DNA of 64,000 nt from Candidatus Dojkabacteria bacterium. GTDB lineage: Bacteria; Patescibacteriota; Dojkabacteria; SC72; JAHDCA01. A model generated the notes under the pieces. The model was given only the letters and a program-made list of their open reading frames with translations, did not search any database and was not told where the DNA came from. Position numbers and translations under genes: made by a program. Location: NCBI GenBank assembly GCA_030583845.1, contig CP129478.1, positions 1,930 to 65,929 on the forward strand. Reading direction: 5' to 3'. The first letter of the stretch is position 1; every line of letters starts with the position of its first letter. This document shows positions 1 to 64,000 of the stretch, piece after piece.

Positions 1-262
1 ATACAGACAATTTCTGTAGATTACTCTTCCGTGGAAATTATGCTCCTGACAGAGCCCTTACCAGTGGCCCCGCCGGAGCCTTCGCAATCATCATAAGCTT
101 TTCGTGTAAGCCATCAAGGATTCCGATCCTCAAACATTCAGAGATTGTGAGATCGATACCGATCCGCCCGATGAAGCTAGCATCGACTAGAACTGACGGG
201 GAGGGTTCATCTCATAAATTTTCTTAATGATCACGAATGTCCTTTGACTTACACACTTCCTA

Positions 263-297
263 GTCTCAACAAAAAAATCGCGGAGCCTAAGCCCCAC
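263..297 (-). terminator. Putative Rho-independent terminator downstream of the SWIB gene (minus-strand hairpin AAAUCGUGGGG..CUCCGCGAUUU followed by a U7 run)
   Basis: Imperfect ~10-bp stem plus T-run read on the minus strand, just 3' of the 326..601 CDS. Confidence 0.35.
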
Positions 298-325
298 GAT
301 TTCAGTATTCTTCGCAATAAAATTC

Positions 326-601
326 CTAAGACAGATGAGCTGACACCAATTTTGTCATCTCAAACATCGTTACCTCGTCCTTACCATCGAAAACCTTCTT
401 CAGTTTCTCGTCGGCTTTAATATTTCGCTTATTCTCTGGGTTCTGTAGATTGTTTGCTTTGATATATTCCCAAAGCTTCTTTGTAACTTCTGTTCTTGGC
501 ATTGGGCCTGAGCCAACTACTGCCTGTAGATCCGCCGACAGGTTCATAGGTTTAGAGAGTCCTGAATTTGCCATATTATGTGTAGATGAAAATTTATACA
601 T
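326..601 (-). CDS. SWIB/MDM2 domain protein (small basic DNA/chromatin-associated domain)
   Basis: 91 aa; motif VTKKLWEYIKANNLQNPENKRNIKADEKLKKVF is typical of the SWIB/MDM2 fold. Confidence 0.7.
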   Translation of the reverse strand: MYKFSSTHNMANSGLSKPMNLSADLQAVVGSGPMPRTEVTKKLWEYIKANNLQNPENKRNIKADEKLKKVFDGKDEVTMFEMTKLVSAHLS

Positions 602-692
602 TCAGCTTAGCATAGTTTTGCAAATTCATGAATAAATTCGCAGGCTATTGCGAGCTAGGCATTATATAGATGCAATTTATACTCTTTAAGCT

Positions 693-2192
693 CTACTGCT
701 CAATTAATGGATTAATATATAATCCACTCTTGCCAGAGTCATTACTGTATCCGCCCCACTGAATTCCACCATGATCTACAGGTCTCTCATGCTTATTCAA
801 GTCTATTGCCCAAATCGCAGGATAATATCCTGAGTGGCCATCCCAATACTTACCTGCAATGATTATTTCATTAAACCCATCAGCATCAATGTCAGCGATT
901 GCATTTGATCTGCCTGTTGAAATAGGGTAAAGCTGATTCCCGTCCCACTTCTCAACCTCAGAACCGTCGTGGTTAAATATTTTAATTGTTCCGAAATTTG
1001 TATTACCTGATTTATGCGTATATACAACTTCGGGATACTCTCTATCTCCGTCAGACACGATGTCGCCAACGACAATGTTTGAGTCATTATTGTATGAAGA
1101 AGTAGGAAAATGTACCTTTGGCCATCCAGGCAGATGATTTCCTTGATGATCCATTACATAAGTAAGGTCGTTTGTCATAAAGAGCATCTCAGGAATACTG
1201 TCTGCATTCATATCAGCAAGTGATGCTTGAGTGCCGTAACTAGTTCTATCGTCAACTGTATATGATGCCTGTAATGTACCATCATAATTAAATATATTTA
1301 GCTGTGCATTATAAGGTGAAGAACTTTGCCTACCTATGACAACAATCTCGAGTTCTCCATCACCATCCACATCACCAATCACTGGATATACCCTTACCTG
1401 TAGACCAAAACTTGCCGTTTCACTAAGGAGAGTTGCATCCTTTCTATATATTTGAAGCGTAGTGTGATCATTACCACTCTGAGGGGCAACTACAATCTCG
1501 TTCTCACCATCATCGTCAAAGTCTGCAGTTGCAAAAGTATGCGGGTTGCTAAATTTTGGCCAACCAGGAAGTGTATCTCCTTCAATATCAACCAAATAAG
1601 TATTATAGCTATCTTCATATATGATGAAAATTTCCCCTCCCTCTTTGTACATAACTGGAGCTGCAGTCACACCCACTCCTAAAGTAACCTTGCTCCACAG
1701 AAGTGTACCCGTGCCATCATACAAGTTGAGTCTAGAATTACAACCAGGATCACAGATTACATGAAAGGCAGCAACCACATAGTTATCGATCGATGCAGAG
1801 TAAGCCACACCTCCACCAGTTATAGGAAATCCAGACCTGATACTACCGTCATGATTAAATCCGTTAAGTGGACCACTAGCAAGTGAGGAAATTAGAAGTT
1901 CTGAGTATAGGTCACCATCAAAATTTGTTACTGTGACATCTATAAACTTACCACCCTGGAATGACCCACTTGTATGCCAAATTGATAGTGGATAATTATC
2001 CTCTATGTAATCACTATTTGCATCAGGAGTTCTCTCAGATGAGAGTAAAGACTTCGTCGCAACTCGGTTGTAAGTTACCAATCCATTTGAATTAATTGTG
2101 ACAGGAGCAAGTGCCGCATCGGCTTTTTGTAGTGCCAAACTAAATGAGATTAGTAGTAGCGCTGAGAGAAAAATTGCTGAGATTTTGTTCAT
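693..2192 (-). CDS. Secreted FG-GAP/VCBS-repeat beta-propeller protein
   Basis: N-terminal signal peptide; repeated Ca-binding-like DxDxDGxxE motifs (DFDDDGENEIVV, DVDGDGELEIVV, DIDADGFNEIII) flanked by FG/GW. Confidence 0.7.
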   Translation of the reverse strand: MNKISAIFLSALLLISFSLALQKADAALAPVTINSNGLVTYNRVATKSLLSSERTPDANSDYIEDNYPLSIWHTSGSFQGGKFIDVTVTNFDGDLYSELLISSLASGPLNGFNHDGSIRSGFPITGGGVAYSASIDNYVVAAFHVICDPGCNSRLNLYDGTGTLLWSKVTLGVGVTAAPVMYKEGGEIFIIYEDSYNTYLVDIEGDTLPGWPKFSNPHTFATADFDDDGENEIVVAPQSGNDHTTLQIYRKDATLLSETASFGLQVRVYPVIGDVDGDGELEIVVIGRQSSSPYNAQLNIFNYDGTLQASYTVDDRTSYGTQASLADMNADSIPEMLFMTNDLTYVMDHQGNHLPGWPKVHFPTSSYNNDSNIVVGDIVSDGDREYPEVVYTHKSGNTNFGTIKIFNHDGSEVEKWDGNQLYPISTGRSNAIADIDADGFNEIIIAGKYWDGHSGYYPAIWAIDLNKHERPVDHGGIQWGGYSNDSGKSGLYINPLIEQ

Positions 2193-2482
2193 GCTATGTT
2201 ACGTGTAATGTAAAATATAGGTTATTATACTCGGGATTAATGATATTCTCAATAAGATGCCGGCGGACGATGTCAACATTACCTTCGACTGGCTTAACAT
2301 AAGGATGGGGCCTAACTCGCTACTATAAAGGCTATTACTAGACAGCCATATTGTTTATTTAGCATGGGTGGCACAGTCCTACACAATCTTGAAACTACTC
2401 CCCATGAGCAGTTTTCATAGTCCCACATATTGATTCCGTTTGACTGAGAGCACTATTTACAATTAAAATTCATGTTAAAAAT

Positions 2483-3211
2483 ATGGCTAAAAATAAACAT
2501 TCAAAAGCAAAAAAAGGACCCTCTATTGAGGAAGCATTCTTAGCAGCAGGTATCCCAGAGAAAGTTCAACCTCGAAGTAGATCTGCGTCGGCACCCAGAG
2601 ATTATAAAAGGCGTGGAATAAGCCGCCAAACACTTCAGGTAATATGGGATTACCGGAAGATATTTCTTATATCCCTCAGTGTAGGTCTAATCTGGTTTGT
2701 ATCTATGGCCGTAACTTTCGTTTATATTAATCTTTCCAATTACAACACTCTACTAACCTTAACCCTCTTATCGGGAATACTATTTCTGCTCCTACTCTTA
2801 TATCTGGCGTCACTATTTATTAAGAGAAGGAGATATCTGCCGCTGGTGACAATCGCAATTCTAGTACTTTTCGCCATAACACTCCTGAAGCCGTACGCAG
2901 TCTATCTGACAACTGGCGTCCAAGAGTACCGAGGCACCTGTGATATATATGTAGGACGCACGGAGAGTAGACGTAATAGTAGTGGCCACTACTACATTAT
3001 GGAGTCGTATGTATCATTTGATAGTGAGATTGAGAGTTCGGGAGTAACCCCGAAAACTAGTGAAAGAGAGTTCGCTCAACTAACTGGACTTGACTCATAC
3101 CCGAATTTTGCAGAGGGTAGATCAACTATTATCGACTGTGATGGTGCATTCAGTATCTACTATCTCTCCAATGGTTCTTCGGGAGTATTATTGCAGGTTG
3201 AAAAACTGTAG
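2483..3211 (+). CDS. Hypothetical membrane protein (basic N-tail, ~3 TM helices, C-terminal soluble domain)
   Basis: Hydrophobic segments after a Lys/Arg-rich N-terminus; no recognisable family. Confidence 0.5.
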   Translation: MAKNKHSKAKKGPSIEEAFLAAGIPEKVQPRSRSASAPRDYKRRGISRQTLQVIWDYRKIFLISLSVGLIWFVSMAVTFVYINLSNYNTLLTLTLLSGILFLLLLLYLASLFIKRRRYLPLVTIAILVLFAITLLKPYAVYLTTGVQEYRGTCDIYVGRTESRRNSSGHYYIMESYVSFDSEIESSGVTPKTSEREFAQLTGLDSYPNFAEGRSTIIDCDGAFSIYYLSNGSSGVLLQVEKL

Positions 3212-3349
3212 CTATGCCCTTATCAGACATAGGTATAGACCAATGAATCAATAATTAACTTCTCTACATACCGGCAGGCTTTTTCTCAATTTCAGGTATC
3301 AACTCACGAGGAATTTTCCTGACAACTACGCTATCATTTCCCTCCATGA

Positions 3350-4303
3350 TTAGCTAATATCCGCTTTGAAATTATTATATATTAATGAGTGGCATGTAGT
3401 TAGTGCAGATTGAGCATCTGTTCTACTCATAGAATGGCCTTTATGTAAGACGGCTATACGTTTATCATTAATATCTTTCTCTACTGAACCATAGTCAATA
3501 TCTTTGACTTGCTTATCCTTCAATTTCCTGCATAAGCTACCAAGACCAAGTTTGTTCTTAGATATTTTTGTTATCTCTCCAGGAAACTTAATCTTAAGTA
3601 TTTTTGCTAAACCTAACTCGCAGGCTATAGCACTCTCAATCACACTTTGCCGATAGTTATCTTCATTAAAAAACTTTTTCGCATACATGAGGTTCATAAA
3701 GTATGGCGCTGGAGACTTGCCAGATGATGCTTTATTCAAAGCCATTTGAAAATCCGCTTTCGTTAGAGCCGACTCTCTCATCATAATTTCTATTGTGTTA
3801 ATACCTGTTTTGACACGCTTCGGTTCTGCACCTTCTCGTAGAAAGCAGACGTCAAAGGGGTTCTGGTCTCGTATTCTGGAGTATTGCTCTTCCAGGTCTA
3901 TAAAATTAATAACCTCAATCCAACTTATAAAGAGCTTCTGCCAAGAGTGTAGTTTAGTAACAACCTTTTTCACACTATCAATGCGCATCTCGCGCTGAGA
4001 TTTGACAACAAATTGATTACAAAGAAAATCGATAAGTTGCTCATCATTATCTACCTCATGTTGTTGGATAAAATAGTCATGATAATCCTGACGTACCTCC
4101 CACATAAGCCCTTCATCAAATATAGGTTTATGAAATTTTGGCTTACCTGTTTTAGAATCAAAATCAGGAAAGCAAATCTTTAACTCGTAGCCCTCATATT
4201 TAAATGGCAATTCAGTACCGACAAGCTCTGCAGAAAGGTGGAAGTTGTGATGAGGAAATTTGACTAGCGCCTCAAAGTTACCCTTGGACATTCTTTTTGT
4301 CAC
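3350..4303 (-). CDS. Hypothetical protein with possible C-terminal HEPN-like R-x4-H motif (KRIAVLHKGH)
   Basis: 317 aa ORF co-directional with, and 68 bp downstream of, the C39-like gene; Rx4-6H motif near the C-terminus in a predicted helical region. The HEPN assignment is inference only. Confidence 0.45.
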   Translation of the reverse strand: MTKRMSKGNFEALVKFPHHNFHLSAELVGTELPFKYEGYELKICFPDFDSKTGKPKFHKPIFDEGLMWEVRQDYHDYFIQQHEVDNDEQLIDFLCNQFVVKSQREMRIDSVKKVVTKLHSWQKLFISWIEVINFIDLEEQYSRIRDQNPFDVCFLREGAEPKRVKTGINTIEIMMRESALTKADFQMALNKASSGKSPAPYFMNLMYAKKFFNEDNYRQSVIESAIACELGLAKILKIKFPGEITKISKNKLGLGSLCRKLKDKQVKDIDYGSVEKDINDKRIAVLHKGHSMSRTDAQSALTTCHSLIYNNFKADIS

Positions 4304-4371
4304 TAAACTTATCTATAAGTCCACTCGATATTCTAATACTACGTTACAATCGGAATAATGATTCTATAACA

Positions 4372-5238
4372 CTATTCAAAGATCACTACAAAGTGACTCC
4401 CATCTCTCTTACCCCCTTCACGCCCGACCAACCCACCCTCAATTTCCACTAATCCAACCTCTCTCACACCAGCCCCATCATGTGGGACAGCAGGATCTAC
4501 AACAGTAACGCTATCTTTGCCACCACCTGGCAGCACTCCTAACACATGGGTCTCAGACTTGTATCTATTTGTGTAATTAACTCCAGCTGGCCTGCCAATT
4601 TCGTCATGAGACACCGATGCCATGACAAAAAGCCTCATCGAAGGCAGAATTATCGTACTACCAAGCTCCACCGGACCATTTTGCCCGACAATATTTCTAA
4701 AGATATCCAGAAATTCCCGCTCAATAGAAGTAAATATATGTTTCTCACTGCCCACTGCATGGCTTCCGTCACGGACATACTCAACCAATATCGCTTTTAG
4801 TCCCCATCTTTCTTTGAGCCATTCAACTGCACCACGCGCATCAGTCCCGCGGTCAATGAAAAATGTCGGCATGTAGACCGTTTGACCAACGACAGGAGGT
4901 TGAAGCTCGATTTTATACTGCTCGGTTCTTCGCTCTACTCCATCTATGGTGACAGAATCAAACCGTCGGAGTAGCTTCTTAGCATGCTTAAGGTCATCTC
5001 CTAGTGAAACCGGGACCGATAGCTGTGAGCCGTTTATATTGTAGCCAGGAAACGAGACCTGTACAGATGGACGAGTATACCGCCCGTATGAGGCGAAATC
5101 TTGGATAGTCGAAAGTAAGTCGAGGCTTAGGCCACGAAAGTATCTCACTGCGGAGATCATTACAGCGATTCCACAAGCAGTTCTTTGGAGCTGGGTAGGT
5201 AGGGCGGGGTTAAATTGTGTGACGTGAATCTGATCCAT
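4372..5238 (-). CDS. Papain-fold (peptidase C39-like) domain protein
   Basis: Q-x5-CG-x-A-x-M-I-x-x-x-x-Y-F-x-G motif (QLQRTACGIAVMISAVRYFRG) matches the oxyanion-Gln/catalytic-Cys signature of C39 peptidases. An HFVVI His-motif occurs at the extreme C-terminus. Confidence 0.5.
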   Translation of the reverse strand: MDQIHVTQFNPALPTQLQRTACGIAVMISAVRYFRGLSLDLLSTIQDFASYGRYTRPSVQVSFPGYNINGSQLSVPVSLGDDLKHAKKLLRRFDSVTIDGVERRTEQYKIELQPPVVGQTVYMPTFFIDRGTDARGAVEWLKERWGLKAILVEYVRDGSHAVGSEKHIFTSIEREFLDIFRNIVGQNGPVELGSTIILPSMRLFVMASVSHDEIGRPAGVNYTNRYKSETHVLGVLPGGGKDSVTVVDPAVPHDGAGVREVGLVEIEGGLVGREGGKRDGSHFVVIFE

Positions 5239-5356
5239 GAGAGTCGAGGAATACTTGTTAGTTCTTTAATTCGGATATTTTATCACTTTATGGTCATAAA
5301 CCAACTACTGTATATTGAAAATGTAGGGGTTAACTAAATTTTATCCAATATGACTA

Positions 5357-5770
5357 ATGGAGTTTGAGGTAAACTATTTAGCTGTCTTTCTTGCCGCACT
5401 ATCGGCATTTTTCTTAGGTTTTGTCTGGTATACACTGCTGTTCTCCAAGCCATGGCAGAAAGAGATTGGCATGAAGGCCGATTCCAAAGAGACAAAAGAG
5501 GCGATGCAGCAATCTAATATGGCCAAGATACTCATCGGTTCATTTGTCCTTGAGCTAATCATGGCATTCAACCTCGCGGCATTTATTGGTACTGATGCTG
5601 ATTGGATGTTTGGTCTAATGGCAGGTCTTGCTGCTGGATTTGGCTGGGTTGGTCTCTCATTTGGTGTAAACTATATGTTCGAGGGTAGGTCGTTTAGGCT
5701 TTGGTGGATTAACACTGGTTACGTCACAGTGATGTTTGCGGTGATGGGGTTGATTATTGGAGCGATGTAG
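5357..5770 (+). CDS. DUF1761 family membrane protein
   Basis: 137 aa; N-terminal LxxxxSFxLGFxWYxxLF..W motif and 4 hydrophobic segments characteristic of DUF1761. Confidence 0.6.
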   Translation: MEFEVNYLAVFLAALSAFFLGFVWYTLLFSKPWQKEIGMKADSKETKEAMQQSNMAKILIGSFVLELIMAFNLAAFIGTDADWMFGLMAGLAAGFGWVGLSFGVNYMFEGRSFRLWWINTGYVTVMFAVMGLIIGAM

Positions 5771-5820
5771 ATTAACCCGATTAAGCTATTTATCGCTAGC
5801 ACATTTGCGCACCTCAGCGA

Positions 5821-6426
5821 GTGAGTATATACTCCTCTCGTGAATTATATTTTTCCTGTTCTGTAGACATGGGTATTACAATACTCGATACTGCCGCGCC
5901 AGAAGTAGAAATTGACTCGCCGTTTGATGATACAATAAGAGAAGCATTGACAAATGCTGGTATTTTCGACGTCGAAGGCGCTCTGGAGTTTCTAGTAGAG
6001 AAGAATCCGATAGCTGCAGCTTGCATGCGTGGGTTAGAGCCACCGCTAGATACGGATTGGTATAGAGAGTATGAAGGATTGTATCGCGAAGCTCTAGAAC
6101 ACCCAGGCCATACTTTGTGGGAACATAGTAGATGCATGAGCTACTTGGAAAAGCATTTAGCAGTACTTGCGAATATGACACTTCGGAACGTCCTCCTATC
6201 AGACGATGAAGAAATCAAAAGTAGAGAATTAAAGTACTTCACCCGTATCGCAGAGATTTACCAGATTGCAGCAGCGGGATGTTGGGATAATCCCGAACGA
6301 TTGATACCTACTGATGAAGAGCTAGCTACTGGTGATCAGAGGCTCATTGTACTTGATGTTGTCTGCTTCTCATTATGGAAGCCCACCTATGATGAGTATG
6401 AGATAAATACCTGGCCTGCGAGGTAG
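5821..6426 (+). CDS. Hypothetical protein (start may be the internal ATG at ~5869)
   Basis: 201 aa ORF, no recognisable domain. Confidence 0.45.
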   Translation: MSIYSSRELYFSCSVDMGITILDTAAPEVEIDSPFDDTIREALTNAGIFDVEGALEFLVEKNPIAAACMRGLEPPLDTDWYREYEGLYREALEHPGHTLWEHSRCMSYLEKHLAVLANMTLRNVLLSDDEEIKSRELKYFTRIAEIYQIAAAGCWDNPERLIPTDEELATGDQRLIVLDVVCFSLWKPTYDEYEINTWPAR

Positions 6427-6456
6427 GGGTTGACCGTAGGTTTCAGATTTCGCGTA

Positions 6457-6726
6457 TCATAGAAAGATCTCTCCGTCCTGAACCCGTATTGCTGCAATCC
6501 ATCCCTGTGGACTATACACCCGCTTATAATCCTCAGCTTTTATCATAAACTCACGCTGATTACGCCCAAGCCCAATTGTAAAAGGATCAAACATAGCCAA
6601 CTGATAATCATTTCCATAAACTGAGAGTAGCTCAGGGAAGAACCTAGAGGTGGACAGGAGAGATAAAGTGGGTGTGGAGCTTCGAAGAGAAGCAGGGGGC
6701 TTAAATGGAATAGACCAGAAAGACAT
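6457..6726 (-). CDS. Small hypothetical protein (real start may be an internal Met)
   Basis: 89 aa ORF in an intergenic gap; overlaps an alternative-frame ORF (6543..6821), so weakly supported. Confidence 0.25.
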   Translation of the reverse strand: MSFWSIPFKPPASLRSSTPTLSLLSTSRFFPELLSVYGNDYQLAMFDPFTIGLGRNQREFMIKAEDYKRVYSPQGWIAAIRVQDGEIFL

Positions 6727-6824
6727 TTACAATCAAATTGTGAGCGATCCTGCTTACAACAATTGCCCCCCGCAAAATTCCTGATATCATGGAGTGAATC
6801 AAAAATAAGCTGCTCACACACTCC

Positions 6825-8297
6825 GTGAAGAACATTCGAAAACTACATATCGCTTACCTACTAATACTGTTTGCTGCAGCCACGCTCTTCTTTGCACAGT
6901 TTCTCGAGAAAAAGAGGATGGATATCCACTCATCAGGTGCTGTGGATGTAAGCGTCATCATCTACAACCCCACAGTGTCCCCCGGGGTGACACTCGTCCA
7001 AGACCGCGGTTGGAATGACCCATCTACACTCTCCAATCAGATAAGGAGTACATTTGCACAGAGGTCGGGCGGCTATGTCAATTACAGTATTGCCGAGACA
7101 ATTGTCATAGATGGATTCCCGATCAAAGAGGATGGGTTCACCTACACCGTACAAAGCTACATGGATTGCATGGCAAATAGCAGCAACTGCCATATGCCTG
7201 ATATAGCCAACTACACCACCATAATGAATAACAACGATGTGTGTAGCAAAGTCAATTCGGGTCAGATCGACGAGGTATGGGTGTGGGGCGGACCATATTT
7301 TGGGTATTACGAGTCGAGATTAGTTGGTCCAAACTCTGGCTTCTGGTATAACTCATCCCCTGTATATCTACCTGCTTGTGGACAGCTGGTTCCTGTGATG
7401 GGCTTCAATTATGAGCGTGGCCTAGATGCGGCACTACACAGCTTTGGGCATAGGATGGAATCAACAATGACGCAGGTGTATGGGGGATGGTCACAAAATA
7501 ATATTAGCACTAGGTGGGCGAAATTTGGTCTCGTCGACTTCCAGTCACCAGATTACAACTATTCTGGATGTGGAAGCATTCATTATCCATCGAATGCTGA
7601 TTCTGAGTATGATTATAATGATACAAGTAATATACCTTCAACTTGCAACAGTTACGTTAATTTTCCGAATTCTGGCGAGCCAGGGCAAGCGATACCACTC
7701 TCATGTAGTAGCTGGGGTTGTAGCGAGCTTGGTTTTCTAGGCTGGTGGTTTAGCCATATACCCCGTAGAAGTGGAGTCGGCTCAGACGGTGTTTTAATGA
7801 ACTGGTGGGTCTATTTCCTTGATCCAGACCATGTATATGTTGACTACCCACCTGGTGATGATGGTAACCCGCCACCACCGCCTCCTCCAGAACCTACACC
7901 AAGCACAAATCCTGAGCCAGAGCCTGACCCTGATAATGAGCAAGGTGAAGAAGGTAATGAAGGAAACTCCGATGGTGATGGTAACAGTAATAATACCGAT
8001 TCTGGTGGTGATAGCGGTACAGATAACGAAATTATCGATGAAGGCAATGAAGATAGTACAGACAGTTCGGATAACGAAGTGAATGAAAGTGTAACTGAAA
8101 AGACAAAAGATCTAATCACCGGAATTCTCAGAGACGGAGATAATGAAAGTAGCGAAGAAGATAAGAAGATCCTAACTGTTGTGCGGCATGGCGCGCTACT
8201 GTCGGTAATTATATTAGCAACATATACAGCAACAGCATTATCTATAATTTGGTACTTAAGAAAACGTTACCCAAAGTTTAGCTCGATACATCGTTGA
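6825..8297 (+). CDS. Cell-surface protein: signal/TM N-terminus, Cys-rich globular domain, Pro/Glu and Asp/Ser/Gly low-complexity stalk, C-terminal TM anchor
   Basis: N-terminal hydrophobic segment; PPPPPPPEPTPSTNPEPEPDPD linker; C-terminal LLSVIILATYTATALSIIWYLRKRYPK anchor. Confidence 0.6.
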   Translation: MKNIRKLHIAYLLILFAAATLFFAQFLEKKRMDIHSSGAVDVSVIIYNPTVSPGVTLVQDRGWNDPSTLSNQIRSTFAQRSGGYVNYSIAETIVIDGFPIKEDGFTYTVQSYMDCMANSSNCHMPDIANYTTIMNNNDVCSKVNSGQIDEVWVWGGPYFGYYESRLVGPNSGFWYNSSPVYLPACGQLVPVMGFNYERGLDAALHSFGHRMESTMTQVYGGWSQNNISTRWAKFGLVDFQSPDYNYSGCGSIHYPSNADSEYDYNDTSNIPSTCNSYVNFPNSGEPGQAIPLSCSSWGCSELGFLGWWFSHIPRRSGVGSDGVLMNWWVYFLDPDHVYVDYPPGDDGNPPPPPPPEPTPSTNPEPEPDPDNEQGEEGNEGNSDGDGNSNNTDSGGDSGTDNEIIDEGNEDSTDSSDNEVNESVTEKTKDLITGILRDGDNESSEEDKKILTVVRHGALLSVIILATYTATALSIIWYLRKRYPKFSSIHR

Positions 8298-8351
8298 CAT
8301 TAAAAATGTTGCATGCGAGACTGATTTAAATAAACATATGCCCAATTTACT

Positions 8352-10241
8352 ATGAAATATCTCTACTTCATATTAGCCCCAGTTACTTTTCTTTCACTAT
8401 TACTACTTGCTTTGATTTATCCGTATGATGCTAATGCTGAGATCTTCCAAGTAGACCAGGGATTTGGAACCTCAGGCGAGACACTCTTACCCCTTGAAGG
8501 CATTGGTCAGCAGTTCTTCTCCATTGACATGGCTGCAAACGGCAAGTATCTTGTCGCGGGCAGCATATTAGGGGAGGATGAGCTTTCTGGAGCAACTTTA
8601 TGGCTGCTTAACAGTAATGGTACTGTCGACACGGCATTCAACACTACTGGCTACAGGATCTACAACCCAATACCAGGTGAGAGTGATCACTTTTATGATG
8701 TAGTAGAGGATGACGATGGTAGATATGTCGCACTGGGTGGTTACTCAGAAGGACTTGAGGCAATTGGCATAATTAGTAGGATTAATCCAAACTCCACTCT
8801 GGACACGACATTCAATGACGATGGCTATGCGTATTGGACAGGTACTGGAGGAGGAGATGCAGATTTCCCTAAAGTACTAATTATTGATTCTAGCGGCAAA
8901 TATGTAGTTATCGGTAGTACATGGGATGAAGACATGATAAATGTTGGTGCAATATGGCGGTTCAATACCGATGGGCTGTTGGATAACACATTTAGCGTCG
9001 ACGGAGCGGCACTCGTCCCCGAGATTGAACCAGATTACTCTTCTGTACTATTGAGTGTAGTTGAAGATAGCTCGGGTAAATATTATGCCTTAGGTAATGA
9101 TCAGAACAATACCGATCTGTTCGTGATTAGCTTTGACAATGATGGTTCTATTAATACTGATTTCGGTACTGCTGGATACTCCATCGTGGATGTTGGTATG
9201 GCAAGCTACGATGAATCTGTCGAGATGATATTGGATGGAGATAATCTTGTCATAACTGGATTTGCAGATACAGGCCCCGATGGCGATAACGATATATTTG
9301 TATTGAGAATGAATTTAGAGGGTGAAATGGATACTTCCTTCGGTACTGGCGGTATCATGCAATATGATATGGAAACCTCACCTACCGATGAAAGCAGCGA
9401 TCGACCCGATAATATTGCTGTCGACAGCCAGGGCAGATATTTGGTGAGTGCGTCTACGACATCAGAAGAGCTTTCAGAGAGTCTCTACTATGTGATGCGG
9501 ATAACAGCGGCTGGTGAGCTTGATACGACATTTGCGGATGAAGGATTTTTCTACGTAGATTCAGCATATATACTTGATCTACATGTAGACCAGCTTGATC
9601 GACAGACCTATTTACAAGCTGACATAAGCAGTGTAATGAGGGCAGAGCTTCTTTACAACGTTACCAATCTAGCTGCCGGTTTAGCAGTGGAATATAATGA
9701 GGTAAGTGTTGAAGAGGGTTCCGGCAATGGTGCTGTAGGAAATGTAGTACTCCGTCTCAGTGATGCTTCTGGTGTGATTGCTGAGGTCGTTACGAGTATG
9801 ACTCAGGATCGTGATTGGTCGACAGTCACAGCGGGAATGAGCCTTACAGAATTCAAATCTTTCGTACACAATCTACTTGACGCGGAAGGCACAGCAGCCT
9901 CATTTACCCTGTACATACCGAAACGTGCTGATGACAATAGAGTAGGGATCTGCCCAGGCGCGACAAGCCTTGCTGAAGTCACATTGGAGTGCCCAGGCTT
10001 TGTGGAATATGCTCAGGGCGATCCTGGTGTGTCAGTTGTAACGATTGATTCAGTGGAATATTGGGTAATTAGCGGCTTGACTGGAACCGGCGGTATTTCT
10101 TACAGTGAGGAAGACCTTGCGACAAGTGGGATAAACCTTGTAGCCATTATTGCACTCTCAATTCTATCAATAACTGCAGTCACAATCCTAATACTCAGAA
10201 AGTACAAAACGAAGTCGTCGAGTATCTCCGACATTAATTAA
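8352..10241 (+). CDS. Cell-surface delta-60-repeat protein with C-terminal TM anchor
   Basis: Signal peptide; at least 6 repeats of L/V-D-T-[ST]-F-x-x-x-G-[YF] spaced ~55-60 aa (LDTTFNDDGY, MDTSFGTGGI, LDTTFADEGF ...); C-terminal hydrophobic segment plus RKYKTK tail. Confidence 0.7.
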   Translation: MKYLYFILAPVTFLSLLLLALIYPYDANAEIFQVDQGFGTSGETLLPLEGIGQQFFSIDMAANGKYLVAGSILGEDELSGATLWLLNSNGTVDTAFNTTGYRIYNPIPGESDHFYDVVEDDDGRYVALGGYSEGLEAIGIISRINPNSTLDTTFNDDGYAYWTGTGGGDADFPKVLIIDSSGKYVVIGSTWDEDMINVGAIWRFNTDGLLDNTFSVDGAALVPEIEPDYSSVLLSVVEDSSGKYYALGNDQNNTDLFVISFDNDGSINTDFGTAGYSIVDVGMASYDESVEMILDGDNLVITGFADTGPDGDNDIFVLRMNLEGEMDTSFGTGGIMQYDMETSPTDESSDRPDNIAVDSQGRYLVSASTTSEELSESLYYVMRITAAGELDTTFADEGFFYVDSAYILDLHVDQLDRQTYLQADISSVMRAELLYNVTNLAAGLAVEYNEVSVEEGSGNGAVGNVVLRLSDASGVIAEVVTSMTQDRDWSTVTAGMSLTEFKSFVHNLLDAEGTAASFTLYIPKRADDNRVGICPGATSLAEVTLECPGFVEYAQGDPGVSVVTIDSVEYWVISGLTGTGGISYSEEDLATSGINLVAIIALSILSITAVTILILRKYKTKSSSISDIN

Positions 10242-10716
10242 AAGGATTTAACGGATCCCAAACAAATCGTCCAGCAGGATTATCGAATGAGTTAAAAAGT
10301 ATCCCTTCTACGGTATTTCGTGAAGGATTGTCAATATAGGCGGTGATACTGTCTGCATCTTCTGGGATCTCATCAAAGCATAACAGGGTATGACCCTCAG
10401 CAGTTATAAATTTCTCAGTTGTAACAACGCTGTTAACACCATACCTATCTGTCACAGAAACCTCACTCACACCATGGTTGAAAATGACCACTTTAAACAT
10501 GGTGACACCTGGCACCATACTGAAAATAATTTTGCCGCCACCGGCCTTCACTTCGGGAATCGGTGGCCTGTTAAAAGCTTCAGCCCATGTCTCATCAGTT
10601 GTCGGGAAAGTATTGCAGTAATTTTCCTGAGATATGGATTGCGTGCCTCCATCACTACACCCAGCTGCCATTATTGTAACTAGGCTAAGCGCCGTCAAAT
10701 ATCTCTTCATGAGCAA
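10234..10716 (-). CDS. Putative lipoprotein
   Basis: Signal peptide ending IMAAGC (lipobox-like), followed by a soluble domain. Confidence 0.5.
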   Translation of the reverse strand: MLMKRYLTALSLVTIMAAGCSDGGTQSISQENYCNTFPTTDETWAEAFNRPPIPEVKAGGGKIIFSMVPGVTMFKVVIFNHGVSEVSVTDRYGVNSVVTTEKFITAEGHTLLCFDEIPEDADSITAYIDNPSRNTVEGILFNSFDNPAGRFVWDPLNPFN

Positions 10717-10769
10717 GGATTATACAGGATGAATGTCACAAGTACGAGTGCACACTATGAATTGCTAGG

Positions 10770-12593
10770 CTATCTATAACCCTTCGACTGCAATTCAAAA
10801 GCATGAGCATACTTCCCACCAAGCTTCATCAGCTCATCATGGCTTCCCTCTTCGACGATCTCCCCTTTATCAAAAACAATAATCCTGTCAGCATTCCTCA
10901 CAGTAGAGAAACGATGCGAGATAATAATGACCGTCTTGCCATTGATAAATTCATATATTCTATTGAAGATGTTTGCTTCCGCTACAGCATCAATTGCAGC
11001 TGTTGGCTCGTCAAGTATCAGGATAGGTGCATTGCGATAAAAGAAACGCGCAATCGCAATCTTCTGCCACTGACCAGTAGATGGTCGAGTACCTCCCTCA
11101 TATCGCTCGCTCAGTACCTGCTCAAATTGGTCGTCAAATTTCATGATAAAGTCATAAGCATCAGCCTTCTTTGCTGAGCCTATCAATGCCTCATCTTTTA
11201 TCTCCTCATCGATACGGCCAATAGCAATATTCTGCGCGGCGGTCAGGTCTTCATACTTATTGAAATCCTGAAACAGCACGCCAAGATTTCTATACCATGA
11301 AGCCGATTTAATGTTATTAAGATCCTCACCATCGATCAGTATTTTACCCTTTGTTACGGGGTAGATGCTGCTGATTAATTTAACAAGTGTCGTCTTTCCC
11401 GCACCGTTTTCACCTACGATGGCTATTTTCTCACCAGGATTAATCTTAAGGTTGAGGTTCTTTATCACATAGCGGCTTGCGTTGGGGTATTTAAACGAGA
11501 TGTTCTGGAGGTCGATTGTTGGAGGGACTATGAGCTTCTCGATTGGTTTTTTCATTGATTCGTCGTCTTCAGGCCACTCGAGAAGTTTGCGAACTTCAGT
11601 AATTCGCTCATTTTCAGCTGCAAAATCAGCATAATTTGCTGTAAAGCTGTCGATCGTCCAGCTAATACTTGTTAGTGCGCCTACAAGAAATGTCAGTCCT
11701 CCTATTGTGATTTCACCTAAAGCGGCAAGCTGGATCAGCTGGTATAAACCAACTAATATGACAGCGCATGATAACAACGTATTCAGCACATCAAAGTTGC
11801 TCCATCTCTTAAAGATTTTCGATTTCTCTTCATGAAACTTGCCCATGTACTCCTCGAAGAAGCTTTTAATAAACTGATAAGCATTCAGTAGTCGTATCTC
11901 CTTGAGAGTGGCTGGTGAACTAAGCATGCCCACCGTACCCCAAGCCACTCTACTTGATACCAGTGTCTCCTTATCCAAATCCCAAAGTTTCTTCAATTCA
12001 CGACGATTAACGAATAATGCAGGAATAGATGCGAGTACAGCCAACATTGTCACTAACGGTAACTGAGTAAACAGAGGTGTTATTGCTAAGAGCATTGCAC
12101 CTGTTACGCCAATGAGCGTGTGAACCTTCCTCGTAGACTCTCTGAAAAGATAATCATTCTGTCCATACAGATTAATCAGATTTTGGACCTTCGAATCTTC
12201 TAAGGCTGCTGTATCAAGCCTACTTAGTTTCTCATAGAGAAGTCTTGAGGGTAATTCACGGCCTAACTTAAGCCCAATCAAATTAGCAGAATAGTTTCGT
12301 ACTACACTCATCAGGCCAGAAAAGAGAAAAAAGACCGCAAAAAGTGATAACGATTTTAAAATCAGCAGGTCGTTATCTGGTGAGTTAACATATTGAATAC
12401 TCCAATCGATGACAAGACCCAATACGAATGCCCTCACTAATGCGCCACTGTTGTTCCATATGCTTGCTACAGTGCTGGCTATAACCAAAAATGGCTCTGA
12501 TACATAACTGAGCTTCAAAATCCAGTAGCTATTTTTAATAAGACTTTGCTTATCCTTTTGATTGTTTGTTATTTCTAAGGCCTTTTTAGACAT
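10770..12593 (-). CDS. ABC transporter, fused permease/ATP-binding exporter (MsbA/bacteriocin-exporter type without a C39 domain)
   Basis: N-terminal 6-TM domain; Walker A GENGAGKTT, signature STGQWQKIAIAR, Walker B ILILDEPT. Confidence 0.9.
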   Translation of the reverse strand: MSKKALEITNNQKDKQSLIKNSYWILKLSYVSEPFLVIASTVASIWNNSGALVRAFVLGLVIDWSIQYVNSPDNDLLILKSLSLFAVFFLFSGLMSVVRNYSANLIGLKLGRELPSRLLYEKLSRLDTAALEDSKVQNLINLYGQNDYLFRESTRKVHTLIGVTGAMLLAITPLFTQLPLVTMLAVLASIPALFVNRRELKKLWDLDKETLVSSRVAWGTVGMLSSPATLKEIRLLNAYQFIKSFFEEYMGKFHEEKSKIFKRWSNFDVLNTLLSCAVILVGLYQLIQLAALGEITIGGLTFLVGALTSISWTIDSFTANYADFAAENERITEVRKLLEWPEDDESMKKPIEKLIVPPTIDLQNISFKYPNASRYVIKNLNLKINPGEKIAIVGENGAGKTTLVKLISSIYPVTKGKILIDGEDLNNIKSASWYRNLGVLFQDFNKYEDLTAAQNIAIGRIDEEIKDEALIGSAKKADAYDFIMKFDDQFEQVLSERYEGGTRPSTGQWQKIAIARFFYRNAPILILDEPTAAIDAVAEANIFNRIYEFINGKTVIIISHRFSTVRNADRIIVFDKGEIVEEGSHDELMKLGGKYAHAFELQSKGYR

Positions 12594-12783
12594 GTACAGA
12601 TTATACCAGCAAAAACAGCTTATATAAAGGCTTAATTTACTATTTACATATCAAACCCTACCTTTACCTGATCCTAGCAAACACCATGTCGGCTTAGCAA
12701 CAGCAAGTCTATGAGTATTTTTGCATTTAACAAACAGATGATATGATTGTAGTTAAATAATCTGTGATAACTGTGCGGTTTAC

Positions 12784-13509
12784 ATGAAGGCTATCTTTTT
12801 CGACCTCGATAATACTCTATATGACTATGATTCTGTAGATGTAATAGCAACTGAGGCGCTATTCAAGGAGTTTCAAAATGATAAGAAAATGGAGTTTGAG
12901 GAGTTTAATAGGCTTTACAAAGAATCAAAGGATGAAATCAAGCGGGAGCTAGTCGGATCTGCCGCTTCGCATAATAGGATTCTTTATATACAAAGGTTAA
13001 CTGAAAAAGTGCATAAAACAGCTACTCCGGAAAGGATTTTAGCTCTTTACCATGCATACTGGGATACCCTTATTGAGAATATGAAGCTGCTTGATGGAGT
13101 CATTGAGCTGTTTAAGTACCTACAAGATGAAGGCTTAAAGATTATTATCGTTACAAACCTCACTGCCTACATACAGATGCGCAAAATCAAGACATTAGGT
13201 ATCTCAGAATATGTCGATGACGTCATTACCAGTGAAGAGGCAGGTTTTGATAAGCCGCATCCCTCAAATTTCTTGCTGGCACTTCATCAATCCAACCTTC
13301 TACCCGCTGATGTCGTAATGGTTGGCGACAATCTGCTAGCCGATATTGAGGGTGCGAAAGCAGTCGAAGTTAAGACGGTATGGTTCAAATTTGGAAAGCA
13401 TGGTGCGGAAGAGCCTAAGAACCCATATCAACAGCCTGATTACACTGTATCATCGCATATGGAGTTAATGGCATTGATTAAAAGCTGGAGAGAAGTCGTG
13501 ACAGCCTAG
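12784..13509 (+). CDS. HAD-superfamily hydrolase (subfamily IA-like)
   Basis: Motif I FFDLDNTLYD; motif II VTN; VGDNLLADIEGA motif IV. Confidence 0.85.
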   Translation: MKAIFFDLDNTLYDYDSVDVIATEALFKEFQNDKKMEFEEFNRLYKESKDEIKRELVGSAASHNRILYIQRLTEKVHKTATPERILALYHAYWDTLIENMKLLDGVIELFKYLQDEGLKIIIVTNLTAYIQMRKIKTLGISEYVDDVITSEEAGFDKPHPSNFLLALHQSNLLPADVVMVGDNLLADIEGAKAVEVKTVWFKFGKHGAEEPKNPYQQPDYTVSSHMELMALIKSWREVVTA

Positions 13510-13515
13510 AGGTAA

Positions 13516-13950
13516 CTACTTTTTCTCGCCGAAAATCCTCTTAGCATCCACGTACGATTTCTTGACTATCTCCTCAAGTACATCCATATCTACATCTGCG
13601 AGCTTGTTGATATAAAGACAGCCCACGCTTGTCTTGCACTTACCAAGCTTCTCAACCAGATGTTCAATTCCTTCGAAGCCACGCATCACATATAGGGTGA
13701 GGCTCTGTTTACGCGGTGAGAAAGCTACAAGCGGCCAATCGCCTTCCTGGCTACTACGTTCGGATTTGTAATGATACATGCCGTAACCAACTATTGCTGT
13801 ACCCCACATTTGCGGCTCAAGGCCTGTGACCTTCTTATACAGTTTCAATAGTACTTGAGAATCCTCTCGGCGAGTCTTATTCTCTACTGAATTGATGAAA
13901 TCCTCTACACTAGCGTCCGTTGGTTTTGTTTTTAGTTCTGCCATGCTCAA
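13516..13950 (-). CDS. DUF1801 (YdhG-like) domain protein
   Basis: 144 aa; conserved MWG...YGMYHY...FSPRKQSLTLY pattern. Confidence 0.65.
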   Translation of the reverse strand: MSMAELKTKPTDASVEDFINSVENKTRREDSQVLLKLYKKVTGLEPQMWGTAIVGYGMYHYKSERSSQEGDWPLVAFSPRKQSLTLYVMRGFEGIEHLVEKLGKCKTSVGCLYINKLADVDMDVLEEIVKKSYVDAKRIFGEKK

Positions 13951-14080
13951 TTTTAGCCTGTGTATATGCAGGAATCAAGCTCGAGTTGGCAGCAAGTATT
14001 CGGTAGATGCTAGCAGTAATCTATATTATACTAAAATCAGACATGAATTCGTGTTCCTACATATTTTTCTCACTGCTCTA

Positions 14081-17000
14081 ATGAATAGGATGTCATTACG
14101 AAAAATAAAGGTCTCAATAGTATTAGCTATCGCAATATTGGCTTCGGCCTTACTATTCAATCTGATACCAAGAACAGAGGCTACAGCTGCTACCTTTACG
14201 GTAACTAACACGAATGATAGCGGCGCAGGGAGCTTGAGACAGGCTATCACAGATGCTAATGCGACCTCTGCTCCGGACATAATAGAATTTGCAATCCCAA
14301 CAAGTGATCCTAACTACAATGCTACCTATGGATTTTTCAATATCGATATCCAAACAGTGCTTCCGACTATTACATTCCCATTACACATAGACGGCGCAAG
14401 CCAGGCAACAAATATAGGTGATACTAATCCGGGCACAATTGGAAGTGCACTACCTGTTGGCAATCTTGGCGCTACATTATCACCAATAGATAAGCCCGAA
14501 ATAGTAATCAGACCTGAGACAGGCTTCTTTGTAAATATTGGTCTATACACCCTTGCCTCCAGCAGCACAACTATAGAAGGTCTAGCGATATACGGATTTG
14601 GTCCTAGTGGGGGATCAGGCAACTCTGCACATGGAAACATCAGGGTGGGAGCTGGTAACGTCACGGTTCGCAATAATGTAATTGGTACTGCCCCAATCGA
14701 CTTTGCTTCTGGGCCAGCTGGATACACTAACCTGGCAAACCACATTTCGGGTAACTATTTCCAAAACCTACAAGTCGAAAATAATCTATTCGGGTATAGC
14801 AATTATGCTGGGGTTGCACTGATCAACTCTGCCTTCGACCAGATCATGAACGGAATAGTGATTCAAGAAAATCAGTTTATCGACTTAGGAGGATTAAATT
14901 CTACCAACCCTATCGAGATCCAGAACAGGTATCAAACTATTACAGCCTCAATCGAGCGCAACTACTTCTCCAGTAATAAGGGTGACCCACAAATAGACCT
15001 CGTCGGAGCGCAAACTGGAGGGATTGGATCAATTGTGACAGTAACATGTAACGAGAACAGTATAGTAAACAGCTCCAATACACTTGCTTCGCCTGCTGGG
15101 ATCAGACTTTGGGGAGTACAGAGCTCTACAATAATGAATAACGTCATCACAGCAAACCATAGCTCTGGGGTAAAGGTTGTGACCAGTTTGGGACATGCAA
15201 CAGCTCCAACACCCTCGTACTACAACAGGATAAGCCAAAACAGCTTTGGAGATAACGATACTATAGCAATCGATAACTGTGTTAACTGTGTGTCGGTACC
15301 AGCGAATCAAGGTATTACAGTGAACGATGGGGTGTATGACAACACATATGGAAATATGGGGCTAGATTATCCTGTTCTCTCTTCTGCAACTCTAATAAAT
15401 GAGAGATGGCTGCAGATAGATGGATCAGCCGAGCCTGAGAGTGATGTAGAGGTTTATAGAGCTGTGGCAGATGGTGACGGTAGTGATACCAGTGCATCAA
15501 TCAACTATGGCGAAGGAGTAGAGTATCTCGCTACTTCCACATCAGACTTAGCAGGAGACTTTGGGGGAGTATTTGACACACTCGGCAGTGGACTAACATC
15601 CTCAGGCTCGATTAGCTCGCTAACTATAGATTCAGATAACAATACTTCCGAATTTAGCAACAATTCAACGCTCAACACGCAGCAGGCATATCTTGGATTG
15701 GCAAAAAGCGCCTCAAGCATCGCTCGCACTAGCAATAACAGCTACAACGTAACATATCTTTACACAGTAACAAACACAGGGGATGTACCAGCACAGCTTA
15801 CAAGCTTAGTTGATGATCTTAATCCTATAAACTCCCAGGTTGCAGAGATGACCATTGTCTCGCTTACATCTGCGAATCTAACAATCAACAACAATTATAA
15901 CGGATTAAATGACACCGAGCTTCTCGGAGCTGACTACACCTTGGCCGCCTCAGCCAGCGTCCAGCTTTCCCTGACATTACATATCACGATTGAGAGCTCA
16001 GTGGACCTTTCGAATAGCGCATCTCTTGCCGGTACAGCACTTTCTGTCATCCCATTGGCTGACACCTCCCACACAGGGACAAATCCCGACCCGAACAGCA
16101 ACGGCAATCCGACAGAGGCGGAGGAGTCGAGCCCGACTATCGTATCGTTGGAGCTAATTGAGGAGCCACCACCAGAGCCTGTGCCTGAGCCTGAGCCAAC
16201 GCCTTCTCCGGCTCCGCAACCAACCCCCGAGCCAGAGCCCGAGCCGGAGGAGCAGCTGACAGAAGAACCACAAGTGCCGGAGGCGCCTATCGTTATCCCT
16301 CCAGTTGACGACCCACCTGTAAGCACACCAACAGAAGGCAGTCAGCTCAGCCGACTAAACGCTCAGATAGGTGAGATTGCGGAGGAGATCTATAGCGCTA
16401 CATTGCAAGCAGCTGAAGTATGGGAAGAAGAGCGATACGACATCGTTACTGTTGGGACGGTCTCTTCTGTACTCATTGCCTATCTGCTTTTCTTTATAAA
16501 TGAATTACCGGCGTTGGTACTTAGGGGCTGGCTTGCGCTGCTAACTCTACTCGGGCTTAGACGCACAGTGCCATTCGGAGTTGTCTACGACTCACTCGAC
16601 AAGGTGCCAATAAGCAATGCTATAGTAAGGGCATATGACCCCAATCGTAGGCTTGTGTCGACCAATGTGACTCAATATAACGGTGTGTTCAATATGTCCC
16701 TTACCAATGGTCAATACGACTTGAGTGTGGCCAAGCCTGGTTACAATTTCCCTTCACAGCTAATCAAGACCCCAACCGACGGAAGTTACCAGAACATCTA
16801 TACTGGAGGTCAATTTACACACAACTCGGAGATCACAGTCGATAAGGCTGTGCCAATTGACAGGTCTGATTTCGACAAGGTTGAGGCGCTTGCGAAAATT
16901 GCGAAGAGCTATCTGGTCAATGGATTCTTCGTGCTGGTTAAGCTACTAACATTTGTAGGGCTCTTCTTCTCGGTATTTATCTTCTTGCACAATAGGAACA

Positions 17001-17386
17001 CTCAAAACCTTGTAATTATGCTGATTTATACCATACCTGTGGTTTTGATTCTTGCTCAGCGAGTGCTGAAGAAAAGCTACTCATGGGGTGTTATAAGAGA
17101 TGTGGAGGATAAGCCTGTCGAGGGAGTTGAGCTCATGGTTGTTGAAGATGAAACCGACCGAATCATCCAGAAGGTGAAGAGCGACTCGGCAGGTAGATAT
17201 AGGTTTGTTGTAAATAAGGGGAAGTACCGGATAGAAGCGATGGGGATGTACAGGATAGTTGGGGGGAAGACGAAGTTTAGTGCGCGGCGGCAGCATACGA
17301 TTATTGAACCGAATCTTACGGTCTCCAGAGAGTTCGCAGGAAATGTCGCATCACCCCAGTCAATGCCGGCTGCTGCGACTGGTTAG
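14081..17386 (+). CDS. Giant surface protein (~1100 aa): signal peptide, right-handed beta-helix region, DUF11-like repeat, PEP-rich linker, multi-TM segment with two CarboxypepD_reg-like domains
   Basis: Start moved to ATG 14081 (MNRMSLRK..) because the upstream ORF start overlaps the convergent DUF1801 gene. Evidence: TFTVTNTNDSGAGSLRQAITDANA beta-helix lead motif; TYLYTVTNTGDVPAQLTSLVDDL (DUF11-like); EPPPEPVPEPEPTPSPAPQPTPEPEPEPEE linker; several TM helices; VRAYDPNRRLV..GQYDLSVAKPGYNF and GVIRDVEDKPVEGV..GRYRF carboxypeptidase-regulatory-like motifs. Confidence 0.7.
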   Translation: MNRMSLRKIKVSIVLAIAILASALLFNLIPRTEATAATFTVTNTNDSGAGSLRQAITDANATSAPDIIEFAIPTSDPNYNATYGFFNIDIQTVLPTITFPLHIDGASQATNIGDTNPGTIGSALPVGNLGATLSPIDKPEIVIRPETGFFVNIGLYTLASSSTTIEGLAIYGFGPSGGSGNSAHGNIRVGAGNVTVRNNVIGTAPIDFASGPAGYTNLANHISGNYFQNLQVENNLFGYSNYAGVALINSAFDQIMNGIVIQENQFIDLGGLNSTNPIEIQNRYQTITASIERNYFSSNKGDPQIDLVGAQTGGIGSIVTVTCNENSIVNSSNTLASPAGIRLWGVQSSTIMNNVITANHSSGVKVVTSLGHATAPTPSYYNRISQNSFGDNDTIAIDNCVNCVSVPANQGITVNDGVYDNTYGNMGLDYPVLSSATLINERWLQIDGSAEPESDVEVYRAVADGDGSDTSASINYGEGVEYLATSTSDLAGDFGGVFDTLGSGLTSSGSISSLTIDSDNNTSEFSNNSTLNTQQAYLGLAKSASSIARTSNNSYNVTYLYTVTNTGDVPAQLTSLVDDLNPINSQVAEMTIVSLTSANLTINNNYNGLNDTELLGADYTLAASASVQLSLTLHITIESSVDLSNSASLAGTALSVIPLADTSHTGTNPDPNSNGNPTEAEESSPTIVSLELIEEPPPEPVPEPEPTPSPAPQPTPEPEPEPEEQLTEEPQVPEAPIVIPPVDDPPVSTPTEGSQLSRLNAQIGEIAEEIYSATLQAAEVWEEERYDIVTVGTVSSVLIAYLLFFINELPALVLRGWLALLTLLGLRRTVPFGVVYDSLDKVPISNAIVRAYDPNRRLVSTNVTQYNGVFNMSLTNGQYDLSVAKPGYNFPSQLIKTPTDGSYQNIYTGGQFTHNSEITVDKAVPIDRSDFDKVEALAKIAKSYLVNGFFVLVKLLTFVGLFFSVFIFLHNRNTQNLVIMLIYTIPVVLILAQRVLKKSYSWGVIRDVEDKPVEGVELMVVEDETDRIIQKVKSDSAGRYRFVVNKGKYRIEAMGMYRIVGGKTKFSARRQHTIIEPNLTVSREFAGNVASPQSMPAAATG

Positions 17387-17415
17387 GTTATCTACTGAAC
17401 AACTGCCGTTGATGA

Positions 17416-17967
17416 ATGATAGGATTGACGCGCTATACTGTTTGTATGGCAAGAATTGAAATACTTATTCCCGTATTAAGCAGCGCACGCGAACCAGTGT
17501 TCGAGGGCAAGGTAATAGATGTGTGGGAGGGTTGGAGTATAAACAGTCTAAGAGCACATAATGTAGGGACACTAACGACAGAGCTGTCTCGTAGAAGGGG
17601 CACGAATAGGAGAGAGACATTAAGCTTTTATGACCCACGTTCAGGGCAACGGGTACCAATATTCATAGCAGGACAAGTTCTCGATGATAGAACAGCGCTC
17701 TTTGCAAAATATGAACTTTATAATGGCGACGCCTACAGATATGTAGAGACACAAGTCAGCGGGGAATTCATAACACCAATTTTTGAAAATAATGGACAGC
17801 TATACAGCTCACGGCGGGAGAACACATCAACATGGCCAGCAACACATCTATTTTTTCCTAATGTCATTACCTTTCAAGAATTGTTTGCAAGATATGCCAC
17901 TGAACCAGAGGATGACTTTGCTCAGATATTTACATTCTATCCACCAGAGCCGCTGGAAGAGCTTTAA
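17416..17967 (+). CDS. Hypothetical protein (likely start MARIEIL at 17446)
   Basis: 183 aa ORF, no recognisable domain. Confidence 0.4.
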   Translation: MIGLTRYTVCMARIEILIPVLSSAREPVFEGKVIDVWEGWSINSLRAHNVGTLTTELSRRRGTNRRETLSFYDPRSGQRVPIFIAGQVLDDRTALFAKYELYNGDAYRYVETQVSGEFITPIFENNGQLYSSRRENTSTWPATHLFFPNVITFQELFARYATEPEDDFAQIFTFYPPEPLEEL

Positions 17968-18016
17968 ACCGAACCGCCGTGCATGTATTATGAGTAGTAG
18001 CTAACATGTAACTCAC

Positions 18017-19237
18017 ATGACTATGAGCAGACGCAAAAAGATCTTCCTTTCAGTTCTTTCCGCTTTAATCTTACTCCTGCTTGTCCCACTCGGTTACATT
18101 GTATATCAGATCCTTGAGACGCAAAGTGTCGTGCAAACCCAGGAATTTGTCGAAGACGATGGCGATGATAAGTGGGACTACTTTATCTCAGACGAGATAC
18201 CAGAATTTACCGAGGAGACAGTACTCACAGGGCTCGATAAGCCATGGGATATGGGGATGTTTACAGATGGAACATTCATCCTTACTGAGAAACCCGGACG
18301 AATCAATTACTACGATGGTGAGGAGGTAACCGTCCTGGAGACCCCTAGCGACGCATACATAAGAGGCGAGGGTGGAATGCTTTCTCTCGCCGTTGACCCT
18401 CAATTTGACCAGACAAATTATATTTTTGTCTGCTTTAATAGCGAGCTTGATAATGAGCCTGACGTGCGGGTTGTTAGATACAGCTTCGACAAAGAAAACA
18501 AACAGCTTTCAGATAGAGAAGATATCATCACCGGAATGCCTTCGAATGCAAGTGGCCGCCACTCGGGTTGTCAGCTTGAATTTGGCCCGGACAACAATCT
18601 CTGGGTGGGAACAGGCGACGCGGCAGATTCGTCAAACCCACAAGACCCCAAAAACTTAGGTGGTAAGATTCTGCGAGTAGATAGGGACGGACAAGCTGTC
18701 GAAGGCAACTTAGAGTCTCCATTTGACCCACGAATCTATAGCTACGGTCACAGAAACACACAAGGGTTAGCGTTTTTCGATACCGAGGCAGGATTTGATT
18801 CGCTGGGAGTGAGTGTAGAGCATGGCTCAATAATTGATGACGAGGTGAATAATCTGATACCTGGTAATTTTGGATGGGATCCAAATCCGAATTACAATGA
18901 ATTTGGCGTACCTATGACCGATAGGGGGAAGTTCCCAGATGCTATCCCAGCTCTCTGGTCATCTGGACGATCTACAGAGGCCACTTCAGGTGCCACAATT
19001 GCATACGGCTCACAGTGGAAAGCCTGGGATCAAGCGCTATTTATAGGCGTGCAGAAAAATAAGAAGGTGATTGTGTTGGAATTTAACCGCGATCTTACTT
19101 TGAAGCGCGAGACAGTGCTGTTCGAAGGTAAATATGGTCGGATCAGGACAGTCATCAGGGGGACTGACGGGCATCTTTATTTTCTGAGTGACAATGGGGG
19201 AGGGGAGGATGTTATTGTGAGGCTTGTGGCTGAGTAG
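18017..19237 (+). CDS. PQQ-dependent sugar dehydrogenase (glucose/sorbosone dehydrogenase family), membrane-anchored
   Basis: N-terminal TM; GSDH-like beta-propeller motifs (KPWDM..F.PDG, GGMLSLAVDP, LWVGTGDAADSSNPQD, LGGKILRVD, YSYGHRNTQGLAF). Confidence 0.8.
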   Translation: MTMSRRKKIFLSVLSALILLLLVPLGYIVYQILETQSVVQTQEFVEDDGDDKWDYFISDEIPEFTEETVLTGLDKPWDMGMFTDGTFILTEKPGRINYYDGEEVTVLETPSDAYIRGEGGMLSLAVDPQFDQTNYIFVCFNSELDNEPDVRVVRYSFDKENKQLSDREDIITGMPSNASGRHSGCQLEFGPDNNLWVGTGDAADSSNPQDPKNLGGKILRVDRDGQAVEGNLESPFDPRIYSYGHRNTQGLAFFDTEAGFDSLGVSVEHGSIIDDEVNNLIPGNFGWDPNPNYNEFGVPMTDRGKFPDAIPALWSSGRSTEATSGATIAYGSQWKAWDQALFIGVQKNKKVIVLEFNRDLTLKRETVLFEGKYGRIRTVIRGTDGHLYFLSDNGGGEDVIVRLVAE

Positions 19238-19919
19238 CAACTCCGTACCAATACACCCGCTCGAACTCACCGCCGAACGCCTTGGTCACATTTTCGCGTG
19301 CCTCAAGCTCAACTAGGGTTAACGGCTTTAACATATCCTCCAGCTCCTCTTTCGTAAATGCCTTCTCTGTCACAGTATGCCCTTTGCTATAAAACTTGTA
19401 TGAGTTCACTTCTTTACCTGGATTATCTCTAACCAGCCTTTCAAATTCGTCTCCCTTCGCAGATAATGTGTAAAACAGGAAAAACCCGCCAGGCTTAAGC
19501 AATCGCTTGACTGACTGCATCATCTTTTCACGCTCATTCAGTGAGAGGCTATGCATCACCATCATATCTAGGATTAGATCAAAGCTTGCATCTGGATACT
19601 TAATCTCCTCTGCAACGCTCTGATGAACAAATGTAACTTTGTCTGAGAGGTCGTGTAGCTTTGCATTTTGATTCGCTTGATCTACTGCTGGCTCCGAAAA
19701 CTCAAGCCCCACACATCCCCACCCAAGCCTTGCCAAATGAATGGAGTTTCTTCCGTTACCCGATCCTAGATCGAGAGCTCGACCTGGTTTGAGTGTCTTT
19801 TCACTCTCAAGAAATCGTTGAAGTGCTGCTGATGAGTGCAGCGTGTTTGAAGAGGGGATCTGCTTGATCTTACTATACTCTTTGTCCCAACGGTCTGATT
19901 TCTTTGTAGCCATATGCAA
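19212..19919 (-). CDS. Class I SAM-dependent methyltransferase (TehB-like)
   Basis: Motif I LDLGSGNGRNSIHLA; motif post-I VGLEFS. Confidence 0.85.
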   Translation of the reverse strand: MHMATKKSDRWDKEYSKIKQIPSSNTLHSSAALQRFLESEKTLKPGRALDLGSGNGRNSIHLARLGWGCVGLEFSEPAVDQANQNAKLHDLSDKVTFVHQSVAEEIKYPDASFDLILDMMVMHSLSLNEREKMMQSVKRLLKPGGFFLFYTLSAKGDEFERLVRDNPGKEVNSYKFYSKGHTVTEKAFTKEELEDMLKPLTLVELEARENVTKAFGGEFERVYWYGVATQPQASQ

Positions 19920-19956
19920 TTATACCTCATTTCTGTCTCATGCTATTATCAAGTAT

Positions 19957-20829
19957 ATGTCTGCAATATAAGTCAAAAACCTCAAAAAGCATTTCGGCGA
20001 CACCAAAGCAGTTGATGACATTTCTTTTGAGGTCAAGGAGGGTGAGGTAGTTGGCTTCCTCGGACCAAACGGTGCTGGCAAGAGTACTACCATCCGGTGC
20101 ATGATGGATTTCCTACGACCCACAGATGGTGAGGTCACTATTTTCGGGAAGAATGTACTTAACGGGGGTAAGTGGATTCGCGAAGAGATAGGATTTCTCT
20201 CAGGTGAAGTCAATCTATACAATAACTGGAGTGGTAAGGAGCACATCCGTCTCATCAAAGGGGTAAAGCATACCAAGACCGTAGAGAAAGAGCTAGTTGA
20301 GCGGCTTGATTTCGACCAGAGCAAGAAGGTAAAGCAGCTGTCATCTGGTAACAAGCAGAAGCTCGGGCTCATTCTAGCCTTTATGCATAACCCAAAGTTG
20401 CTGATGCTGGACGAGCCGACGACAGGTCTCGATCCATTTCTTCAGCAAAATGTTACCCAATTGGTACGTGAGCGGGCAGAGCAGGGGAGTACCGTATTCC
20501 TCTCTTCGCACAACCTCGCCGAAGTTGAGCGCACATGTGACCGAGTCATCATCATTAAAGAAGGCAAAATCGTTGCAATGCAGTCAATCACAGAACTGAA
20601 GAGGAAAAAGCTTTATACTGCATATGTACATTTCGATGGTAAGCCGCCTAAGAACAGCGAGCTTGAAAGCAAAGGTATCTCAGTGATCCGAAGAGTAAAC
20701 AACGGCTATCAGATACAGGTGAAAGGGGATATAGATCCATTTCTTAAAGAGCTGACCAAGTATAAGTTGAGCGATGTGGAGATACTGCATGCCTCATTGG
20801 AGGAGATATTTCTTGAATTTTATCAATAA
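19957..20829 (+). CDS. ABC transporter ATP-binding protein, interrupted by an in-frame TAA at codon 5 (ATG TCT GCA ATA TAA GTC AAA AAC CTC AAA AAG = MSAI*VKNLKK)
   Basis: Conceptual translation upstream of the ORF-track start (20101) continues as VKNLKKHFGDTKAVDDISFEVKEGEVVGFLGPNGAGKSTTIRCMMDF (Walker A). The only in-frame ATG is 19957, and it is followed 4 codons later by TAA. Confidence 0.8.
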
Positions 20830-20832
20830 AAT

Positions 20833-21630
20833 ATGCTGGCGATTTTCTTAAGCACAATTAAATCTCACTGGAAAACTGTAGCTATCTTGCTGATCGTAAA
20901 TCTCACTTTTCTCTTTATGTTTACCTCTATCTGGCCGTCACTTCTAGAGCAGGCAGAGGATCTTGAGCAGCTATATGCAGCCTATCCTGAAGAATTCCTA
21001 GATGCACTTGGCGCAACTGGGAATATTTTCTCAAACTTTGAGTCGTTCTTAGCGGTGGAGCATTACAGTATTACCTGGCCACTAATGATGGCGATCTTGG
21101 TCATAGGCATGGCAGGAGCCGCATTTGCCGGCGAGATCGAGCGGGGCACGATGGATCTACTGATGTCGCAACCTTTGAGGCGCATTGAGCTTTTTCTCTC
21201 GAAATTCGGAGCAGGGGTTGTGGTTTTAGCGATATTTTCGCTGCTCACTATACTGATGCCGATCCCACTAGCTGCGATGTTTGATATCGAGCTAAATGTG
21301 AGCGGGCACTTTGCATTGCTTGCATTGGGATTGCTATTCGGGCTGGCGGTGTACTGTATGGGAGAAATGTTGTCTGCGATGTTTGCTTCGCGTGGCATGG
21401 TTGGAGCGATAATGGCAGGAGTGTTGATAGTGATGTATGGGATATCGATAGTGGCTAGGCTTGAGGAGTCGTTGGAATTTCTCCAGTATGGGTCATACTT
21501 CTACTATTTTGACTTTATGGCAGCATTGACGGGGAGGACTGTGGATCAGCTTGCGGTGGCTGTGTTTGCGTTAAGTTCGCTGGTGTTTACCATAATTGGA
21601 GTCTTTGCCTTCAATAAGCGGGATTTATAA
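20833..21630 (+). CDS. ABC-2 type transporter permease
   Basis: 6 predicted TM helices; immediately downstream of the ABC ATPase with a 3-bp gap. Confidence 0.7.
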   Translation: MLAIFLSTIKSHWKTVAILLIVNLTFLFMFTSIWPSLLEQAEDLEQLYAAYPEEFLDALGATGNIFSNFESFLAVEHYSITWPLMMAILVIGMAGAAFAGEIERGTMDLLMSQPLRRIELFLSKFGAGVVVLAIFSLLTILMPIPLAAMFDIELNVSGHFALLALGLLFGLAVYCMGEMLSAMFASRGMVGAIMAGVLIVMYGISIVARLEESLEFLQYGSYFYYFDFMAALTGRTVDQLAVAVFALSSLVFTIIGVFAFNKRDL

Positions 21631-21705
21631 TTCCTTCGAAGGATTGTCTCAATGCTTTTCGTCGCATTACTTTGACATTCATACCTTACAAGCCTACTAT
21701 TTGTT

Positions 21706-22035
21706 ATGGACTTTTTTAGCAACATACGCGAATTTCGCATAGGAGAATTTACAATCTTCGACACAACACTTGCATTTCTCGGGGTACTCTTGCTTTCACC
21801 ATTACTAACAAAGCTTTTCCTTAAAGTAGGCTTGATGATACCAACAGTAAGCTGGATGCTATTTGTCATACCGATGGGAGTGATTGGACATCTAATCGCT
21901 GGGATAGATACACCTTTGACGCAAAATTTTATCGATCCAGATGGACATTATTTCACAAAAATAATCGTACTTGGCATGAGTGTAGCAGGGATCGCACTCA
22001 TTAAAAGAGTCGATCGGAAGAAGGTGACAAAGTAG
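21706..22035 (+). CDS. Small hypothetical membrane protein
   Basis: 109 aa, 2-3 hydrophobic segments. Confidence 0.45.
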   Translation: MDFFSNIREFRIGEFTIFDTTLAFLGVLLLSPLLTKLFLKVGLMIPTVSWMLFVIPMGVIGHLIAGIDTPLTQNFIDPDGHYFTKIIVLGMSVAGIALIKRVDRKKVTK

Positions 22036-22114
22036 AGTAGGCGAGGCTCAGCTATTAAACATTCGGCGTGATTATGCTACTCTTTGCTATTAAAGTCTTA
22101 GGCTAAAATTATCA

Positions 22115-22489
22115 ATGAATGAGGTATTTAGGAAAAGCGCGCACTGGGTTTCAAATGCGATGGGCAACCCATGGACATTTATGCTAGCTTTCTTTGTAAT
22201 TGTACTGTGGCTTGTCACCGGCCCGCTTTTTGGTTACTCAGATACTTGGCAACTGGTAATTAACACCGCCACAACGATTGTCACCTTTCTTATGGTCTTC
22301 CTGATCCAAAATACACAGAATCGCGAGGCGAGAGCGATCAACCTGAAACTAGACGAGCTGTTGCGTGTTATGCGCGCCGCCCGAAACGACCTAATTGACC
22401 TCGAAAATATGAGCGATGAGCAACTAGACTCCATAGAAGAGCAATTTAAGAAGCTAGTCGCAAAACGCCCAACAAAGAAGGTTGCCTAA
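22115..22489 (+). CDS. Low-affinity iron permease-like small membrane protein (PF04120-like)
   Basis: 124 aa; TATTIVTFLMVFLIQNTQNREARAINLKLDELL matches the conserved core of this family. Confidence 0.55.
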   Translation: MNEVFRKSAHWVSNAMGNPWTFMLAFFVIVLWLVTGPLFGYSDTWQLVINTATTIVTFLMVFLIQNTQNREARAINLKLDELLRVMRAARNDLIDLENMSDEQLDSIEEQFKKLVAKRPTKKVA

Positions 22490-22538
22490 AGCCAATTGTA
22501 GATGCGGTTTAGCCCAGCTTAGCCCGCCTCTGTGCTTC

Positions 22539-23153
22539 CTAACTATCCGCTGCACTCCAGAGAGCCATTGAAGCATATGTTCTATAAGGAGACCATCTCT
22601 TACTCCTGCTCAAAATTGTCTTGGAACTAGGTATTTTCTTATAGCCATATAGCTTTTGGAAACCTTTTCTTAGCCCTAAATCTCCGAGAGAGAAAACATC
22701 TTCCCTCCCAAGCGTAAACATCAGAAACATCTCAGCAGTCCACTGACCAACCCCTTTGATCTGCGTAAGGTGGTCAATCACATACTGATCATCTTTATCA
22801 TCAAGCTTTTCAAACTGCACCGTGCCATCGAGTGCTGCGGCTGCGATATTCTTGACGTAGTTGCCTTTGGCATTCGAAAGTCCCGCATTCCTGAGCTTTG
22901 CCTGCTCAATTGCCACAACTTTTTCGGGTGTGATTTCTCCATCAAAAAGCTGCTCATACCTTCCATATATCGTCCCAGCTGCCTTTCCCGATAGCTGCTG
23001 GTAAATTATCGAGCGGCAAAGCTTGATAAAGTACTGGTCTGAAGAAGTCTTGCTGATGGGCTCAAGGTCAAGCATAGTCAGCAGCTGTGCATAAATGGCT
23101 GGATCTTGCTGCTCAAAAAAATGTTTTACTTCTTCTAATCGATTCATACCCAA
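22539..23153 (-). CDS. HhH-GPD DNA glycosylase (DNA-3-methyladenine glycosylase II / AlkA-like)
   Basis: LTQIKGVGQWTAEMFLMFTLGREDVFSLGDLGLRKG helix-hairpin-helix plus Gly/Pro-Asp motif. Confidence 0.8.
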   Translation of the reverse strand: MGMNRLEEVKHFFEQQDPAIYAQLLTMLDLEPISKTSSDQYFIKLCRSIIYQQLSGKAAGTIYGRYEQLFDGEITPEKVVAIEQAKLRNAGLSNAKGNYVKNIAAAALDGTVQFEKLDDKDDQYVIDHLTQIKGVGQWTAEMFLMFTLGREDVFSLGDLGLRKGFQKLYGYKKIPSSKTILSRSKRWSPYRTYASMALWSAADS

Positions 23154-23275
23154 TTATACAGGTCTGACCTTCACAGGGCGTCCCGGACCAGGGACGCCCT
23201 GTGAACGAAATCGGCTCCCAGAGCCGCAAAACTACACATGGTATAATCAGCTGGCTAAACTTTTACAGTAATTTT

Positions 23276-23695
23276 ATGAATCCTACAGTAAAAGCATTTC
23301 TCGAGAAGGAACGTGTGTGCGGATTAACCATCTTGCAGCAAGATGGTTCATTACATTCAGCCGCCATGCATTTTTCATTAGTTGAAGAGCCTTTCCAGCT
23401 ATATTTCTCGACAGATATAACCACTCGCAAAGGAAGCAAGGTGGCTAATGAGCCTACCAAAGCTGCATTTACCATCGGATTTTCGGAGGAAGAATGGAAA
23501 ACATTGCAAATCGAAGGCGATATACGTGTCGCTACCGACGAAGAAGTTCCGGCCATCAAAGAGGTTCATTATTCAAAGAATCCTGGCTCGAAGAAGTTTG
23601 AAGGTGATCCAAACACCCGCTTTCTGATTCTAACACCAACCTGGTGGAGGTATACAGATTTCATGAAAGACCCGCTTGAGATTATTGCTGCTTAG
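23276..23695 (+). CDS. Pyridoxamine 5'-phosphate oxidase-like FMN-binding split-barrel protein
   Basis: About 140 aa from the internal ATG at 23276; pattern typical of the general-stress-protein-26/PNPOx family. The 5' extended ORF (from 23201) is antisense-overlapped and less likely. Confidence 0.55.
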   Translation: MNPTVKAFLEKERVCGLTILQQDGSLHSAAMHFSLVEEPFQLYFSTDITTRKGSKVANEPTKAAFTIGFSEEEWKTLQIEGDIRVATDEEVPAIKEVHYSKNPGSKKFEGDPNTRFLILTPTWWRYTDFMKDPLEIIAA

Positions 23696-23993
23696 AAGCC
23701 AGATCAGGCTCGATGCTAGCTTTGATCTTTTGGGTAATTTTCCCAAAACCAACCCTTTCCATATACTCTACGGTTTTAATGAAGAATGGCCTTGTATAGA
23801 TCCAGTTAGCGAATCTTTTATCGACCTTTGTGAAGAACCATACAGCAAGTAGTAAGAAAATAACTGTCGGCATAATAGGCAAAATCGTGCCAATCACCGC
23901 TAAAATCACATTTACTATTCCTGCTGTTAGGTACACTGCTCTCATAATTTTGTCACCCGATCTATTATATAATAAATCGTTTAAACCCTGCAT
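23682..23993 (-). CDS. DUF454 (YbaN-like) inner-membrane protein
   Basis: LPIMPTVIFLLLAVWFFTKVDKRFANWIYTRPFF matches the DUF454 core. Confidence 0.65.
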   Translation of the reverse strand: MQGLNDLLYNRSGDKIMRAVYLTAGIVNVILAVIGTILPIMPTVIFLLLAVWFFTKVDKRFANWIYTRPFFIKTVEYMERVGFGKITQKIKASIEPDLASKQQ

Positions 23994-24005
23994 AAGTAAC
24001 AGTAA

Positions 24006-24593
24006 ATGAGCAAAACAAAATACAAAGGCAAGTTTGTCTCTAGGGGAGGGGAAAAATTAGAGCATGCGTTAAGAGAGTTTAATATTTCAGTCGAGGGATT
24101 GGTCTGCGCCGACTTTGGGAGCAGCACTGGCGGGTTTACCGATTGCCTTCTACAGCACGGAGCAGCCAAAGTCTACTCTGTTGATACCGGATATGGCGTG
24201 CTCGATTACAAGTTAAGAACCGATCCGCGTGTAGTCGTGATGGAGCGAACAAACGCTATGCACGTGGTAATTCCAGAGAAGGTTGACCTGGTGACAATTG
24301 ACACGAGCTGGACTAAGCAAAAAAACATTTTGAAGAATGCGATAGCTAATCTGAAGCCAGAAGGTATGATTATCTCCCTAATAAAGCCGCATTATGAGGC
24401 AGGTGGAGCTGAGCTAGAAGCAGGAAAGCTTGATGATGAGGTCGCGATAGGTGTTGTCGCAGACCTACTTGGCAAAATTGAAACATTGGGACTAAAAGTA
24501 AACGGAGTCCCTATTGAATCACCAATACGCGGTGGTAGGGCAGGTAATATGGAGTATCTTATTACAGCAATTCACTCTAGTTACCAGCAGTAG
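24006..24593 (+). CDS. tlyA: TlyA-family (FtsJ-like) rRNA 2'-O-methyltransferase, lacking the S4 domain
   Basis: RGGEKLEHAL...CADFGSSTGGFTDCLLQHGAAKVYSVDTGYGVLDYKLRTDPRV is highly similar to TlyA. Confidence 0.8.
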   Translation: MSKTKYKGKFVSRGGEKLEHALREFNISVEGLVCADFGSSTGGFTDCLLQHGAAKVYSVDTGYGVLDYKLRTDPRVVVMERTNAMHVVIPEKVDLVTIDTSWTKQKNILKNAIANLKPEGMIISLIKPHYEAGGAELEAGKLDDEVAIGVVADLLGKIETLGLKVNGVPIESPIRGGRAGNMEYLITAIHSSYQQ

Positions 24594-25443
24594 ATTGGCT
24601 ATACTGCTGAGAGATCTTGTACTCAGCCTGCCGTGCTCTTTCTATTCCTAACTTACCAATAATACTGCTCATTGGATTGCCAGAGCTGTAGACATCAAAA
24701 ATCCTTTCTTCTCGAGCAATACCCATTCGCATGAAAATATCTCCCCACAAGATGTTATCAGTAGCTGTCTGTACTGGGTTTACGGTTACAATATCCATCC
24801 CACTATAAAGTGCTCTAAGCGCATACCGATTAAGAAGATCTACAGCTGCGACATTAAAGGCTCCAAACTCATTATTTCCTTCAGGGAACCTTCGCATCTC
24901 GAAGCCATTCCACATATTGTATACGTTCGTTGTGTCACTCGATCCATACCCAGCGTTATAGTACCCATCAGTCTCTACAGCACCCTCAGCAATTATAAAC
25001 GATCTACCAACCTCCCTTATCAATAGATCAACAACATTTGCAGCCCCAAGTCCTTGATCATAAAAGGTAGCTATATCGATTCGGGTCGTTGGTCTACCAG
25101 CATCATTGTATTCACGCGCAACTGGCTGGGGATTACCTTCAATTCTACTATCATAGAAGCTTATAGAATCTGCGACTCTATGCTCATACCCAGTGCCATA
25201 CACATGACCATACCAATTCAAGGTATGCCCAACAATGTCTCTGCGTGTAATAGGATCAATTGCATCTAATGACGTTGCCTCATCTGTCGATAGGATTAGG
25301 TTCTGTAACCAATGACGTGAAATCTCAGGGCTGAATGAGTACTTTTCTCCTCCAGGCAATAAGGCCCGCCGACCTAGTATCGCTGCTGCTCCTGCGCCTG
25401 CTCCTACAGCGAGCAAACAGAATTTACGCCTCGTAACAAACAT
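24577..25443 (-). CDS. Secreted hypothetical protein with twin-arginine-like signal peptide
   Basis: Probable start MFVTRRKFCLLAVGAGAGAAAIL (T-R-R-x-F motif then a hydrophobic run); no recognised catalytic domain. Confidence 0.5.
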   Translation of the reverse strand: MFVTRRKFCLLAVGAGAGAAAILGRRALLPGGEKYSFSPEISRHWLQNLILSTDEATSLDAIDPITRRDIVGHTLNWYGHVYGTGYEHRVADSISFYDSRIEGNPQPVAREYNDAGRPTTRIDIATFYDQGLGAANVVDLLIREVGRSFIIAEGAVETDGYYNAGYGSSDTTNVYNMWNGFEMRRFPEGNNEFGAFNVAAVDLLNRYALRALYSGMDIVTVNPVQTATDNILWGDIFMRMGIAREERIFDVYSSGNPMSSIIGKLGIERARQAEYKISQQYSQSTAGN

Positions 25444-25738
25444 CTGAAAATATTGATCCCAATTTATAACAATAATTATAACATACAGAGTCCAGGTTAT
25501 GGCTGGATACACTGCTATAATCAGCCAATATTACTCTACACTAGACCTACTTACACGGCTCAACCGACCTATCTGCCTCCAAATCCCCAGAGCTACTATA
25601 CTGAACCTTCACATATCCAGCGTTCTCAAGAGTCCCAATTAATACTCCACAAATTACCAACGTCCCAAACACTGCCAGACAGATTATCCCAATAGCCTTC
25701 ATCAACATAGCTTAACTTTTAATAAATAAATTAATGAA

Positions 25739-26023
25739 TTACTTTGCATCAGCATCTTTTTTACCCTTCTTCTCCTCTCCCCATTGCCACCTCGGCGGCT
25801 CGCCTTTCAGATAACTTATGGATATGAGTATGAGGGTATTAATTGTCATAACTACTAAAACTACATATGCACTTTGTGTCTCAGAAAGCTTGAGTGCACT
25901 CACATAAGCTATTGCCGCGAAGGAAATCGCTAGATACACAGCAATTACCAACCATCCCTCCCAAGTAGAAGGATACCAACCCCATCCATATGTTTTGCGC
26001 TTGAACCATAGTTTTCTCACCAT
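25739..26023 (-). CDS. Small hypothetical membrane protein
   Basis: 94 aa, 2 TM segments, Lys-rich C-tail. Confidence 0.4.
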   Translation of the reverse strand: MVRKLWFKRKTYGWGWYPSTWEGWLVIAVYLAISFAAIAYVSALKLSETQSAYVVLVVMTINTLILISISYLKGEPPRWQWGEEKKGKKDADAK

Positions 26024-26050
26024 TTATCTGCTTACAAGTTATCAGATGCT

Positions 26051-26479
26051 CTAATTGTATATAAACCAACCCAGCACCAGACCCGATACCAAATATGTCG
26101 CAAATTGGTGACCCCAATTCAATGCGATCAGCTTTGGATTGCGACCTTCCCACACAATTTCGTTACCCAATACTGGGATTATGAAAACGGTTGCAACCAT
26201 TCCGGCTGATACAAGCACATTTTGTAAATAGTCCAGACCTGAAACATCTCGAGCAAAGTGGAGTATAGAGTTCATACCTATTGCTATCAATGTTGCCATA
26301 ACAATAGCAACCAAGATATCAGTCGGTTTCATAACTAAATCTTCCTTTTTCTTACCCACTAGCGACACCCACTGCTTTCCTAAGATAGGTCCATACCAAA
26401 GCATTCCCAATACCATATTTGCAACAACTGCAAGGGTAATTGCCAATAAACTAACCTCAACACCTAATACGTTAAACAT
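26051..26479 (-). CDS. DUF1761 family membrane protein (paralog of 5357..5770)
   Basis: LGMLWYGPILGKQW plus 4 hydrophobic segments. Confidence 0.6.
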   Translation of the reverse strand: MFNVLGVEVSLLAITLAVVANMVLGMLWYGPILGKQWVSLVGKKKEDLVMKPTDILVAIVMATLIAIGMNSILHFARDVSGLDYLQNVLVSAGMVATVFIIPVLGNEIVWEGRNPKLIALNWGHQFATYLVSGLVLGWFIYN

Positions 26480-26623
26480 AAATTTCTAATCAAAATTTAT
26501 TAGTTAAGTATAAATAATCGTCATAAACTTTTCCAATCGCTAGATTTTGTACTACTTTGCTGTTATAAACTGTGCTTATTGATATATAATCTGTAATAAT
26601 TTTACGGCAACACGCCACACATT

Positions 26624-27940
26624 ATGGACAACTACCGCCAGCTGCTCGCCCAATTCGTGCAACTTAGAAGTATCTCGACCGATCCTCAGTACCATAAGGA
26701 GATCGTTAAAACCACAGAGTGGCTCAAGAAGCTGTTTCAAGAGAATAATTTCGAGGTAGAGATAATAGAAGGGTACGAGAATCCAGTGGTTTTTGCCCAG
26801 TATATTACCGACAAGGGATATGAGAGCGTGCTGGTCTATGGCCACTACGATGTGCAACCAGCTACTGTTGAGGATGGGTGGGATAGTGACCCGTTTGAAT
26901 TGACCGAGCGTGATGGGAAGCTATTTGCAAGAGGCGTAGTAGATAATAAGGGGCAAATCTTAGCCCATATCTCATCGGTGATTGATCTAATTGAGAGTGG
27001 CGAGCTCAAATACAACGTGAAATTCCTGATCGAGGGTAATGAAGAAACTGGTGGAAGCGGTGTAGGGCAGTTATTGAAAGATCAGCAAGAGAAATTGTCT
27101 GCTGACCATATCGTCATCTCTGATGGGGAGCTACCATACAAGCCAGTGATTACAGCCTCATTCCGTGGTACCTTCAATCTTACGGTGAAGTATAAGACGG
27201 CTGCAATGAACTTGCACTCGGGATTATATGGGGGAAATGTGCCAAACGCAGCTCAGGAGCTAGCTAAATTGATCGCCTCGCTTTATGACGAACAGTACAA
27301 GTCGACTATTCAGCATCTCTATGATGGTCAAGATGAGATGAGCGACTCCGACCTAGGCAACTGCAAGGTTATGGATAAAGAGAAAGAGGCAAGCATTAAG
27401 CACGCCGGCGTGAAGAAAATATTTGGCGGTGAGCATGACAGCTTTAGCGCGAATCTCGGATTTACTACGATGTATACAGTCAGCGGATTTAAGTCTGGCT
27501 ATACGGGAGAAGGCTACTCGAACATTGTGCCTAGTCAGGCTGAAGCAAGAATAAACTTCAGGGTCGCTGCATCTCAAAACCCTCAGGATGTATATTATAG
27601 GTTTGAAAAGTTTGTTAAGGAAAACACTCCAGAATATGTTGATTGGGAGATAGTAAATCTAACAGAATTTACCAAGCCTGTACGAGTCGATCTTACTTCA
27701 CCAAAGCATGTTGAGGTAAATGAGTTGCTTTCTGAAGTGTATGGCGAAGAGGTGCTAGTTGATTATTGCGGAGCTACAATCCCTGTAGTTGTTGATTTCA
27801 AAGAAGAGCTAGGAGTTGACCCGCTGCTTATCTCGCTTGGCAATGATGATTGCAACATGCATGGTCCAAATGAAAATTTTGATCTAGGCTTGGTCGAGAA
27901 GGCATTACATTTCTCGAAGCGCTTTTTCTCGAAAAACTAG
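26624..27940 (+). CDS. M20-family metallopeptidase/dipeptidase
   Basis: YGHYDVQPA, DNKGQ and EGNEETGG motifs (M20 metal-binding residues). Confidence 0.85.
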   Translation: MDNYRQLLAQFVQLRSISTDPQYHKEIVKTTEWLKKLFQENNFEVEIIEGYENPVVFAQYITDKGYESVLVYGHYDVQPATVEDGWDSDPFELTERDGKLFARGVVDNKGQILAHISSVIDLIESGELKYNVKFLIEGNEETGGSGVGQLLKDQQEKLSADHIVISDGELPYKPVITASFRGTFNLTVKYKTAAMNLHSGLYGGNVPNAAQELAKLIASLYDEQYKSTIQHLYDGQDEMSDSDLGNCKVMDKEKEASIKHAGVKKIFGGEHDSFSANLGFTTMYTVSGFKSGYTGEGYSNIVPSQAEARINFRVAASQNPQDVYYRFEKFVKENTPEYVDWEIVNLTEFTKPVRVDLTSPKHVEVNELLSEVYGEEVLVDYCGATIPVVVDFKEELGVDPLLISLGNDDCNMHGPNENFDLGLVEKALHFSKRFFSKN

Positions 27941-28555
27941 ATGCGGTCTGGTTGGAGGGAGGAGGATGCTAGGATATTTTACAAGCCTCTGCCGTAATTC
28001 GGCAGCCGAGTGTATGCAGGGCAGTTTGCATGCCACAGACTAACATCTGTGCTGTCGACCTTTACTGGCCTAAATATATCATCTCCAGAGCACCTGATTC
28101 CTTCCCCCAGCTTCATCTAAAATATCCACTTCCTGAAATGAGGATTTTTATGGAGCTGGAATTATCCAACCATTCCTGAATAGGAGCAGCAGCTGTTACT
28201 ATTCAGGGATGGTCGTAGCAGTTTTTAAATGATCGCCGGGGAATTTGTATAGCCGGGCAGCCCTACCATTTCCAACTTACACCATTTGTCACCACCTGTG
28301 AAGATAGCGGTGTATTGTGACGTCATACAAACCATATTCTACCCACCCCCTTATAAAGGGATTAAAGACACTTCTGCATGATTTGCTCCTTAGGATGCAT
28401 CTTAAAATAATTTCACATCTTTACCCGCCGATGATTTTGTGTGTATTATGTAAAAGGGTACAGACAGGTTAGCGACATATAGCGTCGATATATAGTCATG
28501 TCGAATATTGATTTACATACCTATATATTGAGCACCAATATGACATACCCAACTT

Positions 28556-29854
28556 ATGACGGTCTTGATCCGATACTCTATCCGAGCCTCGGCGAGTCAA
28601 ATAAATTTTAACGTTACTCTAATGGGGAGAAGAGGACAAACAGTAGCAGCTATTATCTCTATTCTAGTTGTGATTGCAGGCTTCGGCTATATTGTAACGA
28701 AAGCAGGATTTCCGACAAACGCATCTACCGTAGTAGGTGGCGATAAGGGAGGAGTAATACTTAAGGCGTATACAAAACAGATCTGTGTTCCTGAGGAGAC
28801 AGATATAACACTAGAAAATGTATCCTTGGGCGAGTATTTCCTACAAGCAAAAATCATAGGCTCACCAACAAAATTGCATGAAAAGTTTTACATGACTGAG
28901 CTCGAGATAGCAGATGCGGTAAACACAGAAAATTTGAGCGAGAAAATCAAGGTAACGCTTGAAAAGACTCATTTTAACGGCTATCCAGGCATGCCAGACA
29001 GTTCTGCACCAGGTCAGAACCCTCTCAACCCAGTTGTTCGATTCACCACACCTGATGTCAACGACGAAATATTCTCCAAGTCATATGAGTCGAAAGTGAA
29101 ACTAACTGCGAGAGAATTTATGAAATCTCAGAAGTGGGGTACGTTAGTGCCAAATGATATGATCTCACTGCAGACGGAGCCTGGCCATGGTGTGCGCATT
29201 ACTGTAGAACATAAGAACTCCGCTCCAGTCATATTAGCCGTCGCACACAAGCCAGTCGAGAAAGGTGATGGTAAGTTCGATCTGTATGTGGAGGCCGATG
29301 TGAAGGACGAAGAGGGAAACGAAATCGACGTACTGTTTGAGATAAGCAATGATGACTTCCAAACAATTCTAGATCAATACATTTATAAGAACATTGACGC
29401 CCAGCCAAACACACCGCTCAAGCAGAGTCATGATTTCAAAGATCTTACTGATGGGCATTATAAGTGGCGAGTGAAAACAATCGAGACAGGTATCGATATC
29501 AAACCAACCTGTGATGGTGGTCAGTTTGAAATCCCAGCAAACCCAAAGACATCCAATCAACCCGAAACAGAAGTTGTGCTTACCGTTACAACTGTTGAGC
29601 CACCTGAGCCAGACCCAATACCAGAGCCAGATCCAACTTCGGACCCTATAGATCCTTCGATTGAGCCTGGGGCTACGACAAACACAAATACTGGAGGTAC
29701 ACCAGCAACCTTGGGGACATCGACCAGAGCAGAGGTGCTCTCAAACACTGGACGGAACCTTCGCCCAGTAGTAGCTCTTGCTGCTGTGATGGTAACAGCG
29801 GGAGTAGTGTACACTGTCGTATCAAATGGTAAGAAGCACAAGGGTAAAAAATAG
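28556..29854 (+). CDS. Cell-surface protein with N-terminal signal-anchor, PEP-rich stalk and C-terminal sorting-signal-like anchor (likely true start MGRRGQ at 28622)
   Basis: EPPEPDPIPEPDPTSDPIDPSIEP linker; C-terminus LSNTG plus a 22-aa hydrophobic segment plus KKHKGKK. Confidence 0.6.
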   Translation: MTVLIRYSIRASASQINFNVTLMGRRGQTVAAIISILVVIAGFGYIVTKAGFPTNASTVVGGDKGGVILKAYTKQICVPEETDITLENVSLGEYFLQAKIIGSPTKLHEKFYMTELEIADAVNTENLSEKIKVTLEKTHFNGYPGMPDSSAPGQNPLNPVVRFTTPDVNDEIFSKSYESKVKLTAREFMKSQKWGTLVPNDMISLQTEPGHGVRITVEHKNSAPVILAVAHKPVEKGDGKFDLYVEADVKDEEGNEIDVLFEISNDDFQTILDQYIYKNIDAQPNTPLKQSHDFKDLTDGHYKWRVKTIETGIDIKPTCDGGQFEIPANPKTSNQPETEVVLTVTTVEPPEPDPIPEPDPTSDPIDPSIEPGATTNTNTGGTPATLGTSTRAEVLSNTGRNLRPVVALAAVMVTAGVVYTVVSNGKKHKGKK

Positions 29855-29899
29855 CTAGAAGCCAAACAGGGTAGTGATGCACAAGATAACAGTGCATTG

Positions 29900-30946
29900 C
29901 TACTCTGTTATCTCCACCCACCTTTCAAAAACAGCCTTTGACTGGCCTTTATATGTTCTCATCCCTGTAGAGTTAGCTAGCGGCATCTGGAGTGTAGCAC
30001 CATTCTCCCAATCTACCGGATCATTTAGGAAGAGCCAGTTTGCGAAATGGAGCCTACTGCTAGCTACTAGGAAGTTAAACCGATTTAGAAAATGCAGCTG
30101 CTCTTCCTCGCTACCTTCATAGCCAGTGCCGTTCAACGTCTCGAAAGCACCTTCAAATTGTGATTGGGAAGGCCAGCCAATCTCGCTGAAGGCAACAGGG
30201 AGATGTGAGTGCTCCGAGATGCGCGAATAGTAATCGTCCGGGATCTGATCTGGAGTCGGATAATCAAAAGATGGATAGCTAGTAAATACTGCGAGATCCA
30301 TATATCCATCAAGCTCTTGCAGCAGATACCAATCTTCTTCATATACATCTATTTTACCTGAGAGGTAGCTATTACCCAAGAAGGCCTCGTACTGAAACAC
30401 CGTAAAAAAAATCACATCAGGATAGGCTGTCTTTAGCTCTGTATATATCTCTTTATAGTACTCATAAAAACTGTCGCCGACGTCAGGATACTGATACTTG
30501 AACAGGTTTGTCTCATTGCCAATGCCGAAATACTTAATCTCGGGATATTTTTCGAGTAGCTGCAACGCCTTTGCAATATACTCATCTTGATCATTCTCCC
30601 ACTGGGCTGGATCTTGGAAACCTAAAACTACTACCAGATCCAGATCGCTATTCTGGATCGTTGCATCAACTATACTGGTTTCCTCCCAGTCAGTGTGCAC
30701 ACCATATATCTCTGCATACTGGTCGATATCTCTGTAGAACTGTCTAGCCTCTTCGGCGGTTGAATCTGGAAAATTGGTTGGAGTATATCCGGCAAAACCG
30801 TAATAGGGTATCTGCTCAGTTTCAACCTGTTCACTGCTGTCTTGCTGGCTGTCGTCATTGTCGTGTAGGCTAACTCTTGATATCGCGAAGCCGAGAGAGA
30901 GCATGACCACAAGCATTATAATTACCCCAATCAGGATGCTTTTCAT
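29900..30946 (-). CDS. Secreted glycoside hydrolase, clan GH-A TIM-barrel (GH5/GH26/GH113-like)
   Basis: Signal peptide; catalytic acid/base motif GIGNETN and nucleophile motif FSEIGWPS at the expected spacing. Confidence 0.6.
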   Translation of the reverse strand: MKSILIGVIIMLVVMLSLGFAISRVSLHDNDDSQQDSSEQVETEQIPYYGFAGYTPTNFPDSTAEEARQFYRDIDQYAEIYGVHTDWEETSIVDATIQNSDLDLVVVLGFQDPAQWENDQDEYIAKALQLLEKYPEIKYFGIGNETNLFKYQYPDVGDSFYEYYKEIYTELKTAYPDVIFFTVFQYEAFLGNSYLSGKIDVYEEDWYLLQELDGYMDLAVFTSYPSFDYPTPDQIPDDYYSRISEHSHLPVAFSEIGWPSQSQFEGAFETLNGTGYEGSEEEQLHFLNRFNFLVASSRLHFANWLFLNDPVDWENGATLQMPLANSTGMRTYKGQSKAVFERWVEITE

Positions 30947-31022
30947 AATTTATTAAACAAGAAATGTTTAGAAATTTCCAGAAATATCTAACTCTTTCAT
31001 CTGCAATCTTTTTTCAGTATAT

Positions 31023-32459
31023 TTGAGTATGGTCAAAAAATTGGTATTCACACTGGTTCTGATTCAGCTGCTTCTACTAGTTGGAGCAAAGAGTACTTAC
31101 GCACAATTTGTCACAGAGCAGGGGGATAGTACGCATACTCTTCAAATTGCGTCATTCCCATATTCACCCGAGCTAAGCCCAATGATCCGCACAATAGAAG
31201 GAAATCAGATCCACGCCATGTCGAGCTCAAACAGCTTCTTGTGCAATATTTCACCTATGAACTTCTTGACCTCCAACGTGCTAGTTCCTTACAGTGATTG
31301 CTTTCTGACCACCAAAGCCCTTGTAAATAGTAGCATTAGCTCTAATGGTGGGATAAATTACCTGCCACCAGATCAGCTAGGAAATGATGATTGGAGATTT
31401 ACCTATAATGGAATTACTGGACTGGACACAATCGACGTAAACGGGCAGAAATATTTAATTACAATAAAGCATAATGAGCATCAGAATTTACGTGCAGGCG
31501 AGTACCTCTACCAAGGCAGAATCCTGACACATGTCCTTGCAGAAGATTGCGCATCCGGGTATGTGAATAATGTATACCAACACTGCTGGGAATCATTTAG
31601 TAGCTTTGTCTCTATCGGATATGCACCTATTAATAGTGCTGGCGAAGTGAACGGGGCTCAGTTTATCGACATTGGTCCAATAGTTTGGCCTCCGAATGGA
31701 TATATCGACGAAAATCGCAATCGCAGAAGCTCTGGCTTTTACCACCCAACTCTCTTTGTCGACGATGATTATATTTATGCATACTACCTAAACGACAACA
31801 ACCTTCAATCAGGACAGAGAAAGTGTTTATCAGCCTCAAGGGTGGCAATTAGTCAGTTCAACGATCCAGAAGCATGGCAGAACTACTATCAGGGCAGCTT
31901 CTCTACGACATCGCTTCCTGAAGGATTTGATAAAGATAACATGGAGCAGTTCTATACCGTTGGTGGCGGCAATGCAGATTGTGTAAGCCTTCCCAATTCC
32001 ACAAGCGATGCAATTATCTTCTTCAACGCGGCCAAAATAAGCGGTACTGACCTATACATAGGTACAGAAGAATCTGCCGTCGAGAATCAGAACTGGCAGG
32101 TTGGAGTAAGAGTCTCTAGGGATCTGGTCAACTGGTCAGAGATGCAAGTGCTAGCGACCGCACCTGGTCCATGGGGCAACGGCACGCTATCATACCCAAC
32201 CTTTATCGATAACCAAGGTCTAAATACAAATGAGGTGGTCGACCCAAGTAACTTCTACCTTGTTGGTAAGAGTGCAACCAACTCTGAGGGCTACGAGCTT
32301 AATTCAACTAGGCTTACGCTTGACACTGGTGAGCTCTTTATGTGGGATGTCACCAACCTATTGAGTCGATATGGTCAGCAGCAATACAACGACCCGAACA
32401 ACGACGGTGTTGTTAACGGTATGGACCTGGTAGAAGCTATCAACAGGCTAGGTGACTAA
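31023..32459 (+). CDS. Secreted protein with C-terminal dockerin-like Ca-binding module
   Basis: Signal peptide MSMVKKLVFTLVLIQLLLLVGAKSTYAQ; C-terminus YNDPNNDGVVNGMDLVEAINRLGD resembles one dockerin type I repeat. Confidence 0.6.
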   Translation: MSMVKKLVFTLVLIQLLLLVGAKSTYAQFVTEQGDSTHTLQIASFPYSPELSPMIRTIEGNQIHAMSSSNSFLCNISPMNFLTSNVLVPYSDCFLTTKALVNSSISSNGGINYLPPDQLGNDDWRFTYNGITGLDTIDVNGQKYLITIKHNEHQNLRAGEYLYQGRILTHVLAEDCASGYVNNVYQHCWESFSSFVSIGYAPINSAGEVNGAQFIDIGPIVWPPNGYIDENRNRRSSGFYHPTLFVDDDYIYAYYLNDNNLQSGQRKCLSASRVAISQFNDPEAWQNYYQGSFSTTSLPEGFDKDNMEQFYTVGGGNADCVSLPNSTSDAIIFFNAAKISGTDLYIGTEESAVENQNWQVGVRVSRDLVNWSEMQVLATAPGPWGNGTLSYPTFIDNQGLNTNEVVDPSNFYLVGKSATNSEGYELNSTRLTLDTGELFMWDVTNLLSRYGQQQYNDPNNDGVVNGMDLVEAINRLGD

Positions 32460-32496
32460 GCAAGTCAGCTTTCAGCGACCTGCATATGCGATCTAC

Positions 32497-34398
32497 TTAG
32501 TAAACCACGACGGAATGATTTTCTTTATAGTCAACCGCGAATATGAATAGTGTTATCTTTGATGGATCAGCCTGATATGCGTTCTCAGTCCAACCAAAAT
32601 CATTGGCCAAGGTCATAGTCTCGCTGCCCTCCACAAGAGACATCTGCCCGCTGTTCCTGCTTATCACTCGGTAGTATCCCTGAACTACATCTCCTGATAC
32701 TAGCTCCATCTGCACCTTTGAAGGGAAGATCTTTGAGCCTGAAGTTGTGTAGGTAATATACCACTGATCTTGCACATCTCCGTCGTCATCAAATTGCAAG
32801 AATATCACAGCCTTGTTTCCATTAACTATCGCTGGTGAGATGTAACGATTGCCATCACCTACCTTCATCTGATTTAAGGCAAGGGACAAGCTTTGTGCGC
32901 AGCCGCCTAAGCCCGGATTGCAAAGTCCGAATACATTGGTCACATTCTGGTTGGCGTAATAGCCAGTAGAAGAGTAGTTATCGAGCAGCTCTGAGCGATA
33001 TACCAAGAAATTATCCGCGTCGAGCATATACCCATTTGCAAGCGCTGCAGTCATTACACCTACATTATCGGTGATCGTGGCGCAGAACTCATGCTCTTCA
33101 CCATCTTGGCACTTCCCGACATCTGAGATCTGTGGTCTTTCTGTGTCATTTCTGACATCAGTAAATAATTGATCTACAGCTTCATACCAAGCATCGGTCG
33201 CAGCTACCTCTTCACTGTATGTGCCACTATCCCACATCTTGAAATTTTCAACACTGTAGATTGAAACACCAGAGGAGCCTGGTCTTGTGCCGTCATCTTT
33301 CGAGTAGATAACATAGTCGTCAATCGCATTCGCAAGAGCGCTGAGATCCTGACTGCTTCCCTCATCTGCACTTTGTACTAGTCCGCGCAGATCTATCGCA
33401 TATGCTGAAAATTCTGTCACTAACATACCGTAAGGCTGAGAGTTATCAACAGCCTCCAAGAAATTCTGGTACGAATTCTCACCCTCCGAGATTGCTAAGT
33501 CTATCTCGCTCTTCAAATTTTGAAGCAGACTAATGTCAACTAATGATAATGTTTTACCGCTAGTAGCTTTATGGCTTCGAGAATCAACAAACGAGTCCAC
33601 CATACCTTTACCGACCTCTACGACATCATTACTATTAGCCATAACCTCCACAACCTCTGTATACTGCCATCCATGACCTGGCTCTACCTCCTCAGAGGCC
33701 AAGAGATAGGGTGTAGCACCCTCAACTGAGTTCGCAACCTCGATGCTGGCCATCAAGCATGCATCAAATCCGATCATGTCGTAGGAGCTGTTCGAGTCGG
33801 TAAGTGCTGACTTAATCTCATCAAGCTCAAGAATATCACCATCAAAGTTTGTATCTGCACCAAACCCTAAATAGTCACCACCGTGATCCCAATTCACTAG
33901 ATACACTCTGTCATAGCCGGCTTTCCGAGAGTTTGCATAGCTCAAGAATGCTTCATATGTTTTCTGCTCAGACATATTCACTTTGGCCTCACGCTTCTCA
34001 TAACAATCGGCGTCGCCATATACATCATTGTTCGAATCCTCCATCAAACAATCAGTATCCATATACTTAATTCCTTGCCATCCTGGAGTCCTAGCGCCAC
34101 CAAAACCGATCAAGACATCTACATTGTTTGAGCGATTCTTCTTCAATCCTTTGACAAGCTCATTCAGATCTTGAGTTGCATACCCTCCTGGATCATTAGA
34201 TTCATCACCGACTCCATCTCTTGGATTTGTGTCATCCTCAAGATCACTTCCGACCATATACATTACTATAAGGCTCTCTCCAACAGAGCTGCCTCCAAAC
34301 TTAGTAATTGAGTCGCTCTTATCCTGATAAAGCACGACTAGCAATATAGTTACTATAATAGCGATTGCCCCACCTATTAAAACTTTATACCTTCCCAT
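32497..34398 (-). CDS. Clostripain-like cysteine peptidase (MEROPS C11 family), secreted
   Basis: N-terminal TM/signal; His motif VNWDHGGDY and Cys motif IGFDACLMAS match the C11 catalytic dyad context. Confidence 0.75.
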   Translation of the reverse strand: MGRYKVLIGGAIAIIVTILLVVLYQDKSDSITKFGGSSVGESLIVMYMVGSDLEDDTNPRDGVGDESNDPGGYATQDLNELVKGLKKNRSNNVDVLIGFGGARTPGWQGIKYMDTDCLMEDSNNDVYGDADCYEKREAKVNMSEQKTYEAFLSYANSRKAGYDRVYLVNWDHGGDYLGFGADTNFDGDILELDEIKSALTDSNSSYDMIGFDACLMASIEVANSVEGATPYLLASEEVEPGHGWQYTEVVEVMANSNDVVEVGKGMVDSFVDSRSHKATSGKTLSLVDISLLQNLKSEIDLAISEGENSYQNFLEAVDNSQPYGMLVTEFSAYAIDLRGLVQSADEGSSQDLSALANAIDDYVIYSKDDGTRPGSSGVSIYSVENFKMWDSGTYSEEVAATDAWYEAVDQLFTDVRNDTERPQISDVGKCQDGEEHEFCATITDNVGVMTAALANGYMLDADNFLVYRSELLDNYSSTGYYANQNVTNVFGLCNPGLGGCAQSLSLALNQMKVGDGNRYISPAIVNGNKAVIFLQFDDDGDVQDQWYITYTTSGSKIFPSKVQMELVSGDVVQGYYRVISRNSGQMSLVEGSETMTLANDFGWTENAYQADPSKITLFIFAVDYKENHSVVVY

Positions 34399-34543
34399 AA
34401 AATATATAAGTGTGAAAATTTAGCGCTGTAATAAACAGTATATTCATTACTATAATACCTTCTAAGTAGCACATTCGCAAGATTATGAAATCGCTTTAAC
34501 TCTACCCATAAGCCTTTCCTAAGTGTATATTTAGCTAGTTAAT

Positions 34544-34963
34544 ATGGAGTTTAATAATTATATGGCAACCGAAAATCCGAAACCAAGCAAAAAAGCACGG
34601 GTAAAAGGCGTTGGCAATGAATTCAAAGATTTCATCATGCGTGGAAATGTGGTCGATATAGCAATAGGTCTCACAGTGGGTGTGGCTTTTAACGGTGTCG
34701 TGAATTCACTGGTCAATGACATAATCATGCCGCCGATTTCATATCTAACTGGCGGTACTACATTTGAAGAGTGGTATATCCCACTTTCTAACCAGACCTT
34801 TGAATCGCTCGAGGCAGCACAGGCAGCAGGTGTACCCATAATAATGTATGGCCACTTCATATCGCAGCTTCTTGATTTTCTTATCATCGCGCTATCTGTT
34901 TTTGTTGTCATTAAGCTACTTGCTAGGCTTCATATCACAAGTATGCCTGAGAAGAAGAAATAG
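34544..34963 (+). CDS. mscL: Large-conductance mechanosensitive channel MscL
   Basis: EFKDFIMRGNVVDIAIGLTVGVAFNGVVNSLVNDIIMPPI. Confidence 0.9.
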   Translation: MEFNNYMATENPKPSKKARVKGVGNEFKDFIMRGNVVDIAIGLTVGVAFNGVVNSLVNDIIMPPISYLTGGTTFEEWYIPLSNQTFESLEAAQAAGVPIIMYGHFISQLLDFLIIALSVFVVIKLLARLHITSMPEKKK

Positions 34964-35024
34964 TAGCGGCATTTTTACGATCACTCTTAATCCTTCTATA
35001 GTGTCGTACACTGGAAAATAGTCT

Positions 35025-35732
35025 ATGCAAAATCGTTATTTAAAAGAAACAGAGAGGGCAATTAATAAGCTCCTCAAGCAGAGAAAATTTAACCTCGCGT
35101 CATTGATCATGTTGGTTATATTATTTGCTGTTATCGCTTATTACGAATCTAGGCCAACTGATGATGGAGCCAATAACAAAGAGCAAGCTGCAACCGATAC
35201 GACACTCCACGAGGTTACACGGGTAATTGATGGTGACACTATCGAAATTATTTACCAGGGAGAGCCCGTAAGCGTCAGACTAATTGGTATTAATGCACCA
35301 GAGCTCTCGCCGGAAGAGTGCTACGCCAACGAATCTAAGCAATATCTCGAGTCACTACTGCCAGTAGGATCTCAGGTTGCAATTCAATTTGATGAGACAC
35401 AGGGAGAGCGGGACCGATATGACCGGCTTCTCCTTTATATATGGAACGACGAGCTATTTATAAATGAGATGCTGATCGCAGAAGGAGCTGCAACCGAATA
35501 TACATATGATAATTCTTACGAGTATGATCTGAGCTTCAAAGAGGCTGAGCATATTGCTGAGATCTCAAACAAAGGGCTCTGGGGTGGGAGCTGCGCATGT
35601 GATAGGTCGGAAAGTATAAGGTGTAGCGATTGTGAGCTAGCAGAAGTGACACGGATCGCTTGGGATTGTTCAATTGAGAAAAGCACACTGAGGGATACAT
35701 CATGCACACAACAGTGCGACGTGCCGCTTTAA
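35025..35732 (+). CDS. Thermonuclease (staphylococcal nuclease homolog), membrane-anchored with Cys-rich C-tail
   Basis: VTRVIDGDTIEI..VRLIGINAPE...RDRYDRLLLYIW SNase motifs; N-terminal TM. Confidence 0.8.
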   Translation: MQNRYLKETERAINKLLKQRKFNLASLIMLVILFAVIAYYESRPTDDGANNKEQAATDTTLHEVTRVIDGDTIEIIYQGEPVSVRLIGINAPELSPEECYANESKQYLESLLPVGSQVAIQFDETQGERDRYDRLLLYIWNDELFINEMLIAEGAATEYTYDNSYEYDLSFKEAEHIAEISNKGLWGGSCACDRSESIRCSDCELAEVTRIAWDCSIEKSTLRDTSCTQQCDVPL

Positions 35733-35819
35733 GCACTCTAGATTATAGAGCCAGTTGCGTTACATCAAGGTATAAAAAGGTTATAATTCCACGAACTATT
35801 TCAACAACCCGACCGCGAT

Positions 35820-36359
35820 TTGAAAAAAGATGAGAATAAAAAACAGCTCAAGTACCTCAGGTTTCCAGTGCTACATATAGGCCAAAATGAGAAGCAGCTT
35901 AGAGAGCCATCGAAGCCTGTAGATCTAGCAGAAGTTGGCACGGCTGAGTTCGAGGATTTTTTAGAGCAGCTTTTTGTTGCGATGCATTCCGAGCCTATGA
36001 GGGAAGGATGGATGGCTGCAGGCATTTCTGCAGTGCAGGTTGGTGTGCCAAAGCAGGTCTTCTATGCTTACAATAGCAACACTGAGACTTACGATATTTT
36101 TATCAACCCCCAAGTTGAATACCTTGGCGAGGCGCAAGATATAAAGATTGAGAGCTGCCTTAGCATTCCTGATGTGATCGGTGGAGTAAGAAGGCATAAG
36201 AGAATACGCGTGTCATATTACGATAGGGAGGGGCAGAAGCAGAGGAAGACTTTCACCGGATGGAATGCGCGGGTGATACAACACGAGTATGACCATCTAC
36301 AAGGTGTACTTTTTACAGACAAGATCGTAGAGGGATACAGTGGTGAAGAGTATGCATAA
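35820..36359 (+). CDS. def: Peptide deformylase
   Basis: GxGxAAxQ-like ISAVQVGV, ESCLSIPD and QHEYDHLQG metal-binding motifs. Confidence 0.85.
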   Translation: MKKDENKKQLKYLRFPVLHIGQNEKQLREPSKPVDLAEVGTAEFEDFLEQLFVAMHSEPMREGWMAAGISAVQVGVPKQVFYAYNSNTETYDIFINPQVEYLGEAQDIKIESCLSIPDVIGGVRRHKRIRVSYYDREGQKQRKTFTGWNARVIQHEYDHLQGVLFTDKIVEGYSGEEYA

Positions 36360-36375
36360 CTAATCAGGCTGTCCA

Positions 36376-38049
36376 ATGGAGCTAGATATTATTTCCCTAA
36401 GAAAAAAGCAGAGAGTAAAGTATATCGGTTTTCTATTTTCGATTGGGTTGATTGCATTTGTAATTTTGGCTGTAAGCATTAAATTACTTTATAACCCAGT
36501 TGAGGATAAGAATCCGGCTCCAAAGAATGTAAGTAGCTCAGAAGAAGTAACAAGACTATGTCTTAGTAACTATATAAGTACAGAGCTCGAGGAGGCACTT
36601 GTTGCGATTATAGGCCAAAAGGTAGGCGAGGTAGAGCTTCTAATTTCAGCCGATGTATCCGAGTGCGACATCTCGATTGTGCGAAACTTAAATGTCGACA
36701 GCAGGTTTGAGACTTTGTGGAGCAAGCTTTATGTACTCACTACTTCTCATGGCAATCCTGCCAGCAGTGTAACCGAGAATCAGCTAGGCGAGTCTATCGC
36801 AAACCAAGGATTGAACAGTGAGCCATTGATCTGGAGTGATGAGAGCAATCTATTTGTAAAGTCTAGGTTCGAAAGTATCTCCGGCCAGCAATATTCCACT
36901 GACATAGATGTGAAAGAAGAGCTGATCAGTGACAATTCATACGGATTACTTCCTTTCAGTGAGCTATCTCCATCTATGGTCGTCATCCCAATCGATGGGA
37001 ATAGCCCACTTGATTCGAATTTTGATATTGATGAATATCCACTCGTAGACAGCTATTCAATTTATAATGCTATCCCTGAGCAAGTTAGCAATGAAGAGCT
37101 AACGGAAACGGCTGAAGCCATACTCGGGCATGCCGAGTTCAATAAAGAGGGTATCTTAACAGCCTACACCGTAGGATCTTCATCACTTGCACAAAATAGT
37201 GTGAGTGTACAACCGGAGCTACTGGCCGAACTAAATAGTGCCGACATACTAGTAGCCCATGAGGATGCTGCATATTTTGATAGTTGTAACTATCTCGCTG
37301 GATCTTTATATGTTTGTGGCGAAACCGATCTTATCGACCGTTATACTGAGCTTGGGGTCGACGCACTGGGTGTAACAGGAAACCACATTCTGGACTTTGG
37401 TCATGAAAGTTTCTCTGATTACCTTGAAAGCCTTACCGGAAGAGAAATCAGCTACTTTGGTGGAGGTGCTAACGCCTCAGAAGCATTAACACCATTGATA
37501 GTTGAGCAGGGCGGACATAAGGTGGCGGTTCTAGGTTTTAACATGAATTGGCCTACATCATATTACGCAAGAAGCAGGGTACCAGGAAGCGCATCTCCAG
37601 ACTTCATGCTTGGAGATGGCAGTAATTTGGCAAACTCGCTTAAGGAGGCCTCGCTCGCCGATCCCGACCTTATTATTGTGCAATTTCATTGGGGAGGAGC
37701 AATGCAGCAGGAAGCATCTCAGCTCCAAAGGTCATATGCACATCTGGCAATAGATAATGGGGCAGATATCGTAGTTGGGGTGAATCCAACATATGTCGGG
37801 CCATTTGAAGTGTATAAGGAAAAGCTAATCGCATACTCATTGGGGAATCTTCTCATGCCCGACTTAATCCAGAAGGAGCTTCACGGAGCGATTTTAAAAA
37901 GTATCTACTATGACGGAGAGCTTATAGCAGTAGAGGTTATTCCGTTGACCATCCAAGATGGTGTAATTTCTAAGGGAAATGTCTCACTTTTGGGCCAGCT
38001 ATTTAATGAAGAACTTGCTGTACAGCTTGAGGCAAGCAACGAGGAATGA
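36376..38049 (+). CDS. CapA/PGA_cap family protein (poly-gamma-glutamate capsule-synthesis-like metallophosphoesterase) with N-terminal TM and long extracellular N-domain
   Basis: C-terminal half: GNHILDFG, IVQFHWGGAMQQEAS, ADIVVGVNPTYVGPFEVYKEKLIAYSLGNLL. Confidence 0.7.
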   Translation: MELDIISLRKKQRVKYIGFLFSIGLIAFVILAVSIKLLYNPVEDKNPAPKNVSSSEEVTRLCLSNYISTELEEALVAIIGQKVGEVELLISADVSECDISIVRNLNVDSRFETLWSKLYVLTTSHGNPASSVTENQLGESIANQGLNSEPLIWSDESNLFVKSRFESISGQQYSTDIDVKEELISDNSYGLLPFSELSPSMVVIPIDGNSPLDSNFDIDEYPLVDSYSIYNAIPEQVSNEELTETAEAILGHAEFNKEGILTAYTVGSSSLAQNSVSVQPELLAELNSADILVAHEDAAYFDSCNYLAGSLYVCGETDLIDRYTELGVDALGVTGNHILDFGHESFSDYLESLTGREISYFGGGANASEALTPLIVEQGGHKVAVLGFNMNWPTSYYARSRVPGSASPDFMLGDGSNLANSLKEASLADPDLIIVQFHWGGAMQQEASQLQRSYAHLAIDNGADIVVGVNPTYVGPFEVYKEKLIAYSLGNLLMPDLIQKELHGAILKSIYYDGELIAVEVIPLTIQDGVISKGNVSLLGQLFNEELAVQLEASNEE

Positions 38050-38154
38050 TGTTAAGATAGAGAAGACTCTCGATTGCAATTTTAGATGAGAAATATTAGA
38101 TTGTATTGAGCAAAATTTTTGACTTTACACTGCTAAAATTACGTGAACAGATAG

Positions 38155-39549
38155 ATGAATAGCTCGCAAATTCCTATGAAATTTATGACTGTATTGCTTG
38201 CTGTGTTTGCATTTTTGGCTCTGCTTGGGTCACATGCTTATGCAGAAGGCGAAGCACAGCCCGAGGTAGCAACTGACCCACGAGAGAAGCTTGAACAAGA
38301 GCTTTTACTAACCCTACCAGAGGAAACCGAGAACCCAAACTTCTCTATAACCTTCACAGATCCATCAGGTCAGGGTGTGCATCTTACGATCGATAGCCAG
38401 AGCGAGATCACAATAAATAATCCGTACACATTGCCATCGCTTGGCATCGGCGAGCATATCTTAAAGTTTAGATTCACTGATAAATCAGGATCTGAGCAAA
38501 CTGTAGAAGACATTCTTATTATTACACCAAGGCCAACAGAGCTAAAGGCTCCAGAGATTGTAGATGGCCGGATACGCGTCTCAGGAGAGGCTGTAGCGCT
38601 AGCAGAGATCCAGCTATTTATTAGCGGGGGGAAGCTTACGGAGCGCGGTGAGGCCCTGGTAGGAGATGATGGTGTGTGGGTTCACACGTTTGAAGGTGAA
38701 TTTACACCAGGAATTTACACAGTTGTTGCTTATGTCAAAAAGGGAGGCTTTGCGAGTAACTATTCCGAGCCAAAAACATTCCAGATCGATGATGGCACAT
38801 CAGATCCAGTCGAGAATGTTGATACACCACAAGACGTTAGGTTTACGCTGTCTGACTTTGCTTTTTCTGATCTAAGTGTGAGAGGTCTTGCCAGCGACAT
38901 AAAGAACAACCCACAGTCTGGTGCTTTCCTCGGTGCTTTTGTGCTTTTTGGAGTAATTACCGGCATGATACTTGTGGCGGTATTTGCAAGGGGCAAGGAT
39001 AAATCAGCGGAAAAGATGCTGAAAGAGGCGTTCGCATCGAAAGGGCAATCAGGCAAGAAGAACGAGCCAGCTCCTAAAGCTGAAGAGAAGCCTTCTATCG
39101 CTAATAAGCTGGGCAAGAAAGATGCAGACTCGAAGAAAGAGGATAAAAAAGGCGATGAGCCTGTGAAGCAGGATAAAGAAAAGCATCTTGAAATCGACTT
39201 AGACAAAGAGGTAAAAGGCAAAGATAAGAAGGAGAAGAAAGCGGAGGCTGCTCCTGATAAACCAGAGAAGAAAGAATCACTATCCGAGAAATTAAAGAAA
39301 GCTGAGCTAGAGCTGTCAAAAGATGAGTTCCTCAAAGAGTATCAGGCATATGATCCCGACCCAAAGAAGGGTACAAAAGCCGAGAAGGATCAGAAAAAGA
39401 AGCAGGAAAAACCATCTGAGAAGCCTGTGAAGAAGGATAAGTCCAGTAAGAATGAGAAGAAAGAATCAAAAGATTCAACAGCTGAAGATAGAAACATAAA
39501 GATTACATTGACCTCCGAGTCATTGGGCAACGATAAGAGTAGCGAGTAA
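38155..39549 (+). CDS. Membrane-anchored protein: signal peptide, Ig-like ectodomain, single TM, ~180-aa Lys/Glu-rich low-complexity cytoplasmic tail
   Basis: TM AFLGAFVLFGVITGMILVAVFA followed by KEKKEDKK-type low complexity. Confidence 0.55.
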   Translation: MNSSQIPMKFMTVLLAVFAFLALLGSHAYAEGEAQPEVATDPREKLEQELLLTLPEETENPNFSITFTDPSGQGVHLTIDSQSEITINNPYTLPSLGIGEHILKFRFTDKSGSEQTVEDILIITPRPTELKAPEIVDGRIRVSGEAVALAEIQLFISGGKLTERGEALVGDDGVWVHTFEGEFTPGIYTVVAYVKKGGFASNYSEPKTFQIDDGTSDPVENVDTPQDVRFTLSDFAFSDLSVRGLASDIKNNPQSGAFLGAFVLFGVITGMILVAVFARGKDKSAEKMLKEAFASKGQSGKKNEPAPKAEEKPSIANKLGKKDADSKKEDKKGDEPVKQDKEKHLEIDLDKEVKGKDKKEKKAEAAPDKPEKKESLSEKLKKAELELSKDEFLKEYQAYDPDPKKGTKAEKDQKKKQEKPSEKPVKKDKSSKNEKKESKDSTAEDRNIKITLTSESLGNDKSSE

Positions 39550-39649
39550 TGCGACCACTTCAGATCAGTAAATCTTGTCTAGTCTGCACGAATGAGTTTA
39601 TGACACCTTAAGAGCCACTTTTGTGTCAATCACGACCCAAGTGGTCGGA

Positions 39650-41344
39650 TTATCTATCAATCTCCCAGTTCTGGATATCCCTAAACCGCTCGTGAGGATA
39701 TATAAACCCCTCCAAGCTTACATTCTTCACATAGTCGTTCATTATGATATGGTACTCGGGCTCAAATAGGACTATCGCTGGGACATCCTGACTAAGGTAC
39801 TTCTGGAATAGCTGGTAGTCTGTTGTCCTGGCTTCACGATCCTGGCTTACACGTGCTCTCTCAAGCAGGACGTCGACGCGGCTATACTCATAGCCCGATA
39901 CATTCAGGTCGGGGTACTGCTTCTTAGTAGAGTGCCAAAGGTTGTACTGGTCTGGATCAATATTTGTCTCTACCTCGAGCAGCAGCATCTCAAAATCGCG
40001 CGTAGCTAGCACCTCATTAACAAGCCTCCCATAATCCACGGCGCGAGTATCAAGCTGGATACCTACCTCTTTGAGCATTTCTGCTAGCTCTTTGATAAGC
40101 TCATTATTCTTCGGCTCGTCATGATATGTAATGGTTAGAGTCATGATATTGCCATCCTTATCCTTGTAATACTCTTCACCTTCAGCTTTGGTATATCCGG
40201 CTGCCTCGATAGATTTGACTGCAGATTCCAGGTTGAATTTATAATACACATCCTTGCTATTGAGTGCCCATGAATCAGACATCACTGGTGAGAATGAGGC
40301 GGAACCCTTGATTCCAGCCTGCTCAAGCAACCGATCCTTATCAATTGAGTATGAAATTGCTTTCCTCAACTCCAGCTGCTTAGTCTTCTCCTTATTCATA
40401 TTGAAATAGAGAAGCTTCTTATGGTTCTTCAGCTGCATGCTGTAAATAGAGGGCTTATACTCATTTACAAATTGGTATTGACCTTCTTCAAGCCCATTTA
40501 TACCATCGACCTGACGATTCATATAAACAACCTGGATATCCTCTGCGGTATCAAACAGGGAATACTCAATTGTCTCTATTGATGGCTTCTTACCATCGAA
40601 TGGGAATTGAGTATTTAACCTTAGGTCAATCCTATCCGGATGTAGCTCTATGATGGAGTACATCCCTGAGCCGACTGGAGGGACTCGCAATCCATATGTG
40701 AAAAACTCCTCTTCGTCCAATCCTTCCAGCAGGTGCTTAGGCACGACATAGAAAGATAAGGTCTCAAGCAAGGTGCTTGAGTATGTATCAAGCGTTACAA
40801 TCATTGTTCGATCGTCAACCTTGCTTACTGTTACACCGACAAGAGCATTGCCAAATGTATCAAATCTGCTGCTACCGGAGAGCTCCATCGCCTTCTGTAT
40901 AGTAAAAAGCACATCGTCAACTGTCACCTTCTCTCCATCATGCCAATAGTACTTATCACTAATCTTTATTCGTAGCTGCTTCCCATCTTCTTCAAACTCC
41001 CAAGACTCAGCAATAGCAGGCTGCGCCTCACCGTTTGGCGCAATATATAGAAGTTTCTCATAAACAAGTTGGTGGATATCTCTATCAATCTGATTCTGGT
41101 TGATATAGATCGGATTTAGTGTCACGACTTGCCCTACAGCAGCCTCTCGATAAAGAGTTGAAGATCCGTTATCGATCGCCAATAGACCCGATGGTTGAAG
41201 TCTGGCAAGATAGCCAAAAGTAGCTACTGCCAGCGCGAGGCTTACGACAATATAACCTACCGGCCTGGTTGCCGAAAAGAATCTGGCAAAACCATCAGGA
41301 TACCCCCAAACCCATTCCCTGAAATTGTAGGCTGATAGCGACAT
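39650..41344 (-). CDS. ABC transporter substrate-binding protein, family 5 (oligopeptide/nickel type)
   Basis: N-terminal TM anchor; overall SBP_bac_5 architecture and conserved motifs. Confidence 0.8.
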   Translation of the reverse strand: MSLSAYNFREWVWGYPDGFARFFSATRPVGYIVVSLALAVATFGYLARLQPSGLLAIDNGSSTLYREAAVGQVVTLNPIYINQNQIDRDIHQLVYEKLLYIAPNGEAQPAIAESWEFEEDGKQLRIKISDKYYWHDGEKVTVDDVLFTIQKAMELSGSSRFDTFGNALVGVTVSKVDDRTMIVTLDTYSSTLLETLSFYVVPKHLLEGLDEEEFFTYGLRVPPVGSGMYSIIELHPDRIDLRLNTQFPFDGKKPSIETIEYSLFDTAEDIQVVYMNRQVDGINGLEEGQYQFVNEYKPSIYSMQLKNHKKLLYFNMNKEKTKQLELRKAISYSIDKDRLLEQAGIKGSASFSPVMSDSWALNSKDVYYKFNLESAVKSIEAAGYTKAEGEEYYKDKDGNIMTLTITYHDEPKNNELIKELAEMLKEVGIQLDTRAVDYGRLVNEVLATRDFEMLLLEVETNIDPDQYNLWHSTKKQYPDLNVSGYEYSRVDVLLERARVSQDREARTTDYQLFQKYLSQDVPAIVLFEPEYHIIMNDYVKNVSLEGFIYPHERFRDIQNWEIDR

Positions 41345-41376
41345 CGCTTTTAAGAAGAAATCTCAACTAACTATTC

Positions 41377-41610
41377 TTATTGAGTATACTTTACTATTAT
41401 AAAAGAGAGTGTAGCAAGTAGTACTGCGAGAATAATAGTTGCGTAGTACAGTAGCTTTTCAAATCCTCGCTTAGTTCTATAAACCTCTCCACCTCCTCCA
41501 AACATCTGGCCTAAACCCTCTGCTCGATTCTGTAGAAGGATCGATACTACCAAAAGGACTGCCACGACAATCTCAATTCCCATCAATACGTTCAACACTT
41601 GGTCATTCAT
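41377..41610 (-). CDS. secG: Preprotein translocase subunit SecG
   Basis: 77 aa, two TM helices flanking a Gly-rich loop (GQMFGGGGEV). Confidence 0.75.
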   Translation of the reverse strand: MNDQVLNVLMGIEIVVAVLLVVSILLQNRAEGLGQMFGGGGEVYRTKRGFEKLLYYATIILAVLLATLSFIIVKYTQ

Positions 41611-41733
41611 GCTATCTGAAACAAAATTTAAACATGCAGTGCATACTCATTATTAATAGTCGAGTATACATTCCATAGATGAAAAATTGATTAACTCGCT
41701 TATTAATCGGGTACATTATAACCCCGACCAATT

Positions 41734-42150
41734 TTATTTGTCGAGTCGCGATACACTATTAACTAGTGCGTAGACCAGACCGGTTGTTAGCGACACTAGA
41801 ATAATTGTGCCGACCTTCGTGAGGGTAAAGTCTTGAATAGTAATGAATTCGAGATTCTGAGCTGAGAGTACAATATTATTCACATGCAATCCAGGCATTG
41901 TATAGTCTAGTATGTAGAGCCCTGCTCCAACTAAAATAGAGATCGTAAGGAAGATTGTAAGAAAAACCCTTGATACCGTCAGAAAAATTAGAATATTCTT
42001 ATGCACTAGTACCAGTAAACTCATCAGAACCATGAAAAGTAACGTATAGAAAATATCCTCAGGTAGCGTTATTGCGTCGTAAATCGAGAAAGAGAAGTAA
42101 AATATTAAAAAGCTGATGATAATGTTGTAAAGTATGGCCCGTACTTCCAT
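41734..42150 (-). CDS. Hypothetical polytopic membrane protein
   Basis: 138 aa, 4 hydrophobic segments. Confidence 0.4.
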   Translation of the reverse strand: MEVRAILYNIIISFLIFYFSFSIYDAITLPEDIFYTLLFMVLMSLLVLVHKNILIFLTVSRVFLTIFLTISILVGAGLYILDYTMPGLHVNNIVLSAQNLEFITIQDFTLTKVGTIILVSLTTGLVYALVNSVSRLDK

Positions 42151-42226
42151 ATTCTGGGACAGTGAAATTAGTACGCTATGAACAGATTTAGTGTAGTATA
42201 ATTATTAAGATCTATCAACAAATTTA

Positions 42227-43639
42227 ATGCACGAGCTTCCAAAAACCAAAATTATCGCCACAATTGGGCCTTCCACATGGGACGATGACACTCTCACAGA
42301 GATGATAAATTACGGATTTACAGTTGCCCGTGTTAACGCATCTTTTGCAGATTTTGACGAGCAGGAGCGTGTAATCACTCAGCTGAGACGCCTTTCACCC
42401 AAGGTGGCAGTGATGCTAGATACCATGGGCCATAAGGTTCGTGTAACCGGCTTTGATAAAGATAGAGTAATCGCGCCGGGCGATGAAATTATCTTGCTAT
42501 CAGAGAAAAACAAATCAAAGAAGCGCAACAGCATCAAAGTAACATACCCAACCCTCGAGAAAGATGTCACACGCAACACCAAAATCCTGATCGACGACGG
42601 CAACATTGAGCTAAAGGTCAAAGACATCGTGGGCAAAGAGGTTGTTTGCGAGGTGATACACGGCGGGGTGCTCAAGAAGCGCAAAACCGTCAATGTGCCA
42701 GGCGTCCATCTTAACTTCCCAGCATTGAGCGAGAAAGATGAAACAGACATTAAAAATGCGGTAAAACTAGGTTATGATTTCATCTCTGCTTCATTTGTAC
42801 GCAACTTGGAAGATGTGAAACTGGTGCGAGAGGCGATGGGTAAGTCAGATCTTAAGTTAATCGCTAAAATCGAAGACTACGAGGGTGTTAGAAATTTCGA
42901 CAAGATCTTAGAGAAAGTCGACGGTATCATGGTTGCACGAGGCGATCTAGGCGTAGAGCTGCCTTTAGAAGAGGTGCCAATCCTCCAGAAGCAGTTTATC
43001 CAGAAATGCAGGATGAAAGGGAAGATCGTCATTGTCGCAACACAGATGCTCGAGTCAATGCGAGAAAGCACTCGCCCGACCCGCGCGGAGACTAGCGATG
43101 TAGCGAATGCCGTGATGGATGGTGCAGATGCAGTAATGCTCTCTGCAGAGACTTCTACAGGCAAGAACCCTGTTGAGACTGTTAAGCACATGGCTAGGAT
43201 CGCCAAGAGAGCTGAAGAGGTGCTCCGCCCACAGATCGTAGAAGGACGAACTGACGCTTACGAGATTTCAGATATTATATGCAAACATCTTTTTGGTATA
43301 ACGGAAGAAGTAGCGCTTAAAGGAGTTATAATTTTCAGCGATTCCGGTAATACCGTGAAGTCGCTTGCGCGTCATAGACTTAACATCCCTATCTGGTGCG
43401 TCAGCAACAACCATAAAATCATCCGCCAACAGCAGATGATCCGTGGCGTTACTGGCATTTATGTCGAAAATATGGAGAGCGACAGAGACGAAATCGCCAA
43501 GCATGCTGTATCAGCTATTTATGGCCGCGGTTACTTGGAAATGGGAGATAAAGTTGCTATTATTAGCGGAGGTACAGTACATAATCGAAGATATAACACT
43601 ATCCTCGAAATTCTCGAGGTTCAGGCAGTCTTGGAATAG
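42227..43639 (+). CDS. pyk: Pyruvate kinase
   Basis: TKIIATIGPS, MVARGDLGVE and C-terminal regulatory domain. Confidence 0.95.
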   Translation: MHELPKTKIIATIGPSTWDDDTLTEMINYGFTVARVNASFADFDEQERVITQLRRLSPKVAVMLDTMGHKVRVTGFDKDRVIAPGDEIILLSEKNKSKKRNSIKVTYPTLEKDVTRNTKILIDDGNIELKVKDIVGKEVVCEVIHGGVLKKRKTVNVPGVHLNFPALSEKDETDIKNAVKLGYDFISASFVRNLEDVKLVREAMGKSDLKLIAKIEDYEGVRNFDKILEKVDGIMVARGDLGVELPLEEVPILQKQFIQKCRMKGKIVIVATQMLESMRESTRPTRAETSDVANAVMDGADAVMLSAETSTGKNPVETVKHMARIAKRAEEVLRPQIVEGRTDAYEISDIICKHLFGITEEVALKGVIIFSDSGNTVKSLARHRLNIPIWCVSNNHKIIRQQQMIRGVTGIYVENMESDRDEIAKHAVSAIYGRGYLEMGDKVAIISGGTVHNRRYNTILEILEVQAVLE

Positions 43640-43675
43640 CCAGCCACGAAATTTGTACTTACCCACTGTTTACCC

Positions 43676-44098
43676 AGTTCACGAGGAGAGTAAAGTACCT
43701 CACTCAGGGATGGTATTATAGTGGAGCACCATTTTTTATTTAACTTTTTGTGAACGTTGAAATTAAATTCGATGCCATTTTTTAGAATACATTTTATGAA
43801 CGTTAAGTGATCTACGATCACAGTGAGCAGAGCAGTGGCGGTAAAGATAAGCGAACAAGGATGTTTAGGTTACAATTTTATGAACGTAAAGAGATCTCTA
43901 TCTCGGTGAGGGAGAAGTTAACTCAGGAATGGTATATAGTGGAGCACCATCTTTTATTTAACTTTTTGTGAACGTTAAGTGATCTACGATCACAGTGAGC
44001 AGAGTAGTGGCGGTAAAGATAGCGAACAAGGATGTTTAGGTTACAATTTTATGAACGTAAAGAGATCTCTGATCTCAGTGAATAAAATTGTAACCTAA
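43676..44098. repeat. Tandem direct repeat, about 2.2 copies of a ~175-220 bp unit, filling the pyk-tRNA intergenic region; unit 1 carries a 46-bp internal duplication
   Basis: Copy 1 (~43697-43916) and copy 2 (~43917-44098) align at ~90% identity. The motif TT(G/A)TGAACGT(T/A)AAG(T/A)GATC recurs 5 times. There is an internal palindrome GTGATCtacGATCAC. A 20-bp inverted repeat (44026-44045 / 44079-44098) ends 1 nt before tRNA-Cys. Confidence 0.8.
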
Positions 44099-44099
44099 A

Positions 44100-44172
44100 C
44101 ATCTGGTCGTGTAGCCAAGCTGGTAAGGCAAGAGTCTGCAAAACTCTGATGCGCGGGTTCGAATCCCGCCAC
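44100..44172 (+). tRNA. tRNA-Cys (anticodon GCA)
   Basis: Manual cloverleaf fold: acceptor GGTCGTG/CACGACC, anticodon loop CTGCAAA, T-arm GCGGG-TTCGAAT-CCCGC, discriminator U; CCA not encoded. Confidence 0.9.
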
Positions 44173-44196
44173 GACCTTATTTAATAAAGAGAAACT

Positions 44197-44280
44197 GCTA
44201 AGCCGGGGTGGTGGAATAGGCAGACACGCGGGACTTAAAATCCCGTGCTAGCAATAGCGTGCGGGTTCGATTCCCGCCCT
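44197..44280 (+). tRNA. tRNA-Leu (anticodon TAA), type II with long variable arm
   Basis: Acceptor GCCGGGG/CCTCGGC (one G-U), anticodon loop CTTAAAA, T-arm GCGGG-TTCGATT-CCCGC, discriminator A. Confidence 0.9.
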
Positions 44281-44304
44281 CGGCACATTTCCTAAGTATT
44301 GAGA

Positions 44305-44640
44305 CTAATTTGTATCGGTAAACCGATCTGGGTCTGCATTGCCGCAGCGTGGGCAACTGTTTAGAGGCTTCTGCCCTTCATATACATAGTTACATTGTAA
44401 GCATTTCCAGTTTCTCCATCGGGCATCTAGGTCTTCTGGCATGACCTTGTCTGTAAGAAGTGGATCGTCTGTGACGGCTCCATCTGCAGCTGGAGCAACT
44501 GGCTGTACTGGAGCCTGTGCGGCTGGAGCAGGGGCAGCGGGTGTCTGAGCGTTTGGCAGAGTTGTGCTGGGAGGCGTACCCATAGACGGGGTACTTGGTG
44601 TATTCGTAACGGTTGGGTTAATCGGAGAGGTATTTTCCAT
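44305..44640 (-). CDS. Pro/Thr/Ala-rich protein with C-terminal CxxC...CxxC zinc-ribbon
   Basis: KCLQCNYVYEG...CPRCG; the N-terminal 60 aa are low-complexity P/T/A. Confidence 0.5.
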   Translation of the reverse strand: MENTSPINPTVTNTPSTPSMGTPPSTTLPNAQTPAAPAPAAQAPVQPVAPAADGAVTDDPLLTDKVMPEDLDARWRNWKCLQCNYVYEGQKPLNSCPRCGNADPDRFTDTN

Positions 44641-45250
44641 CGTAGATTAATGTTAAAAGTTTATTGAAAGTATCGCCTGCGTTATATGCAGTCGAGTTAA
44701 ATACTATGTCGTTGTACTTGCTAGGATCTGAGCAGTCTACCTGGTATTTTTTCGTAATTCTTTTGGTCTCCTTGAGCAGATCTGTTTCAAGCGATGTGAC
44801 AACCTCCTTGAACATCTTGCTTTCAGTAGAGAGTTTTTTGCCAATGTCTAGTTTGTGGACGCGGTGGAGGTATCGCCTTGCGCGCTTATCGATGTCTACT
44901 TCAAGCCAGATCCTGACGGTACAGGCGATTTTCAGCTTGTGGGCGATGACAGCGAAATACCTACTTTCAATAATCAGATTGTGCCATGAGCTGGCTTGGA
45001 TTAGCTTGTCATCAAGCATCGAATATAGCTCCTCATAATGCTCATTGTAGTAGTCCGACAGGAGGAATTTATTAAAAGAGGAGTAGCCATTTTGGGCTGC
45101 AATATCCCGAAGAATTACCTCATCTGAGAACAGATGCATACCTAGGTTTCGCGCCATCATCTTGGAGATAGTGGACGCGCCAGCTCCTTCGTGACCACCT
45201 ACCACGATTAGATAACCCATATCTTTCGGTCTGCTATCCCGGACAGGCAC
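44618..45250 (-). CDS. P-loop NTPase of the cytidylate-kinase-like family with a degenerate Walker A (GGHEGAGAST, no Lys)
   Basis: Probable start MGYLIVVGG (about 45220); overall nucleoside-monophosphate kinase-like layout. Confidence 0.55.
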   Translation of the reverse strand: MPVRDSRPKDMGYLIVVGGHEGAGASTISKMMARNLGMHLFSDEVILRDIAAQNGYSSFNKFLLSDYYNEHYEELYSMLDDKLIQASSWHNLIIESRYFAVIAHKLKIACTVRIWLEVDIDKRARRYLHRVHKLDIGKKLSTESKMFKEVVTSLETDLLKETKRITKKYQVDCSDPSKYNDIVFNSTAYNAGDTFNKLLTLIYDGKYLSD

Positions 45251-45416
45251 TTTGCATCCCCACTGAATTTACCTAGTAGCGATAGATACTCCACACGTAG
45301 TTAGACGTATCTACCTGTCATATTAATCAATTCATTTTGTAAAGTAAATCACCAGCAGTTAGCCGGGGATGGTTTGTATAGGGAACTTTAGTATGGAATG
45401 TGCTAATCTAGTTGAG

Positions 45417-46637
45417 ATGAAACCTATGGCACGCAAAAAACCAAAAAAACGCCTGATCGAAGCATCAAAGCCACATGCTCCAAATATGACAATACTGGCT
45501 TTCACCATAGCTATGGTAACTTTCGGTGCGATAATGATCTTTGACTCGAGCATCTACATCGCCAACAATCCACCTTTTAATGATCAGTTTCACTTCTTGC
45601 GACTCCATCTGATCTGGCTACTGATAGGGGTGATCCCTGCATCATTAATCTACTTCTGGGACTATAGAAAATTCGTGAAGCTTGCTTTTCCAGCTTTGAT
45701 TGTGGTTATTGTAATGCTTGTAGCAGTCTTGCTCCAACCAGGCGACGCGAACGGTTCCAAGAGGTGGTTGCAAATAGGATTTGAGCAGCTAGTTGTGCAA
45801 CCCGCAGAGCTGCTAAAACCAGTCTTCATACTTTTTCTAGCCGGATGGCTGGCAAAAGAGCGCAAACAGTATAAATCCTTTAACGAGGCATTCCGGTACG
45901 GTTTTGGGCAGAAGCTTATCGGATTCGCAGTGCTGCTTGGTACTGTATTAGCGCTTGTGCTGCTTGAACCAGATCTTGGGACTACGATGATTATCTGCGC
46001 AACAGCCTTTATAATTTTTTATGTTTCAGGAACCGATTCGGCTCACATAGTTGGATCGGGTATTGTAAGTGGTGTGCTTGTCCTTCTTGCTGCTGCTGCA
46101 GCGGTTCTAGCTCCATATCGACTTGAGAGGGTTAAAACCTATTTTCATCTTCTATTAACTGGCGAGGTGAAAGATAGCTCAGATACTGGATACCAAGTTA
46201 TGCAGATATTGATAGGAATTGGATCTGCAGGATTTTGGGGTAAAGGCTTCGGGCAATCAAGGCAGCGTTTTGCCTATCTTGTCGAAAATACAGCATTTAC
46301 TGATTCAATATTTGCAGTGATATTAGAGGAGTTGGGCATGCTTGGAGGGATTCTTCTAATCCTGAGCTGGATACTGTTTTTAGCGGCTGGGTTCAAAATT
46401 GCCGAAGCCGCACCAGATCGAACAGGCAAATTGCTTGCGATTGGTATAACTGTCTGGCTTACACTTCAGGCTTTGCTAAATATGGCCGCAAATGTCGGTT
46501 TAATTCCGCTTACAGGTATTCCACTGCCATTTGTGACATATGGTGGATCTGGAACTATCGTGGCTTTGATCGGATCTGCTATACTTCTCAATATAAGTAG
46601 ATTTACGGTAGAGAAGAAGTCCAATGCAATCATCTAA
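45417..46637 (+). CDS. ftsW: SEDS-family peptidoglycan glycosyltransferase FtsW/RodA
   Basis: 10 TM; FTDSIFAVILEELGMLGG and C-terminal PLPFVTYGGSG motifs; start chosen at ATG 45417 (MKPMARKK). Confidence 0.85.
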   Translation: MKPMARKKPKKRLIEASKPHAPNMTILAFTIAMVTFGAIMIFDSSIYIANNPPFNDQFHFLRLHLIWLLIGVIPASLIYFWDYRKFVKLAFPALIVVIVMLVAVLLQPGDANGSKRWLQIGFEQLVVQPAELLKPVFILFLAGWLAKERKQYKSFNEAFRYGFGQKLIGFAVLLGTVLALVLLEPDLGTTMIICATAFIIFYVSGTDSAHIVGSGIVSGVLVLLAAAAAVLAPYRLERVKTYFHLLLTGEVKDSSDTGYQVMQILIGIGSAGFWGKGFGQSRQRFAYLVENTAFTDSIFAVILEELGMLGGILLILSWILFLAAGFKIAEAAPDRTGKLLAIGITVWLTLQALLNMAANVGLIPLTGIPLPFVTYGGSGTIVALIGSAILLNISRFTVEKKSNAII

Positions 46638-47820
46638 TTCAAATCGCCCCTCTAGCACTCTCACAAAGAGAATCCTCATTACAGGTGGTGGATCAGGTGG
46701 CCATATCTCTGCTGCGACTGCGATAATTGATGGGCTAAAGGGTCGATACAGCAATGCCACTGAGCAGATACTTTATGTCGGTGGTAAATTGGGCATGGAG
46801 GGTGAGAAGAACGGCACAAGCCTCGAGCAGCGGATTTTCAAAGACTCAGACATCAAATTTGTAGCCATCAGGGCGGGAAAGCTTCAACGTTACCTCTCAT
46901 GGAATAGCATTAAGCTTCTTCTGGGCGTTTTTGGCGGTGTGATCGACGCAAGAAAGGTAATTAAAGAGTATAAGCCCGACATTGTGATCTCTACAGGAGG
47001 TTATGTAACAGTTCCGGTATGCTTTATTGCATGGCTGAACAAGATACCTGTATACATTCATGAACAGACTGCAGCCGTGGGTCTTACCAATAAGACAACA
47101 TCAAAGTTCGCTAGAAGGATCTACACCTCCTTCCCATCTTCAGAGCAATACTTTCCAAGGAAGAAGGTCTTGCATGTCGGCAATGCTGTACGCGAGAAGG
47201 TTTTTATGACCGATGGTCAGGGAGAGGTGGTTGATGCGGTTAGGGATATGCAGCAAGATAGGTCAAAGCTGCCGATTTTGTTATTTACCGGTGGTGGCCA
47301 GGGATCACATAAGCTCAATATCACCGTGCGCCAGATGGTTCCCTACATAGTCGAAGAGTTTCAGGTAATTATCCAAACTGGGCAAAATGAGCTAAATAAA
47401 GATTATGACCTACTGCTAAAAGAGAGGGCTAAGCTTACAGATGAGAAAAAGAGACGATTCTTCCCTGTGAAGTATATTGATGCAGACCAGATCGGCTACC
47501 TGTTTGATAACATTGATATGCATATCGGCAGGGCAGGGGCGAACTTTGTGTATGAGATGGGTGTCTTAAAAATCCCATCAATCTTTATACCGCTGCCATT
47601 TGTGACACACAACGAGCAGGAGAAGAATGCACAGACCTTGGTACAGTTCGGGATAGCGAAAATATTGCCAGAGGGTGAGCTTACTTCAGAAAGGCTTTTT
47701 AATGAGATTAAAAAGTTTAATTCCGAAATTAAAAAAGGTCTCACTGTTGACACTGCCGGCCTAGAATCCACTTTCAGGACGGACGCTGTGGAGAAGATCT
47801 TGGCAGACCTCGACCTTTAG
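46624..47820 (+). CDS. murG: Undecaprenyldiphospho-muramoylpentapeptide beta-N-acetylglucosaminyltransferase MurG
   Basis: ILITGGGSGGHISAATAI G-loop 1 and C-terminal GT-B domain motifs. Confidence 0.9.
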   Translation: MQSSNSNRPSSTLTKRILITGGGSGGHISAATAIIDGLKGRYSNATEQILYVGGKLGMEGEKNGTSLEQRIFKDSDIKFVAIRAGKLQRYLSWNSIKLLLGVFGGVIDARKVIKEYKPDIVISTGGYVTVPVCFIAWLNKIPVYIHEQTAAVGLTNKTTSKFARRIYTSFPSSEQYFPRKKVLHVGNAVREKVFMTDGQGEVVDAVRDMQQDRSKLPILLFTGGGQGSHKLNITVRQMVPYIVEEFQVIIQTGQNELNKDYDLLLKERAKLTDEKKRRFFPVKYIDADQIGYLFDNIDMHIGRAGANFVYEMGVLKIPSIFIPLPFVTHNEQEKNAQTLVQFGIAKILPEGELTSERLFNEIKKFNSEIKKGLTVDTAGLESTFRTDAVEKILADLDL

Positions 47821-47954
47821 CACTCATCACCACCGCTTGCTAACACACCATTCCCAGTGATAGAATATCTGACAAGAGGTTAGCACAAACTATGGCTTTC
47901 CTACATCGTTTCGTGCTACTTTAGTAGATATAGTTATTTAAAAGTATTGCTCCT

Positions 47955-50408
47955 ATGAATTACGGTCCTAGCGGCTATTCAGACGATCCGTTTGGGAGGT
48001 CTGAAAGGATAGACATAACTAAATACTTTTCTGAAAGAGCAACAACCGCAATCCAAAATGCTGCGGCAATTGCCGTGCAAAATAACCTTCGCTCAATTGA
48101 TAGTGAGCAGCTACTTCTTGGAGTAATTCAAGATGATCCTGTCGTATCCAGGGTATTAAAAGAGCTTGGCGTCGACTTGCAATTACTGAAAGAGCAGCTT
48201 GAAGAGTATATAAATAAAGGTGAAGAGGAGATAAGTACTCCAAACCTCTCTCCACGTGCTAAACAGGCACTCCAATTAGCATTTCAAGAAGCGATGGAGC
48301 TTGGCCACAACTACATAGGTGGCGAGCACATCCTATTGGGATTGATCGCCGAGGGGGAAGGGCTAGCGGCACAGCTTCTCAATAATTTTGGTGTCACTCA
48401 TGTTAAGGCCAGGCAAGCAGTCTTAAAGATTGTGGGTGAGGGGGACAAGGAAGGTAGCCATGCTGCAGAGAAATCTGAGACACCAAATTTGGATAAATTT
48501 TCTCGAGACCTCACCGAATTAGCTAAAACAGGAAAAATTGATCCTGTAATTGGCCGTGGCGATGAGATTACACGAGTCGTGCAGATATTGTCACGTAGAC
48601 GCAAGAACAATCCTGTACTGATAGGTGAGCCAGGAGTAGGAAAAACTGCAATCGCAGAAGGACTTGCTTATAGAATCAGCAAAGGCAATGTTCCTGAAGG
48701 GCTGAAAGATAAAGTTGTGAAAGAGCTCGATGTTGCAAGCTTGGTCGCAGGTGCAAAATTTAGAGGCGAGTTTGAGGAGAGAGCCAAGAAGATTATTGAC
48801 GAGCTTGAGAAATCCGGGCGAGGCATCATCCTGTTTATCGACGAGCTACACACTATCGTCGGGACAGGTGCGCAGGAAGGGCAGATGGATCTTTCAAATA
48901 TGCTAAAGCCCGCGCTGTCGCGTGGTGAACTTCAGGTAATCGGTGCTACAACTTTAAATGAGTACAAAAAATATATTGAAAAAGATGCAGCACTTGAGCG
49001 CAGGTTTCAACCTGTACTAGTTGGTGAGCCAACAGTTGAGCAAACAATCGAAATTCTCCGCGGGCTGAGTGACCGATATGAGGCACACCATAAAGTAAAA
49101 ATCGATCAAGAAGCAATAGATGCAGCTGCCTACCTATCTGACCGCTACATCAAAGATCGGTTCTTGCCCGATAAAGCCATTGACTTGATCGATGAGGCAG
49201 CAAGCCGAGTAAAGCTTCTTACCTCAACAGAGCCAGATCATTTACGCCAGCTACGGGATGAGATAGACCAGATGGAGAAAGAGCGGGAGTCGTTGAGCCG
49301 TGCTGGGCAGCATGAAGAGAGCGCAAAGGTGAAGATGGAGGTCGAGAAAAAGAAGAAGGTGCTGGCACCGGCTGAAGAGCAGTGGCTCAAAATTCGTGGG
49401 ACTGGCAATCCAATACTGCTAGCAAAGGATATTGCTGAGCTAGTAGCCAACATGACCGGAATTCCGGTAACAGATCTGCAAAAAGAAGAGAAGGAGCGAC
49501 TACTTAAATTAGAAGAGACATTGCATCAAAGCGTAGTTGGACAAGAGCAAGCAGTGCAGGCAGTCTCTGAAGCTGTGCGTAGGGCCAGAGTAGGACTTAA
49601 AGATCCAAACAAGCCTATCGCTTCATTTATTTTCCTCGGACCAACCGGTGTGGGCAAGACATTGCTAGCCAAGAGCCTTGCAAAGCAGATATTCGGTGAC
49701 GAGGAGGCAATGATCAGACTTGATATGAGCGAGTATATGGAGAAGCATACTGTATCCAGAATGATCGGCTCGCCACCAGGCTATGTCGGATATGAAGAGG
49801 GAGGGCAGCTAACAGAAGCTGTCCGTAGGAAGCCATACTCAGTAATCCTACTCGATGAGATTGAGAAAGCCCATCCAGATATATTCAATACATTGTTGCA
49901 GGTGCTCGATGAGGGAAGACTGACCGATTCAAAAGGTCGTACCGTAGATTTTAAAAATACTATCATTATTGCAACCAGCAATATCGGTGCGGAGAAAATC
50001 ATTAAGTACATGCAGCTGCAATCTGAAGACAAAAAGTGGGAGGTATTGCAGGAGCAGCTCATGCAAGAGCTTCAAGCAAGGTTTAGGCCGGAGTTCCTAA
50101 ACAGACTTGACGATATAATTATCTTTAAGAGCCTCGACAAAGCTCAACTTGTAAATATCGTAAAGATGCTCCTTGAAGAGACCAAGCAGCTCCTTCACGG
50201 CCAGGGGTTGGAGGTGGATTTTAGCGATGCGGTAATTGAGCATCTCGCCGAGGTTGGATATGAGCCAGAATTTGGTGCACGACCGATGAAAAGAGTAATT
50301 CAACGCGAAATTGAGAACACTTTGGCAAATAGGATTCTCAATTCGGATGTGACAGATGATGGGAAGGTCACAGTTGACTTTAAAGATGGGAAGATCGTCT
50401 TTGAGTAA
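47955..50408 (+). CDS. clpC: Clp/Hsp100 AAA+ chaperone (ClpC-like) with two Clp_N repeats and two AAA+ modules
   Basis: GEPGVGKTA and GPTGVGKT Walker A motifs; Clp_N repeats; ClpB/C sensor motifs. Confidence 0.9.
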
Positions 50409-50409
50409 G

Positions 50410-51258
50410 CTACTTTGATGACCGTGCGACTGCGACTGTGAAAGCAGCTCTCGGATAGCGAATTTCATCACTTTTAGTCAGTCGATATGAGTATAGCTTG
50501 TCGTTTTGTGCCGATTCATAGGTGCAGATAGCAGTATCGTAGAAACTGCTGATCCCATACTTATCCCTCATCCTGTCCTTCACCCTTCTGACAAAATCAA
50601 ATCCTTTCTTCTCTTTATCTTCTACCTCCACACAATACTCTTCGATCCAATCTACGCTAGATGACATCTTCTCTATAAAATCTAACCCGTATTCATAATG
50701 CTGGGGACAGATATAAGGAAATATGTATACTTCCGCACGTGACATATTCTCAAGCGAAGCCCGGACAGAAAACAGATCCAGAACATCTTCATATATTCCA
50801 ACAAAAGCCTCCTTGGAGCCGACATGGATATACGCAAAGTGATCTGTGTCAGGATGAGCAATTACGATTATTGCGCAATCGGAAGGAGAAGTCATCACGC
50901 CTTGTCCGGTGAGCGATGTGAGAACGGCGTTAACGTTCAGCTCGTATAAGCCTATATCATCCTGCTGAGATTGACTGTTTCTTATAACTGCCTGAGACTC
51001 TTTGCCGAAGTGAATAAAGCCTGCTTCGAGAGGGCACTTCATTACAACAAATTCATCGGTGCCGACGAGGTTTGCTACCTTTGTACGCTTCTGTGCTATT
51101 AGTGGTTTTTCTTCCTCGTTCTTTGCAAGCTTCTCTGACATGTTTCCCCACTTACCATTATCATAGGTAGCAAGGTTGTTAATGCCGAACTGCTCTTTAA
51201 GTCTAGGAAAAAACAGAATACCGTTTTCAGAATCGAGCTCGTAATTTTGCTGCATCAA
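50410..51258 (-). CDS. YfiH/PgeF-like (DUF152, purine-nucleoside-phosphorylase/laccase-domain) protein, putative peptidoglycan editing factor; apparent TTG start
   Basis: SPSDCAIIVIA and AYIHVGSKEAFVGI resemble the T-x-DC..[IV] and A-x-H-x-GW-[RK] signature blocks of the family. Confidence 0.5.
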   Translation of the reverse strand: MMQQNYELDSENGILFFPRLKEQFGINNLATYDNGKWGNMSEKLAKNEEEKPLIAQKRTKVANLVGTDEFVVMKCPLEAGFIHFGKESQAVIRNSQSQQDDIGLYELNVNAVLTSLTGQGVMTSPSDCAIIVIAHPDTDHFAYIHVGSKEAFVGIYEDVLDLFSVRASLENMSRAEVYIFPYICPQHYEYGLDFIEKMSSSVDWIEEYCVEVEDKEKKGFDFVRRVKDRMRDKYGISSFYDTAICTYESAQNDKLYSYRLTKSDEIRYPRAAFTVAVARSSK

Positions 51259-51261
51259 GGA

Positions 51262-51447
51262 TTACTTCTCTTCTTCGATTATCTCGACTTCAACTTTCTT
51301 AGTGCCGTTCTCATCCTGGCCAACAGATACAACTTCTAGCTCTGTACCACAGACAGAACACTCCAATATTTCACCTACTGAATACTCCTTATCCTCTAAT
51401 ACGATTTCGTTGCCACACTCTGGGCACACAATTTTTGTGTTATCCAT
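51262..51447 (-). CDS. LysW/ArgW-like zinc-ribbon amino-group carrier protein homolog with acidic C-tail (ends EVEIIEEEK)
   Basis: 61 aa; CPECGNEIVLED...GEILECSVCGTELEVV closely parallels the LysW core CPECGAEL.LE..ELGE...C..CGAELEVV. Confidence 0.55.
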   Translation of the reverse strand: MDNTKIVCPECGNEIVLEDKEYSVGEILECSVCGTELEVVSVGQDENGTKKVEVEIIEEEK

Positions 51448-51495
51448 ATTAAACTTTTTCGTTTTTATGTAAAATATTTCTACATTATATCACGC

Positions 51496-52452
51496 ATGAA
51501 GGTGACAATGTCCATTTGGAAATATGCTGAACAGTACAACCCGATAGTAGATATCGCTGCCAGGATTGAAAATAATGCCGGCAATACAGAGCTAACCCAG
51601 ATTGAAATAGATGGTCATGCTGTCTGGCTTAAGCGAGAAGACCAGAACCCAACAGGCTCACACAAAGACCGCTCACTTGCATTTCAGCTTTCAGCACACA
51701 TTGCCGATGGTAGGCAGGATTTCGTTATATCCTCTTCTGGGAATTCTGTAATCAGCGCTGCAAATATTGTAAAGCAATTGCCGAATATCAAGCTGAATAT
51801 TTTCCTTTCCCCAAAGCTTTCAGAGAGCAAGAAAGCAAGATTAGAAAAATACCTCGGATCTGAGATTGACATATCTAGCAAAGAGCCTCAGCTGATTGGG
51901 AACATAACTCTGCACTTCAGTAGGCGAGCGCTTTCCGACTCATTCCGCTTCGCCAAGGAGCATGAATATGTCCTACTACGCGGATCACAAGATCCATATG
52001 CAGTCGAAGGGTTCAAGAGTCTTGGATATGAGCTACTAGAACAGCTGCCAGATATCACAGATATCTTTATGGCCACATCGAGCGGGACCACACTCGTCGG
52101 AGTGGCAAAGTCTATGACAAATGTAAGAGTACACGCTTGCCAATCTAGCTCGATAAATCTTATTGCTAGCCATTTTGATAGAAATTTTGTGCCATCTGAG
52201 AGCTCAATTGCAGACAGCATAGTTGATAGGGTTGGTCATAGGAAAGATGAGGCAATCAGGGTAATTAATGAATCAGAGGGTAGCGGCTGGGTTATCTCTG
52301 ATGAAGAGATAAATAACTCGCTCGAGATGTTAAAGATAAACGGAGTAAACAGCTCGGCGGAGGGAGCACTCGCACTCGCAGCCTACCGTAAAGCCATAAA
52401 TTCCGGATGGGAAATTAGCAAGCCTGTATGTATAATTTCGGGTATAGCCTAA
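51496..52452 (+). CDS. PLP-dependent enzyme of the tryptophan-synthase-beta fold (threonine-synthase/cysteine-synthase-like)
   Basis: LKREDQNPTGSHKDR Lys-containing PLP motif (compare LNPTGSFKDR); Gly-rich loop SSGNS. Confidence 0.8.
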   Translation: MKVTMSIWKYAEQYNPIVDIAARIENNAGNTELTQIEIDGHAVWLKREDQNPTGSHKDRSLAFQLSAHIADGRQDFVISSSGNSVISAANIVKQLPNIKLNIFLSPKLSESKKARLEKYLGSEIDISSKEPQLIGNITLHFSRRALSDSFRFAKEHEYVLLRGSQDPYAVEGFKSLGYELLEQLPDITDIFMATSSGTTLVGVAKSMTNVRVHACQSSSINLIASHFDRNFVPSESSIADSIVDRVGHRKDEAIRVINESEGSGWVISDEEINNSLEMLKINGVNSSAEGALALAAYRKAINSGWEISKPVCIISGIA

Positions 52453-52458
52453 CTGTCT

Positions 52459-54678
52459 ATGAGCAATACCACTCCTACAATTTTCTATATCTGCAATGAC
52501 CCAGAGCGAGCATTAGGTCCTGAAGCCTTTATTGATAACTACCACATTGTATGTATCGACAATAGCCCCTTGCTACCCTTGCTTAAAGCCAAGGGGATCA
52601 AGTATTTCTCGTTGGGCGAGACTCTCGGTGACAGCAACACAATTTTCCGCAATTCCAATAAACTGCTCGCTCGCAAAGAGGTGCAAGAGTATATTGCTGC
52701 AAATTGTGGAGACCAGGCTTATGTCCAGTTTTTTAAAATCGCCCCAAATATTGAGCGAGAATCGGCTAAATTGGGGTATACAGTATTAAACAGCTCTTCT
52801 GTTCTCAACCGTAAGTTCGAAAATAAGCTCTCACAGTATGAATCACTTTCTGGGTCGGTCAAGAATTTTCCTCCGACTGTCATAACCAAACTGTTGGATG
52901 CAAGCTACCAAGATCTCAGTGATGAGCTTGGTGAAGAGATGGTCGTTCAGTTTGACCGAGGACATACTGGCTCTGGGACTCTCTTCATTAAAAGCGAGTC
53001 GCAATTTAATGAAGTTAAAGATGAATTCCCAAACAGGGTCGCACGCATTGCGAAAATGATTGAAGGCGAGGCATGGACTCTGAATGCATGCGTTACAAGA
53101 TTCGGCATAGCATATGGTGGTCTTTGTAAGCAGATAACTGGAATACCAGAGCTAACTTCAGAAGCTGGCGGAACAGTTGGCAATGATTGGACTCAGGTAT
53201 CAGGTCTGAGCCAAGAAATGCTGCAGCAGATTGGCGAGCTGACCGAGCGGGTAGGAGAGCTTATGGCAGCGGATGGATATAAAGGACTATTTGGACTTGA
53301 CCTAATTATTACACCAAACAACGAGCTATATCTTATTGAAATCAATGCGAGGCAGCCTGCCTCAACAGGCATGCACAGCAAACTAATGCTTCAGTCCGAG
53401 CAGATCCCGCTTATTGCTTTCCATATAGCTGAGTTTGCTTTCAAAGGAGATGAGCAATATTTAGCCTTTATTAATCAGACATTTAATAAGCAGTTTAATG
53501 AAGATAAAATTTCACACTTCATTAAATCCCAAAACCACACTTCTTTAAGTTCATTAAATGCCTCTCAGATTATCATTCGCAACAAGTCAGGAAAGGATCT
53601 TAAAATTAAAGATGCAATTCCAGCAGGAGAATATAACAGCAGCTTGGAAAAAGCAGGCGAGAACTATTCAATCTCTGAGATAGATCGAGCAAACTTTATT
53701 CTACTTCACACTGCTCAAGGGCAAGAAGTATCACCTGGCAGCGAGATTGCCCGTATCCAAGCTCCAGAAAGCGTGCTAGACGGTGACAACCTCAAGCTGC
53801 AATATGCTAAGATGGTTGAGCTGATAAATCAGAACAACGACAATATGAGCAGCGAGCATAGATCAGAGCAACAAACAGCTCCCAGCATTACTTCGCAGGC
53901 CGAAAATATCGTAACGAAAGAGCTCCCAACCGAAGTTCAGCAATATATTCGTAAATACTTCGAGCTGCCTATAAACGGCGTACTCGTAACTACTCCATAC
54001 TTTAGAAATGTTAAAAGAGTTCGTGCGGAGCTTCGCGTCCTTGTAGGGAAGGGAACTCCGGAAGAGCTTGTTGAGGAGACGCTTATATACGCTAAACTTC
54101 GAGGATTCGAGCTTCGAGGCAAGACAGCGGAAGAGATTAGAGAGTTTATGATGGAGCAGGGACTGGGTGTAGACTGCTCAGCATTTGTGGCACACACATA
54201 TAATTACTACATGCGAGTAACAGAAAGCGGCTCGCTTTGGGCGAAGGCAAAGTACCCAAACAAAGGCTTCTATCGAAACTTCATCCGCATGCTCCGACCC
54301 GTCGAGAATCTCGGAGCCGAAATCTTAACCAATCTGGAGAATTGCGACAAGATTGAACTCGCTCAAATTGAGCCTGGTGATCTTATCCGCATGAAAGGGC
54401 TAAAGGGCGGCGATCATCTCGCACTGGTATATGCTGTTCAGTATGACCAAAGCGACAGGCCAACAAAGTTTACTTATGTCCACTCGATTTCAAGGTATGG
54501 CAAAGCAAATGGCGTAAGATTTGGAGATGTCATAATCAACGATGCAAACGGTGAATTAAAAGACCAGGAATGGCTGGAAAAAGATGAGGATGGGATATGC
54601 TGGACATTGAAAGAGCTGAAAACAGAATATGAAGATAACGGACTCAGACGACCTAAATTCAAGCCCAATGCCCGATAA
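52459..54678 (+). CDS. Bifunctional-looking fusion: N-terminal ATP-grasp ligase domain plus C-terminal NlpC/P60 (papain-like) amidase domain
   Basis: ATP-grasp: EEMVVQFDRGHTGSGTLFI and GYKGLFGLDLIITPNNELYLIEINARQ. NlpC/P60: GVDCSAFVAHTY (Cys) and GDLIRMKGLKGGDHLALVY (His), then YVHSI. Confidence 0.7.
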   Translation: MSNTTPTIFYICNDPERALGPEAFIDNYHIVCIDNSPLLPLLKAKGIKYFSLGETLGDSNTIFRNSNKLLARKEVQEYIAANCGDQAYVQFFKIAPNIERESAKLGYTVLNSSSVLNRKFENKLSQYESLSGSVKNFPPTVITKLLDASYQDLSDELGEEMVVQFDRGHTGSGTLFIKSESQFNEVKDEFPNRVARIAKMIEGEAWTLNACVTRFGIAYGGLCKQITGIPELTSEAGGTVGNDWTQVSGLSQEMLQQIGELTERVGELMAADGYKGLFGLDLIITPNNELYLIEINARQPASTGMHSKLMLQSEQIPLIAFHIAEFAFKGDEQYLAFINQTFNKQFNEDKISHFIKSQNHTSLSSLNASQIIIRNKSGKDLKIKDAIPAGEYNSSLEKAGENYSISEIDRANFILLHTAQGQEVSPGSEIARIQAPESVLDGDNLKLQYAKMVELINQNNDNMSSEHRSEQQTAPSITSQAENIVTKELPTEVQQYIRKYFELPINGVLVTTPYFRNVKRVRAELRVLVGKGTPEELVEETLIYAKLRGFELRGKTAEEIREFMMEQGLGVDCSAFVAHTYNYYMRVTESGSLWAKAKYPNKGFYRNFIRMLRPVENLGAEILTNLENCDKIELAQIEPGDLIRMKGLKGGDHLALVYAVQYDQSDRPTKFTYVHSISRYGKANGVRFGDVIINDANGELKDQEWLEKDEDGICWTLKELKTEYEDNGLRRPKFKPNAR

Positions 54679-55796
54679 TGGAGTGGCCAGCATTCACAAA
54701 TGATGTAAGGACAACAATCTACTACATATTGGTCTCTTTCGTAGTATCGATGCTGTTAGCTCCGATATTGATCAAAGTGCTGTACAAGTATAACGTAGTC
54801 AGGAAGACAGATAAGGACTTTGCTTCGATCGTCGGTGACAGATTCCTCAAGGCTGGTACACCGATCATGGGTGGTACTCTTGTAGTTTTCACGACCACAA
54901 TATTGACGATTCTATTCAACTGGAACGGGAATACATATATCCCTATCGCTGTACTCCTTATATCAGCTCTATTGGGAGGTATGGACGATCTGCTAAATAT
55001 CTTCGGCAGGAAGAGAGTAGTGAGAACAATTAAGAAACAGGTGCTATTGGCCAGAGTACATAAGAGTCCACTCCACCGACTCTATCTGTGGCTAACTCTC
55101 CCTTGGATTGCATACAAAAATATCTGGTATGCTCTTGGCTCCTACCCAGGCTCGGGTATCCATGCAGGAGAGAAAATAATTGTGCAGCTCATGGCAGGGG
55201 CATTTGTGGCTTGGTGGATCTACTCCAAGCTAGGATGGGATACCGTATGGTTCCCATGGATTGGCACGGTAGAGCTGGGCTACCTGATGCCTATTTTTAT
55301 CATTTTCACAGTTGTCTCAATGACAAATGCTGTAAATATCTCAGACGGCATGGATGGGCTATCGTCGGGTTTGCTGATATTCTCATTCATTGCATATTTA
55401 ATAATCTCACTCATCCAGGGGAATTTTGAGATCGCTACACTTATAGCAGTTGCAGTTGGCTCGTTGATCGCATATCTCTACTTCAATATTAAGCCTGCCA
55501 GATTTGAGATGGGGGATGTAGGGACATTAGCCTTGGGGGCTATGCTGGCTACAGTTGCATTCGCACTGGACAGACCTATTCTGCTGCCAGTTATTGGCTT
55601 TATGTTTGTTGCTGAGATAGGCTCATCGCTGATTCAGGGTGTGTATAGGAGAATCTTCGGCAAGAGGCTGTGGAAAATGGCGCCTTTGCATCTACACTAC
55701 CAGATCAAGGGCTGGTCAGAAGAAAAAGTTGTCATGAGGTTTTGGCTGATGGCAGGATTGTTCGCTCTGGTCGGAGTTTGGCTTAGCTTGATGTAG
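54678..55796 (+). CDS. mraY: Phospho-N-acetylmuramoyl-pentapeptide transferase MraY
   Basis: NAVNISDGMDGL and APLHLHYQ (APLHHHF-type) motifs. Confidence 0.9.
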   Translation: MEWPAFTNDVRTTIYYILVSFVVSMLLAPILIKVLYKYNVVRKTDKDFASIVGDRFLKAGTPIMGGTLVVFTTTILTILFNWNGNTYIPIAVLLISALLGGMDDLLNIFGRKRVVRTIKKQVLLARVHKSPLHRLYLWLTLPWIAYKNIWYALGSYPGSGIHAGEKIIVQLMAGAFVAWWIYSKLGWDTVWFPWIGTVELGYLMPIFIIFTVVSMTNAVNISDGMDGLSSGLLIFSFIAYLIISLIQGNFEIATLIAVAVGSLIAYLYFNIKPARFEMGDVGTLALGAMLATVAFALDRPILLPVIGFMFVAEIGSSLIQGVYRRIFGKRLWKMAPLHLHYQIKGWSEEKVVMRFWLMAGLFALVGVWLSLM

Positions 55797-55797
55797 A

Positions 55798-56823
55798 CTA
55801 GTAGCCGCGTCGCTTATTTTCCAGATTTTCATAAACCCTAGTGGCATGTGCGAAAGGGTAAACGATCATATCGTGGGCATGCACAGTCTGAACTTCACTC
55901 CCCCCAAACCCACGCTTAAACAGCGATAATCCATACCATGGATGCTCTTTCTGATTTTCGGGAGATACACCCCACAAGTTATGGATCCTCATGCCAGCAG
56001 ACTTGGCATACTTAATCGCTTCCCACTGTAGCAGGTATGTTGAAGGTACCTCACGAAACTGTGTGAGCGAGCCACTATGGTGGTATACAGAGTGGCCATT
56101 GAAATATATGAATATGGCAGCCGCGATCGGCTTATTCTCGTACAGTGTGAAAAACATACGAGCCATATTATCTTTCGCAAATAGCTCAAACTCTTTCTGG
56201 ATATAGTTGCGTGAGTAAGCAGTCCATTTATTTCTACTCACTGCATCCTGATAGATTTCCCAAAACTGTTCAAAATTCTCCATCCCTGTTGTGCTTACAA
56301 CTTTGATCCCCATTTTCTCAGCCTTCCTTATATAGTAGCGAGTATTTTTGCGCATCTCAGCGAGTAGCTGATCTTCACTTTTGGAAAGGTCGAGCACCAA
56401 TGTATTCTCGGCATCGACAGCATGTGCCGTGGCTGGGATAAGTTTGCACTCTTTCAATAGATCATTGTGTAATGGGGTATTAGAAAGCAGCGGGCTTATG
56501 CGGACAAACTGCCAAGCCCCTTTCACAGCCATCTTCTTTAGAAATTTCAATACGGCTGCAACAAGCTCTCTGTTCTCCCAATCTATCAATGGGGCATGCC
56601 TCAGGTGAAGATAGCGACCACGCAAGGCCTTTACATGTTTTATCGGGAGTAGACCGACTATTGAATCGTTACTGTCATATACAGCATAGTTATCGAAAAC
56701 AGCCCCAAGTGATTTTTCAAATTCACCATAGTTCCACGACAGGACAAATGTTGCATTATCAAATCTTGATGCAACTTCATCCCACTTCTCCTTATCATTT
56801 AGCTTCTTAATGCTATACATCAT
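55798..56823 (-). CDS. FemABX-family aminoacyl-tRNA-dependent peptidoglycan peptidyltransferase
   Basis: VYHHSGS, YLLQWEAIKYAK, LFKRGFGG family motifs. Confidence 0.8.
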   Translation of the reverse strand: MMYSIKKLNDKEKWDEVASRFDNATFVLSWNYGEFEKSLGAVFDNYAVYDSNDSIVGLLPIKHVKALRGRYLHLRHAPLIDWENRELVAAVLKFLKKMAVKGAWQFVRISPLLSNTPLHNDLLKECKLIPATAHAVDAENTLVLDLSKSEDQLLAEMRKNTRYYIRKAEKMGIKVVSTTGMENFEQFWEIYQDAVSRNKWTAYSRNYIQKEFELFAKDNMARMFFTLYENKPIAAAIFIYFNGHSVYHHSGSLTQFREVPSTYLLQWEAIKYAKSAGMRIHNLWGVSPENQKEHPWYGLSLFKRGFGGSEVQTVHAHDMIVYPFAHATRVYENLENKRRGY

Positions 56824-56865
56824 ACAATCGTTAGGTCACTAAACCTTATACATATCTCGTAAACA

Positions 56866-58125
56866 CTATTTAGCTTCAACGCCGTAATACTCCTCGATCT
56901 TATCAACTATATAATTCGCATCTTCAACTGAAGTATTAATATGTGTCGGTAAATTTATTATCCGGTCACACACTGCCTCGCCACTCGGGCATTCACCACT
57001 CTTGTAGCCTACTGCCTTCGGATTTGCTTCCTTTGGAGAGATTGGATCTGAATACCAGTCGCCAAGATAGATATGGTGGTCGCTCAAAAATGCCAACAGA
57101 TGCTCTTTCCTATATGCAAGAGCCGGGAACCTCAAAGGCGCAGCATTTTCATCTATGCTGAAGCTTTCGACATACTTATTACCTTTTAGCCGTGATTTGT
57201 AAACTTTAGCTATGCTGTCACGATGATAATTGAGTGCTTCAAGGTCAAGTAGCTGTAGGTATGCAAGCTTAGCCAACGCGTTGGGTAAAAGCCGCGGCAC
57301 CGAAGAGGGTAGTGTACCCGATTTCTCCTCAGGTGTAGTTGCTCGGGTCACCAGACCTAATGTCATAGATATTTTATGAAATAGCTTGGCAACCTTGGGC
57401 GAATACTTGTAGAAGAACTTAAACTTGCTCCAAAATATAGGGAAATTTAGCTCCTTCCATACCCACCATCTAGTCGGATGCTCAAGGTCCATGTAGAGAG
57501 CATCAACTTCATCTAGGTAATCGTTATTATTTAACACCAGGACTCCGCCATCAACACCGGAAATCGCCTTATCCCGCCCGAAGCTGAAAACAGCAGCATC
57601 ACCATATGTACCGATTAGTTTACCTCGATGCTTTGTCAGTAATGTATGGGTACAGTCTTCAAGCAGAACAATATTGTGCTTCTTAGCAAGCTTCGCAACA
57701 GCTTCTATCTCTCCTTGAACCCCCAATGTATGCTGATACACAATAACTTTTGTTTTTTCTGTAATCTTCTCAGCCAGACTTGCAACTGAGAATGCCAAAG
57801 TCTCAGGAGAAATATCGGCATATACAGGCTTGAAGCCCGCCCACACAGCTGGATTAACGGCTGCTATGCAGGTGAATCCTTGAAAAATTACCTGATCGCC
57901 ACGCTTCGGTTTTAACGCCTTAAAGAATTGATACATGGCGGATCTGGCGTAATTGTACACAAAGTACTCCCGATCATCACCATACTTCTCTGCAAACCAC
58001 TGCTCAACCAAGTAAGGGTATCCACCCTTCTTCCATTTCCATGGTTGGAAATAGATTTTCAGATTGGCGTGCATATCCTTCCTGCGTGTACTTGGGGAAT
58101 AGGATGTGTATATCAGCCTGTTCAT
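56866..58125 (-). CDS. DegT/DnrJ/EryC1/StrS-family PLP-dependent sugar aminotransferase
   Basis: GDQVIFQGFTCIAAVNP and FSFGRDKAISGVDGG (PLP Lys) motifs. Confidence 0.85.
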   Translation of the reverse strand: MNRLIYTSYSPSTRRKDMHANLKIYFQPWKWKKGGYPYLVEQWFAEKYGDDREYFVYNYARSAMYQFFKALKPKRGDQVIFQGFTCIAAVNPAVWAGFKPVYADISPETLAFSVASLAEKITEKTKVIVYQHTLGVQGEIEAVAKLAKKHNIVLLEDCTHTLLTKHRGKLIGTYGDAAVFSFGRDKAISGVDGGVLVLNNNDYLDEVDALYMDLEHPTRWWVWKELNFPIFWSKFKFFYKYSPKVAKLFHKISMTLGLVTRATTPEEKSGTLPSSVPRLLPNALAKLAYLQLLDLEALNYHRDSIAKVYKSRLKGNKYVESFSIDENAAPLRFPALAYRKEHLLAFLSDHHIYLGDWYSDPISPKEANPKAVGYKSGECPSGEAVCDRIINLPTHINTSVEDANYIVDKIEEYYGVEAK

Positions 58126-58889
58126 CTATTTTGACGGATGAAGTTATCGATCTCAATGAAGATGTTCTCTGGCTGGCTTATTGGCAGGCTATGGCCAACC
58201 CCTTGATAGATTTTGATCTTTGATCCTGAAATTTTTTCATTTATCATTACAGCCTCTTCGACTGGTGTGTACCTATCTTGGTCGCCCCACAAGATCAGTG
58301 TGGGCTTATTAATTTTCTCCAGTCGGTCAGTGAGATCCTGGGTAATAATCTTGCGATAGCTCTCCTCAAGCTTAGGATTTTTCAATGTATCGGAAAGTGG
58401 ATAGAAAATCTTGTAGTACAGCTTTCTAAGTGGGCGAGCCTTCTCTTTATACTGTTCATAGTTCGGTACTACTTTCTTGATAGTTGAGCTGGCTTTGCTC
58501 TCTTTTGGTGAGCGCCTAATTGCCGCCGCACAGAGGATAAGATTTTTGATAAGATCGGGCGACTCTGCTGAAATATATGCACCAAGCCCACCGCCAAATG
58601 AGTGTCCGAAATAGATTACCTCATGCAACCCGAGCGCGACAATAAATTTCCTCAAGAAAAGCGCATATTCTTCAACCCCCCATGTAGTAGTAGGCGCATC
58701 GGAGTTGCCAAACCCAGGTAGGTCGAGCAGGTAAGCTTTGTAGCGATACTTTGAAGCAGTTGAAAAAAGCCCCCTAAGACTTTCTACGCTCCCTCCCCAA
58801 CCATGAACAAACAGAATTGGGACTTGGGAACCAACAGCTCCCTCTGACTCTAGGTAATTGATTTTCAGGCCATCTACATCTATCTTCAT
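58122..58889 (-). CDS. Alpha/beta-fold hydrolase
   Basis: HGWGGS oxyanion region, GHSFGG nucleophile elbow; 4-bp overlap with upstream degT-like gene. Confidence 0.75.
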   Translation of the reverse strand: MKIDVDGLKINYLESEGAVGSQVPILFVHGWGGSVESLRGLFSTASKYRYKAYLLDLPGFGNSDAPTTTWGVEEYALFLRKFIVALGLHEVIYFGHSFGGGLGAYISAESPDLIKNLILCAAAIRRSPKESKASSTIKKVVPNYEQYKEKARPLRKLYYKIFYPLSDTLKNPKLEESYRKIITQDLTDRLEKINKPTLILWGDQDRYTPVEEAVMINEKISGSKIKIYQGVGHSLPISQPENIFIEIDNFIRQNR

Positions 58890-59038
58890 ATTTCCTCTGA
58901 TTATGCTATTTTAAGCCGAAACAGTAAAGCTCCTAGGGTTTACAGCAACGTTGTTATTTCGCCAATTATTCGTATAAATGGGTGTAACTGCCCAATGTGA
59001 TAAAATTAGCCAATAGCTTAAGTAAATACGAATAGCAA

Positions 59039-60310
59039 ATGAGCAAGTTACTCCCACAAAACCTGAAGAACAAAAAGCACCTCCTGACCTCGAAGTTTTA
59101 CCATAACTTCTATGGCAAGCCTTCAAAGCAGCTTAAAATAATCGGCGTCACTGGCACCGATGGTAAGACGACTACGAGCACTATTTTATATGAAATGTTG
59201 AAGCTGGCTGGCTACAAAGTTGGCCTTATCTCAACGATCAGCGCCAAGATAGGCAGCAAGGAGTATTCGACAGGATTTCATGTTACCTCGCCTAGTCCGA
59301 AAGATTTGCAAAAATTTCTGAAGGAGATGGTGAAAGAGGGATTGGAGTATGTGGTGTTGGAGACCACCTCACACGGATTGGATCAGTATAGAGTAGGGGG
59401 AGTACAGTATTGTGCTGCTGTTTTTACAAATGTAAGCCACGAGCATCTGGACTACCACAAAACATACGACAACTACCTCCAGACCAAGGCCCGGCTTATG
59501 GAGCTACTAGATAAAGATGGTTTTGCGGTGATAAATAAAGATGACCAGTCGTATGAGAAATTTGTCTCCAAGGCCAAAGCTCTCGGAATTGACATGATCG
59601 ATTACGGCTTTAGCGATGGAAGCGATATGAAGGGCGATAACCTACAACAGAATGGCAGGATGTCATTTAGAGCGACACTTCACTCGACAGATCAGAATAT
59701 TGAGCTAAATTTCGACACCAATCTTCAAGGGAAATATAACGCGCAGAATATCATGGCTGCAGCTGTTGCAGCATATGAGCTGGGAGCCGAGGTAGAAGCA
59801 ATCGAAAAAGCCGTGCACAATGTAAAAAGCCTTAAAGGCCGATGGGAAGTGTTGCAAGAGCACCCTTTCAAAGCGGTAGTTGATTTCGCACATACTCCAA
59901 ATGCACTGGAGAATGTGCTTTCATTTGCTCGCGCTGACAACAGAGAAGGGAAGCTAATCGTGGTATTCGGAAGCGCTGGACTACGCGATGTAACCAAAAG
60001 GCCATTGATGGGTGAGGCTGCCGGGAAGCATGCAGACTACACCATCCTAACCGCCGAGGATCCACGTGGAGAAAGTGTTACCTCTATTTCAAATATGATC
60101 GCAGAGGGTATTAAAAAGCATTCCGGGAAGTATGAAATAATCGAGGACAGGAAAGAGGCAATAGCCGCTGCCATAAAGATGGCAAAGAAAGGAGATACGG
60201 TGGTAGTCACAGGCAAAGGGCACGAAGAGAGCCTCAATCTAGATGGCAAAAGCGAAATTCCGTGGAGTGACCAGAAGGTGATGGGGGAGCTATTAAATTC
60301 TAAAAAGTAA
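59039..60310 (+). CDS. murE: Mur ligase family protein (MurE-like) lacking the canonical N-terminal domain
   Basis: IGVTGTDGKTTTS P-loop only 38 aa from the start; in-frame TAG 6 nt upstream of the ATG; C-terminal Mur-ligase domain present. Confidence 0.75.
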   Translation: MSKLLPQNLKNKKHLLTSKFYHNFYGKPSKQLKIIGVTGTDGKTTTSTILYEMLKLAGYKVGLISTISAKIGSKEYSTGFHVTSPSPKDLQKFLKEMVKEGLEYVVLETTSHGLDQYRVGGVQYCAAVFTNVSHEHLDYHKTYDNYLQTKARLMELLDKDGFAVINKDDQSYEKFVSKAKALGIDMIDYGFSDGSDMKGDNLQQNGRMSFRATLHSTDQNIELNFDTNLQGKYNAQNIMAAAVAAYELGAEVEAIEKAVHNVKSLKGRWEVLQEHPFKAVVDFAHTPNALENVLSFARADNREGKLIVVFGSAGLRDVTKRPLMGEAAGKHADYTILTAEDPRGESVTSISNMIAEGIKKHSGKYEIIEDRKEAIAAAIKMAKKGDTVVVTGKGHEESLNLDGKSEIPWSDQKVMGELLNSKK

Positions 60311-60313
60311 CGT

Positions 60314-61003
60314 ATGAGACTTCATTTCAAAGAGACTAAAAACGCTGATTATCAAAACTACGAGTTCCCGTATAAAGTGTATGCGACTCGAGAAGATAGC
60401 GATAGCGTGGAATCTATGTACGAGCAAGGCTTCCTTCAGACAAGGATTGAGAAAGAGTACTATTACTTAGCGCGTGGTGTAAGAATCAAGCTTGAAGATT
60501 TCGAGTTAAATAGTGAGAATCGCCGCATCTTGAGGAAGACCGAATATATGGAGATGGCAATCGCCAGCCTAAGAGATTTTGAATACGACCACACGATTGG
60601 GAAGTTCGCTAAAGATTATTACGATAGTCGTTTTGGTCCAAAGACTTTATCGCCTCAGAAGATGAAGTGGATTTTCACATCGGGTGCTTTTACCGATGTG
60701 CTTATCTTCCGTGACAAGAGCAATGGAGAGATCATCGGATATTGCCCGGTACTGATGACCAACGAGATTATGCACTACGCTTACCCGTTCTTCCAGCTAA
60801 GCTACATGGAGAAGAATCTTGGCATCGGCATGATGACAGCCGCTATCCAATATGCCCAGGAGAAAGGGTTGAAATATGTATACCTCGGCACATGCTACAG
60901 TGAGCAGGCATTATATAAGACACAGTTTGATGGCGTTCAGTGGTTTGACGGGGAGACATGGAGTGATGATCTTGAACAGCTAAAGCAGCTTTGCAGAAAT
61001 TAA
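60314..61003 (+). CDS. ATE/Bpt-family (arginyl-/leucyl-tRNA--protein transferase C-domain-like) protein, divergent, without N-terminal Cys motif
   Basis: HYAYPFFQLSYMEKNLGIG and YVYLGTCYSEQALYKTQF...W align with the Bpt blocks FYTFFEPE..LSLGT and WLYLGYQIDECPAMNYKVRF...W. 229 aa, close to Bpt length. Confidence 0.5.
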   Translation: MRLHFKETKNADYQNYEFPYKVYATREDSDSVESMYEQGFLQTRIEKEYYYLARGVRIKLEDFELNSENRRILRKTEYMEMAIASLRDFEYDHTIGKFAKDYYDSRFGPKTLSPQKMKWIFTSGAFTDVLIFRDKSNGEIIGYCPVLMTNEIMHYAYPFFQLSYMEKNLGIGMMTAAIQYAQEKGLKYVYLGTCYSEQALYKTQFDGVQWFDGETWSDDLEQLKQLCRN

Positions 61004-61020
61004 GTTAACGAAATTAGATA

Positions 61021-62457
61021 ATGAAGTCACAGCATATACATTTCATCGGAATCGCAGGATCGGCAATTGCTCCAGTAGCAATCTTGATGAAAAGCCTTGG
61101 GCATAAAGTGACCGGATCAGATGAAGCGGTATATGAGCCAGCCAGAACTCTCTTGAGCGAAGCTGGAGTAGAGTGGAGCGAGGGGTATGATGCAGAGAGA
61201 ATTAAGCCAGCAGACCTAGTGATACTTGGTGGTGCACCACTTATGGTTGATATCAACAACCCTGAGTTTCTTGCGGCCAAGGAGCTCGGCAAACAGCTTG
61301 AAGGATATGCATACCTGCTCAAACAGTATGTTGTAAAAGATGAGTCGATTGTTGTGACTGGGACATATGGCAAGACCACAACCTCGGCACTTGTAAATTG
61401 GATATTAGATGTAGCTGGTGAGAACCCTTCATTTATGATTGGTGGTAAGCCGCAAAATTTCGAAAATGGCGTGAGGATGACAGATTCAAAATACTCTTGC
61501 CTGGAAGGTGATGAGTATCTTGCGGTCTTTCACTTCGACGAGGAGCCACGCTTCCTCAGATATGCACCGAAATATGCGATCTTATCGGCAGCCAAGTGGG
61601 ACCATATAAATGTATATCCAACCGAGGATTCATATGTGGATGCCTTCAAGAAACTGCCTGCTGAGGTGAACAAGAATGGTGGCAAAATGTATGTGTGTGC
61701 CTCAGGCGAGAACAACGCCAAGGCAGTTGCTGAGTATGATGGTGAGCTCATTCTTTATATGCTCGAAGGGAGAGACTCATCGCAGTTCGAGGGACGAGAT
61801 GTGAACTACCTCGCTAAAGAGATCAGGACTGAGGGTGGCAAGACCCTTTTTACTGTTGAACTTAATGGAGGGATTATAGGAGATTTTGAGACAGAGCTGA
61901 TAGGAGATTTCAATGTTGAGAACTGCCTCGCTGCTATCACAATTACCCATGACCTTGGTATCGATATTGCAAAGATCAAAGAGGCAATTTCTACTTTTAA
62001 GGGCATAATGCGAAGGCTTGAGCTGAAGGGCTATACAAGTCGTGGCTCTTCCGTTATTGACGATTTCGCACACTCTGCGGTGAAAGCAAAAGCCACTCTC
62101 GACACGCTTCGAGTAACTTATCCGGACCGCAAGCTTATCTGCATCTACTACCCAAGACCATCAGAGCGCGAGGATAAGAATGTGCTTAGCTGGTACGAGG
62201 GAGCATTTGACTCTGCGGACCTGATGATACTCCCAAGAATCTTCGTCAAGAAATCTACCGAGAAAGAGCAGAGGATCTATGGGAAAGATTATATTGAGGT
62301 AATAAGCAAGACACAGCCTAATGCGCATTATGTGCCAAGGAACGAAGATATCGTGAAGCTGATAAAAGAGAATGAAGAGGACGAAAGTATCATTGTATTC
62401 ATGAGTGCCGGTGGCTGGGGAGACTTAATGGAGAGTTTGATAGACAAGAAGGCGTAA
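61021..62457 (+). CDS. murC: MurC/Mpl-family UDP-N-acetylmuramate--amino acid/peptide ligase
   Basis: HFIGIAGSAIAPVAILMKSLGHKVTGSDEAVYEP...VTGTYGKTTTSALV; layout especially Mpl-like. Confidence 0.85.
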   Translation: MKSQHIHFIGIAGSAIAPVAILMKSLGHKVTGSDEAVYEPARTLLSEAGVEWSEGYDAERIKPADLVILGGAPLMVDINNPEFLAAKELGKQLEGYAYLLKQYVVKDESIVVTGTYGKTTTSALVNWILDVAGENPSFMIGGKPQNFENGVRMTDSKYSCLEGDEYLAVFHFDEEPRFLRYAPKYAILSAAKWDHINVYPTEDSYVDAFKKLPAEVNKNGGKMYVCASGENNAKAVAEYDGELILYMLEGRDSSQFEGRDVNYLAKEIRTEGGKTLFTVELNGGIIGDFETELIGDFNVENCLAAITITHDLGIDIAKIKEAISTFKGIMRRLELKGYTSRGSSVIDDFAHSAVKAKATLDTLRVTYPDRKLICIYYPRPSEREDKNVLSWYEGAFDSADLMILPRIFVKKSTEKEQRIYGKDYIEVISKTQPNAHYVPRNEDIVKLIKENEEDESIIVFMSAGGWGDLMESLIDKKA

Positions 62458-62459
62458 GC

Positions 62460-63545
62460 TTACACAATCTCAACCTCTGAGCGGAGCTCAATATCGTAAG
62501 CTTTCTTAACGCTCTCTTTCATCTGCATTGCAAAGTCATATATCTCTTTGCCTGTTGCCTCTTTGTTCGTGACTATCACTAATGAATGTTCCTTAAAAGT
62601 GCCAACATTACCAACCCATTTCCCCTTCCAACCCTGTTCCTCTAACAACCGGCCAGCAGGGATTTTCACTATCTCATCATCTCCTGTATCTTTCCAGTCG
62701 TGCCTGCCATAATCCATCTTGGTTGTCGGATACTGCTGAAGCTCGTTTATCTTCTCAGAGAGCTCATGAAACTTGCTTACAGGGACAAATGGATTCGTGA
62801 AAAAACTGCCGCAAGTCCCATATTCAGAAAGAAGGGGGAGCTTAAATTGTCTCAGCTTTGTAACTGCGGTAGCCACATCTTTTGGAGTGTATGGCCGCTC
62901 AGCTGTTTCCTCAAGCCATTTCTCGAGTGACTCGTTCGGCTTCCTTGAGTGATAGCTAGTATCGAAGTGCGCCTCTTTGCTCAATCTCATACGAACCTTA
63001 GTGACAATATACTTATCACGCAAGCTTCCCTTGAAAGCACTCGACCGGTATGCGAAGTCACACTGCTCAGCAGTGAATGTCTCTACACCTCCAGTTTTGC
63101 GGTTTACGACCTCCACGCTGACACAGATCTGGTCAAAGCTTTGACCATACGCAGCGATATTCTGTACAGGAGCTGCACCAACTGTTCCTGGGATGTAGGC
63201 CATATTCTCTACGCCGCTCCAGCCCTGCTCGACAGCCCACATCACAAATTCAGGCCAATCTTCACCCGCACCGATATCTACGATAACCTCATTACTATCT
63301 TGGCTTGCCACCTCTTTGCCCATTAGCTCAACCTTCAGCACCAAACCGTCAAAATCCTGCGTGAAAAGTGTGTTACTACCCCGGCCTAATATGAACCATT
63401 TCTGGCTCTTTAGCTCATCAATCGTTAAGAGTTCTTGAATATCCTCGACACTCTCTACCTTAGCGAAATATTTAGCGCTGACATCAACCGCGAATGTGTT
63501 GTACTCCTTTAGAGGGATGTTCTTCTCAAGCTTCATAGTCGGCAA
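62460..63545 (-). CDS. murB: UDP-N-acetylenolpyruvoylglucosamine reductase MurB (FAD-binding), complete
   Basis: N-terminal FAD-binding PCMH motifs (ILGRGSNTLF) and C-terminal MurB domain (GTCGSFFTNP). Confidence 0.85.
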   Translation of the reverse strand: MPTMKLEKNIPLKEYNTFAVDVSAKYFAKVESVEDIQELLTIDELKSQKWFILGRGSNTLFTQDFDGLVLKVELMGKEVASQDSNEVIVDIGAGEDWPEFVMWAVEQGWSGVENMAYIPGTVGAAPVQNIAAYGQSFDQICVSVEVVNRKTGGVETFTAEQCDFAYRSSAFKGSLRDKYIVTKVRMRLSKEAHFDTSYHSRKPNESLEKWLEETAERPYTPKDVATAVTKLRQFKLPLLSEYGTCGSFFTNPFVPVSKFHELSEKINELQQYPTTKMDYGRHDWKDTGDDEIVKIPAGRLLEEQGWKGKWVGNVGTFKEHSLVIVTNKEATGKEIYDFAMQMKESVKKAYDIELRSEVEIV

Positions 63546-63571
63546 AGTATATCACTTCAGATTGGCAACTA

Positions 63572-64000
63572 CTACTTGCCGTATATGGAAACTCCAGTAT
63601 CCAAGGTGATCCCAAATTTCTTCTCAACATTTTCTGCGATCTTCTTTGCGAAAGAGTAGACATCTTTTCCGCTTGCTTTACCGTAATTAACTACAATCGC
63701 AGGTGATTTAGCATAGATACCTACGTCTCCACTCCTCTCATTATCAAGCCCTGCCAACCTTATCAGCTGGCTTGCTGGCACCTGGATTTCGCCATTCTGC
63801 TCATTTAGTGCTTTCAACTCATACTTTTTCGCAAGCTTGTCATATAGCTCCTTTGGGATATATGGGCTCATAAAGAAGAAGCCAGAGGTTCCGATCTTGC
63901 CTAGCTCTGGGAACTCGTCATCGTAAATTCGCTTAATAATATTCGGGATATCTTGGAGTGTAGGATTCTTATAACCCATCTCTTCAGCTTTCTCTTTCAA
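63572..64000 (-). CDS. Second MurB-like gene, 3' portion only (N-terminus lies beyond the window edge)
   Basis: GTSGFFFMSPY...GLDNERSGDVGIYAKSPAIVVNYGKASGKDV..FGITLDTGVSIYG matches the MurB C-terminal domain. Confidence 0.7.
   Translation of the reverse strand: MKEKAEEMGYKNPTLQDIPNIIKRIYDDEFPELGKIGTSGFFFMSPYIPKELYDKLAKKYELKALNEQNGEIQVPASQLIRLAGLDNERSGDVGIYAKSPAIVVNYGKASGKDVYSFAKKIAENVEKKFGITLDTGVSIYGK

Follow-up and report, generated by a model that had tools for sequence, protein, structure and literature searches.

A cysteine-less ATE/Bpt-like protein encoded between Mur ligase genes: a predicted aminoacyl-tRNA-dependent transferase in Candidatus Dojkabacteria and its relatives

The 64,000-nt stretch of Candidatus Dojkabacteria DNA analysed here (the window; contig CP129478.1 of assembly GCA_030583845.1) contains a group of cell-wall genes in which the gene for a protein of 229 aa lies between two Mur ligase genes, as a sequence-only reading had pointed out, and the ORFs are all at the positions which that reading gave. 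The 5′ neighbour (59039..60310, forward strand) encodes a MurE-type ligase of 423 aa which lacks the usual N-terminal domain: its match to TIGR01085 (424 bits) starts at model position 67, and its Pfam domains are Mur_ligase_M and Mur_ligase_C only. It retains a ...DPR motif, typical of DAP-adding enzymes. Just 3 nts separate its stop codon from the ATG of the gene under study (60314..61003, forward strand), and 17 nts separate the stop codon of the latter from the start of the gene for a MurC/Mpl-like ligase (61021..62457, forward strand; 250.5 bits with the MurC model, cutoff 335, and 226.9 bits with that for Mpl, cutoff 389). No terminator-like site is present in the gaps between these three genes, and the middle one would be co-transcribed with its two neighbours.

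Downstream, on the reverse strand, is a gene for MurB (62460..63545; NF000755, 348 bits) and then one for a second MurB paralogue (63572..64000), the 5′ part of which is beyond the window end (the protein is 340 aa in locus L083). Upstream of murE there is a divergent, reverse-strand operon. Its first gene is for an alpha/beta-fold hydrolase (58122..58889; PF00561, E 1e-30), and this overlaps by 4 nts the gene for a DegT/DnrJ/EryC1-type sugar aminotransferase (56866..58125; PF01041, E 1.4e-52). The third encodes a FemAB-family protein of 341 aa (55798..56823; PF02388, E 1.3e-34, 120 bits), which is under the NCBIfam FemX cutoff and whose best NCBIfam match is the PEP-CTERM FemAB model (55 bits). 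This true FemAB gene is 3.5 kb from the gene for the 229-aa protein. Further 5′, on the forward strand, are genes for an MraY-family transferase (54678..55796; PF00953; TIGR00445 169 bits, short of the cutoff of 192), a 739-aa ATP-grasp protein (52459..54678; PF02655, E 1.5e-8) with a weakly NlpC/P60-like C-terminal half (NLPC_P60, E 0.004, sub-threshold), and a PLP enzyme of fold type II that is similar to threonine synthase, serine dehydratase and racemases (51496..52452; PF00291, E 2e-36). The halves of the 739-aa protein are separate genes (cluster c10) in other CPR loci, and the family profile of the PLP enzyme is matched about equally by ThrC, serine dehydratases and Ser/Asp racemases. 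Next, on the reverse strand, come genes for a LysW-like zinc-ribbon mini-protein of 61 aa with an acidic ...EEEK C-terminus (51262..51447; PF21344, 45.6 bits, gathering score 27) and for a YfiH/PgeF-type (Cu-oxidase_4) protein (50410..51258; PF02578, E 2e-18).

The ATE_C profile (PF04377), on which the earlier assignment had been staked, matches the 229-aa protein with 28.2 bits (E 3.2e-6), just over the gathering score of 25. Together with the FemAB protein, this bears out the claim that two families of aminoacyl-tRNA-dependent transferase occur in one peptidoglycan gene cluster. With ATE_N (PF04376) the Pfam search yielded no match even at E<=10, though two canonical Bpt controls in the same search gave 76–82 bits with ATE_N and 132–150 bits with ATE_C. 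Seven NCBIfam arginyltransferase models match the protein (E 4e-13 to 5e-3). The alignment of its family profile to Acinetobacter baumannii Bpt by hhalign (probability 96.7%, E 4e-10) begins at residue 30 and spans the N-terminal-domain motifs GF..., ...R..R and S..RR; judged from this, the N-terminal domain is present, in a diverged form devoid of its cysteines. The ATE_C blocks that had been described thus stand, but the idea that the protein has the C-terminal blocks alone does not. The AlphaFold model (pLDDT 93.4) has as its best Foldseek match in the PDB human ATE1 (8tzv; E 5.7e-10, TM 0.73), followed by yeast ATE1, the MprF C-terminal domain and FemX, so that the top structural matches are all aminoacyl-tRNA transferases. 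Homology with ATE1/Bpt, and the two-part fold of an N-terminal domain plus a GNAT-type ATE_C domain which they have in common, are established. Even so, identity to canonical Bpt is about 20–26%, the NCBIfam score is 49 bits in comparison to Bpt equivalog cutoffs of 170–358 and 355 bits for a genuine Bpt, and in a rough NJ tree the family and two canonical Bpt proteins are at opposite ends of a long branch. The protein belongs to a cysteine-less clade, as yet without a name, of the ATE1/Bpt superfamily, whose canonical transferases mark proteins for degradation with amino acids from tRNA, and it is not a canonical Bpt.

Across 30 diverse family members Y201, K202, Q204, F205, the Arg pair R54 and R57 of the N-terminal domain, and all of S67–K75 are invariant. 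The Tyr-Lys pair Y201-K202, also present in Bpt and ATE1, aligns with klAte1 Y303-K304 and with K305 of FemX; klAte1 K304 is a conserved active-site Lys common to FemX K305 (Kim et al. 2022, PMC9351520). S67–K75 is the basic helix SENRRILRK, the S..RR of Bpt/ATE1, and aligns to the tRNA-binding region; Kim et al. (2022, PMC9351520) report that, of the GNAT folds, only the aminoacyl-tRNA transferases have a positively charged helix of this kind. Unlike in Bpt/ATE1, the four cysteines that bind metal (Zn or Fe-S) have gone, the only Cys residues being at 144, 194 and 227, in agreement with the absence of the N-terminal Cys motif reported before. The equivalent of klAte1 R80, the Arg essential for reading acidic N-termini, is Leu here, and Leu or Val in 30 of 30 aligned members. 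The donor pocket is also differently composed. The family has Y155, M173, A177 and V/L/I189; the corresponding residues are S, S, E and Y in ATE1 and A, A, Q and L in Bpt. This mapping is taken from an hhalign alignment at 21% identity, with residue numbers derived from the ATE1 sequence and not from superposed coordinates. These positions suggest that the donor amino acid would be small and neutral. Our first guess is alanine, because both of the constant neighbours (MurC and alanine racemase) act on it.

Relatives occur in at least 474 GTDB species genomes. They form 1244 protein clusters at 90% identity and 191 at 50% identity (E<1e-30). Gene neighbourhoods were compared for 81 loci, 16 from CPR bacteria and 65 from others (Verrucomicrobiota, KSB1 and Calditrichota), and the association with cell-wall genes extends well beyond the genome in which it was first remarked on. 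A Mur ligase gene is within 3 genes in all 16 CPR loci, some of which also have MraY there, and the MurC/Mpl-like ligase is the most constant neighbour. In the non-CPR clade, the Bpt-like gene is immediately preceded in 44 of 65 loci by the alanine racemase gene, alr, on the same strand, most gaps being 0–390 bp. It is a true alr (TIGR00492, 364 bits), and a gene for a PurD-like ATP-grasp protein accompanies the pair in 33 of the 44. The Alr proteins of these loci are only 52–90% identical to each other, showing that the arrangement has been kept over long divergence. CPR clusters also hold a set comprising a LysW-like carrier, an ATP-grasp protein and a PLP enzyme; 12 CPR loci have the gene for the last. 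FemAB, DegT and the hydrolase are neighbours in particular lineages and lie outside the conserved module. Of the 81 loci, just the window and L005 have a FemAB gene no more than 10 kb from the Bpt-like one, which leaves unsupported the proposal that the two transferases cooperate to add a second cross-bridge residue. DegT, likewise near only in those two, and the hydrolase had been suggested as possible members of the same module; they accompany the gene in Dojkabacteria-type loci only and belong with FemAB to their own operon on the opposite strand.

As a working analogue we propose FemX/FemABX/MurM, with an aminoacyl-tRNA donor and a cell-wall precursor amine as acceptor. FemX has a related GNAT-type fold and the equivalent catalytic Lys. 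However, PF02388 does not match the 229-aa protein, which pairs one GNAT domain with a small N-terminal domain where the Fem family has a double GNAT, and structurally it is nearer ATE1 than FemX (TM about 0.5). The tRNA-dependent GNAT-type C-terminal domain of MprF/aminoacyl-phosphatidylglycerol synthase also matches the model (Foldseek E about 1e-6), though over only about 155–200 residues; the MprF membrane flippase domain is lacking, and the neighbourhood is free of lipid-synthesis genes. By gene neighbourhood alone, there is a likeness to enterococcal side-chain synthesis, where the D-aspartate ligase Asl(fm) acts with a racemase: a racemase-type PLP enzyme and an ATP-grasp protein are encoded beside cell-wall genes. 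Here, the ATP-grasp proteins are PurD-like (non-CPR) or of an unclassified ATP-grasp_3 type (CPR).

Several other roles have to be weighed. That this is an ordinary N-end-rule Bpt, leucylating protein N-termini and among cell-wall genes by chance, is very improbable: superfamily membership and a ClpC/ClpB-type ATPase gene some 10 kb upstream would fit, but the low equivalog score, the missing ATE_N match, the replaced R80 and the conserved synteny with mur genes and alr do not. Nor was any homologue of aat or clpS detectable in the window or 82 related loci, whereas the A. baumannii Bpt gene adjoins aat; the expectation that the protein would not group with canonical Bpt has been borne out. 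Loss of aminoacyl-tRNA use, by which the protein would be either a GNAT acyltransferase of the acyl-CoA type or a partner of the Mur ligases with no catalytic role, also seems improbable. The identical protein is named ‘GNAT family N-acetyltransferase’ at NCBI, PF00583 matches weakly (19.5 bits, threshold 20.7) and a profile search of PDB sequences retrieved only weak GNAT acetyltransferases (E 0.07–0.3). The structural neighbours are, however, all tRNA-dependent transferases, the Tyr-Lys dyad and basic helix are invariant, and 13 of 30 members have Phe in place of G172, which would be the second Gly in an acetyl-CoA loop.

A tRNA-dependent transferase could instead modify a lipid, another envelope polymer, a small metabolite or a specific protein, which we judge rather unlikely. 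Compatible with this are the fold similarity to MprF and PGS lipid aminoacylases, the exopolysaccharide-type model that best matches the FemAB neighbour, and the non-CPR clade, where alr is the sole wall link and other neighbours (Dus, ROK kinase, histidine kinase) have no cell-wall connection. Yet every CPR locus has the gene tightly set between Mur ligases or MraY, and the 229 aa include no membrane domain. The strongest of the rivals, though still unlikely, is synthesis of a building block rather than decoration of the finished stem peptide. In partnership with the neighbouring PLP enzyme and ATP-grasp ligase, and in CPR with the LysW-like carrier too, the protein would join an L-amino acid from tRNA to a D- or non-standard amino acid or a dipeptide, either free or bound to the carrier; a Mur ligase, e.g. 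the MurC/Mpl-like one, would then install the product. The LysW-like zinc ribbon is conserved in 11 CPR loci and L088, where its gene is next to that for MurE or for the PLP enzyme. The same clusters repeatedly contain ATP-grasp and NlpC/P60-like genes, and the downstream ligase scores about equally as MurC and Mpl, under both cutoffs. MurE lacks its N-terminal domain in Dojkabacteria-type loci. PLP racemase and ATP-grasp neighbours reappear in the non-CPR clade, and in P0220 the Bpt-like domain is fused to a PPDK_N ATP-grasp-type domain. Against it, the LysW-like gene is in no non-CPR locus, the ATP-grasp proteins of one clade share only the fold with those of the other (hhalign E 0.07), and the Woesebacteria locus L037 encodes a full-length MurE.

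Our preferred reading, held with about even confidence, is that the 229-aa protein uses aminoacyl-tRNA to modify a peptidoglycan precursor and that the amino acid which it transfers is small and neutral, Ala perhaps. That the two clades’ ATP-grasp partners are not orthologous counts against it, as does the DPR-type MurE, branched stem peptides being uncommon in DAP-type walls. So do the 26 of 81 loci with no cell-wall gene within 3 genes, a number obtained by crude ORF calling and truly lower, since tblastn later placed alr immediately upstream in several of them. Because alr is a housekeeping gene, its adjacency could also reflect something besides the cell wall. In known bridges, D-amino acids are put on by ATP-grasp ligases, and Gly or L-amino acids come from tRNA by way of Fem enzymes with the GNAT fold (PMC2922099). 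Cell-wall genes beside relatives in hundreds of species lead us to propose amino-acid addition to a cell-wall building block here too, with donor and acceptor inferred from alignment and gene neighbourhood. The protein would take aminoacyl-tRNA as donor and attach its amino acid to a peptidoglycan precursor or building block at a free amino group. The most plausible candidate for this group is the one on the diamino acid at position 3, or on a D-amino acid that a neighbouring ATP-grasp ligase has put on. The job of FemABX enzymes would then have fallen to another lineage within their superfamily.

Taken alone, the match of the 229-aa protein to ATE_C (PF04377; 28.2 bits, gathering score 25, E 3.2e-6) is marginal, other family members scoring 21.8-40.6 bits, but three independent lines of evidence back it. 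Seven NCBIfam arginyltransferase models match the protein with E values from 4e-13 to 5e-3. A family profile built from 30 members pairs in hhalign with the canonical Bpt of A. baumannii at a probability of 96.7%, in an alignment that runs from residue 30 and spans the GF..., R..R and S..RR blocks. The PDB entries closest to the AlphaFold model (mean pLDDT 93.4) are human ATE1 (E 5.7e-10, TM 0.73) and yeast ATE1, followed by the MprF C-domain and FemX (TM ~0.5 for FemX), all of them aminoacyl-tRNA transferases. PDB searches by sequence, with the single protein or with the family profile, gave nothing useful. PF02388 has no match to the protein at E<=10, and the GNAT acetyltransferase model PF00583 gives 19.5 bits, under its gathering score of 20.7. 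The fold, as drawn from the model and hhalign, is a small N-terminal domain packed on the ATE_C GNAT domain. The sequence-only reading had proposed the ATE_C/Bpt relationship and the loss of the N-terminal Cys motif, and both are confirmed, the first 140 residues being free of Cys. Besides the C-terminal blocks that it named, the protein has the N-terminal domain as well, which the Bpt alignment covers from residue 30 on.

The protein is not a canonical Bpt. Its best score on the NCBIfam Bpt equivalogs NF002341-NF002347, whose cutoffs are 170-358, is 49.3 bits, whereas the A. baumannii Bpt reached 355 bits as a control in the same search. ATE_N (PF04376) gave no match to it at E<=10 and, again in one search, 76-82 bits for two canonical Bpt. 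The gene of the A. baumannii enzyme adjoins aat, whereas the family genes adjoin mur genes or alr; tblastn with E. coli ClpS and A. baumannii Aat returned nothing at E<0.3 from the window and 82 loci, a search that is weak for the small ClpS. A position outside the canonical N-end-rule Bpt is supported by score and by setting, and also by phylogeny: in a rough neighbour-joining tree the family stands on a long branch away from the two canonical Bpt, and is itself divided into a CPR (Patescibacteria) clade and a non-CPR clade.

Which features have been kept and which lost can be read against klAte1, where the acidic N-terminal residue cannot be read without R80, zinc is bound by Cys23, 26, 95 and 96, and the conserved Lys of the active site is K304, the counterpart of FemX K305 (Kim et al. 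2022, PMC9351520). The position aligned with R80 is Leu in 25 of the 30 family members and Val in the other five. R80 itself is taken to be the first R of the GFRRSG motif of ATE1. This placement fits the spacing to Y87 and C95/96 stated in PMC9351520. The four zinc-binding Cys of ATE1 are gone from the family, and neither the CxxC nor the CC/CxxC cysteines of ATE_N are found in the 229-aa protein. The Tyr-Lys pair, in ATE1 the catalytic K304 preceded by Y303, is kept as Y201-K202, which is invariant (30/30) and aligned with the ...NYK... motif of Bpt. A basic helix, S67-K75 (SENRRILRK), is also invariant in the family; hhalign aligns it with the basic stretch before the GNAT domain in Bpt, and it may be the counterpart of klAte1 alpha3, the positively charged helix that binds the tRNA. 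The donor side-chain pocket is formed by S255, S273, E277 and Y289 in klAte1 and has A, A, Q and L in Bpt (PMC9351520). In the family these positions map to Y155, which is invariant, M173, A177 and V/L/I189, a pocket predicted to be neutral and probably small, which would exclude Arg and favour a small neutral amino acid.

Relatives of the protein number 1244 at E<=1e-3 in a 90%-clustered collection, a profile search of a 50%-clustered collection yields 191 clusters at E<=1e-30, and in a GTDB scan with one genome per species 474 genomes encode one. Besides Dojkabacteria the carriers include Magasanikbacteria, Woesebacteria, many Verrucomicrobiota (Limisphaerales, Pedosphaera), KSB1 and Calditrichota. 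Many relatives are labelled arginyltransferase by JGI; at NCBI they appear as hypothetical or GNAT proteins. Literature searches found no description of this widespread clade, which is undescribed as far as could be found. One member, P0220 (L085 8001-10430), combines the Bpt-like domain with PPDK_N and PEP-utilizer mobile domains in a single protein of 809 aa; a Mur ligase gene lies ~4.4 kb upstream on its 57-kb contig. [A fusion of PurD-like and Bpt-like parts, P0264, was not used: alr is missing at its join, which suggests a deletion or a chimeric assembly. Apparent tandem paralogues in L042 and L063 proved to be a clustering artefact from an N run in L069, the second gene being methyltransferase-like.]

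The surroundings of the gene in the window are a cell-wall gene cluster. On its + strand are genes for a PLP enzyme of fold type II (51496-52452) and a 739-aa ATP-grasp protein whose C-terminal half is weakly NlpC/P60-like (52459-54678), a MraY-family gene (54678-55796) and, after a divergent intergenic region, murE (59039-60310), the Bpt-like ORF (60314-61003) and a murC/mpl-like gene (61021-62457). On the - strand lie a YfiH/PgeF-like gene of the Cu-oxidase_4 type at the cluster edge (50410-51258), from the family to which the E. coli peptidoglycan editing factor belongs; a LysW-like zinc ribbon of 61 aa (51262-51447); an operon that runs from 58889 down to 55798, for an alpha/beta hydrolase, a DegT-type aminotransferase and a FemAB protein; and two tandem murB paralogues of 358 and 340 aa (62460-63545 and 63572-64000, the latter continuing in L083 13259-14281). 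Contigs extending beyond the window add murA, mraZ, rsmH and ftsI. Only 3 nt separate the murE stop from the Bpt-like start and 17 nt the Bpt-like stop from the murC-like start, and no terminator-like sites were found between the three genes, which therefore form one transcription unit. The MraY-family gene of the window scores 169 bits on TIGR00445 (cutoff 192) and has a long N-terminal region; L005 holds two MraY-family genes (at 1984 and 15192; 365 and 342 aa), and in L008 one lies at 13774.

For comparison across genomes, ORFs were called and clustered in 80 loci and the window, and cluster representatives were annotated. All 16 CPR loci have a Mur ligase no more than three genes from the Bpt-like gene. 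The murE-bpt-like-murC order of the window is typical of these loci, as is mraY-bpt-like-murC, and murA, murB, murF, ftsI, a PLP enzyme and an ATP-grasp protein are frequent further genes. In non-CPR loci the constant neighbour is alr, which tblastn places immediately before the Bpt-like gene, in the same orientation, in 44 of 65; at 364 bits on TIGR00492, with a cutoff of 168, it is a true alanine racemase. Most of these alr genes end 0-390 bp before the Bpt-like gene, and in four pairs the two genes abut. A PurD-like ATP-grasp gene precedes the two in 33 non-CPR loci (e.g. L087 7146-8495, L068 7434-8726). Its product scores 108 bits on the PurD model (cutoff 288), is very conserved within the group (mean column identity 70%) and is probably not the housekeeping PurD. 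The alr proteins of these loci are only 52-90% identical to each other, a sign that this gene order has persisted through long divergence. The proposed recruitment of the Bpt-like protein to the cell wall has real comparative support. [A small ORF between the PurD-like gene and alr in L087 is not conserved. Just upstream of mraZ in the CPR cell-wall clusters of L008 (1269-2552) and L037 (720-2138) there is a class II aminoacyl-tRNA synthetase of 427-472 aa, with tRNA-synt_2b and HGTP anticodon domains and a zinc-ribbon-like insert.]

The partners first suggested for it fare differently. The ORF at 55798-56823 is a FemAB protein, as had been read (PF02388, 120.1 bits against a gathering score of 24, E 1.3e-34), and on the NCBIfam FemX equivalog it scores 39.6 bits, under the cutoff of 500. 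Apart from the window, however, only one or two close relatives have FemAB, DegT and hydrolase genes near the Bpt-like gene, and their partnership with it is not supported.

The 229-aa protein keeps catalytic and tRNA-type features, has lost the N-degron acceptor features and is conserved in its placement among cell-wall genes. Most probably, therefore, it is an aminoacyl transferase that depends on tRNA and has exchanged protein N-termini for a cell-wall precursor as its target. What goes beyond fold, residues and synteny here we infer. Ala-tRNA would be the first guess for the donor, since alanine is handled by both constant neighbours, MurC in CPR loci and alanine racemase in the others, and the pocket seems small and neutral. 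One candidate acceptor is the diamino acid at position 3, through its free amine; the MurE of the window keeps the ...EDPR motif that marks DAP-type enzymes. Another would be a D-amino acid, also through its amine, that the neighbouring ATP-grasp ligase attaches. This idea follows the established division of labour, in which D-residues are the task of ATP-grasp ligases, and Gly or L-residues that of tRNA-dependent GNAT enzymes (PMC2922099).

The CPR clusters leave room for another scheme, in which part of the stem peptide is assembled off the nucleotide and the Bpt-like enzyme provides one step. Their set of LysW-like, ATP-grasp and NlpC/P60-like proteins resembles an amino-group-carrier pathway. 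The LysW-like ORF of the window scores 45.6 bits on PF21344 (Zn_ribbon_LysW; gathering score 27), and mini-proteins of this kind, 50-66 aa long, are present in 11 CPR loci, the window included, and L088 (L001 8483-8662, L008 16119-16301, L032 13700-13873, L037 12808-12960, L039 3682-3846, L042 12748-12915, L044 13549-13713, L063 14339-14539, L066 11989-12150, L069 13001-13168, L088 12061-12222). Their acidic tail ...E(E/G)K, conserved in 11 loci, ends in Lys, and that of canonical LysW in Glu. The gene usually lies upstream of, and divergent from, that of the PLP enzyme; in one case it directly precedes murE-bpt-like-murC. The ATP-grasp and NlpC/P60-like halves of the 739-aa protein are adjacent genes in other CPR loci (~400-470 and ~230-260 aa); L088 has a 563-aa gene with a NUDIX domain at this position. 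However, no LysW-like gene was found in non-CPR loci, and the ATP-grasp families of the two clades differ, their orthology being rejected at an hhalign E of 0.07.

The Mur ligases also speak on both sides: two oddities of theirs fit the scheme, and one locus counts against it. The MurE N-terminal domain binds the UDP part of the substrate, and Dojkabacteria-type loci encode a MurE without it, matches beginning at model positions 66-92 (window 59039-60310, with just 149 bp upstream; L002 8458-9837; L005 7674-8972; L008 6814-8043), but MurE is full length in the Woesebacteria locus L037. The other oddity is that the ligases that follow the Bpt-like gene in the window, L005, L008, L032 and L037 score about equally as MurC and Mpl, both under the curated cutoffs (in L037, Mpl 242 and MurC 241.5). 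tblastn with MurE, MurC and MurF found only two Mur ligases and no murD in the window, and none of ten ligases classified in CPR loci is MurD. A MurD bypass is not claimed, however: ftsW and murG were not found in the same 20-kb CPR stretches either, so the murD-ftsW-murG block is probably elsewhere. The scheme in full, in which ATP-grasp, PLP enzyme and Bpt-like protein would modify and join amino acids on the LysW-like carrier, an Mpl-like ligase would install the peptide made in this way, the MurE that lacks its N-terminal domain would act on a nucleotide-free substrate and at least one classical Mur step would be bypassed, is very improbable.

Transferases that use aminoacyl-tRNA in cell-wall synthesis are already known, in the steps performed by Fem-type enzymes, and ATE1 and Bpt are known as the protein-tagging enzymes of N-degron pathways; the novelty of a Bpt-like transferase acting on a wall precursor would be its origin in the ATE/Bpt lineage. 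This third, cysteine-less lineage is fixed in cell-wall gene clusters of at least 474 species in CPR, Verrucomicrobiota, KSB1 and Calditrichota. If it does act on the wall, the ATE/Bpt family would gain a new function, a hitherto unsought wall modification would be predicted in largely uncultured groups, and CPR cell-wall chemistry would be open to a simple biochemical test. It would also bear on how N-degron and cell-wall transferases diverged from a common ancestor.
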